A stretch of DNA of 64,000 nucleotides, taken from IMG/VR virus record IMGVR_UViG_3300040801_000976, positions 1 to 64,000 of that record, one strand, 5' to 3'. Below the pieces are notes generated by a model. It searched no databases and had not been told where the DNA came from. It saw only the letters and a list, made by a program, of their open reading frames with translations. The translations under genes were made by a program, and so were the position numbers. Positions 1-64,000 of this stretch are shown here, in pieces (the stretch's first letter is position 1; the number at the start of each line of letters is the position of its first letter). The stretch comes from a virus.

Positions 1-63
1 AACATCGGCTATAAAATCATTGCCGTTTTCGTGCTTATCTAAAGCTTCGTTCTCTTTACTCAT
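1..63 (-). CDS. Partial cassette ORF (MSKENEALDKHENGNDFIADV...), runs off the window
   Basis: ATG at 63 inside the first attC loop; frame is open to position 1 through the R'' core. Confidence 0.6.
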   Translation of the reverse strand, partial: MSKENEALDKHENGNDFIADV

Positions 64-123
64 TTTGTTTATATTTTAAAAGTTCAGCGTATTTAATCGG
101 CAACGCTTCATAGCCGTAGTACG

Positions 124-333
124 TTAGCCACCATTTAAAACAGGCTCTTTGCAAGCTCGGTGGTTTTCTAAAATACTAATCGCTTCATTTAGTTCTTCAA
201 TAGCATCTAAGTCAGCATCTACATCAGGACAAGGTACGTCAATTTTACAGTTTCTTTTTATGAAGCTGTTTTTAATAAATGTCTTTTCAGCTTTTTCTCG
301 CTGTTCTTTCAATTGTTGAATAATTCTTTCCAT
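124..333 (-). CDS. Small hypothetical cassette protein (MERIIQQL...)
   Basis: ORF track 124..366 with probable ATG at 333; stop TAA lies in the R' core. Confidence 0.7.
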   Translation of the reverse strand: MERIIQQLKEQREKAEKTFIKNSFIKRNCKIDVPCPDVDADLDAIEELNEAISILENHRACKEPVLNGG

Positions 334-568
334 AATAAAAACGGTGGCTAACAAAGTATATAGCACATAGCCTGTCAGCCGTTTTTAAAACTATGTGCGG
401 TTATTAAATTATTTTTTATCTACTTAGGTCTGTGAGTGGCTACGTGCCATATACAAACCGTTGTGCTTCATTAAAATGCCACTTCGTTAAGCACAACACG
501 CAATAAAAATAATTGGCTTGTGCATCGTGCGAACGAAGTGCGTAATTGAAGGAATAAAAACAAAATCA

Positions 569-1126
569 CTACGCACGGTACTCTTTGTTTAAATATTGCC
601 CATCTACGTGCGAACGTATATTATCGTGTACGTGTCCAGCTTCCCAAATTATATCTTCTTCCCTTCCGTTCACAAATCGCTCCAACACTTCTTGTTTAGT
701 GTAAAGCTCGGCTTTATGTATGTCGCTTGTATAGCCGTTTGAGTTTTTACCCCACCACAGTACGCTGTTGCCCACATAGCCGTTTTGAATGTAAAAGTTG
801 CTGTTGTCTGGGAATCGCTCCATCGCTTTCCTACGCTTATCTATTCTCTTTCGCTCTCGGTTCATCATTTCAACCTGCCAACGTTTCTTTTCACTACCTT
901 CAAACATCACCTTGTCCATGCCCGCAGTCCTTCGCACCTTTAAATCTGTGAACTTTGGCTCATCATCATAAAGCGTTCATTCAAACGGCTCTGTTACTAA
1001 CGATTTAGCCTCGCCTGGGCTATCTGCATAAGTAACTGGTATTTCATCAATTCTATAACCTTCGTGTGGGTTGTCGCTTAACATACCCTCGTGCCATATT
1101 CTAAATGCTTTTTTAATTAATTCCAT
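569..1126 (-). pseudogene. 185-codon hypothetical gene with a single in-frame TGA (977-979), located inside an attC loop
   Basis: ATG at 1126 (MELIKKAFRIWHEG...) is in frame with track ORF 569..937; the only interruption is EPFE*TLY. Confidence 0.7.
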
Positions 1127-1229
1127 CGCTATATTTTGTTTTTATTTGTTCTCATATCAAGGTTTCTGCAAACTCGGATGAGCCAACTATTCTTATTGCC
1201 ATCCGTTAGCAACAAGGCTACCTATCGCC

Positions 1230-1406
1230 TCATATATCAGCTTCTTTATGATTATACATTAATTGCATCACCCAAGCATCTTCAAACTCATACATTCCAC
1301 AAGTTGTACACGCTTCATCCATTGTGTCGTAATAATTTATCTTTCCGTTTTCGTCCTTCATAAAGTCCATATTCCGAAGGTCTATAATTACAAATTGTCC
1401 TTTCAT
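1230..1406 (-). CDS. 58-aa hypothetical cassette protein (MKGQFVIIDLRNMDFMKDENG...)
   Basis: Translated by hand; fills the cassette body 1205-1439; AT-rich leader. Confidence 0.7.
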   Translation of the reverse strand: MKGQFVIIDLRNMDFMKDENGKINYYDTMDEACTTCGMYEFEDAWVMQLMYNHKEADI

Positions 1407-1520
1407 AATTTATAGTTTTAAAACCGCCCGGTTGCTAACAATGTGTATAGCAAATAAGCCAGTTAAGTTTATATTTCAATTTATAGTTTTGTGGTGGCTT
1501 ACTTGCCATACACTCGTCCG

Positions 1521-1739
1521 TTAGCGGTAATGCTTAAAAACCGCTATCACGATCAACCACATGGGTACGACTAATATAAATCCTGCCAACAAATAACTTT
1601 TACTTTCTAATCCATATTCGCTACCTAAGTAAGCTAATGAAAGTACGCACGTTGCAAATAAATACACAAAAAGCACTACCGCTAACAAACGGTATAAAAA
1701 ATGCCTTTCTTTGTCTGTAATTTTAATATTTATTTTCAT
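1521..1739 (-). CDS. Small two-TM membrane protein (cassette)
   Basis: ORF track; two hydrophobic segments; starts in the attC loop and stops in the R' TAA. Confidence 0.7.
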   Translation of the reverse strand: MKINIKITDKERHFLYRLLAVVLFVYLFATCVLSLAYLGSEYGLESKSYLLAGFILVVPMWLIVIAVFKHYR

Positions 1740-1821
1740 ATCTAAAGTATTTATAATTTGATAATTAAGTCCATTTAATACGGCACATTTTCATACCGCA
1801 GTACGTTAGGCGTAATGCAAT

Positions 1822-2028
1822 TTAATCAGTACGCCTTTCAATATTTATAGTTCCTTCAAATGCTCTGGCGTTTGCAATCGTTTCGGCTTCTTCATAACTA
1901 TCGCAGTCAGCTTCCCATTGTCCATTTATATACACTTGGTAGTAAGCACTACGCCTAACACCGTGTAATAAATCATTACTTGGTAATGGTTCTAAATCTT
2001 CTACGTTAAAATCAAATAAGTCTGTCAT
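1822..2028 (-). CDS. Small hypothetical cassette protein
   Basis: ORF track; starts in the attC loop and reads through R''. Confidence 0.7.
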   Translation of the reverse strand: MTDLFDFNVEDLEPLPSNDLLHGVRRSAYYQVYINGQWEADCDSYEEAETIANARAFEGTINIERRTD

Positions 2029-2078
2029 TTTAATATTATTTTAAGTTATTAATACGCAATGCTTAATACACTATTTCG

Positions 2079-2315
2079 TTAGCAACAATTTGCCCCACAA
2101 TCGCACTCTTGTCCATCAGGGTCGCTTAATGTTCGAGGTTCGCATCTTCCTGTATTGCCACATTTGGGGCAAACAGATTTGCTAACAAACGGTATATTTA
2201 ATGCTTGTAGTATCTTTTCATAGTAATCTGTCAAATTACAGTCCTACATTTGTAAACCTTTGTCATAAACTTCAAACAATAGCTTTTCAATCAATTTTCG
2301 TTTTTGCTTTGCCAT
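2079..2315 (-). pseudogene. 78-codon Cys-rich (CPKC...CDC) cassette gene with in-frame TAG at 2244-2246
   Basis: MAKQKRKLIEKLLFEVYDKGLQM*DCNLTDYYEKILQALNIPFVSKSVCPKCG...NCC; ends at the TAA in R'. Confidence 0.65.
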
Positions 2316-2377
2316 TTCAAATTATATTTTGTGGTTAATAATCGCACTAAACATACCGCCAACCGTTAGCGTCCAGT

Positions 2378-2644
2378 TTACTCCCATTTGGTTTCCCCTG
2401 TTTTCTTGTGCTTATATTGTATTCCATGCGGTGCGGTTTGTATTATCTCCCAATCAGGGTCGTAAACCGTATCGCCAACATGTTGTATAGGTAATAATTT
2501 TAAAAATAGTTCCTCCAATTCGGTAGCAACGCTCGGTGCATCGGGTGCATCCATTCCATCGCAATCTTCTCTTGGTATAGTTTTTACTACTTTGTAAATT
2601 TGTTCCCATACCTCGCTTCTTTGTATTCTGTTACTTTGTTCCAT
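2378..2644 (-). CDS. Small hypothetical cassette protein
   Basis: ORF track; starts in the attC loop and reads through R'' (LPIQHVGD). Confidence 0.7.
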   Translation of the reverse strand: MEQSNRIQRSEVWEQIYKVVKTIPREDCDGMDAPDAPSVATELEELFLKLLPIQHVGDTVYDPDWEIIQTAPHGIQYKHKKTGETKWE

Positions 2645-2655
2645 TTTATTAAGTT

Positions 2656-2900
2656 TTATCTGTTAATTATTTTTAAAATTATATACCCATACAGTTGATG
2701 CTCTTCATACCAACTACTTTCTCTTCCAGTATCAGGAAATATTACAGTATAGCTTTTTGTATTGTCTCCTCCGTATTGGTCTGCATAGCTTCCAACAACG
2801 ATAACATCTTTGTCATTTTCAAAATATTTCATCGTTGAACCCAAATCTTTAGCTATATGTACTAAATTTCCTTTTTTAAATTTTTGTTTTTTTTTTTCAT
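2656..2900 (-). pseudogene. Hypothetical gene frameshifted in an A11 run after the ATG, with its 3' end joined to the cassette array
   Basis: ATG at 2900 followed by 11 A; 9 or 12 A would restore MKK..QKFKKGNLVHIAKDLGSTMKYF in frame with ORF 2656..2844. Confidence 0.55.
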
Positions 2901-3025
2901 TTTATTCAAGGATAATAACACTAAATATTCTATTACTATAATGTTTAAATTATTAATTTATTTATATTATTTAAGTGGACGTGCCGGGCAATAGTTTATA
3001 ATTTGTTGAAATGAATTAAAATTCA

Positions 3026-3057
3026 TTTGGATATTTACAGGAAATGTAGTATATTTG
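3026..3057 (+). promoter_or_regulatory. Bacteroidota sigma-A type promoter for the homing endonuclease gene
   Basis: TTTG (3026-3029) - 20 bp - TATATTTG (3050-3057) fits the TTTG-N19-21-TAnnTTTG consensus; 27 bp before ATG 3085. Confidence 0.7.
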
Positions 3058-3084
3058 CAACTTATCCAAATAAATAATAACATT

Positions 3085-3504
3085 ATGAATATATCATATA
3101 TATCTGGATTTTTTGATGCTGATGGTTCTATAACTATGTGCCACAATTTAAAGAATGACAAATTTAAGACTATTAAAATAGATTTTACTAATATAGAATT
3201 AGAATTACTTAAATCCATACAATCTTATTTATTTGTAGAACATAATCTTAAGTTGTTTATATCTACAAAACCATCTAAAAGATCAGCACATTCTATTTCA
3301 TATAGTCTATCTTTATCAAGTAATCAAAAATGTATTACTTTATGTAAATTATTAAAGTCTAATCATCCAAAAAAATTACATAGAATAAATACTATAATTA
3401 AGTATCATGATAAAGTTACTAATAGAAATGGAAAATATACTGAACAACAAATTACGAGAAAGTTAGCTTATGAAAGGCTATTTTCCTCCACTAATTTTCA
3501 TTAG
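3085..3504 (+). CDS. Single-motif LAGLIDADG homing endonuclease, antisense within the intron
   Basis: N-terminal YISGFFDADGSI motif; 139 aa. Confidence 0.9.
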   Translation: MNISYISGFFDADGSITMCHNLKNDKFKTIKIDFTNIELELLKSIQSYLFVEHNLKLFISTKPSKRSAHSISYSLSLSSNQKCITLCKLLKSNHPKKLHRINTIIKYHDKVTNRNGKYTEQQITRKLAYERLFSSTNFH

Positions 3505-4581
3505 TGATCGGACTATATTATCATCCGTTCTGGATGTCACTCGCTATGGACTTACCGTAGTATTCCTAGTCTCTGAACCTGCTTACTTCTTCCAGTAAGA
3601 TTGGCTGCTGATTGGCATAGATTTTTTCTTTAGCTTCCCAGCAATTCAAGTGATTTTTTCATTGTATATTCCTATACAAGCGACCCTTATTTAAGTCGAA
3701 CCCGAGTCCAAACAATTTCCAACCCATTATAAAACAACCATTCTTTAGTGGGTTTTTCGGGGTTTCTACACAAATAGAGATAAACCCTTGTCTCGTATTA
3801 TTTGTTTTGCAGCTCTCCTTAGAATGGTTGTAAAATAATCAAGGCTATGCCACCTTTAAATGTACATAATTACTACGACAATGCAGGAATCGAACCTACC
3901 TTACAGACCTTCTCTATGCCGTACCTTGATTAAAACTAAACAATCTATTCCAAAACTAACTATAACACCTATTCTCTCAACTAAATGAGCTTAATCTATC
4001 ACCAAGTTCTTATGTTTATGGTATAGGCTTTAGGATACTTTCAATAATTAGAACTCTTGTAGATTCATTAGAGTTTTTTTAAAACATGCTTTTGAAGAAA
4101 TATTCGGCATTCTGATGATTCTCATACAATAGTTAATATACCATATGTAATTCCTCAATTTATTCTTCAGCCAGTGATATTATCCAGCATATTTTCCGTT
4201 AGCTATAAAACTCTTGTTAGAGTACAACGATTGACTAACATGATCATTGTTTAAAATAAAAGATAATCTGACTTAACAGCATTTACCAGATTGTACGCTT
4301 CAGACATAGTGAATTATCAACTATGCTTGTAGTATCTTTTATTTATTTTAATTGAGTTGACAGCGCATACCTAATAATTATAGCATCGCAACCGTTTAGG
4401 ATGAGTATGTGCAATATGGCTCAATGTTAGTAATTAATAGTAATAAGTATTGGATAGACCACTTAACCCAACTTTTAACGTCCTTTTATGAACTTGTACT
4501 TCTTACCATTAAATTACCCTTGTAGGATATTTCCTACTGCGTTAATATTTAAGCTATCGCTGACGTGGTTTGATTTCACGT

Positions 4582-4767
4582 TTAATAAATATCAATTTCA
4601 GTTGCATCACAATCAGAAGTAAATCTTCCATTACCTCTGTAGTTTAATTCTTTTTTAAAGATACTAATCCATAACCCTCTTTCATAATCAGTATCAAACT
4701 TAATTCTATTATTTTCAATACAGTTTATTATGATAGAGTTCTTTAAAACTTGGTAAAGGGTTAACAT
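4582..4767 (-). CDS. Hypothetical protein (possibly a frameshifted C-terminal part of the upstream gene)
   Basis: ORF track; overlaps 4715..5047 by 53 bp. Confidence 0.4.
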   Translation of the reverse strand: MLTLYQVLKNSIIINCIENNRIKFDTDYERGLWISIFKKELNYRGNGRFTSDCDATEIDIY

Positions 4768-5047
4768 TGAATTTCTTTAATACTTTTGAAATAGTATTAT
4801 TTTCATCTTGAAATTCAATGGATGTGTAAAGATGCATACCATAATGCTCATTTTGAGTTGTTTTGCTTATAATAAACAAGTTGTTGATTTGTTCTTGGGT
4901 TAAATTATATTCATTAGGATATTCTTTACTATAAGCAGACTCTTTCATCAGTTTGTAATGGTCAGATAATGTTTCTAGTTGTTGTATATGCTCATAATTA
5001 TTATTTATCAATGAAATTAGTTCTAATTCTTTTATAAATGCTTTCAT
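4715..5047 (-). CDS. Hypothetical protein (MKAFIKELEL...)
   Basis: ORF track; probable ATG at 5047 just downstream of the hammerhead cleavage site. Confidence 0.6.
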   Translation of the reverse strand: MKAFIKELELISLINNNYEHIQQLETLSDHYKLMKESAYSKEYPNEYNLTQEQINNLFIISKTTQNEHYGMHLYTSIEFQDENNTISKVLKKFNVNPLPSFKELYHNKLY

Positions 5048-5068
5048 GATTATGAATTTTAATTGTTT

Positions 5069-5165
5069 ATACCTGACTACTAAGTTTCTTTTACTATAGA
5101 TACACTTCATCGTGTAGAGCTACAAATCTTAGTAGTTTCGTCTATTAAAGACTCATCAGAGGTAT
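5069..5165 (-). ncRNA. Type I hammerhead ribozyme
   Basis: AUACCU-CUGAUGA-GUCU(uuaau)AGAC-GAAA-CUACUAAG...CUUAGUAG-UC^AGGUAU; complete core and three stems. Confidence 0.92.
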
Positions 5166-5689
5166 TTTAAAATAACCAACACCAATAGCTAATTGGAATG
5201 ATATTTATTGTCACCTGACACGCTGGCTTTACAACTCACAGATTGTAGCCCTAAGAGCTAGAACATATCATCAATCTTCTAAATTACAGTAGCTAACTGT
5301 TTGAGTAATTCTAAGTACTTTTTACATTGTGCAACAACTTAGATTCTATTTCAATAATTACTCTATTTATTTGATTTGTTGGTTATTTATACTTTAAAAA
5401 CAAAGCTACTTTGAGAAATATTAATTGCTTCTACTTCCCTTTATTACCAAATATGGTCTACATTGATTCTCTTACTCCATAGCTTTTAAAGTAGTCATTC
5501 TTTATGGTTCAATCAGCAATAAAGGCAGGTTACAAGCCTGATAATTCACAATTAATATCAACCAACATTTTCTCTCAACTCTCCAGTTGATTTATGATAG
5601 TTATAATGCAATAACCGCTTAGAAATAAATTTCCGCGCTCTTATTATTTGAAAACTTGATTAGTAGCTTTGTTGTTATTTATTTTTATA

Positions 5690-6167
5690 CTATAATAATG
5701 GTTTTGCTTGATGAATTAAATCATCGAATGTTTTAGAGAATTTATCTCTTAATTCTTGGGTTTTGAAAGTCAATACCCCCGAACAACCAGCCTCCTCCCC
5801 CAACCCTTTTTTTGTTATTATAAAAATAAATAATATATTTTATAGTACCATCTTCCCAATCAGGCTTCCAACCACCATTCCAAATATCTCTAAATTTAAT
5901 TAATTGCATTAAAGCTAAAAATGCTTCAGCGTATTCTATGGATGTTATTGTATTAATATCTATTCTTACATCTCCAATACATTCAATAATAGATCCATTT
6001 GAACTGGAATAATAACAAACCTCAGGTAAAAAAGGTAAACATTCTTCATTACTTAATACCAACGGTGTTTCTTTTTTCTTTTTAAAAGATATATTACCAT
6101 CAGATAAATTAGACTTATCTAAATCTATCCCCACACCATCAGATATTTCAAAATTTATGTGTTTCAT
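5690..6167 (-). pseudogene. Hypothetical gene with an apparent frameshift in the A/G runs near 5775-5815
   Basis: Track ORF ends in low-complexity KKRVGGGG; the alternative frame continues VLTFKTQELRDKFSKTFDDLIHQAKPLL to TAG at 5690. Confidence 0.55.
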
Positions 6168-6279
6168 AATTAAGTTTTAAATTGTTTTAGTTAGATTATA
6201 GTTCTTTATATTTAAAAATAACCAACACCAACTTGCTAAAGTCGGAATGATATTAATTGTCATCTCACCTTAATATAAG

Positions 6280-6486
6280 TTAGCAACAAGGCTTAGATTC
6301 AATCATCTTTAATCGCTCTATCTCTTCTTTTAACCTTCTCATCTCATGCTCTATCTCTGTAATTAGCATCACTGAGCCACCTGTATATCCTTCAAGTAAA
6401 TTATCATACAAGTTTTTTATTGGAGTTTCCAACCTTTTAGAAATTACATCTAAATTTTTAAATTTATCCATGTTTTTAAACCGCAT
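6280..6486 (-). CDS. Small coiled-coil hypothetical protein with a cassette-type 3' end
   Basis: ORF track; stop lies in GTTAGCAACAAGGCT (+ strand), identical to 1205-1219. Confidence 0.65.
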   Translation of the reverse strand: MRFKNMDKFKNLDVISKRLETPIKNLYDNLLEGYTGGSVMLITEIEHEMRRLKEEIERLKMIESKPCC

Positions 6487-6491
6487 TGTTT

Positions 6492-6597
6492 ATACCTAAC
6501 TACCAACCTTATTTCCCTATTTACTAAATAATCCATATGTTATTTAGTCAACTAGTTAGTAGTTTCGTCTTAATTTTCAAAGACTCATCAAAAGTAT
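6492..6597 (-). ncRNA. Second, degenerate type I hammerhead ribozyme
   Basis: AUACUU-UUGAUGA-GUCU..AGAC-GAAA-CUACUAAC...GUUGGUAG-UU-AGGUAU; C>U at core C3 and at the cleavage triplet. Confidence 0.75.
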
Positions 6598-6609
6598 TTT
6601 AAAATAATC

Positions 6610-6792
6610 CTAATACGTATTACCCTTCACATACTTAATAGCCTCATCTCTAAAACCAGCCTTAAACGGAGCCACAACTTGCTTACAAAAGGAACTCTCC
6701 TTAGCCTCATCAGTATCTCTTCTATCAAAATACCTCTTAGCCTAGTAAGTTCCATTAACATACTTACATCCCCACCACAAATTCTTATCCAT
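6610..6792 (-). pseudogene. 60-codon hypothetical gene with in-frame TAG at 6742-6744
   Basis: MDKNLWWGCKYVNGTY*AKRYFDRRDTDEAKESSFCKQVVAPFKAGFRDEAIKYVKGNTY; start overlaps the stop of 6785..6991. Confidence 0.65.
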
Positions 6793-6991
6793 AATAATGA
6801 TAATTAATTAAATAATAAAATATACTCCAAAACAACACAGCTAACAAACCATACACAAACTCTTTAGTAAAAGGTTCATAAATAGCTTTCACACTATATT
6901 TATTAAAACAACGTAACCAATGGTTAATCCATTGAAAGAAAAACAAAAAAGTAGTAAGTAAAGCTAATGTAAATGTAATAAAAAGTAACAT
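6785..6991 (-). CDS. Small two-TM membrane protein
   Basis: ORF track; hydrophobic. Confidence 0.6.
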   Translation of the reverse strand: MLLFITFTLALLTTFLFFFQWINHWLRCFNKYSVKAIYEPFTKEFVYGLLAVLFWSIFYYLINYHYYG

Positions 6992-7333
6992 ATATATATA
7001 TATAATATAATAATTTAGTTAATAATAAATAAGTAATAAAGTATAGAAACGAGTAGTAATAGAATTACTATCTAAAATAGTTAAGTAAAAGGTAATGAAA
7101 AAGTAAAAGGAAAAGGGGTAGTATGGTACAGTCACTCTACCTTTCACTCATTCTGTTATTATAAAACACGACAAAATGATCGAGTTTATATATTCTAGTA
7201 TATGTGTTTTCGAACGATTTGGCGGGTTTTTAAAAATTGGTCTTAGTAATCATATAGTTAACCTTAAAGTAATACTTTAGGTCAATTAATTAAAATATTA
7301 ACACCAAGTAATATTATTAAATAATAATACCAC

Positions 7334-7750
7334 CTATTCAATAACTTTAACATATAATACTTTATCTTTATTTATAGAACCTTTACCTAACCAATATTGT
7401 ACTACATTACATATTGCTGTATCCCTTCTAATTAATAAATTACGAGCCGAATTATCAAATACATCAATTTGAACTAAACGCATATCAGAACCGTACAATT
7501 TTCTAATAGAGGCAATGTAGGTGTAATCATCCGGTTCTTGTAGATATACAGCAACACGCTTTACATTTAAAAAAAGCATTAAACCATGAACATTATAAGA
7601 TATATCTTGTTTAAATCCCAAAAAACTTACACACCTACCTTCTTGAATAATAAAAGGTATGTTTAATAAAAATACAGGACCAAAATACCATAATGCTACA
7701 ACCACAATAAATATTGTTACAACCAGTGAAACTACAATAATATTTAACAT
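7334..7750 (-). CDS. Membrane-anchored hypothetical protein
   Basis: ORF track; N-terminal TM segment. Confidence 0.7.
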   Translation of the reverse strand: MLNIIVVSLVVTIFIVVVALWYFGPVFLLNIPFIIQEGRCVSFLGFKQDISYNVHGLMLFLNVKRVAVYLQEPDDYTYIASIRKLYGSDMRLVQIDVFDNSARNLLIRRDTAICNVVQYWLGKGSINKDKVLYVKVIE

Positions 7751-7774
7751 ATGTTTAAATTTTAAGTTAATACT

Positions 7775-7815
7775 AAAAAAAAATAACTCCCAATTAAATT
7801 AATAAAAGGGAGTTA
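7775..7815 (-). terminator. Putative intrinsic terminator
   Basis: TAACTCCC/GGGAGTTA hairpin followed on the minus strand by a T9 run. Confidence 0.5.
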
Positions 7816-8060
7816 AGGTATGTGTTTCTTGTTTATCTAAGTATCATTTAGCCACATCAGAGCTTTTGCTTAAGTAAACATAAATTTTACATTAGGAAAG
7901 TAAAGTTATTCTTATATGTATAGTTGCATAATAAAGAATAAAGTAATAATAAACCACTGTGTAAAACATAACTAACTAATTAATCGTTTATGCGATGAGA
8001 ATACATACAATTAGTGAATAACTTTACTTATATATATTAAATTATGAACAGAATACTCAA

Positions 8061-8101
8061 TAAAAAAGAGTGCGGTAAACTTACAAATAAAACCCGCACT
8101 C
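8061..8101 (-). terminator. Putative intrinsic terminator
   Basis: GAGTGCGG/CCGCACTC hairpin followed on the minus strand by a T run. Confidence 0.55.
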
Positions 8102-8554
8102 CAACTTAGATTATGAAAAAAGTAACTTTAAAAACGAGGTACCAACTCATTTATCTTATTCTCATTACGAGATAGAAGTTATGTATTCAATCAAGAACAC
8201 ATAACCAACTTTGTACAAAGTGAGGTTAAAAATGAACATAGCAGCTAACTATACCCACTCCTCTGGTTAACCTCATCACCAAAGTAACTTTTATACTTCT
8301 CTATCATACAGCTATATGATAAAGTTCAGACCCCTTCTACCACAGGACCAACGCAGAGTTTTCTTATCTATATTTCTATTTATTTAATTGAAAATTATGA
8401 ATAGGTAGATTATCCATAATCCTCAACGAGCTCCGGGCCAGAGCGTTATTCCCAACCAATATAAGGTTCCCACACCAGATAAAGGTTACCATGTTTCGCG
8501 GGCACTTGCATGGTTATAAGGACAGCTTGGTCTGCCCCTTAAATGATTTTAATT

Positions 8555-9238
8555 TTATTCTTCGTTAGTATCTTTTACCAACAAGGTGAAAGTCCAGTTG
8601 GACATGTCATCAGCCTTCACAGAGTTTGCCAACTCAGGTTTTTTGTAATCTTCCGGCAAACCAACAGGACGGTTGTCGCCAGACATTTTTAGGTAAGATT
8701 TAAAATCATCCCTTGTCAAGAAGGCATTCGGCTCCTGCGTTACTTTTCTGTGGTGACGTAATACCTGCGAATAATGTTTGTACCTACGGAGAGGTATAGC
8801 AGGTTTACCGGAATCTTCGTCTTTAATTACTACAGCACCAACAACTTCAAGCTTGTTTGGGAAATTAAAGCCTTCGTCATCATCGTACTGAGAATTAAAT
8901 AATACAGAATCCTGTAACTTGTCGGAAACTTCGTCTTGGAAGTAAATACCTTTAGCATCTTCATTGATAGTTTTACCATCAAAGTCACCTTTAAGTAAAC
9001 GGGCATTTGAAATTTGAAAACCTGAGATTGATGCACTTCCTCCGATTGGAGTTTTTACATCTACCGCGAAGTTATCTACATCATCGTCATCAGATGCGCT
9101 ACGGCTCTTAAAAGGACGTATATTACGAATCTCGTACTCACCAATAAATCCGTCAAAAAGACCAAAACCCTCAGTCCTTAATAATCCATTTTTACGCATG
9201 GTTTTAACCAGCGTTGCGTCTAATTGATTTGTTTTCAT
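8555..9238 (-). CDS. Early hypothetical protein, paralogue of 9565..10245
   Basis: ORF track (probable ATG 9238); end-to-end similarity to its neighbour. Confidence 0.85.
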   Translation of the reverse strand: MKTNQLDATLVKTMRKNGLLRTEGFGLFDGFIGEYEIRNIRPFKSRSASDDDDVDNFAVDVKTPIGGSASISGFQISNARLLKGDFDGKTINEDAKGIYFQDEVSDKLQDSVLFNSQYDDDEGFNFPNKLEVVGAVVIKDEDSGKPAIPLRRYKHYSQVLRHHRKVTQEPNAFLTRDDFKSYLKMSGDNRPVGLPEDYKKPELANSVKADDMSNWTFTLLVKDTNEE

Positions 9239-9316
9239 ATAAACAGTTTTAAAAATAATAAATCCGATGCCACAATACAGCTCGTACCGCGCCAATCGGC
9301 TAACCAAAATAGTACT

Positions 9317-9334
9317 AAGTTTAGAAGGATGTTC
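9317..9334 (-). promoter_or_regulatory. 18-bp repeat, candidate early promoter element (copy 1)
   Basis: AAGTTTAGAAGGATGTTC (+ strand), identical to 11679-11696; intergenic, upstream of a minus-strand gene. Confidence 0.55.
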
Positions 9335-9371
9335 AGATGGTAGGATGTTCGATTGTATAAAAAAAGGGCGG

Positions 9372-9575
9372 TTATAAACCTACCCTATTTCCATTAGCAT
9401 CACACTCATACATATGAAGGTGAACAGCCTCTGGATTATTCCTACGTACCGCCGCCAGATATTTTCTCGGATTACTTGTTGTATAGATTCTATCACCTAT
9501 ACGAACAAACTTACCTCCAGACGCATTTGGTTGCGCCTGAAAGCAAGTCGGTACTAGTTGTGGTCTACTCATCAC
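9372..9575 (-). CDS. Small hypothetical protein
   Basis: ORF track; coupled to the upstream stop. Confidence 0.65.
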   Translation of the reverse strand: MMSRPQLVPTCFQAQPNASGGKFVRIGDRIYTTSNPRKYLAAVRRNNPEAVHLHMYECDANGNRVGL

Positions 9576-10245
9576 GCCAATCCTCTATGATTAACGTTGG
9601 ATTCCAATTACGTACATTCCATATCTCCTCGTCCGGGAGCTGGAACTTGTAATTCTTTGGTAGTCCATCCACACCATTCTCAGAGTGTAGATAACCATCA
9701 ATCTCATCTCTCGTGAGGTAGAGAGCACCAGGAACCTTCTTCTGATGGTGTGCCAGAATTGTCCTGTAAAACGGATATCTGGTCAGTGGAATATACGGAT
9801 GGTCCGTACCTTTCTCCCTGCTAACCATCGCACCTATTACGTGGAATTTCTCTGGTAAGCGGAAATCCTCCGTATCCTCCATCAGGGTATTAACCCTAAA
9901 ACCTTTTCGAAGCATCTCCTCGGCTTGGTCGAAGAATACTACATTGTTGTATTCGTCTCCTTCCTTCACCTGTGCATCAGGCACGGTCACACCTTGCTCA
10001 ACAACTATTGCGTTATTGAACAGGAAACCATTAATATCATGCACACCAGATTCGGACTTACACTCAATTCTGTACAAATCTGCTTCCTCATCACCCTTGT
10101 AATTCCTTGTTCGATAAGGAACCACGTTGGTTGTTGTGTACTCGCCAGCAAAACCAGCATGTAGGCTGTAACCGTTTGTACGGAAACGCCTTTCTTCCCT
10201 CATAACCTTGATAAGGGAAGATGAAATAACTAAATTACTTTTCAT
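9565..10245 (-). CDS. Early hypothetical protein, paralogue of 8555..9238
   Basis: ORF track (probable ATG 10245). Confidence 0.85.
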   Translation of the reverse strand: MKSNLVISSSLIKVMREERRFRTNGYSLHAGFAGEYTTTNVVPYRTRNYKGDEEADLYRIECKSESGVHDINGFLFNNAIVVEQGVTVPDAQVKEGDEYNNVVFFDQAEEMLRKGFRVNTLMEDTEDFRLPEKFHVIGAMVSREKGTDHPYIPLTRYPFYRTILAHHQKKVPGALYLTRDEIDGYLHSENGVDGLPKNYKFQLPDEEIWNVRNWNPTLIIEDWRDE

Positions 10246-10335
10246 AGTCGGTACTATTTTAAAGTTAAAATTACTAAAGTTTATCGTAGTATAGAACAAT
10301 GTTCAATCATCTACGATAAAAGAAAGAAAAGAGGG

Positions 10336-10824
10336 TTAAACCCTCCAATCTTTTATAATCCAGTTACCGTTGTCATCGAAACCTTCAACCTCGAAAACCT
10401 CGGGAACTTCGAAATCCTCATCTCTGTCAACCAGTATGTAGACCCAATCATTGCCTACACGAGCATGAAGAAATGTGTTTAAGTTAATATCCGTAGGACT
10501 ACCATTCATCTTGCACTTAAGTACAAAATTACCCTCATCAATATCGAACACCGATATTCTACTACCTTGAGGTATAGTGTTGATAATCATATCGGAGTTA
10601 ACTACCATAACATCAAACTCTCTAGGAAAGTTGTATGAGTCATAGTGATTGCGTAACTTGTTGCCGAACGTACTCCATGATGACAATATACTTTCGTAAG
10701 GCATAGATAACTTCTTACCGTCCTCGTTAACTAACTTCAACACGGTATCCATATCTTTAGTTATCCGAAGCTCTGTCACGCGGTACTTACCAGGTAACAG
10801 AAGAACTTTCTTATCTTTTTCCAT
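10336..10824 (-). CDS. Hypothetical protein, possibly a distant member of the same family
   Basis: ORF track; C-terminal WIIKDWRV resembles LIIEDWRDE. Confidence 0.8.
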   Translation of the reverse strand: MEKDKKVLLLPGKYRVTELRITKDMDTVLKLVNEDGKKLSMPYESILSSWSTFGNKLRNHYDSYNFPREFDVMVVNSDMIINTIPQGSRISVFDIDEGNFVLKCKMNGSPTDINLNTFLHARVGNDWVYILVDRDEDFEVPEVFEVEGFDDNGNWIIKDWRV

Positions 10825-10969
10825 TGTTCCTACGTTTTAATTTATTGATGAATTGATTTACTAACGGCTCAGACCAGGTTCCGTCTGGTTGACGCCATGG
10901 AAGTATGGCAATAACCACAAATAGGTTGATTACCATACCCATCACTATAAATATACTACCATTTGACAT
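10811..10969 (-). CDS. Small membrane protein
   Basis: 3' part of track ORF 10811..11080; single TM segment. Confidence 0.55.
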   Translation of the reverse strand: MSNGSIFIVMGMVINLFVVIAILPWRQPDGTWSEPLVNQFINKLKRRNNGKR

Positions 10970-11201
10970 CGCTACAAGCTTTAATTGTATAATGCCTTGA
11001 CAGTTTTTTAAGAGCCGACAACTCCTGACGGTCAAAGTCATCAGGAGAAGTATAATACAATTCATTACCTTGCGGTTCAATGTAAACTACGCCAGATTCA
11101 CGTAGTACTTCAATAGAACCAGAGTACGAAGCCGTTCTATTAACCATCGTGGTTGATGCTATAGCTACTACAACAACAACCATCAGAACTAGCCACCTCA
11201 C
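10956..11201 (-). CDS. Small protein with N-terminal signal/TM segment
   Basis: ORF track; overlapping start/stop with neighbours. Confidence 0.65.
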   Translation of the reverse strand: MRWLVLMVVVVVAIASTTMVNRTASYSGSIEVLRESGVVYIEPQGNELYYTSPDDFDRQELSALKKLSRHYTIKACSDVKW

Positions 11202-11512
11202 GATACCAGTTGTTTCTGAGTCAATACAACGGTCTTAATTCTCTCATCAACTACAAAGCGAGAGTCAGAAGTTCTCATACTTTGTAGAAATCTAAACGCA
11301 CCCGTCATTGAGAGGGTTTCAATATCTCTTGAGCAAACACAATCTGTGCTTGTCAATATTCTACCACAATGCATACATACGGAAGGACCACTGTATGACA
11401 CTGCCACTAGACCTGACTTACATGGTAGGTATTTCTCAACCGTACCGTCTGCTTTTTCCAGTCTAACGGAAAACCCAAGGTCCATAAGACGTCTTAATCT
11501 ATTCGCATCCAT
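11198..11512 (-). CDS. Hypothetical zinc-finger-like protein (CMHC...CVC), first gene of the leftward operon
   Basis: ORF track. Confidence 0.7.
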   Translation of the reverse strand: MDANRLRRLMDLGFSVRLEKADGTVEKYLPCKSGLVAVSYSGPSVCMHCGRILTSTDCVCSRDIETLSMTGAFRFLQSMRTSDSRFVVDERIKTVVLTQKQLVS

Positions 11513-11678
11513 ATTGTTAATGCCTGTATTAAACCCTTAATAGGACTTTATTAAGGTCGATTCAACGCATTTTACCCATAACGTTGACATGGAGATGCCG
11601 TTTAACGTGCAGCATCAATATCCGGCTTGGAATAGCTACTATACCTTCACTATTATTACAAGCTTCCAAGATTTCGTC

Positions 11679-11696
11679 AAGTTTAGAAGGATGTTC
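11679..11696 (-). promoter_or_regulatory. 18-bp repeat, candidate early promoter element (copy 2)
   Basis: Identical to 9317-9334. Confidence 0.55.
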
Positions 11697-11847
11697 TTTT
11701 TTTTTTATTTTTATTTCGAGGTACGCCCCCTTGCTTTTTTATCAAAACGGATTTCCCCTAGAAAAAAGGGGAGGGGGTAAAGTATAATTGACACCACACA
11801 TTTACCACACGCACAAAATTCAAAATTTTTTTCATATACCATTTATT

Positions 11848-11860
11848 TTTACTATAATAC
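11848..11860 (+). promoter_or_regulatory. TTTACTATAATAC candidate late promoter
   Basis: One of 5 exact copies, each upstream of a + strand gene. Confidence 0.7.
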
Positions 11861-11891
11861 ACATATGGATGTTAAATAAATTTTATGTTTT

Positions 11892-12320
11892 ATGAAAATT
11901 GATAGAGAACTAGATGTGATTATGCGCGTTCCTCTTTATGGTACGCATTTGGCTTTTAGATTACTTACGGAAGAGAAAACACTATCTGTGAAGGATAGAT
12001 ATGTATATACGGATAGTGAGTTAGAGCAGGTAGTTCATTATGGTATTACCACCACAAACTACAATTATAATAAGGATAATGCATACTATAAATGCGTTAC
12101 CATAGCTCTGAACACTTCTTATTTTGAAGGTATAAGCCATGGCGTGATAGCGCATGAGGCACTACACGCTACGAATATGATACTTTCCGATGCTGGAATA
12201 TCTTTCTCCAATGAATCAGAAGAAGCCTTTAGTCACTTATTATCTTGGGTAGTAAATAGTATTTATTCCGTATTAAAAAGTAAGGATTTGCTGAAAGAAC
12301 TTAATACTACTAATAACTAA
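11892..12320 (+). CDS. Zincin-like metallopeptidase domain protein
   Basis: HEALH (HExxH) motif with downstream EEAF glutamate. Confidence 0.7.
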   Translation: MKIDRELDVIMRVPLYGTHLAFRLLTEEKTLSVKDRYVYTDSELEQVVHYGITTTNYNYNKDNAYYKCVTIALNTSYFEGISHGVIAHEALHATNMILSDAGISFSNESEEAFSHLLSWVVNSIYSVLKSKDLLKELNTTNN

Positions 12321-12327
12321 TGTCGTC

Positions 12328-12555
12328 ATGAACGTATGGTATAATAAATTATCCTTATGGCTCATTCCTATGGGTATATGGTTTTCAGAAGATGGTGATA
12401 TATGGCGTATATCTGCGCGTTTACCTAATGAAAATCCGTTTGAAGATGGTTACTATGATTTTCAATCTAATGATTTGAAAGATGTTGCTGTTGTGGGTAG
12501 TATTAGTTATAATGAGCATTTAATTGGAGTTTATGAAATTAGCAAAGATAAATAG
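12328..12555 (+). CDS. Hypothetical protein
   Basis: ORF track; operon context. Confidence 0.65.
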   Translation: MNVWYNKLSLWLIPMGIWFSEDGDIWRISARLPNENPFEDGYYDFQSNDLKDVAVVGSISYNEHLIGVYEISKDK

Positions 12556-13294
12556 TAATAGTAGTAGTTTACTGGAAAAAATAGATAATAGTAATAAATC
12601 TATAAAGTGGACTAATAGATATGATGCGCCACCAGGTTATTCATTTAATGACAGTGGCTGGGTACAAACTGTTGTTCCATTTCCTAAAATCACGGTATCC
12701 TTTTTACCTCACTTAGTTAGGAAGCTAGGTGAAGAAAATGTACTTATACAGAATCTTCTTGCTCTAAGACTACTTAATGATTTAAACCACGCTGTGTTAG
12801 AGAGTGCATTAAGTAATAGATACAAGCAAGCTTTTTTAGGTAAAGATTGTGATGAAGAAATATGGCAGCGCGTTGTACACGTTTCTAGGTCTATAACGGA
12901 TAAAGAGAACCTTCCCGTGTTTGATAAGGAAATACTTACGATGGATGATATATGGTATTCCAGGGATTGTAGTGAGGGAAGTAAGGCTTCTATACGAAAA
13001 TTAATTAGACAGAACTATATAGATAATGTTAGGAGCCTAATGCCTATAAATAGGAAGTATAAGACAAATGAAGTTATGTTGGATGCGGACGTTAGTAAAT
13101 ATTCCGTTAACGAGTACTGGCGTAAAAATGCTTTAGATGCTAAAAATAGAGCAATGTCTGCTATTTCTGAGGCAATAATAGATTTGATAGATAGGAATGT
13201 TCGACTTGACCAGTCTAGTATAGCTGCGTTAGCAGGCTTATCCGTTAGATCGATACAACGATATAAAGATACTATGATAATGTTAAATAAATAA
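12533..13294 (+). CDS. DNA-binding protein with C-terminal HTH
   Basis: QSSIAALAGLSVRSIQRY helix-turn-helix pattern. Confidence 0.65.
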   Translation: MKLAKINSNSSSLLEKIDNSNKSIKWTNRYDAPPGYSFNDSGWVQTVVPFPKITVSFLPHLVRKLGEENVLIQNLLALRLLNDLNHAVLESALSNRYKQAFLGKDCDEEIWQRVVHVSRSITDKENLPVFDKEILTMDDIWYSRDCSEGSKASIRKLIRQNYIDNVRSLMPINRKYKTNEVMLDADVSKYSVNEYWRKNALDAKNRAMSAISEAIIDLIDRNVRLDQSSIAALAGLSVRSIQRYKDTMIMLNK

Positions 13295-13303
13295 TGTATT
13301 ATA

Positions 13304-14164
13304 ATGAATGATGAATTACTGAAGAAGTACGATAATCTAAGTGTGGATAATAAAGTTGGTTTTTTAGAGAAGGGTCATAGATACGAACGCGTGGGACAAG
13401 AAGATTTTACCTATAACTCTGTGACTACTCTAATTAAGGATTATAAAAATAACTTTGATGCCATTACTGTTGCTAAGAAAAAGGTGAAGGATGTAGATTC
13501 TGAGTATTTTGGGGAAGATTCGGAAGAGGTTGTTAAAAAATGGCAGCATTATGCCAAATTAAAGTCTGATGAGGGAACGGCCTTACATGCTTATGGTGAG
13601 GATGTTTTGAACAATAAAAGTGATATAGTTGTTCCAAGCTTAAAGAAAGCTAAGTGGGTTCCCATAATTGTAGATAGATTACATAAAGAAGGATATGCCC
13701 TAGCTAGAACAGAGTTACTTGTATATAGTGATATACTAAATATTGCGGGTCAGTCGGATATAATTCTTAAGAAAGAGGTTGATGGAGAGATTTTCTTCAT
13801 GATTTACGACTGGAAGTTTTTGTCAAAGAAATTATCGCGTAAGTCTTTTTATAATGCATATGCTAAGAGATATAAGAAAATGATGGGTCCATTCAAGCAT
13901 TTAATGGATTGTAATTGGATTCATTACAGTATACAATTAGCAATATACCAAACTTTAACGGGAGATCCAAATAGAATAAAGGAGAAGGTTCTTGTAGTTG
14001 TTTACGATGATGGTTATGAATTAGTACCCGCGTACCCTATGCGCGTTTTTTGGGATGAGAATAAAGAACTACAGGCTGTTTACGAAGTTTATAACGGTAA
14101 GTTCTACGATAGTAGAACGGATGAATCATATAATACTTGGCCTTCAGATATAAAAGGTAGATAA
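13304..14164 (+). CDS. PD-(D/E)XK superfamily nuclease
   Basis: SVTTLI, GTALH, ELLVYS..IAGQSD, IYDWK, YSIQLAIY motifs. Confidence 0.85.
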   Translation: MNDELLKKYDNLSVDNKVGFLEKGHRYERVGQEDFTYNSVTTLIKDYKNNFDAITVAKKKVKDVDSEYFGEDSEEVVKKWQHYAKLKSDEGTALHAYGEDVLNNKSDIVVPSLKKAKWVPIIVDRLHKEGYALARTELLVYSDILNIAGQSDIILKKEVDGEIFFMIYDWKFLSKKLSRKSFYNAYAKRYKKMMGPFKHLMDCNWIHYSIQLAIYQTLTGDPNRIKEKVLVVVYDDGYELVPAYPMRVFWDENKELQAVYEVYNGKFYDSRTDESYNTWPSDIKGR

Positions 14165-14205
14165 TATAAAATATATATATAATTTATGTAAAATTTAGTA
14201 AAAAT

Positions 14206-14427
14206 ATGAATGATAATGAAATTTACTTCATGCCGGGTGATGAAGTTATATTAAGGCAAGTGTATGCTAAAAGTCCCGTGATGGTGGTACAATCTGTAGA
14301 TAAGGTGTCGAAGGATAATGAGAGACCACAGTTACTGGGAATTACTTGTTTCTGGTTTGATTTGCAAAATAGGTTACAGCGTAATAGATTTAATAGCAAA
14401 GATCTAAAACCATATGTAAATGATTAA
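14206..14427 (+). CDS. DUF2158/YodC-like small protein
   Basis: F.PGD.V.L...SP.M.V...TC.WFD pattern. Confidence 0.65.
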   Translation: MNDNEIYFMPGDEVILRQVYAKSPVMVVQSVDKVSKDNERPQLLGITCFWFDLQNRLQRNRFNSKDLKPYVND

Positions 14428-14617
14428 CTTACTTATAGACGACGAAAATAAGATGATAGATGGTGCACATAGATTATTACACAAGAAGTGGAAAGCGAAG
14501 GATAAGGAGCCGGAGTGTTTTCATGAATCCGATGGAATGATATATGATACCACAGATAAATTTCAAACATTACGCTGTAGATTATGCGGCGTATTTTATG
14601 ATAAACAAATACAATGA
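14420..14617 (+). CDS. Small hypothetical protein (C-x-H...CxxC)
   Basis: ORF track; coupled overlaps. Confidence 0.55.
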   Translation: MINLLIDDENKMIDGAHRLLHKKWKAKDKEPECFHESDGMIYDTTDKFQTLRCRLCGVFYDKQIQ

Positions 14618-15171
14618 CAATCTTATTTAAAAAACTACAAGAAGGCGGTGTCCACACAGGTGTTGGTAAGAAGTTACCGGCACTGGAACGTGCACAGCAG
14701 CGAGCTTTGTTGGGACAGGAAAATACTAAATCTATTATATCTTCTGATTTGACGGAAGAGAATGAGTATTTAAAAGAAGCGTGGAAAGTTTTAGCAGAGG
14801 AGTTTAAAAATAAGTATCCGGAAGTGGATTATGGTAATGTAAAAACTAGTATAGATAGTGTCAATCCTAATTTCAGGCCGGAGTGGAAAACTAGAACAGA
14901 CCAGTTCGCAAATCAAATGATAAGTGAGTACGGTGATAATTTTCTAACGCAAGATGAGATGCGCGCAGCGCTAGAACGAAAAGGTATGGATATAGGTAGA
15001 TTCGGTTCCAGTAGTAATACTGTCCTAAATAGATTGGGGGAGCGGGGTGTAGAAGTTCCGTATAAAGGAGAGGTTGAGCCTACTATCCGGAACTGGGGTT
15101 GGCGACAACTCGCTGCGCCATTACACTCTGTTCCTAAGGAACAAGACCGATACTTTAATATGTTTGACTAG
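14614..15171 (+). CDS. Hypothetical protein
   Basis: ORF track. Confidence 0.75.
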   Translation: MTILFKKLQEGGVHTGVGKKLPALERAQQRALLGQENTKSIISSDLTEENEYLKEAWKVLAEEFKNKYPEVDYGNVKTSIDSVNPNFRPEWKTRTDQFANQMISEYGDNFLTQDEMRAALERKGMDIGRFGSSSNTVLNRLGERGVEVPYKGEVEPTIRNWGWRQLAAPLHSVPKEQDRYFNMFD

Positions 15172-15203
15172 TTTACACATTCTAAACTAAATAATTTAAA
15201 AAG

Positions 15204-15797
15204 ATGGCATTAAAATTTAACTTTAGGAAAGAGAGAATAGTTCTGGATGAAAAGTTCTTTATGTTCAAGGAGTTTGTAGATATATGGAAAAGTGATAAAA
15301 CTAAAAACAAATCCAAAGCTAACGCTATGTTGAGGTTTGTTTTCTTGTTATCTGATATCACGGAAGATAATCCGATAAGGGACGAGACTTCAGAAAAGAA
15401 AGAGCAGGAAGCTAAGTTTAGAGCATTTAAAGATACTAATAAAAAGTTTAGTAAAAAAGAGTATGACTATCTTACGCGTGCTGTTAAAAAGTACGTAGAA
15501 CTAAACACAACGCCAGAAGAATTACTTCTAAATGTATTTGATGCATACGCGGAAAACTTAAGTGATATTCTAGAGTCTCAGGTACCAGAAACAGAAACTA
15601 ATGAAGAGAATGGTGTGGTAACCTACGTTAGTAATTCTAAAATAATATCTGACGCATTATTTAAATTATCTGAATTAAGAAAAGGAAGGGAGACCTTACT
15701 AGCTTCTATAAAGAAGGAGGCTATCTCTTCTAGAGTACGCGGTCAACTAAAGTTATCTCCTCTAGTTCGTGGAGAAATAAATTTACCTAGACAGTAA
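15204..15797 (+). CDS. Helical protein, candidate terminase small subunit (paralogue 1)
   Basis: Position upstream of TerL; paralogous to the next gene; function inferred. Confidence 0.5.
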   Translation: MALKFNFRKERIVLDEKFFMFKEFVDIWKSDKTKNKSKANAMLRFVFLLSDITEDNPIRDETSEKKEQEAKFRAFKDTNKKFSKKEYDYLTRAVKKYVELNTTPEELLLNVFDAYAENLSDILESQVPETETNEENGVVTYVSNSKIISDALFKLSELRKGRETLLASIKKEAISSRVRGQLKLSPLVRGEINLPRQ

Positions 15798-15811
15798 TTA
15801 ATTTTATAATT

Positions 15812-16396
15812 ATGTTTTACTTATATAAAGAAAGTATTCAATTAGATGTTAATCAAATAGAGGTAGAGTCCCTTAAAGAGTTAGTCAAATCAATGAAGAA
15901 GGAGGATTACATCAAAGTTATACTGTATATTTATTTATTGTATGACAGAGGAGATGAAAATCCTATTAGGGACTTTACCTTTACAAAAAGAAATTTAGAG
16001 GCTAAGAGCATAGCGTTCGGTAACGAAAGCTTTAACATAAAGGATGCGTATGATAAATGGTGGCCCCAGATTGTGACGTGTATAGAGGATTATAAAGAGT
16101 CTGTGGATAAGGTACAGCGGGATGTTGATTTGTATGATAAGAAAATATTTCAGTTTATAGATTTGCTTACAGATGTTAAAAACAAACCTACTATCAAGAA
16201 AAATGTGCATGATAAGAAAGGTACGGTATCTTATTCATCAAACTTATCTATAATATCAAATGTTTTAGAAAGTGTTTTAAAGATAATATACGATAAAGCT
16301 CAGGTGGTCAATGTACAAAAAGGCGGTAAGTTTGTTAAAAGCCTTCGTGGTACACTATCACCACTTAATAAAGGAAAAATAAATACAAGTACATAA
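15812..16396 (+). CDS. Helical protein, candidate terminase small subunit (paralogue 2)
   Basis: Shares NPIRD, EAK..AF, V.Y.SN..IIS..L and LSPL..G.I with the previous gene. Confidence 0.5.
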   Translation: MFYLYKESIQLDVNQIEVESLKELVKSMKKEDYIKVILYIYLLYDRGDENPIRDFTFTKRNLEAKSIAFGNESFNIKDAYDKWWPQIVTCIEDYKESVDKVQRDVDLYDKKIFQFIDLLTDVKNKPTIKKNVHDKKGTVSYSSNLSIISNVLESVLKIIYDKAQVVNVQKGGKFVKSLRGTLSPLNKGKINTST

Positions 16397-16397
16397 T

Positions 16398-16673
16398 ATG
16401 ACTGTGTTATATAAAAAAGGCGGTAGTTGTAAAAAAGGTTGTGCTCTCCGAAACTATAAGAGAGGTGGCGGTCTTAAGAGAACTGATGATTACGGTTCTA
16501 AAAAGAAACCTTATCCTTCTGTAGATAAGAAAGACTTTGCTGGAGGAGATAGGTCATACCCAATACCCACTAAAGCAGATGCGGTAGATGCTTTGAGATT
16601 AGCAGGATTACACAATAGACCTGACGTTAAGGCAAAGGTGTATAAAAAGTATCCCAGTTTAAAGAAAAAATAA
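16398..16673 (+). CDS. Small basic hypothetical protein
   Basis: ORF track; SYPIPTKADAVDALRLAG segment. Confidence 0.7.
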   Translation: MTVLYKKGGSCKKGCALRNYKRGGGLKRTDDYGSKKKPYPSVDKKDFAGGDRSYPIPTKADAVDALRLAGLHNRPDVKAKVYKKYPSLKKK

Positions 16674-16683
16674 AAGATGATTT

Positions 16684-18927
16684 ATGACTGATGTAAAACT
16701 GAATAAGGAAAATGTAGATAATATTATTGATTTATGGTTACCGGATAAAGAATTATGTGCAGAACAACAAGAATTTCGCGCAAAAAACGAGTGGCGTAGG
16801 GATAAGTATAGTGGTATTATCAAACCTTCTGAGTTGGGTATCGAGAAGTACCGCTACGGAGATATATTACACCCTAACTTTTACTCGGGTAGAACTCCGC
16901 CTCAAGTTCCGATGGACTCGGTGGAGAATCTAGAGTGGTACGAAGAACAGTTAAAAAGATGTGTTTATGGTTATGAATATGGTAACCAAAGAATTACTGG
17001 AGATCATTATTGGTTTCTGAACTTCACACCCTTTTTAATAGCATTAAAAGATAAAAACGGTAACCCAACAACAAACTTTGACACAGATTTTCCGTATTTC
17101 TCGTACCAACACGATTATATATTCAAACTTATTGAAGAAGCACATAGTACATCAAAAGCTATAATGCTTATGGGCGGTCGTGGTTTTGGTAAGACTTATA
17201 TGATGCTAAGTATTTCTGCTAAAGCATATTACCTAAAACCAGAAAGCCACAATGTTATATCTGGAACTAATTCGGGTCACGCGGGAGAAGCTTTCTCGAA
17301 GATGAGAGATATGTTAAGGGCTATAGACTCGGCTCATCCTACACTAGCACTATCCCGGCTAATTAACACAAAATATTTCATTAAGTCAGGTTACGAAGTA
17401 ACGAGAGATGGTGTAAAGAAGGAGGAAGGTCCTATGTCTAAGTTACAGTGCGTTATATATGGTGATAATCCAGGTGTTACGCGTGGATCCAGACCAGATA
17501 CCTTTTTGATGGAGGAGATAGGTGACTGGGCTTCTGGTAAGGCTAATCTTAAAGCTTGTATAAATGCTTCCGAGGGTTCTTGGAAGGTAGGATCAATCTT
17601 TAAGACAAGGTTGATGATGATTGGTACGGGTGGTTCTGTATCTACGGACCAAGCTAAAGATTTATTTACTAATCCGGATGCTTATGATATTCTAGCGGTT
17701 AAAGATTTCCCCACAGGTAAAATGCATAAGCACGCTGTGTTTATTCCCTCAGACTATCTATTAGGAGGTATGGGCTGGGAACGCACAGGCGTGAACAACA
17801 ACGAAGAGGCTAGAAAATTCCTCAATAACCGACGGGAGTTGGCTAAAGAGGATATGGAATTATTAGATAGTAGAACGCGCGAGTGGCCTTTCACAATAGA
17901 AGAAGTTTTTAAGAGAACGGGAACTAATATATTCAATCAGCGTAAGATATCGAAACAATGGGTTGATATAGAATTAGGTGCTGATCACGTGGTTAAACCA
18001 GAACGTGGTATGCTAGAATGGGTTCGATCTAAAGGAGGTTCTATAGTAGATGTAAAGTGGTCTAAAAACCCTAACGGAAACATAGAAATAGTAGAACATC
18101 CTTTTCGAGGTGAGAAAGGTGATAGACTATTTAATAAATTATATGTGATAGGAGTTGATAGTATTGATCAAGGTCAGTTAGACAGTACATCTTTAAAAAA
18201 CAGATCATCATTAGCAGCTTTAGTCAAGAAAAGAATCGCGGACGGTGGTTATTTCACGCAGACCTCGAATTTATACGTTGCGAAGTTTCTCGGTAGAAGT
18301 TTAGATGTTAGGGATGACTATGAAGAGGTGTTAAAACTTTCTATGTACTATAATGGTCAGATAAACCTTGAATACACAAAGATTGGTTTGGTACACTACT
18401 TTAGAGAGAAGAAGCAGTGGCACCGTTTCATGAAACGACCGCAGGTAGCAATGCCTTCCGCAGATGACGGTTCATTACGAAGATTAGGTGTTCTTAAAAA
18501 CGATACATTAATAGGAACAACTACATCGCCTGGAGTTATTGACCATCAGGATGGTAAAATCAAAGAGTATATTAACGAATACTGTCATCAGATATTTTTT
18601 CGTGACGTATTGGAACAACTTAGGGATTATCAAAGAGAAGATCGTAGAAAATATGACCTTGTTGTAGCTATGGGTCTTTGTGAGATAGCTGATGAAGATT
18701 TACTTGGGGAACCTGCAAAGGATGAGAGAACCGAGACGGAAAATTTTAAACAGTTTGGTTACTATAAAGATGAATATGGTCGGACTCAGTTTGGTGTATT
18801 ACCTGCCAGTAAAACATTAGACGACGAAATACGTATGGAGAATAAAATGGATTTTTCGTGGGTAGATTCGACAGGCACTCCTCGATTCGATAAAAAATAT
18901 GATGTGCTAGATGCACGCGATTTATAA
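16684..18927 (+). CDS. terL: Terminase large subunit
   Basis: Walker A GGRGFGKT, Walker B FLMEEIG, coupling motif IGTGG, nuclease YVIGVDSID, YDLVVAMG. Confidence 0.95.
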   Translation: MTDVKLNKENVDNIIDLWLPDKELCAEQQEFRAKNEWRRDKYSGIIKPSELGIEKYRYGDILHPNFYSGRTPPQVPMDSVENLEWYEEQLKRCVYGYEYGNQRITGDHYWFLNFTPFLIALKDKNGNPTTNFDTDFPYFSYQHDYIFKLIEEAHSTSKAIMLMGGRGFGKTYMMLSISAKAYYLKPESHNVISGTNSGHAGEAFSKMRDMLRAIDSAHPTLALSRLINTKYFIKSGYEVTRDGVKKEEGPMSKLQCVIYGDNPGVTRGSRPDTFLMEEIGDWASGKANLKACINASEGSWKVGSIFKTRLMMIGTGGSVSTDQAKDLFTNPDAYDILAVKDFPTGKMHKHAVFIPSDYLLGGMGWERTGVNNNEEARKFLNNRRELAKEDMELLDSRTREWPFTIEEVFKRTGTNIFNQRKISKQWVDIELGADHVVKPERGMLEWVRSKGGSIVDVKWSKNPNGNIEIVEHPFRGEKGDRLFNKLYVIGVDSIDQGQLDSTSLKNRSSLAALVKKRIADGGYFTQTSNLYVAKFLGRSLDVRDDYEEVLKLSMYYNGQINLEYTKIGLVHYFREKKQWHRFMKRPQVAMPSADDGSLRRLGVLKNDTLIGTTTSPGVIDHQDGKIKEYINEYCHQIFFRDVLEQLRDYQREDRRKYDLVVAMGLCEIADEDLLGEPAKDERTETENFKQFGYYKDEYGRTQFGVLPASKTLDDEIRMENKMDFSWVDSTGTPRFDKKYDVLDARDL

Positions 18928-18939
18928 AATTACAAATTT

Positions 18940-19167
18940 ATGTCTTACTTTAAGCGATTGACGGATAATGATGATCCTACAGCTAACTCTAAGATATTTA
19001 TATCAATAGCAGCTTTAGTTGTATACATAGGAGTAGTAGTAGCCGCTGTATGGTGGGGTAAAGATGTTCCAGACAATATACTGTGGTCTTTACTTATACT
19101 AATTGGTACTGGAGCTGGTATATCAGAGTTATCATCACTTATTAAATTATTAAAAAAACCAAAATGA
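18940..19167 (+). CDS. Putative holin
   Basis: 75 aa, two TM segments, basic C-terminus, lysis context. Confidence 0.6.
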   Translation: MSYFKRLTDNDDPTANSKIFISIAALVVYIGVVVAAVWWGKDVPDNILWSLLILIGTGAGISELSSLIKLLKKPK

Positions 19168-19745
19168 AAAAAATAGTAACAATTATTTTACTAATACTGT
19201 TCTCTGTTTCCTTATTAAGTGTAATAGTTAAACAGAGGTCGAAATTAGAGCGAATAGAGGACAATAACAGGATTATGGTTGCTCGGTATCAAAAGGACTC
19301 TGTAAATGCCGCAAAAGAGCTTAAACTAACTAAAAAAGAGTTCTCTGATTATGTATCAGGATCAGATACAAGAATCCAAGTACTACTAGATAGATTGGAC
19401 GTTAAAGATAAACAGGTTCAAGAATACAAAAGGCTAGCATCAGAGACAAAGGTAAGCGTGGTAACGGAATTAAGAGATACAGTCATTTATAGATACGATA
19501 CAGTCGTGAGAGTTAGGGCTTTTTCGTGGAAAGATCCGTGGACAACTATTTCCGGGTATACTGATTCTTTGAACATAACAATAGACTACAGAAGTGTTGA
19601 TACATTGCACTTATTAAAGTATTGGGAGAGAAATTTTCAATGGAGATGGCCTTTTATAGTTAAAGAGGAGGATTTTAGTATTACTAACAATAATCCGAAC
19701 GCTTCCTATATACTGGATGAAAATATCGAAATTATTAAAAAATGA
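19164..19745 (+). CDS. Putative inner-membrane spanin-like protein
   Basis: N-terminal TM plus coiled coil; adjacent to the holin. Confidence 0.55.
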   Translation: MKKIVTIILLILFSVSLLSVIVKQRSKLERIEDNNRIMVARYQKDSVNAAKELKLTKKEFSDYVSGSDTRIQVLLDRLDVKDKQVQEYKRLASETKVSVVTELRDTVIYRYDTVVRVRAFSWKDPWTTISGYTDSLNITIDYRSVDTLHLLKYWERNFQWRWPFIVKEEDFSITNNNPNASYILDENIEIIKK

Positions 19746-19764
19746 GTTTACTTTTTAAAATAAA

Positions 19765-19777
19765 TTTACTATAATAC
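19765..19777 (+). promoter_or_regulatory. TTTACTATAATAC candidate late promoter
   Basis: Exact motif copy 34 bp before ATG 19812. Confidence 0.7.
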
Positions 19778-19811
19778 AATTGTACCTTTTAAAAACAGCG
19801 ATAAACACACT

Positions 19812-20717
19812 ATGAAGAAATTAGTATTACTATTTACAGTATTATACTTTATAACTATATCATTTACCTCTAGTTTAAGCGGTGACTGGTATATACCATC
19901 GAATTGGGTTGGTAATCAAGTGCCTACAGACAGTAATGATATTGTTACAATAGATAACAATGATGATATGTCATTAAGTAGTAATATTATTACTATTGTA
20001 TCAGATATAACATTTAGAAATAATAGTGGTGTGCATATTACTGTGGGAGATACACTTTCCGTGAACAATGTTATAATAGAAAACAATGCTTATATAGTAG
20101 TAGATGGTTCATTGGTTGTACGCGGTTCCGTAATCATGAATAATAACAGTAACTTAAATATTAGTTCGGATGGCAACGTCCATATCCTTGGTGATGTTGA
20201 TAATTCAAAGGGTATAATAACTAATATGGGAGGAGAGGTTATTATCGAAGGTGATTTAATAAACGACGGTAGTATTATCAACGACGGCAGTATAACGGTA
20301 AATGGTGAGGTGACAGGTGTAGGATCTGTTTCAGGTAATCCATTACCTATTATACTCGATTACTTTATTTGTTACTACGAAAAGAGTGTTATTATTTTAG
20401 AATGGAAAACTTTAGAAGAATATAATAATGATTACTTCCTTATAAGCTGTAGTACGGATGCTTTAGTTTGGGAAGAATCCAAAACCGTGGTGGCACTAAA
20501 CAAACCCTCCATTTACAGGTTCTATGTTTCTTGTAACCATAAGTACTACAGACTAACACAAGTTGATTACGATGGAACCACTGCTGTGTTTCCAATAGTA
20601 TCAATACCTAATCGCCACGGTTTTGGGGAACCTGATTTATTAGATATCAGAGGAATACCAGTACATAATACCAGAGAGTCTTCAATACTAAAAGGTAATG
20701 TACTAATAAAATATTAA
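19812..20717 (+). CDS. Secreted host-like protein (beta-helix plus PLP..L..F Ig-like module typical of Bacteroidota T9SS cargo)
   Basis: Signal peptide; GDW....NW start; NPLPIILDYF...LEWKT..E.NNDYF...YYRLTQVDYDG. Confidence 0.7.
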   Translation: MKKLVLLFTVLYFITISFTSSLSGDWYIPSNWVGNQVPTDSNDIVTIDNNDDMSLSSNIITIVSDITFRNNSGVHITVGDTLSVNNVIIENNAYIVVDGSLVVRGSVIMNNNSNLNISSDGNVHILGDVDNSKGIITNMGGEVIIEGDLINDGSIINDGSITVNGEVTGVGSVSGNPLPIILDYFICYYEKSVIILEWKTLEEYNNDYFLISCSTDALVWEESKTVVALNKPSIYRFYVSCNHKYYRLTQVDYDGTTAVFPIVSIPNRHGFGEPDLLDIRGIPVHNTRESSILKGNVLIKY

Positions 20718-20720
20718 GAT

Positions 20721-20794
20721 AGCGAGGTAGAGCAGTTGGTCAGCTCGTCAGGCTCATAACCTGGAAGTCGTAGGTTCGAGTCCTACCCTCGCTA
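20721..20794 (+). tRNA. tRNA-Met(CAT), initiator-like
   Basis: Acceptor AGCGAGG/CCTCGCT, D-stem GAGC/GCTC, anticodon arm TCAGG-CTCATAA-CCTGG, T-arm GTAGG-TTCGAGT-CCTAC; CCA not encoded. Confidence 0.95.
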
Positions 20795-20836
20795 CTAAAG
20801 ATAAATGAATGTTAATTATCAAAACAAAAATGAAAA

Positions 20837-21052
20837 ATGAAGAATGAATTTACAACCGTTAGCGTAGAAACATTAAACAGTGTAGTTAATTATTTAGCTA
20901 ATAGGCCGTGGAAAGAAGTGAATGGTTTGTTGACCAGACTCAGCTCCGACAGCAAAAAATCTGCAGAACAAGCAAAACCTGTTGATAAACCAAGTACTGC
21001 AAGTAAGAGCATTAAACAAGAATCAGAACCAGAACTAGAGATTGCAGAATAA
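20837..21052 (+). CDS. Small hypothetical protein
   Basis: ORF track; YL..RPW.EV..L motif. Confidence 0.7.
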   Translation: MKNEFTTVSVETLNSVVNYLANRPWKEVNGLLTRLSSDSKKSAEQAKPVDKPSTASKSIKQESEPELEIAE

Positions 21053-21501
21053 TGAGGAACATAAATAAAATAATTATACATTGTTCTGACAGCGATATAC
21101 CTAGTCATGATGACATCTCCGTTATAGATGATTGGCACAAACAACGTGGATTTAAACTAACATTACCTGACGGTAATGTAATGCACGTTGGTTATCACTA
21201 CTTCATACAATCAGACGGATCCGTACAAAACGGTAGACCTGAAGAATACACGGGAGCCCATTGTTTAGGACATAACCACGATTCGATAGGAATATGTCAG
21301 CATGGAATAAATAAATTTTCCGACAAACAATTTAAATCGTTGGCCAAATTGGTACTAAAACTTCTAAATAAGTATGATGCCACAATACATGGTCATAACG
21401 AATTTTCTGACAAAGATTGTCCAGGTTTTAATATAGATGATTTTATAGAAAAATACATTGCTAATATAGGTAGTGTAGATGTTAATGGTAAAAAGAAGTA
21501 A
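21052..21501 (+). CDS. N-acetylmuramoyl-L-alanine amidase (Amidase_2, T7 lysozyme-like endolysin)
   Basis: IIIHCS, WHKQRGF, GYHYFI, GAHC.GHN..SIGIC, GHNEF..K.CPGF. Confidence 0.95.
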   Translation: MRNINKIIIHCSDSDIPSHDDISVIDDWHKQRGFKLTLPDGNVMHVGYHYFIQSDGSVQNGRPEEYTGAHCLGHNHDSIGICQHGINKFSDKQFKSLAKLVLKLLNKYDATIHGHNEFSDKDCPGFNIDDFIEKYIANIGSVDVNGKKK

Positions 21502-22113
21502 ATGGTAATAAATAATATTAATAGTATAGAACCAAAACAAGATATGGTTCTAGTAGAGGTAACAACATTAGTTGATAGTGAATTAGTAATAACAGAAGAT
21601 TCATTACCTGACAAACCAGCAATGCGTTTTGCTAAAGTTATATCAATGGGCCCTGATGTAACAAGTAAAGAACATTGCCCTGGTTTAAAAGTAGGGGATC
21701 ACGTATCTTTTACGGAGTTTGCGGGTTATCATTTAGCTGTAGACAGCAAGGATATAGTAAAAGTTATTAGAGGTTATGATATACTATCAATAATTACAGA
21801 TATGAACAATATAAATTCGGATACAGTTGTACCAACCACAGACCGGTTATTAGTAGAGGAATTGCCGCAGGGTGTAGAGCAGGATGGTTTATTTCTAGGA
21901 AATGCTTCCGCAGACCCACGGTTAGCCAGTTTAAATTACGGTAAAGTATTATCAATAGGACCATCGTGCCTAGATAAAACAATTACCAAAGACTCCATAG
22001 TGGCGTATGCTCCTTACGTAGGAGAGACTATAAGAGAGTACGAATCGGAAGATAAAAAAGGATTAAGGGTAGTACGCCAACCGGATGTACTACTGACAAT
22101 GAAAGCAGAATAA
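21502..22113 (+). CDS. Co-chaperonin with two tandem GroES domains
   Basis: IEPKQDMVLVE..AKVISMGP..LKVGDHVSFTEFAG..DIL and VVPTTDRLLVE..GKVLSIGP..VAYAPYVG..DVL. Confidence 0.8.
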   Translation: MVINNINSIEPKQDMVLVEVTTLVDSELVITEDSLPDKPAMRFAKVISMGPDVTSKEHCPGLKVGDHVSFTEFAGYHLAVDSKDIVKVIRGYDILSIITDMNNINSDTVVPTTDRLLVEELPQGVEQDGLFLGNASADPRLASLNYGKVLSIGPSCLDKTITKDSIVAYAPYVGETIREYESEDKKGLRVVRQPDVLLTMKAE

Positions 22114-22128
22114 GTGCTTATATAGAAC

Positions 22129-22162
22129 AGGCCCGGCAAATTAATTTTTGTTGGGCTTTTTT
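22129..22162 (+). terminator. Intrinsic terminator
   Basis: AGGCCCGGCAAA/TTTGTTGGGCTT hairpin plus T run. Confidence 0.75.
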
Positions 22163-22212
22163 AGTTTACGAGAAATATTATTTAAAATATATACATTAAA
22201 GATCATTTGCAA

Positions 22213-24498
22213 ATGACAAGACCATCACTATCATCTTATCCCACTGCTTATTATGAAGACGTTCATTTAAGCGAAAAAGATAAGTCATCTAAAGAATACC
22301 TACAGGCGAGCATGAACCACTGGGTATCTTCTCTGGTGCACGATAAGAGTTATATGAAAACTTATCGAGATTACTATAATGGTGTTAGGAATAATAAAGA
22401 TTTTGAGTACCTAACAGATAATTATGGTATAGGTACACCTACTGCTCTAAAGTTTACTAATATAATTAAACCTCGCGTCGACTCTCTGGTGTCACAAATA
22501 ACAGACGATAATTTTACTTACACTGTTTCGTGTACCGACGATAAGACATTGGATTTAATACAGGAAGAGAAGAAAAATAAGAAATTAAAAGAGATAAACG
22601 AGGCTCTAGATTCGTTTTCTAACTCCATATTAAGTAGTAAGAAATCTATAACACAATCGGATTACCGTTCAAATCTAGCACGTATAACTAAAAAATACGA
22701 AACTAACTACTTATCTGATTTTGAAGTAGCTGCCCAAAAAGTATGCTCTTACTTCGAGAGAAGTAATGAATTAGGTATAAGGCAAAAACTAATTACCCTA
22801 GCTACTGACCTTATAGTGGTTGGCGAATGTTATTGGCGCGTTTATTTTACTAAATACGGCTCCGACCCAAAGTTAGAGATAATAAAACCAGAGAACTTTT
22901 TCCACAACAAAAGTACTAACACACCTTTCCTGGATACAACCGATGCGGTAGTTAGGAGAGAATACCTGACACACAAAGAAGTAGTTCGTAAGTTTGGTAA
23001 GTTTTTATCTAAGGATGACCTCACGGAGATGTTTGGTGATCGTTACATGACTATGTCATCACGTAATTTAAATTCCGGACTTGATTTAGAACTATATTAC
23101 GGTGAGGACAATCCACAATTACAAGACAGACACTACAGTACAGCCTACACCGTGGAAACTCTTCATATCGAATGGAAGGTTACTAATGAAAGCGATTTGG
23201 ATGATGAAGAACGAGCTAGTTACCAAACTATAGATAGTGGTTTTAACAACGAGCCTAAATCTACATCTAGAAGGGAAGACTTATACGAGGGAACACGTAT
23301 AGGCGGTAAATGGTTTGTAAATTGTGGTAAGGTAGAGAATACGCCAAGATCTTCCAACGACCCAGAAGCTGTGGAATTTACCTACGGAGGTATATGTAAT
23401 AACGACAGGGCGGGTAAACCATTTTCTATCGTTGGTTCATTAAAGGATATCCAAGATACCTACGACCTAATAATATTCTATAGAGATAACCTAGTAGCTA
23501 ACTCGGGTGTATCTGGCGATAGAATAAATTTGGCCGGTATACCTAAAGCTTTGGGAAACAATTTCATGGATAGACTATTCAAATTCATAGCACTTAAAAA
23601 GAATGGTGTAGAGTTGATAGATCCTACGGAGCCTGGAGCACAGTTATTTCAACACTACGGATCCTTTAATAATACTCTTGATGGAAGAGCAGTAGACTCC
23701 ATCGAATCACTACTTAGATTTATAGAACATCAGGCAGATATAGCAGCAGGCACTACCCAGCAAATGTTGGGACAGATTGCGGAGCGCGAAGCCATAGGTA
23801 ATGTCAAGATTGGATTACACCAGTCATTACTTATAAACCAAGTTCTATTTGGACTATTTAGATCGGCGCATACAAATGTCATGTCTAAGTTGTTAAAGAG
23901 CTCACAAGTATCGTACCAGGAGGGTAAAAAGATATCTTACGTGGCGGGTACAGAATCTTATGTATTCGGTATATTACCTGAAAAATTCTCGTATACGGAC
24001 TACGCGTTGTCAATAGGATATGCCTCGAAAGATACGCAAAAATTACTGGAATTAAAAGCACTTGCTAAAGAGCTTGTGTCGAACCAAATGGTTGATCCAG
24101 ATGTTATAACCAAAATAATGCTTTCCGATTCTATCACGGAGATACAGAGATTGATTACACAGAACTGGTTAGAGAAGAAAGAAGAGTCTATGGGATTATC
24201 TAAAGCCAACAGTATCATTGAACAGATGGAAGACCAGATCAAACAACTTGAAGGCGAATTAACCAATGCTAAACAGCAACTCGAGGCTTCTACAGGCGGT
24301 GATAAAGGACTCAAAATTAAAGAACTAGAGTTAAAACAGTTTGAGATAGAGAGAAAGCTTGAGATTGAAGGTAAGAAGGTTAAGGACGCTAATGATTACC
24401 AAGACAAGAAAATTGACTTGGATAAAGAACGTGTTCAACTAGAGAGAGAACAGTTATATTTGGGAACAGGTCCTGAACGCGAAGTAAGAAATTCTTAA
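22213..24498 (+). CDS. Portal protein
   Basis: About 760 aa; DFEYLTDNYGIGTP..LKFTNIIKPRVD.L N-terminus typical of crAss-like portals; C-terminal coiled coil. Confidence 0.9.
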   Translation: MTRPSLSSYPTAYYEDVHLSEKDKSSKEYLQASMNHWVSSLVHDKSYMKTYRDYYNGVRNNKDFEYLTDNYGIGTPTALKFTNIIKPRVDSLVSQITDDNFTYTVSCTDDKTLDLIQEEKKNKKLKEINEALDSFSNSILSSKKSITQSDYRSNLARITKKYETNYLSDFEVAAQKVCSYFERSNELGIRQKLITLATDLIVVGECYWRVYFTKYGSDPKLEIIKPENFFHNKSTNTPFLDTTDAVVRREYLTHKEVVRKFGKFLSKDDLTEMFGDRYMTMSSRNLNSGLDLELYYGEDNPQLQDRHYSTAYTVETLHIEWKVTNESDLDDEERASYQTIDSGFNNEPKSTSRREDLYEGTRIGGKWFVNCGKVENTPRSSNDPEAVEFTYGGICNNDRAGKPFSIVGSLKDIQDTYDLIIFYRDNLVANSGVSGDRINLAGIPKALGNNFMDRLFKFIALKKNGVELIDPTEPGAQLFQHYGSFNNTLDGRAVDSIESLLRFIEHQADIAAGTTQQMLGQIAEREAIGNVKIGLHQSLLINQVLFGLFRSAHTNVMSKLLKSSQVSYQEGKKISYVAGTESYVFGILPEKFSYTDYALSIGYASKDTQKLLELKALAKELVSNQMVDPDVITKIMLSDSITEIQRLITQNWLEKKEESMGLSKANSIIEQMEDQIKQLEGELTNAKQQLEASTGGDKGLKIKELELKQFEIERKLEIEGKKVKDANDYQDKKIDLDKERVQLEREQLYLGTGPEREVRNS

Positions 24499-24509
24499 TA
24501 AAAACAGAA

Positions 24510-25454
24510 ATGGTAAAAGAAGTTGAATTTTCGAATGTAGTAGAGTTATTAAACAGCGCTGCTACTTTTTACAGCGATGGTCCTAATCAACCTATGTTTG
24601 ATGGCAAATTATCTAACGAAGGTAAGAGTCTTACTATAACCGTTGGTAGAAAATTACCTATAGTGACGGTAGGAGGTCGTATGTTGATACTATACTTTGG
24701 TAACGTTGATTTTGAAAATAAACTAATCAATTACACGGAACTATCTCGTACCGACTTGGAGTACGATTCTACTGGTTTATATAATAGAGAATACACATTT
24801 GATATATCAAAGGTCTTAACGATACCACGAAAAGTATACAATACATCTGGTACTTCGGAGATAACCATAGATCTATATACTTACGAAGCCAATATAACAA
24901 CAGATTACGGCAGTAAACGGCTATCTGTTCCTTATTCTGTAAATGCGGACTCCACCTACACCTACGATAACTCCACAGATGGTTTGTTTAAATTAGTGAT
25001 GGTAGATTTCCCTCTATGGAATATCAATACCACATACTACAAAGGAGATATTGCAATAAGAGATGGTGCCTTAATAGTGTGTAGAGCTGATGGAGTCGTG
25101 GGTTCTTACCTGGGTTGGGAAACTCCCACAGACATCGACATTGAAAACGCTGTTTACGGTGCTACGTTCAACGAACCATTATCAGCAATAATCTCTGATA
25201 TTCTTATAAGTCGACACGCTAAATATAACTATATAATGGAAGCTTTAAAATCCACGGGTTTTAAAGAGTACGATGATGTAGATAATTTTAGAGTTGTAAA
25301 ACTTATGCAATCATATAGAGAGAAAGCTTTATTTGATTTACTGGACCACCAACCAATAAGTGCTGTTACCAACTTAATGAAGTTGAGAAGGGCTTTTTCT
25401 ATAGTTAACAACAACAACGATACAAGACTGTATGAGATAAATTATACATTATGA
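24510..25454 (+). CDS. Putative virion structural protein
   Basis: ORF track; late operon. Confidence 0.6.
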   Translation: MVKEVEFSNVVELLNSAATFYSDGPNQPMFDGKLSNEGKSLTITVGRKLPIVTVGGRMLILYFGNVDFENKLINYTELSRTDLEYDSTGLYNREYTFDISKVLTIPRKVYNTSGTSEITIDLYTYEANITTDYGSKRLSVPYSVNADSTYTYDNSTDGLFKLVMVDFPLWNINTTYYKGDIAIRDGALIVCRADGVVGSYLGWETPTDIDIENAVYGATFNEPLSAIISDILISRHAKYNYIMEALKSTGFKEYDDVDNFRVVKLMQSYREKALFDLLDHQPISAVTNLMKLRRAFSIVNNNNDTRLYEINYTL

Positions 25455-26350
25455 TAAAAAATACATTTTTAGGAAAGTTAGTTAAAGTTATAAATGACGA
25501 GGTGATATCTGATGCTATAGTAGATAACATATCTGTAAGATGTGACTCTGTGGGTATCGAGATTGATACCTTTGATGTATCAGGTACAGCAGCTCCGGGT
25601 AAATTGGATATACTGTATTATAATTCTATAAATAGATTTGGGGAAATACTTCGAAGTGTAGTTTTTATATCTGATATGAAGCTAAGTGAGGATACCTCAC
25701 CAATATACCATAGACCAGATAAATATCTTAATAACTCAACTCTGGAGAAGAACTTAGTAATAGATAACTTTGATAACAAAACGTGGTTAAATTCAGAGAT
25801 TGAACAATCTAATGTAAATTTGTTAGAGAATTCCTCCAGAGGTACAGAACAGTTATTTGATAGGTTTGACCTAGAATCTGATTCTGCATCCGAAATATCT
25901 GATAATAGGCACTCTTATGATGGATGGTATACACTTGTATCTTTGTCGTTACCAATAATAGATGATTTGGAACAGATAGCAGACATCGGTAAATTAGTAT
26001 GGTGGCAAGGAAATGTACTATATGCTATAGAAGAAAATCCCAGGGATATATCTGATTGGAAATTCCTTCCAGAGGATATAGTATCTAGTATACCAATATT
26101 TAACATTTTGGGAAAAGGTTCAGACGAGGTTGAGTTTGTTAGTAAAGATATTTTTGTGATACAAAAAACGCACACACTATATAAAGAATTATTAGAATCT
26201 TTTCTAGATAGAGAAGGTTTTAATACATTTAATAAGATAAGACCAAAAATAAGATCTTTATACTCCTCTGCCACCTCAGATGATGACTTTTCTCTTGCAC
26301 AGACAATATTAAATTCAATCGCGTTATCTTTAGATAATGTTAAACACTAA
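25451..26350 (+). CDS. Putative virion structural protein
   Basis: ORF track; DGWYTLV resembles DGLFKLV of the previous gene. Confidence 0.6.
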   Translation: MIKNTFLGKLVKVINDEVISDAIVDNISVRCDSVGIEIDTFDVSGTAAPGKLDILYYNSINRFGEILRSVVFISDMKLSEDTSPIYHRPDKYLNNSTLEKNLVIDNFDNKTWLNSEIEQSNVNLLENSSRGTEQLFDRFDLESDSASEISDNRHSYDGWYTLVSLSLPIIDDLEQIADIGKLVWWQGNVLYAIEENPRDISDWKFLPEDIVSSIPIFNILGKGSDEVEFVSKDIFVIQKTHTLYKELLESFLDREGFNTFNKIRPKIRSLYSSATSDDDFSLAQTILNSIALSLDNVKH

Positions 26351-26356
26351 TTATAT

Positions 26357-26944
26357 ATGTCATTATACAGTAATAGATTAAATCTATTTCTATTAAACTC
26401 GCTGGAACCAGAGATAAACAGATTAAACTTACAAGCCTCGTCATTAGAGGAAATAGGTTTCGAGAACGAGTACCTGTTAGGCGTTAGAAATAAGTTGGAA
26501 AAGCTAATACCAATATATGATTTTCTAAAGGAGTACGCGGATGGGGGCGAGGAGTGCGACTGGTCAGATTTAATAGAGTTAATAAGGATAACGGGATTGG
26601 ATATATTAGATATAAACTCAGAGCAACCAACCATACCAAGTTCCGTTAATTCAGATAGCACTAGTATACCAGCAGAGGAATCCCAGTACTTCGTGTTATT
26701 GATAAATGGTAAAGTATATGATGGATCAATACTAAACTCCAATAAATCGTATAACTTCTCCTTTGTACCTGCTACAGATGTAGACAGTATAACCGTACTA
26801 TTCGGTGAATCAACATTTACCAAGAATACAACGGTAAAAATAATTAACCCAGTATTAACTTCTGGAACCAACACTTTTTCCGTTACAGGTATTAAGGATG
26901 GTTTGATAACTTTTAATAAAAAAATTACAATTCAAGTAGAATAA
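26357..26944 (+). CDS. Putative structural protein
   Basis: ORF track. Confidence 0.6.
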   Translation: MSLYSNRLNLFLLNSLEPEINRLNLQASSLEEIGFENEYLLGVRNKLEKLIPIYDFLKEYADGGEECDWSDLIELIRITGLDILDINSEQPTIPSSVNSDSTSIPAEESQYFVLLINGKVYDGSILNSNKSYNFSFVPATDVDSITVLFGESTFTKNTTVKIINPVLTSGTNTFSVTGIKDGLITFNKKITIQVE

Positions 26945-26947
26945 ATT

Positions 26948-29035
26948 ATGCTGCTATATTCTGTAAAAAGTGAGGGTGATTATCTCACGTTCACCGGTCT
27001 AACAAAAACTTTGGTGGAAGGTATAATAATATCCCATCGAAAACAATTAATTAAAAAGGTTCAGGAGGATATATCGAGATCTACCGTTTTGTTGGTTGAT
27101 ATCAATGATATTAGTTCTGAGTATGCTTACTATGAGGTTAAAAACCCATCGACAGGTTTTGCATTTTCTTCACTATCATCATTTCTACTCTATATAATAA
27201 CGGAGTTAAATAATGTAGAATTTGACAGCAACTTATTTATAGATAATTGGGACGCCGTAGCTAATAAACCAGTTCTAACCAACGGAGCATTATATGATAA
27301 TGATGGTGATTCGATAGCTGAGACTGTAGCACCTAACTCCTTCTATTTTATAGTTACCAATGCTGATACCGAACCCTCTGGAAATACAACATTAAACGGA
27401 GAAAATTCTTGGACCGTTGGCGACATAGTTAGATCTACTGGTACCAAGTGGGTTAGACAACCTTGCGTTACGCAGGTAGCCGCCTTTAATGTTTCTTACG
27501 TAAATACCGTTGGTAGTACTGACTCGTCTTGGAATACCATTGATGAGGTACAGGGTGCTATTGATGAGTTATACAGTAGGGTTCAAAACTTTAACGGTAC
27601 GCTGGCTTCACTAGACGATACGGATTTCGAAACGACTGCTCCAGTCGAAGGAGATACATTATTATTCAACGGTTCGGGCTGGGTACCTGGTACTATCTCC
27701 GGTCGAGACTATGTATACGTAATAGCTGATGCCGACGGAACGACTACAGCTCCATCCGTAGATGGTAATTACATACTTAAAACTGGTACTAGTTCCGGTT
27801 GGGTCCCTCCCACAGCTTCTGTAAACGATGTACTTAATCTTAATGAAGGTACCTGGTCTTTACTATACGATGTTAGTGAAGAGAATCCTGGAGCATTAGA
27901 GGTCGAGTATACCGCTTCTCCCAGAGACGGTTCTAATTACGTCTGGACTGGTACAGTGTGGGAAGATATTGATGCTTACGAGCCTAGTGTATCTCTTGAT
28001 TCAGTACTAGTCGCTAACAATAATTTAGGTGATATCAGTGACCCTCCTTACGGCGCTCCTTCTTTTAGAGGAAACACACTGCGAGGTAGAAGCATAAGTA
28101 AGATACTAGACGATATTATATTTTCAACAACACCTCATACATACAACGGACCAAGTTTATCTGTATCCAGATCCGTCGGAGGTTTTGGAAATTTTGAACG
28201 AGGTACAGATATAACAGGTTTATTAACTACTTCGTATACTAAAAATGACGGTGGTGATTTAGATAATACCGATCCTTCACACCCAGGCGGAGATGAAATA
28301 AAACTAGAGTTAGTGGTAGGTTCAGATTCTTTGACCAAAGTTAGTAATACACATGCGTCGGGAAATAGAAGTTTATCCATCGATGCCAACTCGGAGATAG
28401 ACACCAACATACCTGATTCAGCATCTACCTCGGCTGTAGGTTATTTAAGAGGTACGGCTATTACAGCAGATGGTGATGCTATAGCAGACAATAAAGGTAA
28501 TGATACACCGAGGAATTCTGGTTATGGGGATAACACACTAGCCCAAACCCTTACTTCACAACAGAATTTCTACTCGCGGTATCCAATATGGATTGGCCAT
28601 ACTACACAGAGATTCACGATTGGAACTACTATAGCTGAATCGACAGATATTACAATAGACCCTAATTCTGGATCAAACCAAGCTGGTACAAAGATAAATA
28701 ACACCTGGCTACAAGGAGCTGGTTCTGCGTTCAAAAGATTGTTTACATCTAATATATCACAAGATATTTCAATATCACCCTCCTCAGGAGATGCGCATAT
28801 ATTAATTATATGTCCTCCAGGAATTACGGTACAGAGTATACAAGAGTCTGTAGCCGGTCAGTGGGTTAGTATGACTTTTGGCTCAAACTATAGTGTGTTT
28901 GATCTTACTGGAATTACTAGTCTGAATGGTTTAGAGCCTAAAACTTACAAGTGTTATTACCTACGAGACTTATCAAACCCAACATTTTCTAGCAGGACTC
29001 TTAGATTTACTACCACAGGTACCATTACCGTATAG
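26948..29035 (+). CDS. Putative fibre/appendage protein
   Basis: S/T/G-rich; LASLDDTD....PVEGDTLLFNGSGW fibre motif. Confidence 0.65.
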   Translation: MLLYSVKSEGDYLTFTGLTKTLVEGIIISHRKQLIKKVQEDISRSTVLLVDINDISSEYAYYEVKNPSTGFAFSSLSSFLLYIITELNNVEFDSNLFIDNWDAVANKPVLTNGALYDNDGDSIAETVAPNSFYFIVTNADTEPSGNTTLNGENSWTVGDIVRSTGTKWVRQPCVTQVAAFNVSYVNTVGSTDSSWNTIDEVQGAIDELYSRVQNFNGTLASLDDTDFETTAPVEGDTLLFNGSGWVPGTISGRDYVYVIADADGTTTAPSVDGNYILKTGTSSGWVPPTASVNDVLNLNEGTWSLLYDVSEENPGALEVEYTASPRDGSNYVWTGTVWEDIDAYEPSVSLDSVLVANNNLGDISDPPYGAPSFRGNTLRGRSISKILDDIIFSTTPHTYNGPSLSVSRSVGGFGNFERGTDITGLLTTSYTKNDGGDLDNTDPSHPGGDEIKLELVVGSDSLTKVSNTHASGNRSLSIDANSEIDTNIPDSASTSAVGYLRGTAITADGDAIADNKGNDTPRNSGYGDNTLAQTLTSQQNFYSRYPIWIGHTTQRFTIGTTIAESTDITIDPNSGSNQAGTKINNTWLQGAGSAFKRLFTSNISQDISISPSSGDAHILIICPPGITVQSIQESVAGQWVSMTFGSNYSVFDLTGITSLNGLEPKTYKCYYLRDLSNPTFSSRTLRFTTTGTITV

Positions 29036-29110
29036 ACTATACATGGATAAAAAAGATATTAATCTACACAATATATATATATATAACTAACTTTTTAAAT
29101 TATTTCTTAA

Positions 29111-32100
29111 ATGGCTATTACGAGTCCTCAGGGATATAATATTCAAGCTCAAGCACCTATAGATGATAGGTTTGTTAGAAACACCATAGCAGAGAGGAAT
29201 CTCTTATCCTTGGCGACAAGGTATGAGGGTTTAACAATGTACGTACTAGATGATGGTGCCGGTAAAGCCCGTAACTATCAGTTAGTAGGTGGTATAACTA
29301 ATGATGATTGGCAAGAACTACAGGGTGGTGGTGCAATAAGCGAAGACGCCGCCCGTACACAAGATATACTCATATTTGACGGTGAAGAGTATTCTCCTTT
29401 CGAGGCACCCGTTATGTATGAAGATGTTGACTTAACGGATCTAACTACCATTTGTTTGGGATTAAGCGTTACTGATTTTAACATCGACGCGTTTGTTGGT
29501 ATAAATAAAGAAACGGGATCCGCGTCTCTAGAAATAGGATCATCCGGTAGCTCCGATATGCTAGCCATTTATGCAGAAGGAGAGACAGTTCCATCCTTAA
29601 ACATCAGAAACGATAACACAATATATGGACTAAATAGTACTGGTGCGACTGCAAAAATATTTGACGATGCAAATTTATACGTCAGTAAGTGGTATGACCC
29701 AACAGGCAACTCTAGTATAGAACTAACTGACGGCGGGGGTATGCTTTCAAATATAAGTTCGATTAGTACCAACACACCAATAGATTTATCTATAGAACCA
29801 GTAGCTACGCAAGATGTAAGTATTATAACACTATCTTCTATAGCTAATGATGGTTTTGACGGATCTGTCACACCGCAGTCAGTTGTAAAATCATATCTAG
29901 ATTTAACAGCATTGTCTGGGAGCTCTCATGAGTTAGATATATTCAGATTATTCGAGGCGGATGTACTAGAGGGAGTAGGAGATCACGGAGAGTTACAGGC
30001 TTTTTACGCCAATAAAGGTTCCGTGGTTCTAGACGAAGGTACATTAATGCTGGGTGACCCAAGCGAACAAAGAAACAACTCTTATATATCTATACAAGAT
30101 AGCCAGGATATGGACTACTTCTGCTATATGAGAAGATCGGATGGCGGATCGGCTCTGATATTAGACTCTGAAGGACGGTCAAACTTTGGTAATCACATGG
30201 TAGTTTCCGGGGAAGTTCAGTCTAATTTCACCAGGACAAGTCTGGTTAATGGTTGTAGGAAAGATGCTCCTTTACCAGGAGAAGAGGGGTATTTTGCTTA
30301 TATTGGTTTAATTTCTCAAGTAACAAAAAGTGCTACTTGGAAGATAGAGTATGCTCTAAGTAATTCTACAACAATGGGTGCTTTTATTGTAAACGTGAGG
30401 CCGGGTCAAGAACCTAATGCGGTTAATGTACTATATCCTGGTACCACCGAATATGGTAAGATACCCGAATTATTCCTGGTGGATACCGTAGATCCAAGCG
30501 ATAAAGTTAGTATATATATTAGGACTAATTGGCCGTCCTCGTATATGTCCTACAACGTATCTATATACACAGATCTAGCTGGAGTTAGAGCTTACGTGAC
30601 AGATAGACCAGAGATGTATGCTGTACAAAATGTGGCTGCATTACCTGCCGGAACAGTTTATACTGCTATTACCTCCAGCGAGAGTTACTGGGATATGGAT
30701 GTAAATGGTAATATAACAAATAATAATTCAGGATATCTAAATCTGTCTGGTAATATTTATTTTGATGACTTATTATCTTTTATAGCAGACGGTGATACCG
30801 CTGAATTAACACATGTACCATCGGAAAATCTATCTCTTTACTGGGACACTAATGGAAACCTTGGTATTAATACCAACTCTATAGTTAGTGGAGAGAATGT
30901 GTCTATTGCTGGTGATGCTGGTATATCAAGTCTAGTAAGGGTGGGTACTAGTATTGCAGAAGCAGCTCAGGTACTTGCTTATGATTCAACTGAAAATAAA
31001 TACTTACCAAAACACTTATTTACGCAATCTTCTATTAGTCTACCTACAGGAACTGGTTCAATAGTAGGTTCTGTATTACAAGAAGAGTTGGAAGTTACTG
31101 ACTATTTTGAAGATGTTATAATTATAACAGGTCCGACATCAGCTACAGGGTATGATTCTGTTGAATGTTATATACCAAATAGCGTTTTACCAGGACATAA
31201 AACAACCTTATATTTAACAGCCAACAGTTCCGTTGTTCCTATATACGTTAAAGCTTTAGGTACAGGTGGTAAGATAAATGACTCTTCAAATGGTTTTAGA
31301 CTACCACTACGCAGTTTAGTTACATTCGTGTGCATGGGTAGTAATGAGTGGGTAGCAGAGATGAGTTCTGTGGCTTATGTTCCAGAAAATACTATCCTAA
31401 CCGGTGACTCCTTATTCTGGAATGATTCGGAAAGTAAGTATACACCACAAAAATCTTCCAAAAGTACTTTAATAGATTTAGCAGATAGTACCGAAACTGG
31501 TGTCAACAATACTACAGTACTAAGTAGTTCCGGCGTATTATTTGATATGCTCTCTATAGCAGATACAACAACACCTGGGGATTTCGCCAGCTTGGTAGTA
31601 CAACTACCAATCAGTCCTACAGATGGTTATAAAATATCTCTAAAGCTGAGTGGTGTGGTATCTGGTACACCGATAGTGATACAGGGAGGGACAGAATCTT
31701 TAGATGTTTCTGATATTACTATGGTGGAAGATTATATCTATGAGTTTGTATATTCTAGTACCGCTTCCTCGTGGATAGCCCAAATACCATACAGCACCGA
31801 CGCAGAATCTTTTCCATCTTCTACTGAAGGAAATGCTTTATTCTGGGATGTTGCAGAGAGTAAGTATACACCACAAACTGCGGTGGGTAGTTATGAACTA
31901 GAAACTCTTACTGCGTCCGGTGTAATTGAGACTGATATAAACAAAATAACACTGAGTCGAAGTAATATTTTATCAGACTTAGCTATAATAACAGATAATG
32001 TTAACTCTTCTGAATCAGGTTATAGTTCTTTTAACTTTAACTTACCATCGTCACCGATAGATGGGTACAAAATATCACTTAAGTTAGTATCTTCTACTTC

Positions 32101-35100
32101 GGAAAAACCTATATACATTAAGGGTGGGGATAATACCATCAATGAGTCCGAAGACATCATAATGGATACGTCATCTGTTTATGAGTTTACTTTTAGTGTT
32201 GATGCAGATACCTGGGTATATAATAAAACTAGTAGTTCCGCGTCAATTATAGAAGAGAAAAGTACTAGCTTTACTATAGGTTCAACTACTAAGTCAGGAA
32301 CTTTATTTGTTGTATCTAATGATGCTGACGTAACCCTGTCTAATCCAACTAATTTTCCTGACGGATTTAAGGTAAACATTTATAATTCAGACGGATCAGA
32401 TATAGATGTATTTCCATACGGATCAGATGTGATAAAACTATATGGTAAGTATGATTCGATAGAACTTACTAAGTTAGGCAGCACTTATATTATAAGCGGT
32501 ACGGGTTCACCCATAGATTCCGAGCACGTAATTTCTTACGGAAGTCCTTTATCAACCTGGGATTTTTCATTTAGTTCGGCAGCTGTTATTACTCTCACAG
32601 GTAATACAGAATTGAATCTAACAGGGGTGCAGGGCGGTGATACAGGTATTTTACGCGTGGTACAAGATTCCACGGGAGGTCATACACTAACCTTACCATC
32701 AAATAGCCAAACATATGGAATAGATAGTTTAGATATGTCGCCCGGATCCGTGGTTATATTATCTTTTTACTACGATGGAACAACATTAAACTGGACTGCT
32801 ACCTCAACAGGTTCTCTTAATTTTAATATAGAGGATTTGTTAAATGTAATAGTAACTGAGCCGCTAAACGGTGAAGTATTAACATTTAATGGCGTAAGCT
32901 GGGTTAATGCTGAACCAACAACAGGTGCAGTTGATTTTCTAAGTTTGTCTGATGTTACACCAACTACTTATACAGATAACGCGGGTAAACTTGTGGCTGT
33001 AAATTCTACACCCGATGCCTTGGAATTTGTAGATACCGTTGATTACACACTTGCAACAGGTACAGCAAACAACGATAAATTAGCTACACAAGGTTATGTG
33101 GATGATAATGTGAGTGCAGGATCACCATCATTTGGAAGTGATAATCAGATTCCATACATAAATTCATCTGGAGATGATTTTGACTATTCAAGTCAATTAA
33201 CATTTGATGGAACAAATTTAACAGTAAATGGTAATATTACTGGTGGTGCTTTTATTAAACCCGGGGGTCTTTCAACACAATTTTTAAAAGCAAACGGTAC
33301 GTTAGATTCTACTACATATCAAGATATAACTGAGAAAGGTGCAAGTAATGGTTATGCATCATTAGATTCAGCGGGTAAAGTCCCAATAACACAATTACCT
33401 TCATCTATTATGGAGTATAAAGGAGTTTGGGATGCAAGTACTAATACACCAACTTTAACAGACGGTGTAGGAAATACTGGTGATACATATAGAGTATCTG
33501 TTGCTGGAACACAAAATTTAGGTAGTGGAAATATATCATTTGAAGTTGGGGATTATGTTATTTATAATGGTACAGAATGGGAAAAGTCAGATACCACAGA
33601 TGCAGTCGCTTCAGTTAATGGTCAAACTGGTATAGTATCATTAGATTTAGCGGATATAGGCGAAAGCTATGCGAGCATTAATTATTGGACGTTGGGGAGT
33701 GGGCAGGTTAGCTATTTGGGCAACGTAGGTATAGGTACTGATTCGCCTACAAATACACTTGCTGTTCAAAGTAATATGGACTTTATGTATAACAATAGCA
33801 GGAGAATGACAGTAGGTTTTGATGGTTCTACTGGCTATGGGTTAATTGAAGGGCTTGATACATTAAATGGTGTTCGGATTGGAACTGACACAAATAATAA
33901 TATGTTTGTTGTTAAATTTGACGGCAATGTAGGTGTAGGCACTATTTTACCTTTAGTAAAATTTGAAGTCTTAGATAATACCGGATATGCAAAAACAATT
34001 TCAGATGGTGGGTGGAATGTAAAGAGGGATGTAGTAGGTAGTGGCAGCTCTATATTTTTATTATTAAACGGGAATGATGAATTAGCTCTTTCAGTAAGGG
34101 GAAATAAAGATTCTATTTTTTATGGCAACGTAGGCATTGGTAATGATTCACCTGCTTACAAATTAGATGTAAACGGTACTGGTAGGTTTACGGGTGACTT
34201 GCGTTCGGACGGTGTTATCCAATCGTCAGCTTATTTTAAAAGTGCAGGTACTACTGCTGTGGTTGGTACAAATGCCGATGGTGAAGTTAGATTAAGGCCA
34301 AGCGGTCATTTATCTACAATTGCCCAAAGTACATTTACAACCAGTTTAGCTACAATAGGAACTGATGCTTATTTTACTGGCAACGTAGGTATAGGTACTG
34401 ATACTCCCAGTGCTAAATTACATATCACAGGCGATATATTTTCAGATGTTATTAACGACGTGCAATTCAGAGGGCCTAACAATTGGTTTACAATAAGTAA
34501 CCAAAGTGGTTATAGTTACTTGTCTTGGTTTGGGTATTTCGATGGTACGAATTGGCGCGGTACACATCCTACTTTAGGTTCATCGAGAATACGTGGTGTA
34601 GGTGGTGATATTAGATTTTCAACAGCATCTAATAATGGTGATGAAGGAATATTAACGTATACTGATAAATTAGTCATTAACGAAAACGGTAACGTAGGTA
34701 TTGGTAATGATTCACCTGCTTACAAATTAGACGTAAACGGTACTGGGAGGTTTACTGATACTGTATTAGGCAAAACAGAAGCCCTATCAGACAATTCAAC
34801 GAAATTAGCTACCACAGCCTTTGTTAAAGGACAGGGGTACACTACACATGATGCAGTAACTGTAACAGATAGCAGTGAGATTGATTTTACTTTAACAGGT
34901 CAAAATATAACAGCTTCACTTAAACCAGGAAGTATTGATGAATCAAAGCTCGATATAAGTGTAAATGCAAGCTTAGATTTGGCTGATAGTGCAGTTCAGC
35001 CCGGAGATTTGGCTGACGTAGCAACAAGTGGTTCTTATGATGATTTAACAGATAAACCATTAAGTCAAACAAGTATAGCAAGTGCAACATCAATAACACC

Positions 35101-35377
35101 AACAGGTGGTTCAAGGGAAAATGAGCACTACGTAACCACATTGGCGGCTAATTTAACTATTAACGCACCAAGCGGAACAGCTGCAAATGGCAATAATTTA
35201 ATGATAAGAATACAAGATAACGGAACATCACGAACATTAACATGGAACGCTATTTATGAAGTTGTTGGAACTACATTACCAACAAGTACAACGGCAGGTA
35301 AAAAAATGTACATAGGCTGTATTTATAATTCAACGGATAGTAAGTGGGATGTTGTATCAGTAATCGAGGAGGTATAA
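29111..35377 (+). CDS. Large tail fibre protein (2088 aa)
   Basis: PIDDRFV..T..ER start, repeated GNVGIG modules, YKGVWDASTNTP module, GYASLDSAGKVP motif. Confidence 0.85.
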   Translation: MAITSPQGYNIQAQAPIDDRFVRNTIAERNLLSLATRYEGLTMYVLDDGAGKARNYQLVGGITNDDWQELQGGGAISEDAARTQDILIFDGEEYSPFEAPVMYEDVDLTDLTTICLGLSVTDFNIDAFVGINKETGSASLEIGSSGSSDMLAIYAEGETVPSLNIRNDNTIYGLNSTGATAKIFDDANLYVSKWYDPTGNSSIELTDGGGMLSNISSISTNTPIDLSIEPVATQDVSIITLSSIANDGFDGSVTPQSVVKSYLDLTALSGSSHELDIFRLFEADVLEGVGDHGELQAFYANKGSVVLDEGTLMLGDPSEQRNNSYISIQDSQDMDYFCYMRRSDGGSALILDSEGRSNFGNHMVVSGEVQSNFTRTSLVNGCRKDAPLPGEEGYFAYIGLISQVTKSATWKIEYALSNSTTMGAFIVNVRPGQEPNAVNVLYPGTTEYGKIPELFLVDTVDPSDKVSIYIRTNWPSSYMSYNVSIYTDLAGVRAYVTDRPEMYAVQNVAALPAGTVYTAITSSESYWDMDVNGNITNNNSGYLNLSGNIYFDDLLSFIADGDTAELTHVPSENLSLYWDTNGNLGINTNSIVSGENVSIAGDAGISSLVRVGTSIAEAAQVLAYDSTENKYLPKHLFTQSSISLPTGTGSIVGSVLQEELEVTDYFEDVIIITGPTSATGYDSVECYIPNSVLPGHKTTLYLTANSSVVPIYVKALGTGGKINDSSNGFRLPLRSLVTFVCMGSNEWVAEMSSVAYVPENTILTGDSLFWNDSESKYTPQKSSKSTLIDLADSTETGVNNTTVLSSSGVLFDMLSIADTTTPGDFASLVVQLPISPTDGYKISLKLSGVVSGTPIVIQGGTESLDVSDITMVEDYIYEFVYSSTASSWIAQIPYSTDAESFPSSTEGNALFWDVAESKYTPQTAVGSYELETLTASGVIETDINKITLSRSNILSDLAIITDNVNSSESGYSSFNFNLPSSPIDGYKISLKLVSSTSEKPIYIKGGDNTINESEDIIMDTSSVYEFTFSVDADTWVYNKTSSSASIIEEKSTSFTIGSTTKSGTLFVVSNDADVTLSNPTNFPDGFKVNIYNSDGSDIDVFPYGSDVIKLYGKYDSIELTKLGSTYIISGTGSPIDSEHVISYGSPLSTWDFSFSSAAVITLTGNTELNLTGVQGGDTGILRVVQDSTGGHTLTLPSNSQTYGIDSLDMSPGSVVILSFYYDGTTLNWTATSTGSLNFNIEDLLNVIVTEPLNGEVLTFNGVSWVNAEPTTGAVDFLSLSDVTPTTYTDNAGKLVAVNSTPDALEFVDTVDYTLATGTANNDKLATQGYVDDNVSAGSPSFGSDNQIPYINSSGDDFDYSSQLTFDGTNLTVNGNITGGAFIKPGGLSTQFLKANGTLDSTTYQDITEKGASNGYASLDSAGKVPITQLPSSIMEYKGVWDASTNTPTLTDGVGNTGDTYRVSVAGTQNLGSGNISFEVGDYVIYNGTEWEKSDTTDAVASVNGQTGIVSLDLADIGESYASINYWTLGSGQVSYLGNVGIGTDSPTNTLAVQSNMDFMYNNSRRMTVGFDGSTGYGLIEGLDTLNGVRIGTDTNNNMFVVKFDGNVGVGTILPLVKFEVLDNTGYAKTISDGGWNVKRDVVGSGSSIFLLLNGNDELALSVRGNKDSIFYGNVGIGNDSPAYKLDVNGTGRFTGDLRSDGVIQSSAYFKSAGTTAVVGTNADGEVRLRPSGHLSTIAQSTFTTSLATIGTDAYFTGNVGIGTDTPSAKLHITGDIFSDVINDVQFRGPNNWFTISNQSGYSYLSWFGYFDGTNWRGTHPTLGSSRIRGVGGDIRFSTASNNGDEGILTYTDKLVINENGNVGIGNDSPAYKLDVNGTGRFTDTVLGKTEALSDNSTKLATTAFVKGQGYTTHDAVTVTDSSEIDFTLTGQNITASLKPGSIDESKLDISVNASLDLADSAVQPGDLADVATSGSYDDLTDKPLSQTSIASATSITPTGGSRENEHYVTTLAANLTINAPSGTAANGNNLMIRIQDNGTSRTLTWNAIYEVVGTTLPTSTTAGKKMYIGCIYNSTDSKWDVVSVIEEV

Positions 35378-36306
35378 TGAAGAATTTGCAATTATTGATG
35401 ATGAATAAAAGTACTGATGTATTTGAACTCAAATCGCATGTATATTTATCAAATTCAATATCTACATATATAGATGAAGATTTTATTATTGTTGGAACGT
35501 CTAATTCTATTAGAACTTATACTTATAACACCTCTGGATCAGTGACATTTGTTGATTCTCAGAGTATATCTGGAGGATGTTACAAAATCGTAAGAGATGG
35601 TAATTATATTATAACCGCCTGTTTCTCTGGAGGAATAAGACTTTATACAATAGATGCTTCAGGGAATTTAACATTTCAAGATTCTGATAATATATCCAAT
35701 GGTACATATTGGTCTTTATGGACAGATTCTTCTTATATTTATTGTGTTGGACAATTAAATAGCAGGGGAATAATCACATATTCTATAGATGGTAGTGATA
35801 ATTTAGTTTATGAAAGTAGGTTAGATATAAACCTCACGTACACGGATATTGTTGGTGATTCTGGATATTTATATACTACTGTATATACATCTGGGGGACA
35901 AGTATGTTCATATGATGGATCTGGTACTGTTTCATATGAAAGCGCAGTATCTGACGGAGGGAGTTATGTAGAAGTGTGTTTAGCTGGAAATTTTGTAATA
36001 TTTGCAAGTAGTAATTATTTATTATCATATTCAAAAAGTAGTGGAGCTTTAACATTAGAAGACAATTCTATAACTGGGAGTTATTCTTGTGTAACTTATG
36101 AAAATTCAAAAATATTTACAAGTAAATCAGATACTGTAGATAAAATCCAATCATATAGTATTGATATAAATGGAGATTTAACATTAATTCATTCACAAGA
36201 TATTCCTGAAACAAGCAGTTCTTTTACTGCTATTGAAGCATATGGAGATTTTATTTCATGTGTAGACAATGGAAGTGGTTTATATTTATATAAGTATAAT
36301 GGTTGA
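35377..36306 (+). CDS. Beta-propeller-like repeat protein
   Basis: About 40-aa repeats (..I.TY.ID.SG.LT..DS..). Confidence 0.65.
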   Translation: MKNLQLLMMNKSTDVFELKSHVYLSNSISTYIDEDFIIVGTSNSIRTYTYNTSGSVTFVDSQSISGGCYKIVRDGNYIITACFSGGIRLYTIDASGNLTFQDSDNISNGTYWSLWTDSSYIYCVGQLNSRGIITYSIDGSDNLVYESRLDINLTYTDIVGDSGYLYTTVYTSGGQVCSYDGSGTVSYESAVSDGGSYVEVCLAGNFVIFASSNYLLSYSKSSGALTLEDNSITGSYSCVTYENSKIFTSKSDTVDKIQSYSIDINGDLTLIHSQDIPETSSSFTAIEAYGDFISCVDNGSGLYLYKYNG

Positions 36307-36360
36307 AATATAATAGATAATGATGATTCAAATATATAATAAAATTAAATATAAAACAAC

Positions 36361-37104
36361 ATGCCAATAATAAAACTACCAACAGGGATATTGAAAATAA
36401 GTGGATCTGCTATTAAAGTACCTGAACCAATACCAGAAGGCTTAGGCTACGGATTACTTTATAACTGGTATACTGTTGAAGGTAACGCCTCAAACCTCAT
36501 AACAGATTTACACGTTCCGAGCGATACTGAATGGACTACTTTAGAAACATATTTAGGTGGTTCGAGCGTGGCTGGAGGTAAACTAAAACAAACTGGTACG
36601 TTAGAAGCTGGTACTGGGTTGTGGTATGACCCAAATACAGGGGCCACTGATGAAGTTAATTTTACAGCCCTTCCGGGAAGCACTAGGGATAGTAATGATG
36701 GAGCGTTCTACGATGATGGTACTGATGCTTGGTTTTGGACAACTACAGAAGGAAGATTTGAAAGAGCTTTTTATTATAATATTAATTATTCTGATAGTTT
36801 TTTATTCGTAACTGATATTAATTATAGATTTGGGTGTAGTGTCCGTTGCCTCCGCACCCTAACAGCGCAAGAACAAATAGATTTTGCAGACGGTGATGTA
36901 GTTGAAACTAAAACAGATTATGATGGTAACAGCTACGATGTAGTAAGGATAGGTACACAAGGCTGGAGTGTTGGTAGCTTAAAAACTACACATTATTTGG
37001 ACGGCACAGCCCTAACAAAAGTAACAGATAATACAACTTGGTCTAACGCCGGAACAGGTGATGCTTATTATTGTGCTTATGATAACGATGAAGGTAATGT
37101 ATAA
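36361..37104 (+). CDS. Fib_succ_major (FISUMP) domain protein, circularly permuted
   Basis: YGLLYNWY, HVPSDTEWTTL..YLGG...AGGKLK, FTALPG and G.SVRC precede TDYDGNSY.VVRIGTQ.W. Confidence 0.8.
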   Translation: MPIIKLPTGILKISGSAIKVPEPIPEGLGYGLLYNWYTVEGNASNLITDLHVPSDTEWTTLETYLGGSSVAGGKLKQTGTLEAGTGLWYDPNTGATDEVNFTALPGSTRDSNDGAFYDDGTDAWFWTTTEGRFERAFYYNINYSDSFLFVTDINYRFGCSVRCLRTLTAQEQIDFADGDVVETKTDYDGNSYDVVRIGTQGWSVGSLKTTHYLDGTALTKVTDNTTWSNAGTGDAYYCAYDNDEGNV

Positions 37105-37113
37105 TACTATTAT

Positions 37114-39123
37114 ATGAAACTAGTAAAAGTTTACAAGAAAAATAATGCTGTCTTAATAGAACAAGATGGTAAAGATACCATATACATAAATCCCGACGAC
37201 GCGAGACTTTTGGTGTCTAAGGGGTTCTTAATGATACATGATGGTCAGTCAGGTAAGAGTTTTGAGTTAGGTCCTTATACCAACATCAGGACGGAAGCTA
37301 ATTCTGCATTCTCTTCTTACGACCAGTGCTTTGATTACTTAGTGTCTTCATTAGAGACAGCGGGCGCTATCACCTTAGACTCTGGAAGAATAACTGTACA
37401 AAACCCTCTACCCTCAGACGGCGATTCGATTTATGCTAAAGATATAGATGTAGCTAATAGTACGGTTACGGGGTGGGTAGATGATTTGGATGCGGAAGTA
37501 AGTAATAATGTGTTAATACCATTCACGGACTTACATACTACTGTTAAGAATACAAGTTCCAGTAATCCTAAGACGCTATTAATTCATTTTAACAGAAGTA
37601 TTAATGCGCATCAGGTTGGTTTAGGTTGTTATGACGATACGTACAACTTTTCAAACATAGTGGTAAAACTATTAGGTAGTTCTGGTACAGTTCGGTATGT
37701 AAAAGATTTATCGTCCGACAATACTAAGTATAATAGTACTAACATACAATTCGAGCCACAACTCTTTAATGCATTGTTACTGGAGTTTCATACTACGGAT
37801 CCAGTTGCTATATCAAACATCACTGTACAAAAAGCAGAGGTGGTTGAAGCTACACTTAAGGGATGTACCGATGCAGGAGATACAGAATTTGTTAAAACTT
37901 CTATACTAGGTAATTTACGCGTTGCATTGGCAGAATATCAAGGTGATGCTTTCGGTAGGTTACGTGTATCCGAACCATATACGATAGCGGACCATACCAT
38001 GGTTTATGAGGATGCAGTAAGTCTTTTCTGGAGTAACAGAGCTGAAGGTGTGGGGTCATTGATTACTTGGGATAAAGCTACATCCAAACAAACATTATCA
38101 GTAACCAGCAATGGTGAATGGGCTGCTAGTCAAACTAAACAGAGATTCACTTACCAGAGTGGTAAAAGCCATGAATTGTTGGTAACTGGTATATTTTCAC
38201 CGGAAGTTGATGTAGAAAAGTACGTTGGTTACTGTGATTTAGATAATTATAATGCACCTGTTATAGACGGCAACATTAAGAACGGCATAGCTATGTGTTC
38301 CAAAGAGGCTGGCGTGTATTTCCAGATATACAATAATGGCGTACTGGTCGAGGAGGTCGAAAGGGCTAACTGGAATTTCGATAAGTTGGACGGTAATGGG
38401 CCTTCTGGCATGACATTAAATATGTTATATGGTCAGATTGTTTTTATGGATCTGGAATGGTTAGGTTTAGGAACTGTACGCGCAGGGTTTGCTTTAAATG
38501 GAACTATTATAAATTGTCATCTATTTCATCACGCGAACGTACTGTCCCAAGATGTATATATGCGCACCGCTAACCTACCCATAATGTATATGATAAAATC
38601 CACGGGCGGTTCTGGTAGTATGAAGCAGATTTGTAATACAGTTATATCAGAGGGTGGTTTTAATCCTGAAGGAAACAAGCCATCTATAGTGAGTAACGGA
38701 GCTATTAGTGTTTTATCTGGCGACGAGGAATTAGTTTTAGGTATAAGGTTAAAAGAAGCTTCCTTCGACGCAACAGTTATACCTCTGGCAGTAAAGATAA
38801 TTAACTTACTTGATGCTTCCGGAGAAGTGACGTTAGGTTTTAATCCTACGTACACGGGCACTGTGACATGGACCGATTTACCAACTTCTAGCATACAAGT
38901 GGCTTATAATAATAATAATGAAGTAACGGACAGAGGTTTAATACAGTTCGCTGATTTTGTTGGAGCTTCAAAACAAAGCACGGGAACTATATCAGGTCAG
39001 GTAGCCTCTTCCGTGAAGATAGGTAAAGACCTGTATGGTAATTACGATGAATTATGGGTTATGTTTAAAGCTGATGGCGATTCTAGTGTAAAAGGTATAC
39101 TTGAAATTAAAGATTTATTATAA
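37114..39123 (+). CDS. Putative structural/appendage protein
   Basis: DAFGRLRVSEP, F.YQSGKS, WN.D.LDG.GPSG, EWLG.G.VR.GF motifs. Confidence 0.7.
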   Translation: MKLVKVYKKNNAVLIEQDGKDTIYINPDDARLLVSKGFLMIHDGQSGKSFELGPYTNIRTEANSAFSSYDQCFDYLVSSLETAGAITLDSGRITVQNPLPSDGDSIYAKDIDVANSTVTGWVDDLDAEVSNNVLIPFTDLHTTVKNTSSSNPKTLLIHFNRSINAHQVGLGCYDDTYNFSNIVVKLLGSSGTVRYVKDLSSDNTKYNSTNIQFEPQLFNALLLEFHTTDPVAISNITVQKAEVVEATLKGCTDAGDTEFVKTSILGNLRVALAEYQGDAFGRLRVSEPYTIADHTMVYEDAVSLFWSNRAEGVGSLITWDKATSKQTLSVTSNGEWAASQTKQRFTYQSGKSHELLVTGIFSPEVDVEKYVGYCDLDNYNAPVIDGNIKNGIAMCSKEAGVYFQIYNNGVLVEEVERANWNFDKLDGNGPSGMTLNMLYGQIVFMDLEWLGLGTVRAGFALNGTIINCHLFHHANVLSQDVYMRTANLPIMYMIKSTGGSGSMKQICNTVISEGGFNPEGNKPSIVSNGAISVLSGDEELVLGIRLKEASFDATVIPLAVKIINLLDASGEVTLGFNPTYTGTVTWTDLPTSSIQVAYNNNNEVTDRGLIQFADFVGASKQSTGTISGQVASSVKIGKDLYGNYDELWVMFKADGDSSVKGILEIKDLL

Positions 39124-39130
39124 GATACGT

Positions 39131-39298
39131 ATGAAAGAAACTATAAAAAAGATAAAAAAGTTAAGAATATTACTTAGAGATAAAAGTTTTCGTAAATGGT
39201 TATTTATAATCTTAACTTTTTTTACTATAATACTTAGAGAGGTAGAGATAGTACCATTTTTATACCTGGCCTCTGTTATTTATCTACTTAAAGATTAA
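39131..39298 (+). CDS. Small membrane protein (uncertain)
   Basis: Basic N-terminus plus two hydrophobic stretches; contains a promoter motif. Confidence 0.35.
   Translation: MKETIKKIKKLRILLRDKSFRKWLFIILTFFTIILREVEIVPFLYLASVIYLLKD
39221..39233 (+). promoter_or_regulatory. TTTACTATAATAC candidate late promoter
   Basis: Exact motif copy upstream of 39310. Confidence 0.6.
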
Positions 39299-39309
39299 TA
39301 CTTATATAC

Positions 39310-42300
39310 ATGAGATCTAGTAACAATAAAAAGTTTTTATTCAACTCACTTCCTGGTAAGAGAAGTTACGGAGGTATTATATTTTATACCACGCGTTATG
39401 GGGAGTTTAATCCGACAGCTGTAACTAATGACGGAACTTCTGTGACTTGGTCTGTTTCTGGCTATGAGCCCCAAACAACCAACACACCGTCCTTTACTCT
39501 AGGAGCTGGGTTAAAAACTGTAACTCTAATACCTAATACACCGGAAAGTCTTATAGAGTTAGATCTGTCTAATCAAGCTATTTTAAAGGGATTTAGTATA
39601 AGATCGGCTCCAAACCTAGAAAACCTATACTTAAATAATAATATCGATCTAACATCAGTATCTGTAAATATTCAGGGCGATGTAGGTGTGAAAGTATATC
39701 TGGCTAATTCCGGCATTCTTTCTTTTTATAATCTAGGTAATTTACGCGGTTTGGATATTAGTAATACACCTATAACATCGCTTTCTTCTTTGGTATCTGG
39801 TACCGAGGGTGCTTTTTTTAAGGCGCAAAATGTACAATCTATCACTAACGTAGATCTCAGTAATTATGTAGTAACGGAGTTGTTGAACCTTCAGGATAGT
39901 TCTATAGTTAATCTTACCGGCCTCTCTTTTATAGATGGTGATCCGGACTATCTCACTGAATTTCGATTGAAAAACTCGGTGCTTAGTACTACTTTACCAC
40001 CATTGAGTGTCACGCTTGCACTAGATCTAGAAAATACGGGTATTAAAGACGTTACCTTTCTTTATTTGGACACAGCTTCTACGTCAGGTCCATATAACAC
40101 TGATTACGTATCATTTAAGGATAATGATCTATCGTCAGCTGAAGTAAATACTATATTAAATAAGTTAACAACAGAAAACATAGAAAATGCCACTATAGAT
40201 GTAAGTGGTATTAATTCAGTACTTGATGGTGATGCGGGTGGATTAGATGGATGGGCATTGGTAAACTCTTTAGAAGCTAGAGGTAATACTGTGCTGTTTA
40301 ATTATAACGCAGCTTCTTTGTATTCGGGCACGACGGGTAATTTACGTATGACTGTTTATACCACTGATACCTCTGATGTACGAGTAAATATAAATGGTAC
40401 TTATGTCCAGACAATAAGCGGCGGTACAGTTTTATCTGTAGAAGAAGGTGATTTTATAGAGTTTATACCCGAACGATTAAACTACTTCACGGGCCTATAC
40501 CATAACGCTGGGTTAGATGCCGGAGCAATAAGAGGTACTTTAGATATATCGAATACCTACATAAATGAAGTAGTGTTACCAGAGCCTCTACCTAACTTAA
40601 ATAGTGTAAACTTATCTTCCCAATCAACACAGCAGTTAATATTTACCTCAGATCTCGGTGCTATGTATAACATTAGTGCGGATACTGCGGGAAGAGTATC
40701 AGCTATTATGACGATATCCAACGCATCTAGATTAAATAATATTGATTTTGGTGAAGTACCAACTCAAATAGATTTTTTAAATATACCCAACCTACAGTCC
40801 ATTACAAACCTACATCTTTTTAATAGTTTGGTAATGACCGACGTACCTTTATCTGCCGGACTAACTGTTACATCAGGAACAGACATTGATTTCTCAATCA
40901 ACAATAGTTTGTTATCTTCCCTTGATTTATCTGATGTAACGCTAAATTCTCTAGAGTTAAGTGATAATTTATCATTAAGTACTTTAGTTGTACCAAGCGG
41001 TACCTATAACGTTGACATAGATAACTGTGAGGCTCTAGTATCAGCGGATTTTTCCGGTGTACAAGTAGTCTCCTTATTTAGGTTCACGGATGGTACTGCT
41101 CCTAGTCTAACATTACCATCAGTAATCGCAGATGCTTCGGAAATTCATTTAGAGAATAACTCTTTTAGCCCTGCTGCTGTAAATAATTATCTGCAACAAC
41201 TAGATGCAACTGGTATATCAAGCGGAACCATTTACTTAAATGGTACTAACGATGTAGCAGATACTGTATCCGGTGGTATAGATGGTATACTGTATAAAGA
41301 AAATTTGGAATCTAGAGGTAATACTGTTTATTGTGATGTAGCACCAGAGACTCTTAGTTTTACAACTGTAAAGAACGGAGAGGTATTATTAGATATTACA
41401 CCGTCTGTATCATGGTCAACGGATAAGGGTCATAGCGGCGTTGGTAATCCTTCGTTCACAAACGATGGTACTGCAACCGTTATTACATTAAATGTAGTCG
41501 ACTTAGAGGATATATTGAGTCTTCAATTCGCGAATCAAGGATTGGTTGGTAGTGTTGACCTTTCTGGTCTTACTAACCTGAGCGTTTTGGATTTATCGGG
41601 TAACGCAATAACTTCGGTTCTAAACCTGGAAACTACGTCGCTAGAGTCGTTGACGTTAGATAATACATCAATAATCTCACTAGATTTATCGTCTTGTTCT
41701 AATTCGGTAGAACCTGTTACACTAATAAGTTTGGTAGATATTCCTAGTCTAACCTCCCTGCAACTATTTTCGGGTGCCGTACAGGAGGTACAGGATTTAT
41801 CAATACAAGATACAGGTATTAATTCCATAGACTTATCATTTGTAGATATAGTTTTACGAGTATCAATTACTGGCGGAAGTGTAACATCTATAACGGAGTT
41901 GACCGCGTCTGCTATGATTGAATCGTGCGAAGTAGATTCTACGTCTATTACCTCGTTGAACCTAAATGGTTTAACATCTGATTATATAAAGATAACCAAT
42001 AATGACACTTTGTCGAGTGTGACGGGATTTCCTTCAGGTGTAAGGATGATAGATGGTTTGGATATCTACAATAACAATTTAACGTCTGTTCTTGATTTAA
42101 ACAATGTACAGATCTCAGACCATGTAGATTTCAGCAACAACACGTTATTGACCGGTATAACAAATCTAAGAGGTTATTTGACAACCAGTCCTATATCTAT
42201 AAACGGAGATAATTGTTCGTCATTAACCACACTTAACTTAGTAGATGTCACGTTAACAGGTACATTATCGTTACAAAATACGACCTCACTAACTACTTTA

Positions 42301-44256
42301 AGTAACTTGTCAGATAACGGTAATACTGTTATTATTGACTTACGTGGTACGGGCCTAACGTCTGTGGATCTTAGTAATGTTACTATAAACGATATCTTTA
42401 ACGCCAGTAACTCCGATTTGGAGACTATTACGGGAATGTCTATTGCTGTAAACTCCGTGATGGATATGGATGTGGATATTAGTAACGCTAATCTACAAGG
42501 GAGTTTATCCATCGAATTACAATCTGGTTACCTAAATTTATCAGGTAATTCCGGTCTAACTGCTTTGGTAGATACTAATGTTACAGCAAAAACTTTAGTA
42601 CCGAATCTATCCAACACCTCGATATCAGACATTAATTTTCCAAATGCTTACCTTGTAGGAGATTGTTTGTTTGAGACAATGGACATAGATTCTATAAGTG
42701 TGCAAGGTATTTCTGATGACCCAGGAATTAGTACTAGTATATCTTTTAGAGACGGACTAACTTCTGTCGCAGGTAATAATAATATACTATCCACGCTAGA
42801 CGGTGAGGCGTATGCAGGATCAACAGTTGATTTTACTAATTCTCTATATGGATATGATTCTACATCTGGCGGAGTAGATGGCAAGACGGCGTATAATAAT
42901 CTGGTTGCTGCTTCCGTAGTTATAGTGGGATTATACCAAACATTCAAATTTACTACTACTTATAACGGTAATATTGCACCATTCATATCGTTTGTTGTCG
43001 GGTCACCAAGTGTTGTATGGATGGTGGATGGTAACTCTTACACGGGCAGTAATCCATCATTACCGATAACGGGAGTCAGTACAGATGTATTCTTTACGAT
43101 AAAGTCTAGTGAACCAATAAATAGCCTGAGACTAAACGGCATGGGTTTAACAGCGTTTGAAAACCCTAACCTAATAATGACTGGTGAATTAAATATTAGT
43201 AATAATTCCTCACTGAGTAGTTTTTCTATAGGTCACGGTACCTCTGGACTAGACTTAAATGTCAGTTCGACAGCCATAACTACAGTAGGAGGACTGGCAT
43301 TCCCAAAAATAAAGAATAGGTTATTAGCCCAAACTTGCGCTTCTGTCACTACTTTATCGGCAATATCTCAAGATAATCCTATAGAACTTAGATTAACGGG
43401 AACGCAACTTGTATCAGCGGATTTATCAAATGTAGATTTCTATAGAATTGAATTAAAGAGTAATAGTTTACTAACTACTATAGCAAATATAACATCTACT
43501 TATGTAGGTCAGGTAATTGGAGATTTCTCCAATAATGATTTAACGGGTAATATTAGTTTCGCCAACCTTGATTGGAGTTATTTAAACCTAAATAATAATC
43601 CAAATCTCGGTATCTTTGGTGATTTAATATCTACCGCAGGTACTTTGGAATTAGCGAATACATCTAGACCGTCTACATTAAACTTGACTGCTTTTGTACT
43701 AAGTAATAACGGAACACTAAATATAAAAAACAATACATCTGTAACAAGTCTTACACTACCAGATACTAACAATTACTTTGCACTAGATGCATCTAATTGT
43801 TCAATAAGTACTATTAGTAGAGCTGTTAGTGGTACACCAAATATAACTAATTATCTGTTATTACCAAACAATGCGTTGGCAGCTTATCCTACTTTTAACA
43901 CGGCTAGTAATATACGTATGGACATTAGTGGTATTAGTACGATATCAGGTTCATTAGATATCAGTGGTAATTTATTCAAGACGTCGGTAAATATGTCTGG
44001 ACTAGGTGCCTTAACGGATTTGATAGTAACTAATTCTATATTCAGTGCTGGCACACTCATTGATCTTAGTGATAGTGTGCCTGTTGTAGACAATGTAAAT
44101 AAAATATTATATAATATGTCTCAGACAAATATATTTAATTGTACAATAGATATAAGTGGTACCAATCCAGCTCCGGACGCAACTTCCGGAGGATTCGACG
44201 GATTGGCTGCTGTAGTGGCTTTGGAGTCTAATGGTAATACAATAATAACATCATGA
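39310..44256 (+). CDS. Large leucine-rich-repeat protein (1648 aa, four LRR modules)
   Basis: LxxLDLSxN repeats; a cap motif VN.IL..L...TID.SG.N...D..SGG.DG...LE.RGNTV recurs four times. Confidence 0.8.
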   Translation: MRSSNNKKFLFNSLPGKRSYGGIIFYTTRYGEFNPTAVTNDGTSVTWSVSGYEPQTTNTPSFTLGAGLKTVTLIPNTPESLIELDLSNQAILKGFSIRSAPNLENLYLNNNIDLTSVSVNIQGDVGVKVYLANSGILSFYNLGNLRGLDISNTPITSLSSLVSGTEGAFFKAQNVQSITNVDLSNYVVTELLNLQDSSIVNLTGLSFIDGDPDYLTEFRLKNSVLSTTLPPLSVTLALDLENTGIKDVTFLYLDTASTSGPYNTDYVSFKDNDLSSAEVNTILNKLTTENIENATIDVSGINSVLDGDAGGLDGWALVNSLEARGNTVLFNYNAASLYSGTTGNLRMTVYTTDTSDVRVNINGTYVQTISGGTVLSVEEGDFIEFIPERLNYFTGLYHNAGLDAGAIRGTLDISNTYINEVVLPEPLPNLNSVNLSSQSTQQLIFTSDLGAMYNISADTAGRVSAIMTISNASRLNNIDFGEVPTQIDFLNIPNLQSITNLHLFNSLVMTDVPLSAGLTVTSGTDIDFSINNSLLSSLDLSDVTLNSLELSDNLSLSTLVVPSGTYNVDIDNCEALVSADFSGVQVVSLFRFTDGTAPSLTLPSVIADASEIHLENNSFSPAAVNNYLQQLDATGISSGTIYLNGTNDVADTVSGGIDGILYKENLESRGNTVYCDVAPETLSFTTVKNGEVLLDITPSVSWSTDKGHSGVGNPSFTNDGTATVITLNVVDLEDILSLQFANQGLVGSVDLSGLTNLSVLDLSGNAITSVLNLETTSLESLTLDNTSIISLDLSSCSNSVEPVTLISLVDIPSLTSLQLFSGAVQEVQDLSIQDTGINSIDLSFVDIVLRVSITGGSVTSITELTASAMIESCEVDSTSITSLNLNGLTSDYIKITNNDTLSSVTGFPSGVRMIDGLDIYNNNLTSVLDLNNVQISDHVDFSNNTLLTGITNLRGYLTTSPISINGDNCSSLTTLNLVDVTLTGTLSLQNTTSLTTLSNLSDNGNTVIIDLRGTGLTSVDLSNVTINDIFNASNSDLETITGMSIAVNSVMDMDVDISNANLQGSLSIELQSGYLNLSGNSGLTALVDTNVTAKTLVPNLSNTSISDINFPNAYLVGDCLFETMDIDSISVQGISDDPGISTSISFRDGLTSVAGNNNILSTLDGEAYAGSTVDFTNSLYGYDSTSGGVDGKTAYNNLVAASVVIVGLYQTFKFTTTYNGNIAPFISFVVGSPSVVWMVDGNSYTGSNPSLPITGVSTDVFFTIKSSEPINSLRLNGMGLTAFENPNLIMTGELNISNNSSLSSFSIGHGTSGLDLNVSSTAITTVGGLAFPKIKNRLLAQTCASVTTLSAISQDNPIELRLTGTQLVSADLSNVDFYRIELKSNSLLTTIANITSTYVGQVIGDFSNNDLTGNISFANLDWSYLNLNNNPNLGIFGDLISTAGTLELANTSRPSTLNLTAFVLSNNGTLNIKNNTSVTSLTLPDTNNYFALDASNCSISTISRAVSGTPNITNYLLLPNNALAAYPTFNTASNIRMDISGISTISGSLDISGNLFKTSVNMSGLGALTDLIVTNSIFSAGTLIDLSDSVPVVDNVNKILYNMSQTNIFNCTIDISGTNPAPDATSGGFDGLAAVVALESNGNTIITS

Positions 44257-46439
44257 GTTTAATAAAAATAGATAGTAATATAAACTTTCTTGAAATTACG
44301 TATCCGGACGGTAGAAAAGAGTATTTTAATTATTTCCTAACAAAGAGGTTATTGTATGACGACGTAGATGATATGGTTATACTCGTTATGGCGGATGGTA
44401 ATACTAAAGAATTATATTATAAAAAAATAACAATACCGCTATATGACGATATACCGTTTTCTACAGGAACGGCCCTACTATCTTACCTAGCTTCGTTATA
44501 CGGCTTTGAGTTAGATGAAGGACAAACGTCAATAGAACTACAGAATGTATTTTCTAGTAAGATTGTGGAGAAGGATGGTCTTTATTACTATCCCGACTTA
44601 TCTGGAAATGGTAATGATATACAGATTAAAAATACCCAAATAGCCACCCTTGACGGAAATGTTTACCTAAAATCTGATTACAACCTAACCCTAAGAGGGA
44701 TTACAGTAGAAGAATTTATAGGCACTTCAACACCAACTATTGATGGTTTTAATATAACTTTTACAGCCGGAACAGCTATCTATATGAAGCTTTCTAATGG
44801 TGCTGAGTATTGGTTTCAGGCAAGTAATGGTATAAAGGTTTACGATTTGAATGGTATTACACCTGACTTTATAGTTGCGCAAGATGTACTTTCCACCCCA
44901 CCAACCCAAATAGGTAGCGATTGGGGCTTTGAGGACAGAACTACTTATGGAAACGATTTAACAATAAAAAATACACAGGTAGCTAAATTTAACGGTATAG
45001 CATTCATAACAGGTAACTTTACAGGTTACACTATTTCATCACAAGAAGGTACGGCAACAGCCACAAAAACTAATGACAGCAGAATTGATGTAACATCAGG
45101 ATTGATTTATTCAATAACAATAACCAACGGAACGTTCACGCTAACTTGGTATGCTCAGGAGAGTGATTTTGGAGAGCTATATTTTGCTGATGATTTAGGT
45201 AACACTTTGATTGCTCAATTAGATACCGCAAATTTAGAAGATATTTGGTCTGAGGTTTCAAGTTTGCCATATCCTGCTTTATCTGCAAAAGGGTATTCAA
45301 AATATTTAATTTGCAAAACAGCTGGTACAACAGCACATTTAGCAGAACCTGATAAAAGTAATTTAGGTAGTGAATTAGTTGTTAATGGGATGTTTGATAC
45401 TGACAGTAATTGGATAAAAGACGCTGGATGGTCGATTTCAGGCGGTGTTGCTAGTTGTGATGGAACTAATAGTGCTGCTATTAAACAAGTAATACCTGAA
45501 TTATTAGGTAGTAATTATAAACTTACATTTGACATAACCCAATATGTTTCCGGGTCAATAACTGCTTATTTGCCTTTTGGTACTTTTAATCTTGGAAATT
45601 ATTCTGAAGACGGTACTTATACACTTATAGTTATAGTCGGTTCTCTTCCAACCTTAGATTTATATTTTAAGTCAAACTCATTTGTTGGCTCAATTGATAA
45701 TATCTCAGTAAAAGAAATTCAGCCTATTGATTTAACAGCTCAGGAAAATACTTGGGAGTTTAGTTTTAAACTTAATAACGGTTCAATTAATCATTTTGTA
45801 TCAATATTTACTGATAATATTGATTGGTTAAATGGTTTTGGTTGTTATCTTAATTTAAGAACTGTAAATGGTGCGTTTCAATTATCTGAAAGAAATGGTT
45901 CTGGGGTACTTTTTATAACTGATAATAATTATATTGATATTAACCAATATTATACATTAAAAATTATACGTTCTACATTAGGTGAATTTACTGCTTATAT
46001 AAAAGGTAATAAGTTTGGAAATGATTATGTTTTAGTTGATACAACTGGTGGTTATGGAACAAATCCCGTGATTGGAAACACACATACAACATCTAAATTT
46101 ATGGTTATAGATAATAACGCTGGTGATAAAGTTTCTAATATTAAATTTAATAATGAAAGTTATGATGTTAGTAATTTTGTTGATAATACAGGCTCTTATG
46201 GCGTTCAAAAAGTGATAGCAGCATCAGAATTATTAGATGCTAAAGGAAATGAATTAGAAATACCCGCAAACGTGGTAAGTAATTCAGGTAACACCTACGA
46301 TGGGTTGCAAGTAACAGGCAAAGAAACAGACGCTACTTATGGTGATATTTATGAAATTGAAAACTCAGTAAATGTTGAAATAACCAAGACAGCAAATAAG
46401 CAAATGGGATATGTTGAACGAATAAAAATTAAACAATAA
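44253..46439 (+). CDS. Modular fibre/appendage protein (LamG/CBM-like modules)
   Basis: DLSGNGND, LGSELVVNG.FDTDS.W, GSIDNISVKEI motifs. Confidence 0.7.
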   Translation: MSLIKIDSNINFLEITYPDGRKEYFNYFLTKRLLYDDVDDMVILVMADGNTKELYYKKITIPLYDDIPFSTGTALLSYLASLYGFELDEGQTSIELQNVFSSKIVEKDGLYYYPDLSGNGNDIQIKNTQIATLDGNVYLKSDYNLTLRGITVEEFIGTSTPTIDGFNITFTAGTAIYMKLSNGAEYWFQASNGIKVYDLNGITPDFIVAQDVLSTPPTQIGSDWGFEDRTTYGNDLTIKNTQVAKFNGIAFITGNFTGYTISSQEGTATATKTNDSRIDVTSGLIYSITITNGTFTLTWYAQESDFGELYFADDLGNTLIAQLDTANLEDIWSEVSSLPYPALSAKGYSKYLICKTAGTTAHLAEPDKSNLGSELVVNGMFDTDSNWIKDAGWSISGGVASCDGTNSAAIKQVIPELLGSNYKLTFDITQYVSGSITAYLPFGTFNLGNYSEDGTYTLIVIVGSLPTLDLYFKSNSFVGSIDNISVKEIQPIDLTAQENTWEFSFKLNNGSINHFVSIFTDNIDWLNGFGCYLNLRTVNGAFQLSERNGSGVLFITDNNYIDINQYYTLKIIRSTLGEFTAYIKGNKFGNDYVLVDTTGGYGTNPVIGNTHTTSKFMVIDNNAGDKVSNIKFNNESYDVSNFVDNTGSYGVQKVIAASELLDAKGNELEIPANVVSNSGNTYDGLQVTGKETDATYGDIYEIENSVNVEITKTANKQMGYVERIKIKQ

Positions 46440-46786
46440 TGCCGACAACTACGTACACACCGAAAGAGACATTTTTTTTCATAGCGACCCCGGCAATACT
46501 GGGTGCTGTGATACCTGAACAGATAAAATCTGAATTGGGATATGCGCAGGATTACACGCTAAGAGAAACAGCTCAAATAGTAAGGGAAATGGCGGACGGC
46601 AATTTTGCCGTATCAGTTCAATTATGCCCAAACCCTCTATTGCCTAACAAGTGCGTTAACGGATTTATAACCGAACAGGATTTTAACAAAGCCCTGCAAA
46701 ATTATCAAGCATTTGGAATAACCGAATTTTTAACGTTACAAGAGTTTAGGGAATTGGAATTTAAAGGAAACGAAATTTTAGAATAA
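46439..46786 (+). CDS. Hypothetical protein (possible fibre chaperone)
   Basis: ORF track; coupled between two fibre genes. Confidence 0.6.
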   Translation: MPTTTYTPKETFFFIATPAILGAVIPEQIKSELGYAQDYTLRETAQIVREMADGNFAVSVQLCPNPLLPNKCVNGFITEQDFNKALQNYQAFGITEFLTLQEFRELEFKGNEILE

Positions 46787-48696
46787 TGGATTTAACTTTA
46801 TATACAGATGCGACCGAAATATTAACAGAAGATTTATCTCCTGATTCAGTATATTATGGTGCAGAATCAAATAAGCCATTTGCAGCATTAACGTTGTCAA
46901 GTGAACTTGATGCAACTGATTTAGGTTATGTGTCCACTGATGATGCTAACAATCATCTTGCTGCATCTGCTTCTGGATGGGTTGGGCATATTATAAAATT
47001 AGTAACTACAAGTTCAAGCATTACGCAAATATCGGTTACAGCTAAAGGGTATGGTACAGGTGGTGGAACTTCTGATTGCGGATGGAGTATGCATATATGG
47101 AATTTTACAACTGAATCATTTAGCGCAAGTTTAGATTCACATACTACTACAAGTAAAGATACCTTAACGGCTAATATAACTACTAATTTATCTGACTATG
47201 TAGACGCAAGTGGTAATATTTATGTATTACTACAAGCAACAGTAGGTACAGAAGGTGCAGGAAGTGGCAGCTACTTGTATTATGCAGAAAGTACAATATC
47301 CTACCAACAAGATTTAGGTGAAACGGAATTATCAGGAGCAGCGCTAACAGCATTTTGGGCTACTCGATCAGATGCAGCTTTTCCGGCTTTATTGAAGTAC
47401 GGGTATGATGTTTATGCTGAGATAGGGGATTTAACTAATCAAAGTAAGTGGCAATACATTATTCTTACAGAGGGGAAGTCTAAGACCATTGATGTACCTA
47501 CAGGTTATCAGTATTCTCATACAGTACCCCCTCGCTCGGGATTTAGTAACACTGGTAATACATTATTACAGAAGGCTGGAAGCAATGAATTATATGAACA
47601 TTCTGAATCGTATAACCTACAGTGGTATTCCGAGAACTCTAGTAATCCAACTATAATTAACTGGAATACTCTTATGGATTACTTGAGTGGTTCAATTTAC
47701 GAAATAGACAAAACAGCCAATTATATAACTAGGTTTAAAACTGATGACCAGGACGTAGTATCCACTCCACCAACCCAAATAGGCAGCGATTGGGGGTTTG
47801 AAGATGCTACCAGTAATGGTAATGATTTATTGGTTAAAGATGTACAGGTGGGTTATTTTGATGGCATTGTTTCTACGGTTATTTTTGATGATTGGGAGTT
47901 TACTGTTGGCGATGAAATTATAATCAATATAAACCTTGGCGAGGTTGATGATACTCAATATTTTCTTGGAAGAAATGTTACTGGAGATGGCGGAGGTCTG
48001 CGTTATAATAGAAGTAATATATTATTTTTTGCAAACGTTTCTGCAAATAATGGGACTTGGGATTATTTAGCACCAAATAAAATAGTAGAACTTAGATTAG
48101 TTAGGAATACATCGACTGTTTTTGAATTATTTATCGATGGAAGTACATTAGGTGTTATATCATTAAGTGATTCAGTTATTTATTTTAATAGGATTAGTGA
48201 AAGATATGACGGGTACAATTTTAAAGGGTTAATTAGTAGTGTTAAATTAGGAAATGATATTTCATATAATTTCCGAACAGGCGGCGGTACAGAAATTTTT
48301 GACAATTCAGGCAACGGCAATCACGGCACTTTAACAGGAGCGAATTTAGAAAGTTTTTGGGGCACTAAAGTTTCGGGTATTGCAGATGCATTCATTGAAA
48401 ATGGTGGTAAGGTTTACGGAGAAACAGGTGATTTAACCAATAAATCAAAATGGCGATATGTTGTTGCACAGGATGATGGCACTTACTTAACACCAACCAT
48501 AACTGGATATGAAGTAATTGCTACGATTCCACCGGGAGTTATTTCAGATAGCGGTAATACTTTTGACGGATTGCAAGTAGCAGGTTTAGAAACAGGAGCT
48601 ACTTATGCAGATATTGATAATGTTATACCAGAAAATGTTTTGAAATTTGATTATGAAGATAATGTGTTTAAGAGTATGATTAGCTATAAAAAGTAA
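46786..48696 (+). CDS. Modular fibre/appendage protein with a LamG-like domain
   Basis: FKGLISSV...YNF..GGG..IFDNSGNGNHGTL; shares modules with 44253..46439. Confidence 0.7.
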   Translation: MDLTLYTDATEILTEDLSPDSVYYGAESNKPFAALTLSSELDATDLGYVSTDDANNHLAASASGWVGHIIKLVTTSSSITQISVTAKGYGTGGGTSDCGWSMHIWNFTTESFSASLDSHTTTSKDTLTANITTNLSDYVDASGNIYVLLQATVGTEGAGSGSYLYYAESTISYQQDLGETELSGAALTAFWATRSDAAFPALLKYGYDVYAEIGDLTNQSKWQYIILTEGKSKTIDVPTGYQYSHTVPPRSGFSNTGNTLLQKAGSNELYEHSESYNLQWYSENSSNPTIINWNTLMDYLSGSIYEIDKTANYITRFKTDDQDVVSTPPTQIGSDWGFEDATSNGNDLLVKDVQVGYFDGIVSTVIFDDWEFTVGDEIIININLGEVDDTQYFLGRNVTGDGGGLRYNRSNILFFANVSANNGTWDYLAPNKIVELRLVRNTSTVFELFIDGSTLGVISLSDSVIYFNRISERYDGYNFKGLISSVKLGNDISYNFRTGGGTEIFDNSGNGNHGTLTGANLESFWGTKVSGIADAFIENGGKVYGETGDLTNKSKWRYVVAQDDGTYLTPTITGYEVIATIPPGVISDSGNTFDGLQVAGLETGATYADIDNVIPENVLKFDYEDNVFKSMISYKK

Positions 48697-48741
48697 TGTA
48701 TTAAAATTATATATAGTGATATATTTCATTTTTAAAATATT

Positions 48742-48754
48742 TTTACTATAATAC
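48742..48754 (+). promoter_or_regulatory. TTTACTATAATAC candidate late promoter for the capsid operon
   Basis: Exact motif copy upstream of 48798. Confidence 0.75.
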
Positions 48755-48797
48755 TGACGTAGAACATTTTTACAAATTTAATAAGTTTAATGGAAAA

Positions 48798-49958
48798 ATG
48801 GATATTGATGATATTTATGATGATCCTGTAGTAGAGGATCCAAAAAATGATACCACTGGGGATCCTAGTAAGGATACCGACGAAGATGGTGATCAAAAAC
48901 AAACCGATGGTAATTCCGTTACAGATAAAGATACATCTAATAGTAACGATGATGGTAAAGGAAGTACTGATAAAGTAGAATCAGACGCTGAGGATAAGGA
49001 CTCCGACAAACCAAAAGACGAGGAAGAGGAGGGTTCTGGTACTGAGGATTTATCGGGTACTGAACGTTACTTGTCGCGTTTTGGTATAGAAGCCGGTATG
49101 ATCGAGTTTGATAACGGTGAATCGAAACACTTTGACGAACTTGACGCAGAGAAACAAGAAGAGGTATTAGCTCAGTTACACTCCAGCAACGAAACTTCTA
49201 TAGAAGAGAAGTATGGTTTAGATGAGAAGGAGATAGGATTTATAAATTATTTAAGGGAGAATAAAACTTCTGTAGAAGAGTTTATACAAGATGCCGCTGC
49301 TCGTAGGGTACAGACAATACTTGCTCAACAACAAGTTGGTAACGAGGATTATGATAAGTTAGATGAAGATATGATCTTTACCGCTTTCTTAAAGAAAAAT
49401 AATCCTGAAGCAACTCCCGAAGAAATCGAGGAAGATCTTAAAAAAGCCAAAGAGTTAAAGGGTTATAAGACTACTGTAAACGGAATACGAGAACAATTTA
49501 AAAAAGATCAGAAAGCAGAAGTAGAGACTTTACGTACCAAAAGTTTACAAGATAGGCAAAAAGAACTTGAGGAAGAGAGAAAATTAGTTGTAAACAAAGT
49601 TTCCGAGCTAAACGATATAGACGGATTTCAGTTAGATGATAGTACTAAAAACTCGGTTCTTGACTTAATTCTGGAAGTAGACGAGGACGGAGACTCTAGA
49701 TTTCTTACAGAGGTTTTTAGTGACCCAGAAAAATTATTTCGTGCAGCATGGTGGTACCAGAATGGTTCCGACGTGATGAAGCAGCGAGAGGAATACTGGA
49801 AAAAAGAAAAGTCCGCCGCATATAAACGTGGGCAATCTACTAAAGAATCTAAGAAACAAAGTTTTAAGTCAAATGATTCTGATTTAAGCAATAAAGATAA
49901 AACCACACCGACACCAGGTAATTATGATAATACATATTCCCTGGATGATTTATATTAA
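48798..49958 (+). CDS. Putative capsid scaffolding protein
   Basis: Acidic disordered N-terminus, coiled coil, directly upstream of the MCP as in crAss-like phages. Confidence 0.75.
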   Translation: MDIDDIYDDPVVEDPKNDTTGDPSKDTDEDGDQKQTDGNSVTDKDTSNSNDDGKGSTDKVESDAEDKDSDKPKDEEEEGSGTEDLSGTERYLSRFGIEAGMIEFDNGESKHFDELDAEKQEEVLAQLHSSNETSIEEKYGLDEKEIGFINYLRENKTSVEEFIQDAAARRVQTILAQQQVGNEDYDKLDEDMIFTAFLKKNNPEATPEEIEEDLKKAKELKGYKTTVNGIREQFKKDQKAEVETLRTKSLQDRQKELEEERKLVVNKVSELNDIDGFQLDDSTKNSVLDLILEVDEDGDSRFLTEVFSDPEKLFRAAWWYQNGSDVMKQREEYWKKEKSAAYKRGQSTKESKKQSFKSNDSDLSNKDKTTPTPGNYDNTYSLDDLY

Positions 49959-49988
49959 TATTAATATTTTAAATTTTATTTTTGAAAA

Positions 49989-52562
49989 ATGAAGATTGTT
50001 GATAAGAAAACGGTTCTCCACAATATGGGAGAAACAAGAACCGTTCAGAATTTCAATCAGGTATTTGGAACAAAACCGCATCGTATGGGTTTAGTAGCCT
50101 CACTCTATCCAGATTTGGCTATCACTATACTTACCGATGCACTAAAAAACATTTTCTATAATAAATCTAAGGGAGCTGATAGTTTCCAACCAATTAACTC
50201 AATGGCTGTTGAATGGACTGTTGACGTTAACTACATTAAAAAAGTAGAGATTGCGGAAGATGTTACAACTGCTACACCGGGTATGAATAAAGTGCCTGTT
50301 ACCATGATTTTGAAAGAAAAGTATTACGATAAAAATGATACTTTTTCATTAGAAAACCACCAACAAGCGTTGGTTATTGCTCCTCCTAGACAATTAGGAC
50401 CAGCAAGATGGGAACATGTCGTAGTTTTAGTAGGTAATGATTATTCCAAATCGTTTGACCCACGGTTCTTAAAAAGAGGTAAATTTACTAGATACCGTAG
50501 TAATTACCATCCTGAGTTGTCAGAGAGAGGATATACCAAGTATACGGATAACACCGAAACACACAGAAACTGGATGTCTAGGCACAGAGCTTCTGATACT
50601 GTATCGGCTGATTATAAAATGCAAGAGTCCGTATATTTAGAGATTGCTAAGAAAGATAAAAAAGAGTATTACAAGATGCATCAACATGAGGTAGACGTGA
50701 TGAATACGTTTATGTTGGCTAAAAATAACTCTTGTATCTTTTCTCAAACCAACTATGATGTAAATGGTAAATGCCTTGACCAGGATGAGAGAGGTCGTGA
50801 TGTACCAATGTCAGATGGTGTATTACCGCAAATAGAACGTTAAACTTCGCAATGGCGTTCCAAAACTTGTTTAACTGCTGGAAACTTCGTTAATTAATAT
50901 ACACTACAACATAACTCGAAAGGAGTAAGTGTGAATGTTAAAAAGTATATTAATCGAACAATCAGCAGCCAGGTGCCTAAGTTTTTATATGGTACAAGGT
51001 TCAGAGACTATCGAAAGCCTATACGTAGAGTGAGTAGAGTAATAACAATGAAACAACAAGATGAAGTATATAGTTTATATTACAACAAACACAATTAATA
51101 CCAAGATATACGTAGGAGTGCATAAAGTAGAAGATCCAAACGTATTTGACGGGTATATAGGTTGTGGAATAAAATCCGACAAACAGAAGTTAAATGATAA
51201 TTTATTTCATAAAGCTGTTAAAAAGCACGGATACCACAACTTCACAAGACACACATTAGCTGTATTTAATACAGCGGAAGAGGCTTATCATTTAGAAAGA
51301 CAGATTGTTACACAAGCTTTTGTACAATCAAGATTCACTTACAACTGCATAAAAGGCGGTATTTGTAATGCTGGTACTAAGAATAAGTGCAGTATAATAC
51401 AATATACAATGAGCGGTAAATTTGTAAGAGAATGGTCTTCAATAACAGAAGCTTCAGAGTCAGTTAATTGTTCTCCAGGAACTTTAAGACAGGCATTATC
51501 ACCTCCTTATAAATCCAGAGCCGGTTACCAGTGGAGGTATAAAACAGAAGACTATCCATTATATATAGGTTACTATAACTCTAAACTTAGAGTTGCACAA
51601 TATGATAAGGATGGTAATTTTATTAAGTTATGGTCTTCCTGTAAAGCCGCAGCCGCGAATTTTGGTAAAAAAAGTGATTCCGCGTTACTTTCGTATGCAA
51701 AGAGTCATAAATTGTACGAGGATTACCAGTGGAGGATTATTAGAAACCATGAAGAGGTTCCTGATTTTATTGAGGAATATAAGGATAAAAATATTATTCT
51801 ACAAATGACTTTGGATAACCAAGTTGTGAGAGAGTGGGATAAAAGAATTCTTTATAAAGATAGTGTGTTTAAAAACGTTAAGGATTGTGTTAATGGTCGT
51901 TGTAAAACTTACAAAGGCTTTAAGTGGAAATATAAATATAAACTATAATATTCATAAGATATAGTCCACACAACAAAGGGGTTTAGTTAGCCCGAGATTG
52001 CGATAAATTTAACTATAGTATGCTTTCTTCTGAGGTACTGGATGATGTTATTGGTGCTATGGTTGAAAAATCAGCCAAGCCTACGGGTAATATCTACACA
52101 GCTATCGTGAATGAAAGATTTTACACCCAGTTTGGTCGCGTTGGCCAATCTGACTACAGGTTCAATGCTCCTAACGATGCTTCTTACCTGTACTCGAAAG
52201 AGAGCGGTAAAGTAAGGATGGGTGCTGAATTTGATGGTTATAGAATACAAGGAAACGAAATTATATTTATTCCGGATAGGGCTCTTTCTCAAGAGTTTGC
52301 GGAGTATGGTTATGCTGTTTTCTTAGATACTACCGCTGATATAAAATCTGGAAAACCAGGTATTGCTTCATTTACCTTAGAAGGTAGTGAGATGGTTGAT
52401 GGTTTTGTAGAAGGTCTTGGCGGACGTTCAGGTAACGATAGTGGTGGAAGTATCTCCACGGGAGTACATGGTTCAGAATATCACGTTCTTGGTTATAGTT
52501 GTTCTGTGGTATTTAATCCATACAAATCGTTTATTTTAAAAGAAAATGTGTACATCGACTAG
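49989..52562 (+). CDS. Major capsid protein, two exons 49989-50841 and 51997-52562 (472 aa spliced)
   Basis: RYRSNYHPELSERGY motif; splice CGT T|AT TGC restores IERYCDKFNYS in frame. Confidence 0.92.
50842..51996 (+). mobile_element. Group I intron in the MCP gene (1155 nt)
   Basis: P1 GAACGUU/GGCGUUC; P10 UCGCAAU/AUUGCGA; P AACUGCUGGAA, Q AAUCAGCAGC, R GUUCAGAGACUA, S AAGAUAUAGUCC; omega-G at 51996. Confidence 0.93.
51061..51948 (+). CDS. GIY-YIG homing endonuclease with three NUMOD1-like repeats
   Basis: YIVY...KIYVGVH...YIGCG; repeats IIQY..SGKFVREWSSI.EA...GYQWRY. Confidence 0.9.
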   Translation: MKYIVYITTNTINTKIYVGVHKVEDPNVFDGYIGCGIKSDKQKLNDNLFHKAVKKHGYHNFTRHTLAVFNTAEEAYHLERQIVTQAFVQSRFTYNCIKGGICNAGTKNKCSIIQYTMSGKFVREWSSITEASESVNCSPGTLRQALSPPYKSRAGYQWRYKTEDYPLYIGYYNSKLRVAQYDKDGNFIKLWSSCKAAAANFGKKSDSALLSYAKSHKLYEDYQWRIIRNHEEVPDFIEEYKDKNIILQMTLDNQVVREWDKRILYKDSVFKNVKDCVNGRCKTYKGFKWKYKYKL

Positions 52563-52589
52563 TTCGATTGTACTAAATAATATAATGAT

Positions 52590-52628
52590 TAGTAACGGGT
52601 AGTTAATACTCGTTACTATTTAATTTTA
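52590..52628 (+). terminator. Putative intrinsic terminator after the MCP gene
   Basis: TAGTAACGGGTA/TACTCGTTACTA hairpin plus T-rich tail. Confidence 0.65.
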
Positions 52629-52651
52629 ATGTAAATAGGTAAGAAAGAAAG

Positions 52652-53458
52652 ATGAATAAAACGATACTTACGGAGGAGCAACTACAAAGAGGTACTCCCC
52701 AAGATAAAATTATAGAAATTAAATCTGTATACAAAAATGGTAAGACCACTGTTCAACCTGTTAGAGACCCGTTAACCGGATGGTTTAAAGGTATTGAAAG
52801 ATTGTCTGAGGACGATAAGAAGAAGAAGAAATTCTGGGCAGAGGCACACCATAAATTTGTTTTAAAAGAAGGTGTTACTTTTGATTTAAATAATGAAGAA
52901 CAAGTAGTTATATGGGAATGGGTTAAACATCAACCCTGTCTAGCATCCAGCTACGAAGAAGCACAGGTGAAATCCGGTGCTGAATTTTATATCCATAGAA
53001 GGCATAAAGAAGCAGTTAAAAGCGTTACGTCTAAACAGACGAAGTTGAAAGCTATGCGTCTTGTAGACGAAGATAAAGTAGAAAATTACTCACTTCGCGC
53101 TAAACTTTTGGGTATTCCAATGGATGGAGAGGATCCTTTAATCATCAAAAACTTTTTATTAGATCAAGCAGATAGTAATCCCGCGAGAGTATTAAAAATA
53201 TATGAAGATTCTCAGTTATCTCTGAGGCTTCTATTAATAAAAGCCCTTGAAAAAGGGAAAGTAACGATTGATCCTTCTGGAGCTTACCGTTACGGTCATG
53301 TCCTTATGGGTATGAGCGAAGATTCTGTGGTTTCATGGATGTCCAGCTCAGATAATAAGAACACCGTTAATTTACTAGAGCGGGAAGTTAATCCCGACTA
53401 TTTTGAGAAGGAGGGTAGTGCCAAGAAAGAGACACCACCTGCCTTAGAAAGAAATTAA
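52652..53458 (+). CDS. Conserved crAss-like protein downstream of the MCP
   Basis: Synteny; ORF track. Confidence 0.7.
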   Translation: MNKTILTEEQLQRGTPQDKIIEIKSVYKNGKTTVQPVRDPLTGWFKGIERLSEDDKKKKKFWAEAHHKFVLKEGVTFDLNNEEQVVIWEWVKHQPCLASSYEEAQVKSGAEFYIHRRHKEAVKSVTSKQTKLKAMRLVDEDKVENYSLRAKLLGIPMDGEDPLIIKNFLLDQADSNPARVLKIYEDSQLSLRLLLIKALEKGKVTIDPSGAYRYGHVLMGMSEDSVVSWMSSSDNKNTVNLLEREVNPDYFEKEGSAKKETPPALERN

Positions 53459-53476
53459 TAAAAATACTTTTAGTCA

Positions 53477-54589
53477 ATGACTGCAAGAGAAGTTTACGAG
53501 GCTGTGCTGGTCGAAGTAAACAAGGAGAATTCCGCAACATTTACGATTGAAGAATTTAATTATGTGTTAAACAAATCTATTCTAGCTTTCGTAAACGAAA
53601 AATATAATTTCTTTGCTTCAAATCAACAACTTTCTGATGATCTGCGTGTACTATTAAAACCCGCTAAGTTTAATTTAGAGAACGAGGGTGATAGTGGTAT
53701 AGAGGAAACTTTTAATCCGGTACGAAGTTACGTGTTGGAGGATTATGATTTTGGTGATGAGGTGATTGGTGTGTCTTTACTAACTGATTTAGAGGTAAAT
53801 TCACGTATAAAGTTTGGTAACCATACCCAAGAATATCGGATCACGGCTGTGAATGATAGTTCGTACCCGTACACAATATCAGTATCGCCTACAAGCGGTG
53901 GAACAGGTTTACTCACAGCCGTACCACGTCATACTTCTATATTGGTTAGAACGGCTGTTGTAGACTATACCCAGTGGGAAACAAGTCCAACAACAGATAG
54001 AGTAATACCAGTAACTTTTCCTTCTTCAGATTACCTACACATGTTATCGTGTCGTGTGTTCTGGAGTGGTAGGAAAGCTGGAGACGATCAGGACGCTTAC
54101 CTAGCATTTCCCGCTAAGAGGCTTACATATGATATGTTAAATGCTATTGAGAATAATGTATACATGAGACCGGCTCCTAACAGACCGTATTATCAGGTAC
54201 ACGATAGTCAATTTAACAGTGGTGTGGTTAAACAACTAGCCGGTGATTTGAGTGCTTATAGAGCATATCAGAACCGACCAAAGATTGAAGTACACATAGG
54301 TAGACCTAGTACTTACATGAAGCCAACGCAGATAGTGATAAATTATCTTAAACTTCCAGAATTAGTGATTTTGGATGATATTGATATTTTCACAGCCGGA
54401 GCCGATTCATCACAATCATTAGAATTACCTGATTATTTGAAGAATGAAATTGTACGCAGAGCAGCGGACTATTTATTAGAAAAGAATAGAGATCCTAGGA
54501 TTTCTACTCACCCACAGCTTAATCAAGAAATACCTACTGTTCCTATTAATATCCAGCAACAAGCTGCAAATGATAGGGCAAAACAGTAA
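53477..54589 (+). CDS. Tail ring/tubular-type protein
   Basis: MTAREVYEAVLVEVNK...EEFNY..NK..QQLSDDLRVL; ELPDYLKNEIV. Confidence 0.7.
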   Translation: MTAREVYEAVLVEVNKENSATFTIEEFNYVLNKSILAFVNEKYNFFASNQQLSDDLRVLLKPAKFNLENEGDSGIEETFNPVRSYVLEDYDFGDEVIGVSLLTDLEVNSRIKFGNHTQEYRITAVNDSSYPYTISVSPTSGGTGLLTAVPRHTSILVRTAVVDYTQWETSPTTDRVIPVTFPSSDYLHMLSCRVFWSGRKAGDDQDAYLAFPAKRLTYDMLNAIENNVYMRPAPNRPYYQVHDSQFNSGVVKQLAGDLSAYRAYQNRPKIEVHIGRPSTYMKPTQIVINYLKLPELVILDDIDIFTAGADSSQSLELPDYLKNEIVRRAADYLLEKNRDPRISTHPQLNQEIPTVPINIQQQAANDRAKQ

Positions 54590-54630
54590 AATCTATACAA
54601 TTATTTTTAATTATTTAATACTTTATTTTT

Positions 54631-55827
54631 ATGTCATTTAGTTTAGGGTATAAAGAGGCTATACTAAACAACGCTTCAATCTATCCCATTACAACCAGTG
54701 ATGGAGGTGCCAAGTTACATATCAGAGGATATGGTAATTTTGACCAATCTAAAATTCAATCAGCCTTCGGGCAAAGGTACGTTGCTCCTAGAACAGGAGG
54801 TTTGGTTATAACGGCTCCTACTACCACCGCTTTAGGAATTGAAGACGCTGATGTTAATGTGCCAGTTATAGTACATATCAGAGTTAATACTAGCAGACAC
54901 AGTTCTGAATGGGCTACTGATTTTATCAAGAGGGGGCGTCCTTTTGTATTTGAGTTAAAAGTGAATGGAGGCGAATCTTCTATAGCTATCGCTACCAAAC
55001 TTTACGAAGCTTTAGTTGATTATGAATCAAAGTTCAATTTCTCAAGTGGATTACCTTTTACCTATTCAGACGATGAGGCTGGTAATGTAACCCTGATTTT
55101 AAAGGCCGATCATCTATCGTTTCAGAATTATGTGGATTTCCTACCAAAAGGATTAACTTATGGAGTACAGGCTACCACAAGTAATATACTTCCAATGTAC
55201 GATGCTGACGGTACAACTCAATCACTTGTAGATGGAGTAAATGCGGAGGATGCAACTACTCTTAGTGTGGTTGATAGTACCAATATGCGTGTCGGTGATG
55301 AGATATATATCGAAGATGATACTACTAAATATACCATTGAATCTATTACAAACGGCACAACAGTAGTACTTACTTCAGGATTAGTAGCTGCTACTACTGG
55401 TGATGAAAAAATCACGTATGTACGCAACGGGGAAGAAGCTAAATTATCTGGAAAATATCTAGAAGAAAACGTTCGTATGAGTACACCTTATACCTCGGAT
55501 TCTTACGGTATATCTCCAGATGAGAAACCATTTATTTCAGGTAAATATACCACCATTTCATTTAGAATGAAAGGTACGTATTCCGAAGGTATTGGCGGTG
55601 GTTATGTACCACATAGAAGTCTAGGAACAACTGCTGGTGAACAAGAGGGAGATTGCTTCTTCATGTTTACTTTGTATTTCTTAGAGGGATCAGATTTATT
55701 TGGCACAAGCAATGAACTAGATACAGTTGTTACTTGGTTAAACGGTAGTGCTAATGTAAATGTTACTACTGACTTCCTAAAAGCAAATAAAGATGTTTCT
55801 GCTAGTGTTGCAGATTTCATTGCATAG
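54631..55827 (+). CDS. Putative auxiliary capsid/structural protein
   Basis: Position, size, own terminator. Confidence 0.6.
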   Translation: MSFSLGYKEAILNNASIYPITTSDGGAKLHIRGYGNFDQSKIQSAFGQRYVAPRTGGLVITAPTTTALGIEDADVNVPVIVHIRVNTSRHSSEWATDFIKRGRPFVFELKVNGGESSIAIATKLYEALVDYESKFNFSSGLPFTYSDDEAGNVTLILKADHLSFQNYVDFLPKGLTYGVQATTSNILPMYDADGTTQSLVDGVNAEDATTLSVVDSTNMRVGDEIYIEDDTTKYTIESITNGTTVVLTSGLVAATTGDEKITYVRNGEEAKLSGKYLEENVRMSTPYTSDSYGISPDEKPFISGKYTTISFRMKGTYSEGIGGGYVPHRSLGTTAGEQEGDCFFMFTLYFLEGSDLFGTSNELDTVVTWLNGSANVNVTTDFLKANKDVSASVADFIA

Positions 55828-55867
55828 AATTAGTTATCAGTAAAGAAAGATAAATAAATCATAACTT

Positions 55868-55904
55868 AAGGGTGATTGGCCGTATATGCCGGTCACCCTT
55901 TTTT
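55868..55904 (+). terminator. Intrinsic terminator
   Basis: AAGGGTGATTGGC/GCCGGTCACCCTT plus T run. Confidence 0.8.
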
Positions 55905-55947
55905 ATTTATTATAGTTGTATTTATTATTAACTTAATACAAGAATAA

Positions 55948-56628
55948 ATGACATTAGAAGAAATGGCTAGTACCATACGTAATGATGTAGGTTCTGGTCT
56001 AAAAGAAGTGGCTAACTTTAATTATTCATTAGACCAGATCAAAGATGAAATAAGTAATGTTAGAAGCTCAATAATTCTGGAAACTTCCAAAGCCGGCACA
56101 TTAAATCATTCCTACTTTTCCCAAAGAAGAGATAATGTAAAACTGTCTTCTGATGTTTTTCCAGAAAATGGTTATAGAGAAAGTAACCAATTTGTTTTGA
56201 AAGCATTTATACCGAAGTTAGCGATGACTAAAGATAACTCGTCGGTATTATATATAGGACCAGCGGACATGTCTCTAAATTTAAAATTATACTATGATTA
56301 TACGGATGTTAAGAATCACAAACACTCCCGTGTTATAAAGAATAGACCGTTTGCGTTTATTGACCTGGCTCAGGATGGTAATGGAAACCTTCCAGTATAT
56401 GTATTTAATACAGGGCCTGCTTCATTCAAATTAATGTCTGTGAGAGCTATTTTTGATGACCCCGTTAGATTGTTACGAGAGGATGGTATATTTCCAGATG
56501 ATGAAGAATTCCCCGCTCCGCTAGCTGTACAAAAAATGATAATGGATAGGTTAACTATGAAGTACATTAAGTTCTACAAACAGTTAAGTGGTCCTAATGA
56601 ACCTAATGATCAAACAGATAAAACATAA
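55948..56628 (+). CDS. Tail ring-type protein
   Basis: MTLEEMASTIRNDV.SGL...SLDQIKDEI...VRAIFDDP...PNDQ pattern. Confidence 0.7.
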   Translation: MTLEEMASTIRNDVGSGLKEVANFNYSLDQIKDEISNVRSSIILETSKAGTLNHSYFSQRRDNVKLSSDVFPENGYRESNQFVLKAFIPKLAMTKDNSSVLYIGPADMSLNLKLYYDYTDVKNHKHSRVIKNRPFAFIDLAQDGNGNLPVYVFNTGPASFKLMSVRAIFDDPVRLLREDGIFPDDEEFPAPLAVQKMIMDRLTMKYIKFYKQLSGPNEPNDQTDKT

Positions 56629-57344
56629 TGGATAGAATAGCTAAAAAAAATAATTTAAACTTTCTAACGGCCTACCAGACTGCACGTAATCTGTACCACC
56701 TCGATATGACTGAGGATGACTTTATAGAGACAGCTTACCCCGTATGGAGATCTATAGGTAATATTGCTAAAACAATAAGAAGATATTCCTCAGAGATACC
56801 TAGTGATTTGGTACTAGAACTTCCACCGGACGCGGAGTTTGTAAAGACTGTTACAATAATTACAGGTAGGAAGCCTTCCGGTATGTATGATAGTGGAGGT
56901 TACAAAGATCGAAACTATCCCGCTAAACAAGAGGTTAGTATTGATCCATCGTTGGGGGATTCCGTATCAAGTGCTTATGGTATTTATGCCAACTACGAGG
57001 TTGGTGATGGTTATATTAAATTTACATCTAACGATGTCGCAGGTCAGCAAGCTTTGGTGATATATGAGGCTATTGATAAGGATGATATTGGATTACCTTT
57101 ACTCAACGACCTTGAGGTGGCAGCTATTGCGGCAGAGGTTACTAGAATAGATACAGTAAGACAATCTTTCCAAGGTGTGACTACAAAGCAACAAATGTTG
57201 GAGTATATTACTAATGAAGCTAGACGTTTAATGACGGCGGCTAAAATGGATGAGAATATGAGTGACGACGGTTTAAATAAGATATTAGATCAGAAAGTTT
57301 CTTGGGATAGAAAGGTCTACAATAGAAGAATGAATTTAACGTAA
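56628..57344 (+). CDS. Tail tubular/ring-type protein
   Basis: LELP.D, D..GLPLLND.E..AIA, SWDRK.YN motifs; synteny. Confidence 0.7.
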   Translation: MDRIAKKNNLNFLTAYQTARNLYHLDMTEDDFIETAYPVWRSIGNIAKTIRRYSSEIPSDLVLELPPDAEFVKTVTIITGRKPSGMYDSGGYKDRNYPAKQEVSIDPSLGDSVSSAYGIYANYEVGDGYIKFTSNDVAGQQALVIYEAIDKDDIGLPLLNDLEVAAIAAEVTRIDTVRQSFQGVTTKQQMLEYITNEARRLMTAAKMDENMSDDGLNKILDQKVSWDRKVYNRRMNLT

Positions 57345-57354
57345 GTATTGGTTT

Positions 57355-57885
57355 ATGGCTACATTTGCATACGATGATAATGGTAATAAGGTACAGTTTG
57401 CTAGGTATGATACATCCGGTGTATATAATACCAAGGATCTGTTCCCGGATAATGATGAGGTTAAGAAGTTATTAAAGAAAAAGACTAAAAATATTAATCT
57501 ACAAAAGATTTATGGTCATCACCATAGTCAAGAACTAGTTCGTCGAATTTTCCATATATTTATGTTAAAGGTATTAGAGCGTGTCGCGGAAGGGGATGTG
57601 TTTATTTTTCCAGGTAAAACTGGAGCTAATATTTCCCTTAAACCTTACGATGATGATTATGTAAAGGGAACGCGTCAGGCCGGAAAATTTAAAGAAATTG
57701 ATATAATAAAATCCAACTTCAAGATACCGTACTTTGCTTTTGATTTCGGACCTAAATATAACAGAAAAGAGAGGCGACTATACGTTCCTAAATACATTAC
57801 TACGAAAGCATTTAGAAACGCAGAGAATAGAAGTTTAAAATGGAGTTATGTACGAAAAACCCTTTCCCATGATAGTATCGTATAA
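57355..57885 (+). CDS. IHF/HU-like basic protein
   Basis: Basic; helix-then-strand pattern; synteny in the crAss-like tail block. Confidence 0.5.
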   Translation: MATFAYDDNGNKVQFARYDTSGVYNTKDLFPDNDEVKKLLKKKTKNINLQKIYGHHHSQELVRRIFHIFMLKVLERVAEGDVFIFPGKTGANISLKPYDDDYVKGTRQAGKFKEIDIIKSNFKIPYFAFDFGPKYNRKERRLYVPKYITTKAFRNAENRSLKWSYVRKTLSHDSIV

Positions 57886-58147
57886 GGATATACTTCCTGA
57901 TTTGGAAAAAGAGTTTCCTGACCTTACCACAAAGTCACTAGAGTCAATATGTAAGAGAGGTTTGCGTGGAATAAACAGGTTAATGCGCGAGGGTGAGGAG
58001 GTGGTACTAAGTAATACTCGGAAGCAACCTATTAAATTTTATATTCCTATGTCCCAGGAGAAGTACAATGCTACAGCTCTGAAGAGGAAACGTAAAAAGG
58101 ATTTAAAGGATAAAAAGAAATATGACAAAGAAAGCAGTAATAAATAG
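57869..58147 (+). CDS. Second IHF/HU-like small basic protein
   Basis: Probable ATG 57869; synteny. Confidence 0.45.
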   Translation: MIVSYKDILPDLEKEFPDLTTKSLESICKRGLRGINRLMREGEEVVLSNTRKQPIKFYIPMSQEKYNATALKRKRKKDLKDKKKYDKESSNK

Positions 58148-61100
58148 TTTTAACCAAGGTGTTAATTCTGATATATCGGAAGAGAACTTTAGTACTCAGT
58201 CACTAATATCCGGTCATAATATAAAAATAACCAGTAACGATGATAAACAATTCATACTACAGAAAGAGGAAGGTAGGATTGAGGAAATAGATGCTTTTCC
58301 GTCTGGTGTTGTACCTTTAGCAGTGAAGGAATTTAACGACGTTGCTTATCTGGTAAATTATAATAAAAATACTAACAAGGTTGAATACGGAATGTACCCT
58401 TCTGTTTATCCCGGAGGTTCTTTAATAACCGAGATTGATGGAGCTACAATGCCTGTTATAAATACAGAACTACTAGATGTTCGGATATCTGAGGTCACGG
58501 AAATACCAGAGAGTCCAGACAGTCATTTCTCATTTAAAATAACTAATCACTCAGACCTTACAGTTACTATTAAAATCAATAGTAATCTTGCTTTTAGAGA
58601 TGGTACTGTAAATTCCAATGATTATACGGCTTATGTAAATCTGGCTTCGGGTTCATATAAAACGTACTATCTTAGACCCGGCTTAGGAACACAAATACAA
58701 GAGGATCCGCGTGGTTTTGGAGGTATAGAGACAGATACTCCTAAGTTACAGGTATCCGTTACCAATGTGTTAGGTAATTATAGATTTATCAGATATGTGG
58801 CTGATGAAGTAGATTTGGTTAATAATTTTGCGCCGGATGATTTTTACTATGTAAACATAGCCGACTATGCTGTATCAGGCATGTTCGAAGAAGAGAATGA
58901 TATAGAGTTTAGGGGCTCTGAAGTTACTAGAAACATATGGTCTGGTGTAGATTTGACTGCTATAGACGGTATGGTGTTTAGAGCTTTTAATGATAACGGA
59001 CACCAGATTGGTGTTAAAACTATAGAGGGCGGTTGGTCTTCTGGTGATAATGATAATTATACTATTTCCCTAGGCTCGTCTGTCGATTCATTTAAAATAG
59101 ATTTGAATACAGATACTAACTCCTTACTGATATACGATTTTCCTGAAGGTGTTAGGTATATACAGGTAGAAAATATAAATAACCAGTTCCCTGAGGATGT
59201 TTACTCATACATCAGCTTATCTACTACTGCCACCACTCCGTTAGGTATTTACGACGGTCTAAACAGGCAATTAGTAACATTAGATTTTGATACAGTATCT
59301 ACTCTATACCGATTAACAGAAAATAGGTATATTGATTTATCTGCTGTTCTTGGAAATAATTCTAAAATACGTTTCTCGGTAGAGGATAGTATAAGTGTTT
59401 ACAGAGAAGATCCTGCTGACGAAAGTAATTTTTCTTTGTTTCGAGATTCAGAAGTATCTGACACACGATACATAAAGGTTATATGCTTGCTAGATGGTAG
59501 TGATGCTGTAAGTTTTACTGCTTTGAGGTTAAGAGAATTACAAGACGAGTACCCAATTATATATGAATACAATCCATTCATCAATTTTTATGATGGTGAT
59601 ACATCAAGCGGAGATTTAACCACACAAAACTACTCTGATTTTTTTGCTACAGATAAAATAGAATATAATTCGGAATCAGTAGTTGACTTAGAGGTTCAGT
59701 CTTCATATGACGGATCTGTAAATTTAATCTCGGCCTCCAAAGGAACGGCTCCGCGTATCGTGAATAGTAGAACACAGATAGATGTAGTTGAGGGATCAGG
59801 TACACTTATTATGCGTAACGGCAATAATTTAGATAATGTTTATTCCGACGACACTATAGAAAAAACTAGGTTAATACCTTATTTAGGAGAAACAGTAGTA
59901 GATCTATCCTTTGAAGGTGTTATACCAAATTCAGGTAATTTGGCAGCTGGTGGTTATAAATACTATTTTAAATTAATGACTGGAGATGGGACTGAGTCAG
60001 AAATAGTTGAACAGTCGAGGTTGGTTTCCGTACATATAGGAGAGAAGTTTGGCAACTCTCACTCCGCTCTCGATGGTAGAAATACAGGTAAATCCGTTAG
60101 ATTTAAAATATCTAATATTGATAATAAAAGTTTTAGGTTCTTATCCGTTTATTATACTATTACCACCGGAGAGACAGATACACCTTCAGTCACAGGTTAT
60201 AAGATAAATAGAAAATACGAGATAAACACGGATACTGCTGAATGTTTTGTAGAACATACGGGTGATGAAGATGTGGATCAGATAGATGTAACTGAGTTAC
60301 AGGTTGAATATACTCCTATTGTTAGTGCTGAAGCAGTAAACCAACAAAATAGTAGGTTATTATTAGGAAATACAGTAGTAAAAAATATTTATTCCGATAC
60401 ATTAAAGAAAGCGGCTTTATCCTGTTATCCCAGTTCGGGAAGCAATATTATAAATGTTGTTTCACAAAGACTGGAGTTACCGGGTTTTTTTACAGTAGAG
60501 AATACATATGCTAGTCCCGATAATATTTACTATAAGTTAGGTTACTTACCTGGTGAAACATATGAACTTGCTATAAATTATGTATTTGATACAGGTAATG
60601 TATCCCCATCATACCCTATACAAGGATTTGATTTTACTCGTGACGGCGAAGTATTAGATTCTAGTTATTTAAGTAAAGATTTTGGGTGGTTACCCAGCGG
60701 TCAAAATTCGAAAGGAGTAATAAGAACTGAGGATAAAACAATCGGAGACGCCGTACCATCAACTTATAAATTAAATTGTTATACCATCGGAATAAATACC
60801 CAATCCATGGTGGATAATTTTACCGATGACTTGAAGGATTTAGGTGTAGTTGGTTATTTTATCTCTCGTAGAAAAAGGAAGCCCGATATGTTGATGGAGG
60901 GTTTAATATCTTTAACAGCCACAGCTCCTAAATCTCCAAGTTCTAATATAGAAAGTAATGTATTTACATCAGGAGAATATCTAGGAGTTGGTTGTGATCC
61001 AGAACGTGTAGGTAGTAGGTATGTTATTTTTCCTACGCCTGGTAATGTAATGAATTTTAGTACAGAAGATATAATTTGGTCCAACCAACCGTTTGATGCA

Positions 61101-63782
61101 TTGTTGTATGCTCCTGTACCATTTCAGGAAAGAAATAAGTATTTATCTTTTCTATCTCCTGATATAATGATGGATGGAGCTAGATTTGCTTCTAGGTTTG
61201 TTTCATCCAATTCTTATGGATTACATGTGACTAAAGATTATCTGGGCCAACATATAGCTTATGACACCGGATACATATTAAAACAACCGGCCGCAAACCC
61301 AGGAGAAAGGTATGGCAGGATAGCATATCCGTCCGGTATTATTCAGGCACCAGAAGGGGATGTATATTTATCCTCACCTACAATAACGTTCGTGGGTGAC
61401 TCTTATCGAAGTTTGTCTGACAGGTCTTTTACTTCAAGGATCGACAGACAACTAGCACTAATGGCTCCTTTTAAGCTTGGTGGTAATAGTCCAAAAGTAG
61501 GAGGTACTAATCCTATAGTATATACTCTAAACGGTGCTAAAAGTAGTTTTTTCGGCTTTCTTGGCACGGTAAAAAGTGATGTGGATTACAGCAAAAGAAC
61601 GCACTTCTACTATGATGACGCTATAGAACTGAGTACTGGTTACGAGTTAGATACAGAGGATTTGGCTAATCAGAACGAGAGGATACTTTTATCAAATGTG
61701 GCATATTCGCCGTATTTGGGTATAGAAGTTGGTAGTGCTTCCTCCATAAATCAAATTGTAGATAATTTAAATCCGCCCACAGTAGAAGAAGGCGGTTTGC
61801 CTCGGGTAAATTATGTATTTAATAATCCTGACATTACCACGGGAGCTTTAGCAGATTATTCACAATTACCGGTATCGAACACTACTGTTCTCGGGGTTAT
61901 AGGTAGAATTTACTCTAGTAGTAATGGGAAGAAATTATCCAACGAAGCTTGGGAAAGTAGGTATTCCTCCGAAAGAAGTGATGGCTATTTTGCTATATCA
62001 CAAAGGTATAAAATTGACGAACCTCTAGATGATAAAAGTATGACTGGTGGGGATGCTTATGTTGGTTATTTTTACCACAGATTATTTAGACCCGGAGGTG
62101 TTGAAGGAGCTCCAACAGCATCCAATCCACAGGATTATAAGAATGATGATGGTTCCGGTCGTGAGGGTACGGGATTAACTAACGCAGGTTATGGTGTGTG
62201 TTTTCCCGTGAGGTCTAGTTATAACTTTGCTCTACGTGCTTTAGATAAAGTATCTGACGAGGAATATGCTATACACAGGTCGGAGAGAACTTATCTATCT
62301 GATAAGAATCGAGATAAGATACGCGGAAATATGCAAGCAGAAACACTAACCTCTAATTACGGTAATTATATTGAGAATTCAATTGTTAAAAAATCTCAAT
62401 ACAACAACTCTATACCTTTCAATCAAGTAAACCAACCAAACAGGGTTTATATATCTTCCGCAGATATAACGAGTGAGTTTGAAAATGGTTATAGAGATTT
62501 TAGGGGTTTTAATTTTAGGGACTATGAAAATAAGTTGGGTCCTTTAACCAAGATTGAGTCAAATGGTATACTCACATACTTAATATTCATAAGCGGAGTT
62601 GCTGTAATAGAAGTTTCTGAAAGAGCCGCAATACAGTCTGAGCAAGGTAATAACGTTTACATGGCTAATGCAGCCGTTTTACCAGATAAAGCCAATACTG
62701 TTTTATCGTTTATAGGATCAAAATATCTTAAATCAGTGGTATCAACCAACTATGGTATATATGGTGTGGATACGGATAAAAAGAAAATATGGCAGATACT
62801 AGGTTCACAGCCGAAAATAATATCTGACAGTCGTGTACAATCTATAATAAATCCTTGGTTTACAGATGAGTTAACAAACATTTACTCAAGTCATAACTCT
62901 ATAACCGACGAGGTTAAGTTTGTTTTTGAGTATTCAGATAATTCATATAATACTATATGGTACAACAGTAAATTAGATACGTGGTATGGTACTTCAGATT
63001 TTAGTCCTATTTATCAATTTGCAGTGGCAAATAAGCATTATAATGTTGAAAAGGTAGGTACAGACACTTTTAAGTTTTTGAACACGGATAATAGTCTTAA
63101 AACGCTTTCTTTTTACGAAGATGCCTATCATAAGTTTAACGCCAGTTTTGAGTTTGTTATTCGAGATGAGTCAGGTTTAAGGTTTATGTTAGATAATCTC
63201 GTCGTTAATGGTGAGTGTGTGCCTGATTCTATAGATATCGTACCACAATCATATGCACCTTATTCGGTAGATAAAATGAATGTAACGGGATTTTCCGGTA
63301 TACCTTGTCATACTAACTCTTATGTAGCTGATACAACATCTATAACAGTGGTAGACGATTATACTATATCTGCAAACTTTGTTAGAGAATTTAAAGTCGG
63401 TGACTTAATCACATTGAAGGTGGATGATGTATTAAAACAGTTTATAGTTTCCAAGGTAACTATGGCTGGTAGTACTTCTACTATAGTGTTAAATAAAGAA
63501 GTTGGTGCAACGTCTAGTGTTACTGAATCCTACTTTGGTTGGAGAATACCTTTGAGATTAAGTCTTATGGAATACTATGAAGATACATTGAAGGTAAGTA
63601 TACCAACTAAACAGTTTGCGGAACTTCTTAGCGGTGTCACCATCGACAAGAATACTTCTAGAACAAATCAAGATAATGCTAGACCTTCTGGCAGGTGGAT
63701 AAAAGTGAAATTTAACTTTGAAGGAATAGATCCCGTGTACATAAACTCGATTATTTCCTCAATTAATTTTACTTATTCATAA
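58122..63782 (+). CDS. Tail stabilisation / muzzle protein (1886 aa)
   Basis: NSFNQGVNSD start, PLAVKEFNDVAYLV, LGYLPGETY, GSKYLKSVVST.YGIYGVD.DKKKIW. Confidence 0.8.
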   Translation: MTKKAVINSFNQGVNSDISEENFSTQSLISGHNIKITSNDDKQFILQKEEGRIEEIDAFPSGVVPLAVKEFNDVAYLVNYNKNTNKVEYGMYPSVYPGGSLITEIDGATMPVINTELLDVRISEVTEIPESPDSHFSFKITNHSDLTVTIKINSNLAFRDGTVNSNDYTAYVNLASGSYKTYYLRPGLGTQIQEDPRGFGGIETDTPKLQVSVTNVLGNYRFIRYVADEVDLVNNFAPDDFYYVNIADYAVSGMFEEENDIEFRGSEVTRNIWSGVDLTAIDGMVFRAFNDNGHQIGVKTIEGGWSSGDNDNYTISLGSSVDSFKIDLNTDTNSLLIYDFPEGVRYIQVENINNQFPEDVYSYISLSTTATTPLGIYDGLNRQLVTLDFDTVSTLYRLTENRYIDLSAVLGNNSKIRFSVEDSISVYREDPADESNFSLFRDSEVSDTRYIKVICLLDGSDAVSFTALRLRELQDEYPIIYEYNPFINFYDGDTSSGDLTTQNYSDFFATDKIEYNSESVVDLEVQSSYDGSVNLISASKGTAPRIVNSRTQIDVVEGSGTLIMRNGNNLDNVYSDDTIEKTRLIPYLGETVVDLSFEGVIPNSGNLAAGGYKYYFKLMTGDGTESEIVEQSRLVSVHIGEKFGNSHSALDGRNTGKSVRFKISNIDNKSFRFLSVYYTITTGETDTPSVTGYKINRKYEINTDTAECFVEHTGDEDVDQIDVTELQVEYTPIVSAEAVNQQNSRLLLGNTVVKNIYSDTLKKAALSCYPSSGSNIINVVSQRLELPGFFTVENTYASPDNIYYKLGYLPGETYELAINYVFDTGNVSPSYPIQGFDFTRDGEVLDSSYLSKDFGWLPSGQNSKGVIRTEDKTIGDAVPSTYKLNCYTIGINTQSMVDNFTDDLKDLGVVGYFISRRKRKPDMLMEGLISLTATAPKSPSSNIESNVFTSGEYLGVGCDPERVGSRYVIFPTPGNVMNFSTEDIIWSNQPFDALLYAPVPFQERNKYLSFLSPDIMMDGARFASRFVSSNSYGLHVTKDYLGQHIAYDTGYILKQPAANPGERYGRIAYPSGIIQAPEGDVYLSSPTITFVGDSYRSLSDRSFTSRIDRQLALMAPFKLGGNSPKVGGTNPIVYTLNGAKSSFFGFLGTVKSDVDYSKRTHFYYDDAIELSTGYELDTEDLANQNERILLSNVAYSPYLGIEVGSASSINQIVDNLNPPTVEEGGLPRVNYVFNNPDITTGALADYSQLPVSNTTVLGVIGRIYSSSNGKKLSNEAWESRYSSERSDGYFAISQRYKIDEPLDDKSMTGGDAYVGYFYHRLFRPGGVEGAPTASNPQDYKNDDGSGREGTGLTNAGYGVCFPVRSSYNFALRALDKVSDEEYAIHRSERTYLSDKNRDKIRGNMQAETLTSNYGNYIENSIVKKSQYNNSIPFNQVNQPNRVYISSADITSEFENGYRDFRGFNFRDYENKLGPLTKIESNGILTYLIFISGVAVIEVSERAAIQSEQGNNVYMANAAVLPDKANTVLSFIGSKYLKSVVSTNYGIYGVDTDKKKIWQILGSQPKIISDSRVQSIINPWFTDELTNIYSSHNSITDEVKFVFEYSDNSYNTIWYNSKLDTWYGTSDFSPIYQFAVANKHYNVEKVGTDTFKFLNTDNSLKTLSFYEDAYHKFNASFEFVIRDESGLRFMLDNLVVNGECVPDSIDIVPQSYAPYSVDKMNVTGFSGIPCHTNSYVADTTSITVVDDYTISANFVREFKVGDLITLKVDDVLKQFIVSKVTMAGSTSTIVLNKEVGATSSVTESYFGWRIPLRLSLMEYYEDTLKVSIPTKQFAELLSGVTIDKNTSRTNQDNARPSGRWIKVKFNFEGIDPVYINSIISSINFTYS

Positions 63783-63785
63783 TTT

Positions 63786-63798
63786 TTTACTATAATAC
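63786..63798 (+). promoter_or_regulatory. TTTACTATAATAC candidate late promoter
   Basis: Exact motif copy immediately before the ORF at 63803. Confidence 0.7.
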
Positions 63799-63802
63799 TA
63801 AT

Positions 63803-64000
63803 ATGAAAAAACCTTATTTATTAATGAAGAAAGGTCCGAGAGGCGTACTTAAGGGTCAAGAGGGCCTTCTTCTTTCAAACTATGATACCAATAAGGCGAT
63901 GAAGCAGGCTTGGGACAGCTCATTTAGTGGCAGTGCTTTTGGGGGGCGGAAACCCGGGTTTACTACAGATTTATATAGTGGTGATATAACCGATGGTGTA
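63803..64000 (+). CDS. Partial ORF (MKKPYLLMKKGPRGVLKGQEG...), truncated by the window edge
   Basis: Open frame to the end of the window. Confidence 0.6.
   Translation, partial: MKKPYLLMKKGPRGVLKGQEGLLLSNYDTNKAMKQAWDSSFSGSAFGGRKPGFTTDLYSGDITDGV

Follow-up and report, generated by a model that had tools for sequence, protein, structure and literature searches.

Hairpin sites and small ORFs at the contig start

The window analysed here comprises the first 64,000 nucleotides of a 128.8-kb viral record (IMGVR_UViG_3300040801_000976). Its positions 1-2370 hold a row of sites in the same orientation, with AAC and GTT cores and long imperfect arms, among which small ORFs are encoded on the minus strand. 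Each site follows the order AAC core, arm, loop, arm, GTT core, and the attC-type architecture of outer AAC/GTT boxes, inner boxes, imperfect arms and a variable loop is present. A covariance model, R1, was built from four sites of the window and two of Cellulophaga phage phi17:1. It was used in place of strict helix scans with Watson-Crick or G.T rules, which recovered only two of the window sites because bulges break arms of fixed register. The locus contains the following features.

1-128, minus strand: site 1, R1 match of 85.6 bits; truncated on the left, as the contig begins exactly at its AAC core
123-352, minus strand: cassette body 1, with ends complementary over 10 bp; encodes ORF 124-333 (69 aa), which matches no known family
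347-468, minus strand: site 2, R1 match (347-465) of 95.7 bits, folded; right core is the variant GTTGTG
462-497, no strand given: near-empty body of 36 bp with complementary 9-bp ends
491-1210, minus strand: site 3, found by eye; arms 501-517 and 1182-1198, right core 1205-1210
569-937 and 977-1126, minus strand: ORF calls in the loop of site 3
1204-1531, minus strand: whole cassette, body 1205-1439 with ORF 1230-1406, plus site 4
1434-1525, minus strand: site 4, R1 match of 84.3 bits on minus versus 28.9 on plus
1520-1810, minus strand: cassette, body 1520-1686 plus site 5; ORF 1521-1739 (72 aa), membrane-protein-like, with its start in the loop and its stop in the GTT box
1681-1810, minus strand: site 5, R1 match of 107.1 bits; inverted repeat I1
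1805-2083, minus strand: cassette, body 1805-1959 plus site 6; ORF 1822-2028, starting in the loop
1954-2083, minus strand: site 6, R1 match of 98 bits; inverted repeat I15
2078-2370, minus strand: cassette, body 2078-2186 plus site 7; ORF 2079-2234 (Cys-rich, 51 aa), with its stop in the GTT box
2181-2370, minus strand: site 7 (190 nt), R1 match of 35.9 bits, E 1.3e-4
2378-2644, minus strand: ORF call upstream (in gene sense) of the array

Over the whole record R1 recovered only six sites, all scoring higher on the minus strand (35.9-107 bits); the next-best match reached 15.3 bits (E 2.7). Two of the six, 1-128 and 2181-2370, lie outside the training set, the 190-nt site having been excluded from R1 after a MAFFT alignment misplaced it. 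With site 3, which R1 missed, the count is therefore seven. The earlier note on this DNA had described eight; the row of AAC/GTT-core sites with long imperfect arms stands, the number does not. Site 3 reads core, 3 nt, 17-nt arm, 664-nt loop, 17-nt arm, 6 nt, core, and 15 of its 17 arm positions pair, both mismatches being A/C on the plus strand. Because the regions 455-600, 940-1060 and 1120-1215 fold no better than shuffles (z -0.5 to -1.3), this site is recognized from arm complementarity alone, and its 664-nt loop makes for a difficult fold. An Rfam search with the sites yielded no matching family.

The arm mismatches in the window are A/C on the plus strand and hence G.T on the minus strand, and DNA folding energy was lower on the minus strand in five of the six sites folded (for site 7, -19.3 versus -10.2 kcal/mol), which agrees with the earlier proposal that this strand folds better. 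All ORFs of the window array lie on this folding strand, with a site at the 5' end of the ORF. Three begin within site loops (63, 1739 and 2028) and three stop at a TAA inside the GTT box (124-126, 1521-1523 and 2079-2081), so that the claims of bottom-strand coding throughout and of three stops in the core box were borne out. Family-wide, the core TAA serves as the stop of an ORF of 40 codons or more in 29/112 sites versus 6/224 control frames, sites less than 130 nt from the locus start being skipped in this count. The start of each unit was also said to complement its own far end. Six such pairs occur in the window (123/352, 462/497, 1205/1439, 1520/1686, 1805/1959 and 2078/2186), and the complementarity covers the far core plus 3-14 further bases.

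Searches of the cassette ORFs against Pfam and PHROGs assigned no function; ORF 569-937 matches phrog_2457, a family of unknown function. The genes of the array would be mobile cargo and not core phage genes. The large terminase matches those of crAss-like phages at 24-30% identity, and the label "crAss-like" given to this phage before is plausible on that basis. Since no site was found beyond ORF 2378-2644, the array starts at this ORF. Its first 56 aa recur in one other contig, L147, downstream of three R1 sites (88% identity in amino acids, 91% in nucleotides over 221 bp). L147 is the single relative of this flanking ORF among the viral contigs, and thus no close sister phage is at hand for a locus-by-locus comparison. 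At its other end the array was truncated by the assembly exactly at a core. The ORF that starts at 63, in the loop of site 1, extends past the contig start, and as its remainder is absent elsewhere in the record, the contig does not close on itself.

The site family and its cassette borders

R1 matched 30 of the 34 viral loci that had been found by their core-and-arm pattern (94 matches, in arrays of up to eight sites on one strand) and 16 of 17 genome loci found in the same way, mostly from Bacteroidota (54 matches). Carriers include Cellulophaga phage phi17:1 and, presumably, Cellulophaga phage phi4:1; the weak match in Polaribacter phage P12002L (20.5 bits, E 0.11) does not clearly belong to the family. 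Among 81 distinct sites the AA-C and G-TT columns vary little or not at all, and the arms covary: 95.4% of cells pair versus 68.6% in shuffles (reached by 0/500), with 455 versus 136 double-change cells, although these pairing counts are inflated because the alignment, A3, was fitted to the R1 model. Slid controls scored at most 0.095, versus 0.644 for the true register. G.U is conserved at three columns (78, 55 and 73 of the 81 sites). The sense strand folds better in 113 of a set of 125 sites, and complementarity of the ends over at least 3 nt beyond the core was found in 117/180 bodies versus 8/177 and 5% in two controls. The folding, end-complementarity and TAA counts were made with the duplicate lineages L001, L008, L014, L018, L021, L035 and L039 dropped, the end-complementarity count additionally without L089 and L125.

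Homology between contigs begins sharply at one core, which corresponds to the GTT box of the window sites. Among 121 HSP records holding one whole site, homology continued beyond the 5' core for more than 12 nt in seven (31 nt at most) and beyond the 3' core for 12 nt or more in 63, reaching 845 nt in the longest case. HSP ends fell within 12 nt of the border core in 84/318 cases, where 0.9% was expected. These statistics count each pair from both sides and leave out HSPs shorter than 100 or 80 bp and ends within 15 nt of a locus end; the 121-record count also leaves out HSPs above 98.5% identity. Two cases involve the window itself. The cassette 1204-1531 recurs in contig L028 (4091-4419; 91.5% identity over 330 bp) between unrelated flanks, with both borders at GTT cores. 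Site 1 is 90.6% identical to positions 2624-2749 of phi17:1, where it has a different neighbour, and the match stops at the GTT core. The comparison of related contigs thus placed the breakpoints where the earlier note had expected them, at the G|TT core, with a resolution of 1-2 nt.

Cultured isolates differ by exact cassettes. Blocks of about 4.9, 3.2 and 0.9 kb distinguish the Polaribacter phages Freya_1, _5 and _8 from Freya_10, and the joints lie directly after an AAC core with 4-5 nt of identity around the core; the sequence after the last AAC core is the same in all four isolates compared. The border statistics, the end complementarity and the exact Freya differences together support a mobile unit made of a body and its right-hand site on the plus strand, with the border at the GTT core. 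This is the unit drawn at the outset, with its ORF antisense to that of a classical integron cassette. The data also support the window sites as cassette borders of the recombination type and not chance hairpins. Among the matches listed, assembled contigs matched to the window contained no core-to-core joints or circles; joints from 374 to 438 and from 1455 to 1501 represent shorter loops in relatives. A 529-nt contig from run X1 extends beyond position 1. Also among the matches listed, contigs of relatives have loose ends at 128, 1207, 1522, 349, 1435 and 2180, all of them cores; these were not counted as evidence.

A recombinase at the array end

In the L014 lineage, in L036 and in a Balneolaceae genome, the end of the array adjoins a recombinase gene, and L037 and L046 contain recombinase remnants. 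The gap between the last core and the gene measures 45-60 nt in L014, L036, L037 and L063. The enzyme is a compact Xer-like tyrosine recombinase of 266-293 aa whose best family is of the XerA type. Against the IntI model TIGR02249 it aligns in two stretches only, with approximately positions 180-240 missing, and scores 161-213 bits at a cut-off of 265; the IntI extra domain is lacking. IntI, named at first as the possible enzyme, is hence not the recombinase of this family. A true IntI occurs in one of the five site-bearing bacterial genomes, on a contig other than that of the site.

Linkage is strict in side and strand. Near homologues of the enzyme at 77 of 80 loci (L067-L069, which are the L014, L008 and L007 contigs, being left out), all 138 of 138 site matches lie upstream of the gene and 137 are co-oriented with it. 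At loci with at least 1.5 kb of upstream sequence a site is present in 27/52, and the other 25 have no R1 site; four bacterial genomes contain similar Xer-like genes whose surroundings lack a site. The recombinase gene is also present in Polaribacter phages Freya_1-10 and in Cellulophaga phage Ingeline.

The window contains neither an attI site nor, as had been noted before, a recombinase. The suggested search of the rest of the genome for a tyrosine recombinase or HUH protein was negative: the 128.8 kb contain no tyrosine recombinase of the linked or any other PF00589 type and no match to PF01797 (Y1 HUH transposase). Hairpin elements of the REP/RAYT or IS200/IS605 kind were rejected on the latter result and because the linked enzyme is a tyrosine recombinase. 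The recombinase search covered G000 and 21 of the 34 viral loci, with short contigs, including the recombinase-bearing L036, set aside. It found no recombinase in any of the five records rated at least 90% complete, phi17:1 among them, so many arrays may be inactive relics. Since this contig lacks a recombinase and its array runs off the side where the gene is expected, the gene is off the contig, lost, or supplied in trans by another phage or the host.

Interpretation and known systems

The reading we favour, with a probability of roughly three in four, is that positions 1-2370 are the distal part of an integron-like cassette array, subject to core-specific recombination by an enzyme of the Xer-like family. 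A cassette would consist of a body and a hairpin site of 92-190 nt (720 nt in one case), joined at the fixed AAC/GTT core, and cassettes would move singly by site-specific recombination at this core. The family enzyme would be the compact Xer-like tyrosine recombinase whose gene, in relatives, follows the last core and has the orientation of the cassette genes; integrase gene and sites would then keep the classical geometry, with only the cassette ORFs inverted. The substrate is probably the folded gene-sense strand, marked by the three conserved G.T pairs and an unequal 6/3-nt spacer, which may replace the extrahelical bases used by IntI. Excised cassette circles likely exist. Both this single-strand mechanism and the expression of the cassettes we infer.

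Alternatively, the hairpins could be regulatory stem-loops that act as leaders or in processing or transcript stability, and the shuffling could result from homologous recombination between the repeats. The sites do precede each ORF in gene sense, three ORFs of the window start in loops, the sense strand folds better with conserved G.U, and most arrays lack a recombinase. However, the borders are one-sided (7/121 past the 5' core, 63/121 past the 3' core), and the Freya joints share just the few nucleotides around the AAC core. Complementary cassette ends have no role in a regulatory element, and the recombinase linkage is strict in side and strand. Sigma-70-like promoters were not enriched (16 versus 13.0 +/- 3.2), nor were terminator-like matches (3 versus 1.7 +/- 1.2 expected), none of which spans the site arms; the latter result also argues against intrinsic terminators, with a short GC-rich stem and a T run, as the nature of the sites. 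A regulatory origin is thus unlikely. A related view, in which the sites function as RNA only, for instance as intercistronic hairpins for nuclease processing of a long early transcript, would make the modularity of the DNA a by-product. G.U wobble pairs conserved on the mRNA-sense strand suit RNA structure equally well, and the position between cistrons fits, but the core borders, the complementary ends and the recombinase at the array end stay unexplained, and the arrangement of the AAC/GTT core plus a second box in dyad is that of a site for a tyrosine recombinase. We regard this as very improbable.

The sites might also be ordinary attC sites of host IntI integrons, acquired by phages as CALINs and served by a host IntI. 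Their attC-like architecture speaks for this, as does a report (Qi et al., 2023; PMC9892861) of integrase-less attC clusters in virulent phages, one of them a Polaribacter phage, where models trained on IntI integrons detected the sites and IntI1 recombined them. With seven sites by structure and no integrase, the window array formally belongs to this kind of cluster. However, the enzyme linked to the present family is Xer-like, true IntI is confined to one of the five site-bearing bacterial genomes and lies there on a separate contig, conserved bulged bases are absent from the predicted folds, the cassette ORFs have the inverted orientation, and Polaribacter phage P12002L barely matches R1. 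Host IntI is, in our estimate, the least probable of these explanations. The main text of PMC9892861 mentions neither Cellulophaga nor crAss. No description of the present system was found in the literature, although the supplements of PMC9892861 and PMC8776804 may list further phages.

The preferred integron-like reading finds its closest counterparts in integrons, especially sedentary chromosomal ones with homogeneous attC sites. Shared features are arrays of imperfect hairpins in the same orientation, AAC/GTT cores with a second inner box, a border of the G|TT type, cassette ends from which circularization would restore a longer stem, folding that differs between the strands, a tyrosine recombinase gene that flanks the array with the side and strand known from classical integrons, and, in Freya, insertions beside a fixed recombinase-proximal sequence. 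In IntI integrons the ORFs lie on the top strand with attC at the 3' end of the gene, and the extra domain of IntI is used on folded sites. Here, in contrast, the recombinase is Xer-like and lacks this domain, the ORFs are encoded by the folding strand in the direction of the recombinase gene, many of them beginning in a loop and continuing through arm and core, and the hosts are phages of Bacteroidota. Conserved extrahelical bases also appear to be missing (the predicted fold of site 4 has 19 pairs and no bulge), and in the predicted folds the strand asymmetry comes from the three G.T pairs and the 6/3-nt spacer.

Two phage systems offer further parallels. CTX phage of Vibrio cholerae uses Xer recombination of a folded single-strand phage site and is a precedent for an Xer-type enzyme acting on a one-strand DNA hairpin, but with one site per genome, host enzymes, integration of the whole phage and no cassette arrays. 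The PeSL (promoter-stem-loop) cassettes of T4-type phages, which contain an early promoter and for which homologous recombination has been proposed, likewise consist of small phage ORFs flanked by repeated stem-loops and undergo modular shuffling; the fixed core, the one-sided borders and a dedicated recombinase set the present family apart.

We lean slightly towards a broader view, in which phages of Bacteroidota share a pool of small cassettes through an integron analogue of their own, with an Xer-like enzyme, folded hairpins and G.T marking. Its range would extend from 38-kb siphoviruses to crAss-like and 250-kb phages. The enzyme would handle single-strand hairpins without the extra domain of IntI, G.T wobble would mark the active strand, and unrelated phages meeting in one host, such as this crAss-like phage and the siphovirus phi17:1, could swap cassettes. 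The integron is seen as an invention of bacteria that depends on IntI with its special domain. If a second cassette system existed, here one that is carried by phages, is widespread, works with a simpler enzyme and inverts the gene orientation, the principle would have arisen, or would persist, without IntI. Such a system would also explain the shuffling of small accessory genes in marine and gut-related Bacteroidota phages, possibly including anti-defence genes, though the cassette genes have no assigned functions. A direct test is possible because cultured phages (Freya_1-10, Ingeline, phi17:1 and presumably phi4:1) carry the parts.

Sites and open reading frames of the array

Reading of the window's open reading frames (ORFs) finds only small ones in 1-2700, all on the minus strand, which is the gene-sense strand, and repeated elements of one build sit between and over them. 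On the plus strand, each site opens with an AAC-ended core (mostly GCTAAC) and closes with a core that starts with GTT, mostly as GTTAGC. Between them come 3 nt, an arm of 17-19 nt, the loop (33 to about 150 nt long), the complementary second arm and 5-6 nt. Applied to an alignment of four sites from the window with two from Cellulophaga phage phi17:1, RNAalifold gave 23 pairs, of which 11 show compensatory changes. A covariance model built from this alignment, R1, recognizes six sites across the entire 128.8-kb record, with no further match below E = 1. The repeated-site array proposed in the earlier note was thus recovered, whereas its count of eight falls to seven, six found by R1 and one by eye:

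1-128, minus: site 1, R1 85.6 bits, outside the training set
347-468, minus: site 2, R1 match
491-1210: site 3, recognized by eye only
1434-1525, minus: site 4, R1 match
1681-1810, minus: site 5, R1 match
1954-2083, minus: site 6, R1 match
2181-2370, minus: site 7, R1 35.9 bits, outside the training set

The finer features that the earlier note had described are borne out. In every body, the DNA between two neighbouring sites, the GTT core and the following 3-14 bases form the reverse complement of the stretch ahead of the far AAC core. Arm mismatches are A/C on plus and hence G.T on minus, and the minus strand folds better in five of the six sites folded with DNA parameters. Three ORFs stop at the TAA within the GTT box (124-126, 1521-1523 and 2079-2081). 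The integron-like border at the GTT core also agrees with the gene layout, because every plus-strand unit of a body and the site to its right keeps its ORFs whole, whereas the opposite border cuts three. Three ORFs start within site loops (63, 1739 and 2028) and read through arm and core in different frames; conservation of these elements therefore acts at the nucleotide and not the protein level.

The arms of site 3, two 17-nt stretches that by eye pair at 15 positions with both mismatches A/C on plus, enclose 664 nt with two ORFs. In 462-1210 cassette genes thus lie inside a hairpin loop, and the body measures only 36 bp; in single-stranded circular form, this cassette would be a dumbbell with loop and body as its equivalent lobes.

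No Rfam family matches the sites. Promoter or terminator elements were considered as an identity and rejected, sigma-70-like promoters and intrinsic terminators being without enrichment. For the crAss-like phage phi14:2, a preprint reports no common motif upstream of early transcripts (10.1101/2020.03.07.982082). Adjoining the array, 2700-8000 has a G+C content of 27-31% vs about 36% elsewhere, and few long ORFs. A full-length group I intron (Rfam RF00028, 90.5 bits) occupies 3489-3703 on minus and is overlapped on the opposite strand by a 149-aa ORF with a LAGLIDADG-like motif (3055-3504, plus). A weak type III hammerhead match at 5130-5185 on minus (23.2 bits, E 0.36) stays below the gathering score of 48.5.

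The site family and its cassette borders

A pattern combining both cores with the ends of the arms picked up 34 stretches among viral contigs and 17 among genome contigs, the latter mostly of Bacteroidota (Gaetbulibacter, Aquimarina, Tenacibaculum, Lutibacter, Muriicola and others). R1 gave 94 matches in 30 of the 34 viral loci, with up to eight sites per locus on one strand, and 54 matches in 16 of the 17 genome loci. Site-bearing viral records measure 38.8 kb (phi17:1), 64-145 kb and up to 256 kb; among them is an isolate record of 145,865 bp, which we take to be Cellulophaga phage phi4:1. Across 81 distinct aligned sites, in an alignment whose fit to R1 favours the pairing figures, 95.4% of cells are paired vs 68.6% in column shuffles (reached by 0 of 500), 455 cells vs 136 in the control are changed on both sides, and the covariation score is 0.644, with slid partners reaching 0.095 at most. 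Gene-sense G.U pairs are retained at three columns (78, 55 and 73 of the 81 sites). Among 125 distinct sites, 113 fold at a lower DNA energy on the sense strand, with a mean gap of 2.6 kcal/mol.

By analogy, and in view of the conserved G.T pairs, the folded sense strand would be the substrate of recombination, excised cassette circles may form, and the 6/3-nt spacer together with the wobble pairs might set the choice of strand. The same G.T pairs would serve an RNA hairpin as well, and both roles could be held together.

The cassette borders were located by an all-against-all comparison of 53 loci, in which ends of high-scoring segment pairs (HSPs) within loci were scored against the cores. 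Of 318 distinct ends, 84 lie no more than 12 nt from the sense-strand 5' core, which is the GTT box of the window, and 28 equally close to the other core (0.9% expected for each). Among 121 HSP records with less than 98.5% identity and exactly one whole site each, homology extends more than 12 nt beyond the 5' core in seven (maximum 31 nt), but at least 12 nt beyond the 3' core in 63 (up to 845 nt). A site thus moves together with the body next to it downstream in gene sense, and the break falls at the core. Window 1204-1531, comprising a body, the ORF 1230-1406 and site 4, recurs at 91.5% in another locus (L028), where both borders are GTT cores and the flanking DNA is unrelated on either side. 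Site 1 recurs at 90.6% in the siphovirus phi17:1; the match stops at the core, and another cassette lies beyond. Breakpoints at the G|TT core of related contigs, as the earlier note had anticipated, are therefore found both in these examples and in the clustering of HSP ends.

Of 180 bodies between neighbouring sites, 117 have ends whose complementarity reaches at least 3 nt past the 6-nt core, vs 8 of 177 when paired across a site and 5% with shuffled partners. The common pattern is four matched bases past the core, a G/A difference (G.T on the sense strand) and more matches. ORFs of 40 codons or more stop at the core TAA in 29 of 112 sites vs 6 of 224 control frames. In phi17:1, AT-rich intergenic DNA is directly repeated over 180 bp (99.4%) at 1282-1461 and 2256-2435, and each copy ends at a GTTAG core with which a cassette body begins.

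The recombinase at the array end

The 128.8-kb record contains no match to PF00589, no tblastn match to the family's recombinase and, as far as a search for this class goes, no Y1 HUH transposase. It is rated 80% complete, and the array leaves the contig exactly at the AAC of site 1 (window 1), on the side where the recombinase is expected. Assemblies may break at this core because neighbouring cassettes vary within the population. One contig of run X1, 529 nt long, extends past the window start.

A tyrosine recombinase is encoded in four of 22 viral records searched and in none of the five rated at least 90% complete. Three of the four (L007, L008 and L014) represent one lineage, in which a 266-aa gene begins about 45 nt past the last AAC core on the strand of the cassette ORFs. 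Locus L036 has the same array-end layout with a recombinase 49% identical, and a Balneolaceae genome carries a site, a 107-aa ORF, a core and then the gene (43% identical). Remnants past the last core in L037 (3936-4013, 26 N-terminal aa) and L046 (78-224, 49 C-terminal aa) suggest that the gene was lost repeatedly.

Residues read in the protein sequence resemble R, K, HxxR, H, Y, the catalytic motif of tyrosine recombinases. The top NCBIfam model is of the XerA type (195 and 227 bits), and the IntI model covers the protein in two stretches with a gap at about positions 180-240, where IntI has its extra domain. Among solved chains, the closest are the Xer-like 4a8e with 131 bits and 2a3v, which is IntI4, with 102 bits over two stretches. 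A host IntI, which the earlier note had considered as the enzyme, is disfavoured: of five bacterial genomes with sites, one has a true IntI, encoded on a contig other than the one that carries its site.

A viral-contig protein search with the recombinase yielded 80 loci (55-100% identity), 77 of them new. In these 77, all 138 R1 matches lie upstream of the gene, 137 on its strand, and none downstream, most loci extending 6 kb both ways; linked arrays reach 12 sites. Where at least 1.5 kb upstream is available, 27 of 52 loci have a site, and 25 have none by R1, a small model. Four bacterial Xer-like genes likewise have no site nearby. Either the enzyme family extends beyond the arrays, or R1 is too narrow.

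Relation to integrons and cultured phages

The system works and is built like an integron. In the classical orientation of the site, the recombinase gene lies to the left, on the opposite strand and beside the first G|TT, exactly where intI lies; the cassette ORFs alone are turned round. It departs from integrons in three of their defining features: the IntI domain, the ORF orientation and, in predicted folds, the extrahelical bases. Full-text searches found no description of an Xer-type cassette system in Bacteroidota phages. The nearest work, judging by the part available, concerns attC clusters in phages and reports attC sites in Polaribacter phage P12002L (PMC9892861); R1 matches this phage with 20.5 bits only.

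Annotated integrases that match the recombinase occur in Cellulophaga phage Ingeline (41%) and in Polaribacter phages Freya_1-10 and Leef (35-36%). The smallest Freya genome measures 43,978 bp and the largest 48,920 bp; Freya_10 carries, between a conserved gene and the integrase, 12 small ORFs that are absent in Freya_1. Mapped on Freya_10 with each circular record read across its start, Freya_1, Freya_5 and Freya_8 lack blocks of about 4.9, 3.2 and 0.9 kb, and an AAC core immediately precedes each junction. The sequence next to this core in Freya_1 and Freya_5 is the one found before the integrase gene in all four isolates compared; in Freya_8 one cassette is gone between two cores, with just 4-5 identical bases around the joint. 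The first Freya_10 site, cut by the record start, scores 30.6 bits with R1, and the remaining ones are too divergent for the model. In the available part of the Freya phage paper, the integrase gene is taken as a sign of a temperate life style, and the words cassette, integron and hairpin are absent (PMC8776804). Directly after the integrase gene, the Freya loci L148 (4969-5592) and L149 (872-1495) contain a gene for an HNH endonuclease.

Follow-up and report, generated by a model that had tools for sequence, protein, structure and literature searches.

The first 2,700 nucleotides of the DNA analysed here probably (we would put it at roughly 60%) form an integron-like array, of a type common in marine Bacteroidota phages, whose cassettes are bounded by hairpins and in which a recombinase working in two registers would reassort the N- and C-terminal parts of small proteins. 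This DNA, called the window below, is a 64,000-nucleotide stretch of a 128.8-kb marine phage contig that is 80% complete; the array lies at its left end and runs off the start of the contig. As judged by alignment of related records, hairpin modules and the bodies that follow them assort independently across metagenomes, with the joints at the two cores of each hairpin, and it follows that the small proteins are chimeras, in which an N-terminal part from the hairpin is fused in frame, at a valine, to a C-terminal part from the body. From these patterns we infer both the recombination mechanism and the function of the chimeras.

Eight attC-like hairpins with the pattern …TAAC, arm, loop, arm, GTTRR… lie between positions 1 and 2700 (Table 1), spanning 92, 120, 128, 129, 130, 190, 223 and 718 bp. 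The cores of all eight are GCTAAC, CCTAAC or CCAAC paired with GTTAGC, GTTAGG or GTTGA, and the hairpins have the imperfect inverted repeat closed by RYYYAAC ... GTTRRRY that defines attC-type sites. On the ORF-sense strand, which is the minus strand of the window, a joint reads ...YTAAC, a bulge of 3–6 nt, a stem of ~18 bp with many G.T wobbles, a loop, the return arm and GTTRR..., and each joint is followed by a body with its own inverted ends of 7–21 nt. Five of the eight loops are coding and hold a start codon with the first 17–55 codons of a frame that continues through the GTT core into the body; one further loop, that of the 493..1210 hairpin, contains a whole gene. The loop-start ORFs are short (51–88 aa), and none of the four bodies that belong to ORFs with a start in a loop offers a usable ATG, three having no ATG at all and that of ORF 1739 having one, 14 codons before the stop. 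At its head, from 2697 onward, the array borders on ORF 2656..2844.

Table 1. Features of the array, in window coordinates; strand is given relative to the window.
Feature	Position	Strand	Remarks
Hairpin module Z	1..128	-	Far core cut by contig start; GTTAGC at 123-128 (plus strand); loop holds ATG 63 and first 21 codons (MSKENEALDKHENGNDFIADV); frame open to contig start
Body	123..352	-	14-nt inverted ends 123-136 / 339-352
ORF	124..333	-	Starts within body 123..352; stop TAA = TTA of core
Hairpin module A	347..466	-	Loop without ORF start; RNA z -3.45
Empty body	460..499	.	9-nt inverted ends around ~20 nt; from sequence reading
Oversized hairpin module	493..1210	-	Arms ~500-519 and 1176-1200; from sequence reading
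Frame	569..1126	-	Wholly inside loop of 493..1210 hairpin; in-frame TGA 974-976
Body	1205..1439	-	14-nt inverted ends; ORF 1230..1406 starts inside body
Hairpin module B	1434..1525	-	19-bp stem 1443-1461 / 1495-1513; loop without ORF
ORF	1521..1739	-	72 aa; start in hairpin C loop; crosses core as TTG TTA GCG; body with 21-nt inverted ends 1515-1535 / 1671-1691; stop TAA = TTA of core 1520-1525
Hairpin module C	1681..1810	-	RNA z -2.58, DNA z +0.05
ORF	1822..2028	-	68 aa; start in hairpin D loop; crosses core as GGT GTT AGG; body with 14-nt inverted ends 1805-1818 / 1946-1959
Hairpin module D	1955..2083	-	Weakest fold; RNA z -0.78, DNA z +0.45
Frame from ATG 2315	2079..2315	-	In-frame TAG 2244-2246; core crossed as TTT GTT AGC
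Uninterrupted ORF	2079..2234	-	TTG start, still in loop; 51 aa; stop TAA in core 2078-2083
Hairpin module E	2181..2370	-	From fold and record scan
ORF	2378..2644	-	88 aa; residues 1-55 from hairpin F loop and 3′ arm; residue 56 = GTT Val; residues 57-88 body-encoded
Hairpin module F	2475..2697	-	First of array in transcription direction

The initial annotation of this region had described ORFs from 63, 1739, 2028, 2315 and 2644 as starting in loops and crossing the core; four of them do so without interruption, whilst the frame from 2315 is broken by a TAG codon. The core-spanning peptides that it listed (DFIADV, LYRLLAV, LLHGVRRS, LNIPFVSKS and LPIQHVGD) all occur in the translations, and GTT is indeed read as valine in four of the five crossings, ORF 1739 being the exception. 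Because the ORF strand is also the folding strand, the core crossed, labelled R'' on the plus strand in that annotation, is the 3′ core of the folded strand. Its remark that several sites lack obvious extrahelical bases was right only in part: the sense-strand folds show a bulge of 3–5 nt by the 5′ core, and a single A is bulged in the element at 1-128.

The hairpin elements were called with our own scoring scripts, and global alignment of the arms is noisy. When the 128.8-kb record was scanned at a strict score of 34, only three places matched, all within 1435-2698, and two shuffles gave zero matches. No Rfam family matched the hairpins at E<=1; Pfam and PHROGs assigned no function to the nine small ORFs, the matches being one to Sdh_cyt below threshold and one to a PHROG of unknown function. 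A search of the literature found no description of such a loop-coding hairpin system.

The sense strand folds better than the opposite strand in 7/7 elements of the window. With RNA parameters, five elements gave z scores against shuffles of -3.75, -3.45, -8.26, -2.58 and -0.78. With DNA parameters, two of the five tested (1680-1811 and 1954-2084) folded no better than shuffles (z +0.05 and +0.45), and module B, at -8.26 as RNA, scored -4.32 as DNA; the case is not carried by thermodynamics alone. A strand-symmetric scan of 106 non-redundant elements counted 263 G.T against 98 A.C on the sense strand, G.T outnumbering A.C in 88 elements, A.C outnumbering G.T in 9 and the two being equal in 9, and three of the 18 pairs in the consensus stem of module Z are conserved G.U. 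Start codons lie inside the loops of 50 of these 106 elements. Loop-start ORFs of 40 aa or more occur in 36 hairpin clusters; the core is crossed as GTT = Val in 24 of these, in frame 1 in 8 and in frame 2 in 4.

Comparison of DNA from related records places the borders of homology at the hairpins. Module Z is 90.6% identical to positions 2624-2749 of Cellulophaga phage phi17:1, the match stopping at 126, inside the GTTAGC core; it was found in 19 records, with a median identity of 0.86 within the module against 0.52 and 0.57 in its flanks (171 and 153 pairs). A module homologous to module A occurs in record L020 (90.8% over the full length), and the window and L004 share ~91-93% identity over exactly hairpin module F, between unrelated flanks. 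Homology between the window and L003 stops at the AAC core; the arms of hairpin D are conserved and the N-terminus encoded in its loop differs. In L032 the body is the same and both neighbours are different, and in two body families (window/L003 and L009/L017) the upstream hairpin is kept and the downstream one lost. Eight of the 18 loose contig ends shown fall on core hexamers; contigs from runs X4 and X6 cover just module A, and an X6 piece at 2477-2693 (module F) is loose-ended on both sides. Polaribacter phages P12002L and P12002S match the stretch 1499-1531, in the arm and core of module B, at 97% identity. Neither circular nor excised forms were seen.

It had been proposed at the outset that loop-encoded and body-encoded halves are swapped in frame, in which case the same N-half should be found joined to different C-halves at the Val codon, and that homologues always retaining both halves together would speak against this. 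The predicted pattern was found in three of the four searchable ORF families (63, 2028 and 2644), in which the halves are not always kept together, and in the fourth, that of ORF 1739, they are; half-swapping is thus supported by comparative evidence. For ORF 2378-2644, 91 database relatives have the N-half in 82 cases, the C-half in 11 and both in only 2; the N-half is joined to 36 tail clusters (the joint residue being Val in 73 of 82), the C-half to 9 head clusters, and the shared half is 64-96% identical among relatives. An AlphaFold2 model of this protein, used for its segment pattern only (mean pLDDT 65.7, pTM 0.32), predicts two helices, a low-confidence linker at 54-58 and a three-stranded sheet. 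Over the 55 codons of module F, the window and L004 differ by 4 synonymous and 6 non-synonymous changes, a count too small to be decisive.

In 18 viral contigs, 14 unrelated bodies were found behind the 21-residue N-part of ORF 63; its loop codons vary at 0.336, 0.26 and 0.347 differences per site at positions 1, 2 and 3, giving no sign of peptide-level selection, and those in the arms are frozen, synonymous sites included (0, 0.014 and 0.086). Without such selection in its loop codons this N-part behaves as a leader, not a domain, and to call it a protein module overstates the case. Two of the eight relatives of ORF 2028 carry another N-part joined at V, one carries the same N-part on an unrelated tail, and four differ only by replacement of the 13 loop-encoded residues. 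All 14 relatives of ORF 1739 are collinear, and their first 23 and last 7 residues hardly vary; scans of viral contigs found no relative of this ORF, and none of the C-half alignment A3.

Several different tails among the relatives of ORF 2644 begin with the same 6-8 residues, and one relative of ORF 2028 (P0100) retains VRRSA. Some joints are therefore situated a few codons downstream of GTT, the outcome expected of homologous recombination in shared arms.

No tyrosine recombinase of any family was found in the record (no match to TIGR02249 or PF00589), the contig being 80% complete with the array touching its start. In three of the ten related viral records checked, a Xer-like recombinase of 267-270 aa lies directly downstream of the array. 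It scores 148-158 bits, in two stretches, against the NCBIfam integron integrase model (cut-off 265) and 171-177 bits against XerA (cut-off 220), and its alignment to IntI4 (2a3v) is confined to residues 19-180, that to XerA (4a8e) spanning 20-264; an integron integrase with the IntI-specific extra domain was not found by the array. Bacterial genomes hold 374 relatives of this recombinase, and 100 hairpins were counted in the loci around 80 of them, where a shuffle gave 2 per strand. In these bacterial arrays the ORFs run opposite to the folded strand in 25 bodies and on it in 4, with 8 unclear; the integron polarity, in which attC follows a top-strand ORF and it is the bottom strand that folds, is thus seen in the bacterial arrays and absent from the phage ones.

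In the mechanism that we favour, the Xer-like tyrosine recombinase seen beside related arrays would act on the folded hairpins as IntI does on attC, and excision may proceed in two registers. Use of the 5′ cores would move a hairpin together with the body behind it, and use of the 3′ cores would move a body together with the hairpin after it; in either register the inverted ends of the body itself could re-form a long stem in the excised circle. Were both registers used over time, N- and C-parts would be reassorted, and with GTT = Val as the common frame convention the products would remain open.

Three other readings were weighed. The hairpin may always travel with the ORF behind it, in one register, as the inverted mirror of a bacterial cassette. 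Hairpin types would then be repeats conserved in the manner of the uniform attC of a chromosomal integron; the N-part in common would be no more than a by-product of a start codon in the repeat, and new N/C pairs would result from cassette birth or from homologous recombination in shared arms, with no generation of diversity. This reading is favoured by the two body families that have kept the upstream hairpin but not the one downstream, by the collinearity of ORF 1739 with all its relatives, and by the module Z leader, whose arm codons are frozen at synonymous sites and which gives no sign of selection on the peptide. The polarity of the bacterial arrays (25 against 4) would make the phage layout a simple inversion, with hairpin plus ORF as the expected unit. 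However, 36 tail clusters on one N-half and 9 head clusters on one C-half, at 64-96% identity of the shared half, imply frequent re-pairing; the body of L032 and the hairpin of L004 have each moved without either neighbour; and homologous recombination is unable to make the first junction between an unrelated hairpin and body. On balance, movement in one register seems to us fairly unlikely.

The hairpins might instead act mainly in the mRNA, holding an A-rich start region open in the loop or serving stability or processing, in which case the module borders would stem from recombination between RNA elements that are conserved, without a dedicated DNA site; PeSL motifs of T4-type phages would be the closest parallel. 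In favour of this, it is the transcribed sense strand that folds, with G.U mismatches, the RNA-parameter folds are far above shuffles in four of five elements whilst the DNA-parameter folds are weak, and half the loops or nearly so (50/106) hold start codons. A role in mRNA, however, needs no fixed AAC/GTT cores, inverted body ends, core-exact joints or association with a tyrosine recombinase, as is found in both phages and bacteria; the folded strand is antisense to the genes in the bacterial arrays, and an exact Bacteroidota -7 box is present in 0/50 loops. Taken together, this makes it improbable as the main function. That the loop-start ORFs are chance frames, the real genes starting elsewhere, seems to us highly improbable: they are only 51-88 aa long, have no Pfam or PHROG function and include one with an in-frame TAG, but their N-halves are kept open in dozens of independent contigs, three of four bodies have no ATG and the fourth only a late one, and the 24/8/4 distribution of frames is biased.

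Two promoter models were dropped. The exact motif TAnnTTTG occurs in 0/50 loop upstream regions (shuffle mean 1.3), and a relaxed -7 motif, found in 16/50 against a shuffle mean of 6.5, is enriched only via module Z, which supplies most of the matches. Phage N4 has hairpin promoters used by its virion RNA polymerase; this analogy was abandoned since the same elements occur in phi17:1, of 38.8 kb, and in P12002L. In the portion of the phi14:2 preprint cited here, a common motif upstream of early transcripts is not reported.

How the phage arrays stand to integrons is best seen site by site. An attC site is ~57-141 bp long with a non-coding variable loop, and its classical layout includes extrahelical bases; the window hairpins measure 92-718 bp, five of their loops hold frame starts and one a whole gene. 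In contrast to integrons, the phage genes are on the folded strand, so that the hairpin precedes the gene; the loops, of 35 to ~650 nt, contain a start codon, an N-terminal part or an entire gene; the stems rely on G.T wobbles and a bulge of 3-6 nt and differ in this from the classical layout with extrahelical bases; the bodies have inverted ends of 7-21 nt; the joints are at both cores; and the linked recombinase is Xer-like, below the cut-off of the IntI model. Integrons and CALINs, including the phage ones described in the main text of PMC9892861, likewise consist of short cassettes between imperfect hairpins with RYYYAAC / GTTRRRY cores, one strand folding better, and related phage arrays likewise have a tyrosine recombinase beside them. 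That text lists a CALIN in Polaribacter phage P12002L, whose DNA has a 34-nt arm and core in common with the window, and reports that IntI1 recombined P12002L_attC2, which may be the site resembling window 1499-1531; Cellulophaga, crAss-like phages and reading frames in attC loops are not mentioned in it (PMC9892861, main text). A CALIN has two or more attC sites close to one another in a replicon without an integrase; our own scan places eight hairpins in 2.7 kb of a record with no tyrosine recombinase, but the contig is incomplete at the very place at which related arrays carry the recombinase.

Class 1 integrons offer attI1 ORF-11 and cases of N-terminal fusion. Fused cassettes and the translation start in attI1, as treated in the cited parts of PMC4670013 and PMC8876359, likewise carry a frame across a recombination site, with an N-terminus encoded by the platform. 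Those are rare accidents or confined to attI, whereas in the phage arrays such frames are the rule, with 50/106 hairpins and a preferred frame. Shufflons and invertible tail-fibre segments (Rci, Gin/Cin) rely on site-specific recombination within a gene, joining a constant N-part to alternative C-parts by inversion within one genome; in the phage arrays alternatives appear from one genome to another, with variation in both halves, and the window has no inverted spare segments. To our knowledge PeSLs are intergenic, are not described as coding and have no recombinase linked to them. They combine an early promoter with a terminator-like stem-loop, and the phage elements have no exact -7 box (0/50 loop upstream regions) and overlap coding sequence. 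The likeness is that repeated stem-loops flank small non-essential genes and mark the borders of swapped modules, as set out in the cited parts of PMC2839356 and PMC4122927.

In conclusion, we tentatively suggest, as a bolder extension on which we would not insist, that Bacteroidota phages possess a recombinase-driven system resembling exon shuffling, in which hairpin sites serve as N-terminal exons and any hairpin could be joined to any body via GTT = Val. Two-register exchange would then yield a combinatorial set of early proteins of small size, many of them bearing zinc-ribbon-like tails; takeover of the host or counter-defence would be plausible roles. Where overlap is forbidden, programs that call genes or find attC sites will overlook either the genes or the sites in such arrays; gp8 of the cultured Cellulophaga phage phi17:1 has the same layout, so that the system is testable now. 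Integron sites are usually seen as non-coding punctuation between promoterless genes, and here the site encodes the start and front part of a protein. If the arrays are recombinase-driven, the idea of the integron would come to include a recombinase lacking the IntI-specific domain, a place in phage genomes and genes of inverted polarity, and the arrays would represent a prokaryotic-virus analogue of exon shuffling, a new route by which phages may diversify their small early proteins.

The parent record of the window is linear, viral and 128,786 bp long, with a completeness of 80% (CheckV). At positions 1–2700, eight imperfect hairpin elements alternate with small minus-strand ORFs, each element reading on the plus strand as a GCTAAC-like core, arm, loop, arm and GTTAGC-like core. 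A strict-score hairpin scan of the whole record gave matches at three places only, all within 1435–2698, with none in two shuffles, and a loose-score scan recovered five array elements amid a background resembling shuffles; the array is thus limited to the left end of the contig. The first three nucleotides of the contig (1–3) are the AAC of a core, and many related arrays are also found at contig ends, a pattern suggesting that assembly tends to break off at such repeated or variable joints. Inverted ends extend the core in four of the bodies, the stretches between hairpins, by 21, 14, 14 and 14 nt.

The initial annotation described ORFs that begin in a hairpin loop and pass through arm and core into the body. 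Sequence and ORF list confirm this for the frames from ATG 63, 1739, 2028 and 2644. The frame from ATG 2315 also starts in a loop and crosses the core, but is interrupted by a TAG; its intact ORF begins at TTG 2234, which likewise lies in the loop. GTT is read as a valine codon in four of the five crossings, as had been stated. Of the four bodies whose ORFs start in a loop, three lack any ATG and that of ORF 1739 has a single one, 14 codons ahead of its stop, so the loop is needed for the start. The TTA of the next core supplies the stop TAA of three ORFs (124.., 1521.., 2079..). Single in-frame stops interrupt two array frames, one of them a 186-codon frame lying wholly inside one loop. The long late genes can be read through with genetic code table 11, so recoding seems unlikely here; these frames may be decaying cassettes.

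Features of the window (positions in nucleotides)
Feature	Position	Strand	Remark
Hairpin module Z	1–128		loop start of ORF 63
Body	124–333		own start codon
Hairpin module A	347–466		
Empty body	460–499		
Array frame	569–1126	−	in-frame TGA at 974–976
Body	1230–1406		own start codon
Hairpin module B	1434–1525		
Hairpin module C	1681–1810		loop start of ORF 1739
Hairpin module D	1955–2083		loop start of ORF 2028
Array frame	2079–2315	−	in-frame TAG at 2244–2246
Hairpin module E	2181–2370		loop start at 2315
Hairpin module F	2475–2697		loop start of ORF 2644
A-rich stretch, 30 nt	about 2645–2675		directly upstream of ATG
Endonuclease-like ORF, 149 aa	3055–3504	+	phrog_5046, phrog_4645; opposite strand to Group I intron, overlapping its end
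Group I intron	3489–3703	−	Rfam RF00028, 90.5 bits
Type III hammerhead, weak match	5130–5185	−	23.2 bits against gathering score 48.5; E 0.36
Large terminase	16684–18927		
Portal	22207–24498		
Very long late ORF, 2088 aa	29111–35377	+	
Very long late ORF, 1648 aa	39310–44256	+	
Very long late ORF, 1886 aa	58122–63782	+	

The layout recurs in a comparative set of 106 non-redundant elements, drawn from the window and from 27 related loci: 50 of them (36 of 86 sequence clusters) have an ORF of 40 aa or more that starts in the loop and crosses the 3′ core, and in 16 of the 50 this ORF stops at the TAA of the next core. By cluster, 24 of the 36 crossings read GTT as valine, eight use frame 1 and four frame 2. 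Since a GTTAG or GTTAA core puts a TAG or TAA stop in frame 1, the 24 are fairly compared with the 4. Tiny proteins are not alone in having this layout: in a related viral locus (L003, 616–740 and onward), a hairpin loop holds the start of a 363-aa DNA methyltransferase-like ORF that passes through the core in frame 1.

It had been predicted that the same N-terminal half would be found on different C-terminal halves, joined at the valine codon. Database and viral-contig searches bear this out in three of four families searched, those of ORFs 63, 2644 and 2028. For module Z, a search with gp8 of Cellulophaga phage phi17:1 returned 23 viral loci; in 18 non-duplicate records the 21-residue N-part is followed, directly after GAT GTT AGC, by 14 different bodies (by our grouping). 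Median identity is 0.86 within the module but falls to 0.52 on its upstream side and 0.57 on its downstream side, and we estimate these two flank values to be what unrelated AT-rich DNA would give under that global alignment. Two loci (L007 and L008) also carry the gp8 body as an ordinary gene with no hairpins. Among 91 database matches to ORF 2644, including the query, 82 carry the N-half, 11 the C-half and two both. Valine stands at the joint in 73 of the 82 N-half carriers, whose tails form 36 clusters when the 77 with 12 or more residues are grouped, and the 11 C-half proteins have nine different heads, eight of them ending in valine. At the DNA level the window and a related viral locus (L004) share a block from the 5′ arm to GTT(A)GGC between unrelated flanks, and in another (L032) the ORF 2644 C-half lies under another head, with another downstream hairpin and covaried body ends. 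Of eight relatives of ORF 2028, two have another head joined at valine, one (P0100) joins the head seen in the window, followed by VRRSA, to an unrelated tail, one has just the last 26 residues in common, and four keep arms and body and differ in the loop-encoded 13-residue N-terminus. The prediction failed for the ORF 1739 family, where all 14 relatives are collinear and no swap of unrelated halves was seen; their first 23 and last 7 residues, encoded by hairpin arm, core and body ends, are near invariant around a middle with about five variants, which fits a nucleic-acid constraint on these ends.

In contigs from two further metagenome studies (X4, X6), the match to the window is limited to single modules; X1 and X2 may be from the source sample itself. 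Of 90 loose ends in all, 18 were listed, and eight of these lie at a core hexamer (128, 349, 1207, 1435, 1522, 2180, 2477, 2693); two joints in other metagenomes (374 to 438 and 1455 to 1501) omit only a loop and keep the arms. Loops can be replaced between conserved arms, as seen at these two joints (373–437 and 1456–1500 of the window), at 399–440 of L003, and in the four ORF 2028 relatives with differing N-termini. The A-rich stretch ahead of ATG 2644 is 93–97% identical in otherwise differing hairpin modules (L004, L018, L020), which would fit a start region that forms a sub-module by itself.

On whether the N-part is a module of protein, the evidence differs between families. In module Z, differences in loop codons 2–13 are equal across codon positions (0.336/0.26/0.347) and arm codons 14–21 are frozen even at third positions (0/0.014/0.086); judged by these substitutions, the N-part is not a protein module, and the conserved peptide is a by-product of the stem. 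In module F, dozens of proteins keep the 44 loop-encoded residues, with replacements that are conservative; window and L004 differ by four synonymous and six non-synonymous codons, a count too small to decide selection. An AlphaFold2 model of ORF 2644 (mean pLDDT 65.7, pTM 0.32) predicts helices at 9–21 and 39–50 (pLDDT 50–69), a linker at 54–58 (below 50) and a three-stranded sheet (79–87).

With RNA parameters the ORF-sense strand is the better folder in seven of seven elements. Its z-scores against shuffles in five elements, the second to fifth being modules A to D, are −3.75, −3.45, −8.26, −2.58 and −0.78. With DNA parameters they are −2.29, −1.55, −4.32, +0.05 and +0.45, against −0.98, −0.33, −3.40, +0.08 and −0.12 for the opposite strand. 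Strand support is weaker with DNA parameters, and a comparative test is clearer: under scoring blind to G·T versus A·C, the 106 elements hold 263 G·T against 98 A·C pairs on the sense strand, G·T prevailing in 88, A·C in nine, with nine equal. Spacers are mostly 4–6 nt after the 5′ core and 0–3 nt before the 3′ core.

The integron-integrase model and Phage_integrase gave no match in the record; the side on which related arrays bear a recombinase lies off the contig end. In three of ten related viral records a tyrosine recombinase of 267–270 aa lies directly downstream of the array, and one further record has a different 217-aa match about 5 kb off. The array-linked enzyme is nearest to archaeal XerA (171–177 bits, cut-off 220), scores 148–158 with the integron-integrase model, under its cut-off of 265, and aligns with IntI4 up to residue 180 only. 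Its 374 relatives in bacterial genomes are mostly from Bacteroidota, with a Desulfitobacterium and Clostridium among others. With a score threshold of 33, the 80 bacterial loci kept (L033–L112) yield 100 hairpins and a one-strand shuffle yields two; 14 of the loci have three or more. In these bacterial arrays, 25 bodies have their ORFs on the strand opposite to the one that folds and four (one locus) on the folding strand itself, with eight unclear; the phage arrays are thus inverted relative to them.

Known phages carry such elements. Cellulophaga phage phi17:1 is 90.6% identical to window 1–126, the match stopping inside the core, and Polaribacter phages P12002L and P12002S are 97% identical to 1499–1531; both phages have elements of the same kind around small genes and methyltransferases, and many IMG/VR contigs have up to 13 such hairpins per array. 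According to a 2023 survey of 10,705 phage genomes, which reports 17 attC clusters lacking an integrase, 3 complete integrons and a single integrase with no cassettes, P12002L is among the phages with attC clusters; five of six phage attC sites tested recombined IntI1-dependently, P12002L_attC2 being active on the bottom strand only and attC1 inactive (PMC9892861).

In the likeliest mechanism, a Xer-like recombinase would act on the folded hairpins as IntI does on attC, and excision could use a pair of 5′ cores or a pair of 3′ cores, the excised circle in either case forming a long stem closed by the body's own inverted ends; no excision intermediate was seen. Two observations speak against purely site-specific joining: several different ORF 2644 tails have their first 6–8 residues in common, and P0100 retains five residues past valine, both as homologous recombination in the shared arms would produce. 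The array would work in the manner of integrons and CALINs, but departs from them in the three defining features tested: the type of integrase, the polarity of the genes and the short, non-coding site. Full-text literature searches found no description of such Bacteroidota-phage arrays, nor any of N-termini encoded in loops or of protein halves reassorted in frame at attC cores; the nearest published ideas are fused cassettes, translation that starts in attI, and PeSL motifs in T4-type phages. At the level of sequence comparison, hairpin modules and bodies are shown to be separate units of inheritance with joints at both cores, and the frame convention keeps their fusions open.

Follow-up and report, generated by a model that had tools for sequence, protein, structure and literature searches.

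A group I intron splits a tmRNA-type T arm in a probable crAss-like phage

The minus strand of the window (the whole 64,000-nt stretch analysed here, positions 1 to 64,000 of IMG/VR record IMGVR_UViG_3300040801_000976) contains a group I intron which, by sequence comparison, belongs to a known lineage invading the T loop of tmRNA, and which splits an element of tmRNA type. The insertion follows base seven of the T loop in a tmRNA-type 3' tRNA-like half, which in two-piece tmRNA genes is called the acceptor piece. The explanation that we favour, and to which we give about an even chance, is that a T-loop-invading group I intron splits the acceptor piece of a two-piece tmRNA in a crAss-like phage, with the coding piece situated off the incomplete contig. 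The contig is 128.8 kb long, is rated 80% complete and extends for 2,975 nt beyond exon 2 in the downstream direction. Its TerL protein finds its nearest relatives among crAss-like phages (24-30% identity), and the genome is most probably that of a distant member of the crAss-like phages with a Bacteroidota host; searches with the neighbouring proteins returned no relatives. Terminators were looked for and none was found, and sigma-70 promoter-like sites are no more frequent than in shuffled sequence.

The intron spans positions 2989..3693 (minus strand, 705 nt) and ends in G2989, the omega G; its bounds were drawn from P1, the terminal G and the rebuilt T stem. The catalytic core P1-P9 at 3489..3703 (minus strand) aligns with the full Rfam model RF00028 (Intron_gpI, model positions 1-253) at 90.5 bits, well above the gathering score of 50 (E 2.3e-23), and a repeated search had the same outcome, although the match was not picked up by the default gathering scan, which uses fast filters. 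P1 consists of exon CGACU and intron GGGUCG (3686-3681), with a U3694.G3685 wobble at the 5' splice site; this pairing, including the U.G, is invariant in all 8 aligned homologues. Among the predicted pairs, 29 of 53 show changes on both sides with pairing kept (8 homologous sequences), and these are located in P2, P3, P4-P6, P8 and P9. The sequence-only reading had proposed a complete group I intron here and a covariance-model check of it; the model score, P1, the omega G and the covariation together bear out that proposal.

The exons flanking the intron together form a T arm and one acceptor strand. On the minus strand, a UUUGGAC linker, as in tmRNA 3' tRNA-like halves, lies at 3706..3712 directly 5' of the T-stem 5' strand UCGGG (3701..3705), which is followed by the T loop UUCGACU (3694..3700) with the 5' splice site after U3694. 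Exon 2 starts with the T-stem 3' strand CCCGG (2984..2988) and continues into the acceptor 3' strand CACGUCC (2983-2977) and the discriminator A (2976), together 2976..2983; CCA is not encoded. UCGGG pairs with CCCGG at 2988-2984 through one U.G and four G-C pairs, and the ligated order TTTGGAC-TCGGG-TTCGACT + CCCGG-CACGTCC-A thus gives a 5-bp T stem (one U.G) and a 7-nt loop. This stem covaries in homologues (ACGGG/CCCGU, GAGGG/CCCUC, GCGGG/CCCGC, GCGAG/CUCGC), which have Watson-Crick pairs where the window has its U.G. The 3' strand takes the form xxxxUCC-A, and none of the conserved features of the 3' half has been lost (GGAC, a paired T stem, UUCGACU, U70, C71, C72 and A73). The motif TTGGACNCGGGTTCGACT matches at least 118 IMG/VR stretches which, with the crAss-like phage cr4_1, make 119 contexts, and ARAGORN calls a tmRNA in 86 of these 119 (among the matches listed plus cr4_1). 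We conclude from these comparisons that the split element is tmRNA-type.

Similarity to tmRNA is nevertheless limited to 3694-3716/3718 upstream and 13 nt downstream, and an Rfam search of 2600-4600 with E-values up to 10 gave no tmRNA family. A 25-nt exon-1 pattern matched nothing in IMG/VR, which yielded no intron-less allele of the window's own site, and a 19-nt pattern had no match in IMG/VR or in genome contigs. A 22-nt pattern hit only the unrelated high-GC phage L125, a match judged to be chance. The P1 pattern occurred in at least 120 loci of genome contigs, and all 123 pattern matches listed were attributed to chance or to tRNA.

Close parallels come from other phages. The intron matches that of crAss-like phage cr4_1 (NC_055893), where it occupies an identical position, and both the intron site and the split arm TTTGGAC-NCGGG-TTCGACT + CCCGN-NNNNTCC-A are shared by cr4_1, L289, L297, L305 and G152. 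Spliced in silico, cr4_1 and L289 yield permuted tmRNAs with the tags GNTSYVMDYTRLAA and GNTSYVMDYTRLVA. Intron-plus and intron-less alleles are both present among cr4_1-like phages, and the intron-less ones (L024, L055 and L071) show the ligated junction just as predicted; the junction GACT|CCCGG, already proposed from the sequence alone, is therefore the one found in homologues and in intron-less phage alleles. In related phages, a two-piece tmRNA begins with this arm. L335, an intron-less permuted tmRNA from IMG/VR, has the identical 3' strand CACGTCC-A, and its partner strand is GGGCGTG. The partner lies only about 90-100 nt downstream in L335 and in the cr4_1-like phages; the 5' half of G152 lies about 2.0 kb downstream with ORFs in between, and ARAGORN accepts the pair once the pieces are joined. 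Rfam tmRNA models found no match on cr4_1. The window has in common with the two-piece crAss-like tmRNA genes an endonuclease gene lying antisense in the intron's 3' part and an early region that runs leftward and is rich in non-coding RNA. It differs in that a 5' half and a tag follow 90 nt to 2 kb downstream in those genes, whereas none was found here, and the insert near P7 is longer in their introns.

Intron-form tmRNA genes of bacteria, with a group I intron within their T-psi-C loop, have reportedly been described by Williams in 2002. The window resembles such genes in the RNA site class, the U at -1, the omega G and the rebuilt T arm, but it lies in a phage genome and its exon falls short of a complete tmRNA. 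Among 30 loci from 151 genomes in the family of one Saprospiraceae-titled genome, 5 tmRNA genes have an identical site and P1 (CGACU/GGGUCG), with a core identity of 60-65%, and the intron 3' end AAC..ATTG| resembles the 3' end of the introns of that family. Two of these five genes, spliced in silico, are called by ARAGORN as standard tmRNAs with the tags GNTQYAMAA and GNSYALAA. This agrees with the statement, in the accessible part of a recent catalogue (PMC11915505), that one minor T-loop subsite is restricted to Saprospiraceae; judging from the same text, the site probably corresponds to its 'position 8'. T-loop introns are the third known form of tmRNA gene. That part of the catalogue reports them from bacteria and counts 883 unique sequences at four subsites, 36 of them with homing endonuclease genes (PMC11915505), so that the rarity ascribed to T-arm introns in tmRNA by the sequence-only reading is out of date. 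The intron described here measures 705 nt, against none above 700 bp in the accessible part of PMC11915505. Group I introns of tRNA genes, one of which was seen in genome G001, share the ribozyme class and a tRNA-shaped host RNA, but they lie in the anticodon loop and not in the T loop.

An ORF of 139 aa at 3085..3504 (plus strand), placed after P9 and overlapping the P9 region with its last 16 nt, encodes a putative LAGLIDADG homing endonuclease. Its residues 6-93 pass the Pfam LAGLIDADG_1 (PF00961) cut-off marginally (23.6 bits vs 23.1), and it matches phrog_5046 (E 2e-9). The ORF is antisense to the intron, contrary to the sense orientation implicit in the sequence-only reading; its position after P9 is one of two reported in the accessible part of PMC11915505, which does not give the orientation for bacterial introns. 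The corresponding enzyme is of the HNH type in cr4_1 and G152 (in G152 as read by eye). That the endonuclease may target intron-less ssrA of a host or competitor, as the sequence-only reading suggested, has one indirect support, the occurrence side by side of alleles with and without the intron among cr4_1-like phages. A candidate promoter at 3026..3057 (plus strand) lies 28 nt ahead of the endonuclease ATG and matches the pattern TTTG-N-TAnnTTTG, which we take to be the Bacteroidota-type consensus; with 5 matches in the window against 2.96 expected, the motif is not significant alone.

The 5' half and the tag that would complete a tmRNA were sought throughout the contig. ARAGORN returned no tmRNA on the unspliced sequence, on the in-silico spliced sequence or on the whole contig. 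A partner-finding pattern, which in a control recovered a 7/7 partner in 13 of 17 ARAGORN-missed phage loci, had no match in the 128.8-kb contig, and neither a 7/7 nor a plausible 6/7 acceptor partner was present. No 5' tRNA-like half with G3.U70 and a coding piece turned up in the 2,975 nt downstream or elsewhere in the contig, nor did a D-loop analogue of the usual form. No tag frame has an Ala-Ala-type ending or is conserved with metagenome contig L124, and the two frames AAKQIIRDKGLSLFV and GIEKVCKVGSIPALS were rejected since neither is conserved there. The sole local candidate for the 5' acceptor strand, GGGUUGG (3719..3725, minus strand), makes 5 of 7 pairs (2 mismatches) and aligns with the 5' acceptor strand of a tRNA-like element in L124; the check for intron-form tmRNAs in the accessible part of PMC11915505 asks for a 7-bp acceptor stem containing at most one mismatch. 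A local cloverleaf built with GGGUUGG was rejected, at -3.8 kcal/mol compared with -6.3 for the T arm alone. GGACGTT at 4483 (6/7) was discarded as a 5' acceptor strand because it reads GAACGTT in L124, whose 3' strand differs; a giant standard-order tmRNA over 4483-2976 was a pairing artefact of the sequence cut point; and the non-coding RNA before the tRNA array (genome ~98.8-99.1 kb) was dismissed as the coding piece, since it lacks both a strand that would match and any hit in Rfam. By itself the exon does not make up a tmRNA. The proposal of a tmRNA-like domain accordingly stands for the tmRNA-type 3' half, with its motif and UCC-A, and fails for the 5' acceptor strand, the tag and an ARAGORN call. 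The G3.U70 alanine identity suggested along with it is only half present, because no 5' acceptor strand was found: U70 and A73 are kept and the G3 side is missing.

Upstream of the arm, an ORF-free stretch (3748..4533) is the sole part covered, at a depth of about 10, by contigs of three RNA libraries: X1 at 3748-4521, X2 at 3759-4533, and X4 at 3757-3917 and 3904-4529. All three come from one sample of one study and consist of contigs, which cannot place RNA ends. A DNA-type run continues across 3488-3964. Positions 2700-3747 have no contig and no joints in the three RNA libraries; being contigs of one sample, these data speak neither for nor against splicing. An internal three-way junction of tRNA-like fold lies at 3874..3923 (minus strand), with the T arm GUAGG-UUCGAUU-CCUGC, in a region that is 98% conserved over 102 nt in L124. 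Just upstream of the split arm, an 11-bp helix ACAACCAUUCU/AGAAUGGUUGU (3831-3821 with 3744-3734; 3734..3831, minus strand) is predicted to close a 76-nt interior; L124 keeps the helix with an unrelated interior. Where the window has the split arm, L124 contains no tmRNA half but a tRNA-like element complete in itself, with D arm, T arm and a 7-bp acceptor stem.

Under the favoured explanation of a split two-piece tmRNA gene, the region would be transcribed leftward and the intron would fold through P1-P9, upon which an exogenous G would attack after U3694; omega-G2989 would dock, the exons would be ligated, and the T arm and the CACGUCC-A strand would be rebuilt. The antisense LAGLIDADG gene may carry the intron into copies of this site that lack it. 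The coding piece, off the contig, would begin with a GGGCGUG-like 5' strand followed by the tag; the predicted partner half would hold GGGCGUG or GGACGUG, GGnUUUUGACAG, a strand pairing with the bases before UUUGGAC, and a tag frame. Such a location is plausible given that the contig is 80% complete and ends 2,975 nt downstream, and that the pieces of G152 are about 2 kb apart. Against this explanation count the failure to find a partner or a conserved tag frame, the U.G pair in the T stem, the tRNA-like element that L124 has in this place, the RNA-library contigs that stop at 3748-3759 and show no junction, and the much closer partners of L335 and the cr4_1-like phages. The same absence of a partner from the whole contig could also mean that the locus is an orphan relic whose coding piece was lost or never acquired, leaving the intron between tmRNA-type exon flanks of ~20 nt and 14 nt that are its own homing site. 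The flanks would then persist because intron and endonuclease are selfish and splicing needs only P1, and the product would be a short hairpin devoid of a ribosome-rescue role. The short extent of the tmRNA similarity, the U.G pair in the T stem and the downstream DNA, AT-rich at first and protein-coding further on, in which nothing is left of a coding piece, are consistent with such a relic, as is the minimum free energy structure predicted for the ligated exons, which is just a hairpin (UGGAC-T arm-GUCCA, -12.6 kcal/mol). However, all universally conserved bases of the 3' half are intact, which is unexpected after long decay, the partner is present in all other phage examples examined (cr4_1, L289, G152, L335) and in the 13 of 17 control loci, and the contig is incomplete with its end nearby. 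We regard the relic as rather unlikely, if still a serious contender.

It is improbable, to a greater degree, that the arm is instead the 3'-terminal tRNA-like module of the abundant ~780-nt ORF-free RNA upstream, acting as an RNase P / RNase Z signal that sets the RNA 3' end, into which a tmRNA-gene intron transposed and rendered the T arm and 3' strand tmRNA-type. The full tRNA-like element of L124 in the same place after the conserved helix, the alignment of its 5' part with window positions 3725-3709, and the RNA-library contigs ending at 3748-3759, shortly before the arm, while a DNA-type contig runs on, all fit this idea; but the local GGGUUGG pairing is incomplete and energetically disfavoured, across the arm L124, the single relative, aligns over a short distance, and one-sample contigs cannot locate an RNA end. 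A stand-alone tagless decoy, in which the spliced RNA binds SmpB or alanyl-tRNA synthetase and blocks host trans-translation, has a certain precedent: the accessible part of PMC11915505 lists CDS-less tmRNA forms (9 'Standard, no CDS' and 72 'Permuted, no CDS'), and reports that the form of mycobacteriophage DS6A inhibits E. coli tmRNA. Like the element described here, the DS6A RNA is phage-borne and has a tRNA-like part and no tag; unlike it, it has both acceptor strands and no intron, as far as that part of PMC11915505 goes, whereas here the 3' strand alone is present, with an intron. The intact U70, C71, C72 and A73 also speak for it, but there is no stable acceptor stem and no D-loop analogue of the usual form, and we consider this reading very improbable. 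A broader proposal, that the phage keeps the acceptor half on purpose, its spliced alanine-identity RNA pairing in trans with a foreign coding piece or decoying SmpB/AlaRS to stop host rescue, and the LAGLIDADG enzyme cutting intron-less host or rival ssrA, appears to us very doubtful, though less so than the decoy in its stand-alone form.

This type of intron is already known from bacteria. What the comparisons show is that the same intron lineage circulates between tmRNA genes of Bacteroidota and crAss-like phages, and that its phage copies repeatedly carry endonuclease genes on the opposite strand. In phages the intron resides in the acceptor piece when the tmRNA gene is a two-piece one, and this combination forms no class in Table 3 of PMC11915505 in its accessible part. 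The locus may hold either a working half-gene far from its partner or a dead fragment preserved by a selfish intron. Standard finders miss such genes, ARAGORN being negative here and the Rfam tmRNA models silent on cr4_1, and ribosome-rescue genes of phages are consequently likely to be under-annotated.

On the minus strand, a predicted tmRNA-type 3' half (T arm and 3' acceptor strand) is interrupted by a group I intron of 705 nt. Exon 1, TTTGGAC TCGGG TTCGACT, ends at base 3694; the intron begins with TAAATAAGGGTCGC and terminates with CTATTG, its last base being 2989; and exon 2, CCCGG CACGTCC A, occupies positions 2988-2976. With permissive filters, the Rfam group I intron model RF00028 was matched over its full length at 3703-3489 on the minus strand (90.5 bits, E 2.3e-23), a result reproduced in the whole-genome search; the default Rfam scan of the window missed the intron and returned only a tRNA-Met at 20721. 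P1 is formed by intron GGGUCG and exon CGACU, with the U.G wobble falling on the splice site, and the final intron base is G. Because of the model match, this P1 and the terminal G, the anatomy and coordinates proposed in the sequence-only reading are right. In an alignment of eight sequences, 29 of the 53 predicted pairs showed changes on both sides with pairing retained. We regard the identification of the intron as secure, as well as the family it belongs to and its insertion site.

The intron carries an ORF of 139 codons on the plus strand (3085-3504), antisense to the intron and located after P9, with which it overlaps by 16 nt. It clears the Pfam LAGLIDADG_1 cut-off of 23.1 bits by a narrow margin (23.6 bits), and phrog_5046 also matches it (E 2e-9). 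A TTTG..TAnnTTTG motif lies 28 nt upstream of the ATG, although such motifs are not enriched within the window. In a tmRNA catalogue (PMC11915505), 36 of 883 introns carry homing endonuclease genes, located after P9 or close to P7.1. Outside the window, the same genome contains another group I intron (82.9 bits; G000:C1:127528-127829, minus strand) within an apparent DNA polymerase gene, with a LAGLIDADG-type ORF directly upstream in the sense direction.

A blastn search against GenBank phages yielded 33 records, several of them crAss-like, in which the intron core was the only matching part. The crAss-like phage cr4_1 (NC_055893) has the same arrangement as the window: TTTGGAC ACGGG TTCGACT, the intron (74.9 bits), then CCCGT ATGCTCC A. 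Its intron ORF is likewise antisense but encodes an HNH endonuclease, as opposed to the LAGLIDADG type seen here. Three IMG/VR contigs (L024, L055 and L071) possess the intron-less form, and their sequence at the site is precisely the junction expected from ligation of the cr4_1 exons. In cr4_1 itself (locus L001), a strong RAGATH-9 RNA match (134 bits; L001 3931-4092, minus strand) lies about 1.4 kb upstream of the tmRNA locus, and RAGATH-20 and RAGATH-22 match weakly at L001 2965-3094.

For bacterial relatives, RF00028 was run against 151 genomes from the family of a genome titled 'uncultured Saprospiraceae bacterium'; 34 were matched and 30 loci retrieved. Five of these loci read CTGGAC GCGAG TTCGACT followed by intron CAGAGGGTCGCC, their subsite and P1 being identical to those of the window intron. 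The bacterial introns also share with it a short element after P7 and a GAAA-capped P9. In the core, the window intron is 60-65% identical to the cr4_1-like phage and Saprospiraceae-family introns. When spliced in silico, two of the five loci were called by ARAGORN as standard tmRNAs (tags GNTQYAMAA and GNSYALAA); in the other three the exon 2 pattern gave no match, so the spliced calls cover two loci. These introns agree with the minor T-loop subsite that PMC11915505 describes as confined to Saprospiraceae.

The motif TTGGACNCGGGTTCGACT matched at least 118 IMG/VR stretches. Among the 119 contexts examined (the 118 matches listed plus cr4_1), ARAGORN called a tmRNA in 86, 32 of them permuted; the split arm is therefore tmRNA-type, and by homology the exon is a tmRNA-type 3' half. 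The crAss-like phages have permuted tmRNA genes in two pieces, and there the split arm forms the leading piece. In L055, ARAGORN recovers the 3' half, then about 92 nt, then a 5' half GGGGCAT with G3.U70 (tag GNTSYVMDYTRLAA), and cr4_1 and the IMG/VR locus L289 give the same kind of permuted call once spliced in silico. At another IMG/VR locus, L335, a permuted tmRNA without an intron uses the same 3' strand as the window, CACGTCC-A, paired with GGGCGTG.

The phage tmRNA-like domain claimed from sequence alone stands as regards the type of the arm, but no complete tmRNA was recovered. ARAGORN found none on the unspliced, in-silico spliced or whole-genome sequence, Rfam at E 10 returned no tmRNA family at the locus, and no tag-like frame is conspicuous near the arm. 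A partner pattern (a 7-mer complementary to CACGUCC, then the usual GGnUU..GA element) was successful in 13 of 17 control phage loci without an ARAGORN call, each of the 13 yielding a perfect partner; on the 128,786-bp contig it gave neither a 7/7 match nor a credible one at 6/7. A local GGGUUGG was rejected as 5' acceptor strand, pairing at only 5/7 positions and energetically unfavourable. Twelve IMG/VR phage contigs with a tmRNA-type T arm and no ARAGORN call (L020, L034, L046, L049, L069, L072, L087, L094, L096, L099, L101 and L117) have a perfect 5' partner 313-650 nt upstream of that arm, which suggests phage tmRNA genes in standard order but of unusual length. A structured ORF-free stretch preceding a four-tRNA array (L339 1025-1340, genome ~98.8-99.1 kb, minus strand) was checked as a tmRNA coding piece and is not one.

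That the arm belongs to a working two-piece tmRNA is the reading we favour, at about even odds. The record is linear and rated 80% complete by IMG/VR, only 2,975 nt of contig remain beyond exon 2 on its downstream side, and the partner may be located in sequence that the contig lacks. Record G152 contains a two-piece tmRNA (L086 5758-6540 and L314 1501-1620) whose acceptor piece, the same intron-split arm, at first seemed orphaned; its 5' half lies about 2.0 kb downstream, beyond protein genes, and ARAGORN called a permuted tmRNA (tag GKLSISPYALLSDRAA) only when the pieces were joined in silico. Pieces of phage tmRNAs therefore need not adjoin. Directly upstream of that acceptor piece sits a tRNA-shaped gene (L086 5480-5720; acceptor GTGGAAT/ATTCTAC, T arm GGGGGTTCGAATCCTCC) with an insert of ~150 nt in the anticodon region. 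That the arm is instead a relic preserved by a selfish intron we consider rather unlikely. Improbable, in our view, is a role as a processing module, with the arm as a single cassette within an array of processed RNAs, a reading supported by metagenome contig L124, which keeps an 11-bp helix (3831-3821/3744-3734) and beyond it carries a self-contained tRNA-like element in place of the split arm.

L124 is the sole relative found for the upstream stretch, with 89% identity to 4550-4425, 98% to 3934-3833 (a segment containing an internal tRNA-like junction) and no counterpart of 4425-3934. Its tRNA-like element (1282-1366) has a 7-bp acceptor stem, D arm and T arm, a short CAU-loop hairpin replacing the anticodon arm, and received no ARAGORN or Rfam call. 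In the window, no ORF is present over the 870 nt lying upstream of the arm. Within 2700-4600, contigs from three metatranscriptome libraries (one sample, one study) cover only 3748-4533, at a depth of ~10, which points to an abundant RNA of ~780 nt, or several RNAs; a DNA-type run from the same sample (depth ~3) is continuous across 3488-3964. The 3748-4533 stretch matches no Rfam family and contains a tRNA-like three-way junction at 3923-3874. Since these RNA contigs cover neither arm nor intron and include no junction, they neither support nor refute splicing, which is predicted from sequence.

The literature searched yielded no account of T-loop introns in phage tmRNAs, and Table 3 of PMC11915505 has no 'permuted plus intron' class, though its supplements might. 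Introns of this kind are already known from bacteria; the present one is a variant by virtue of its phage setting, its acceptor-piece host and its antisense endonuclease gene.
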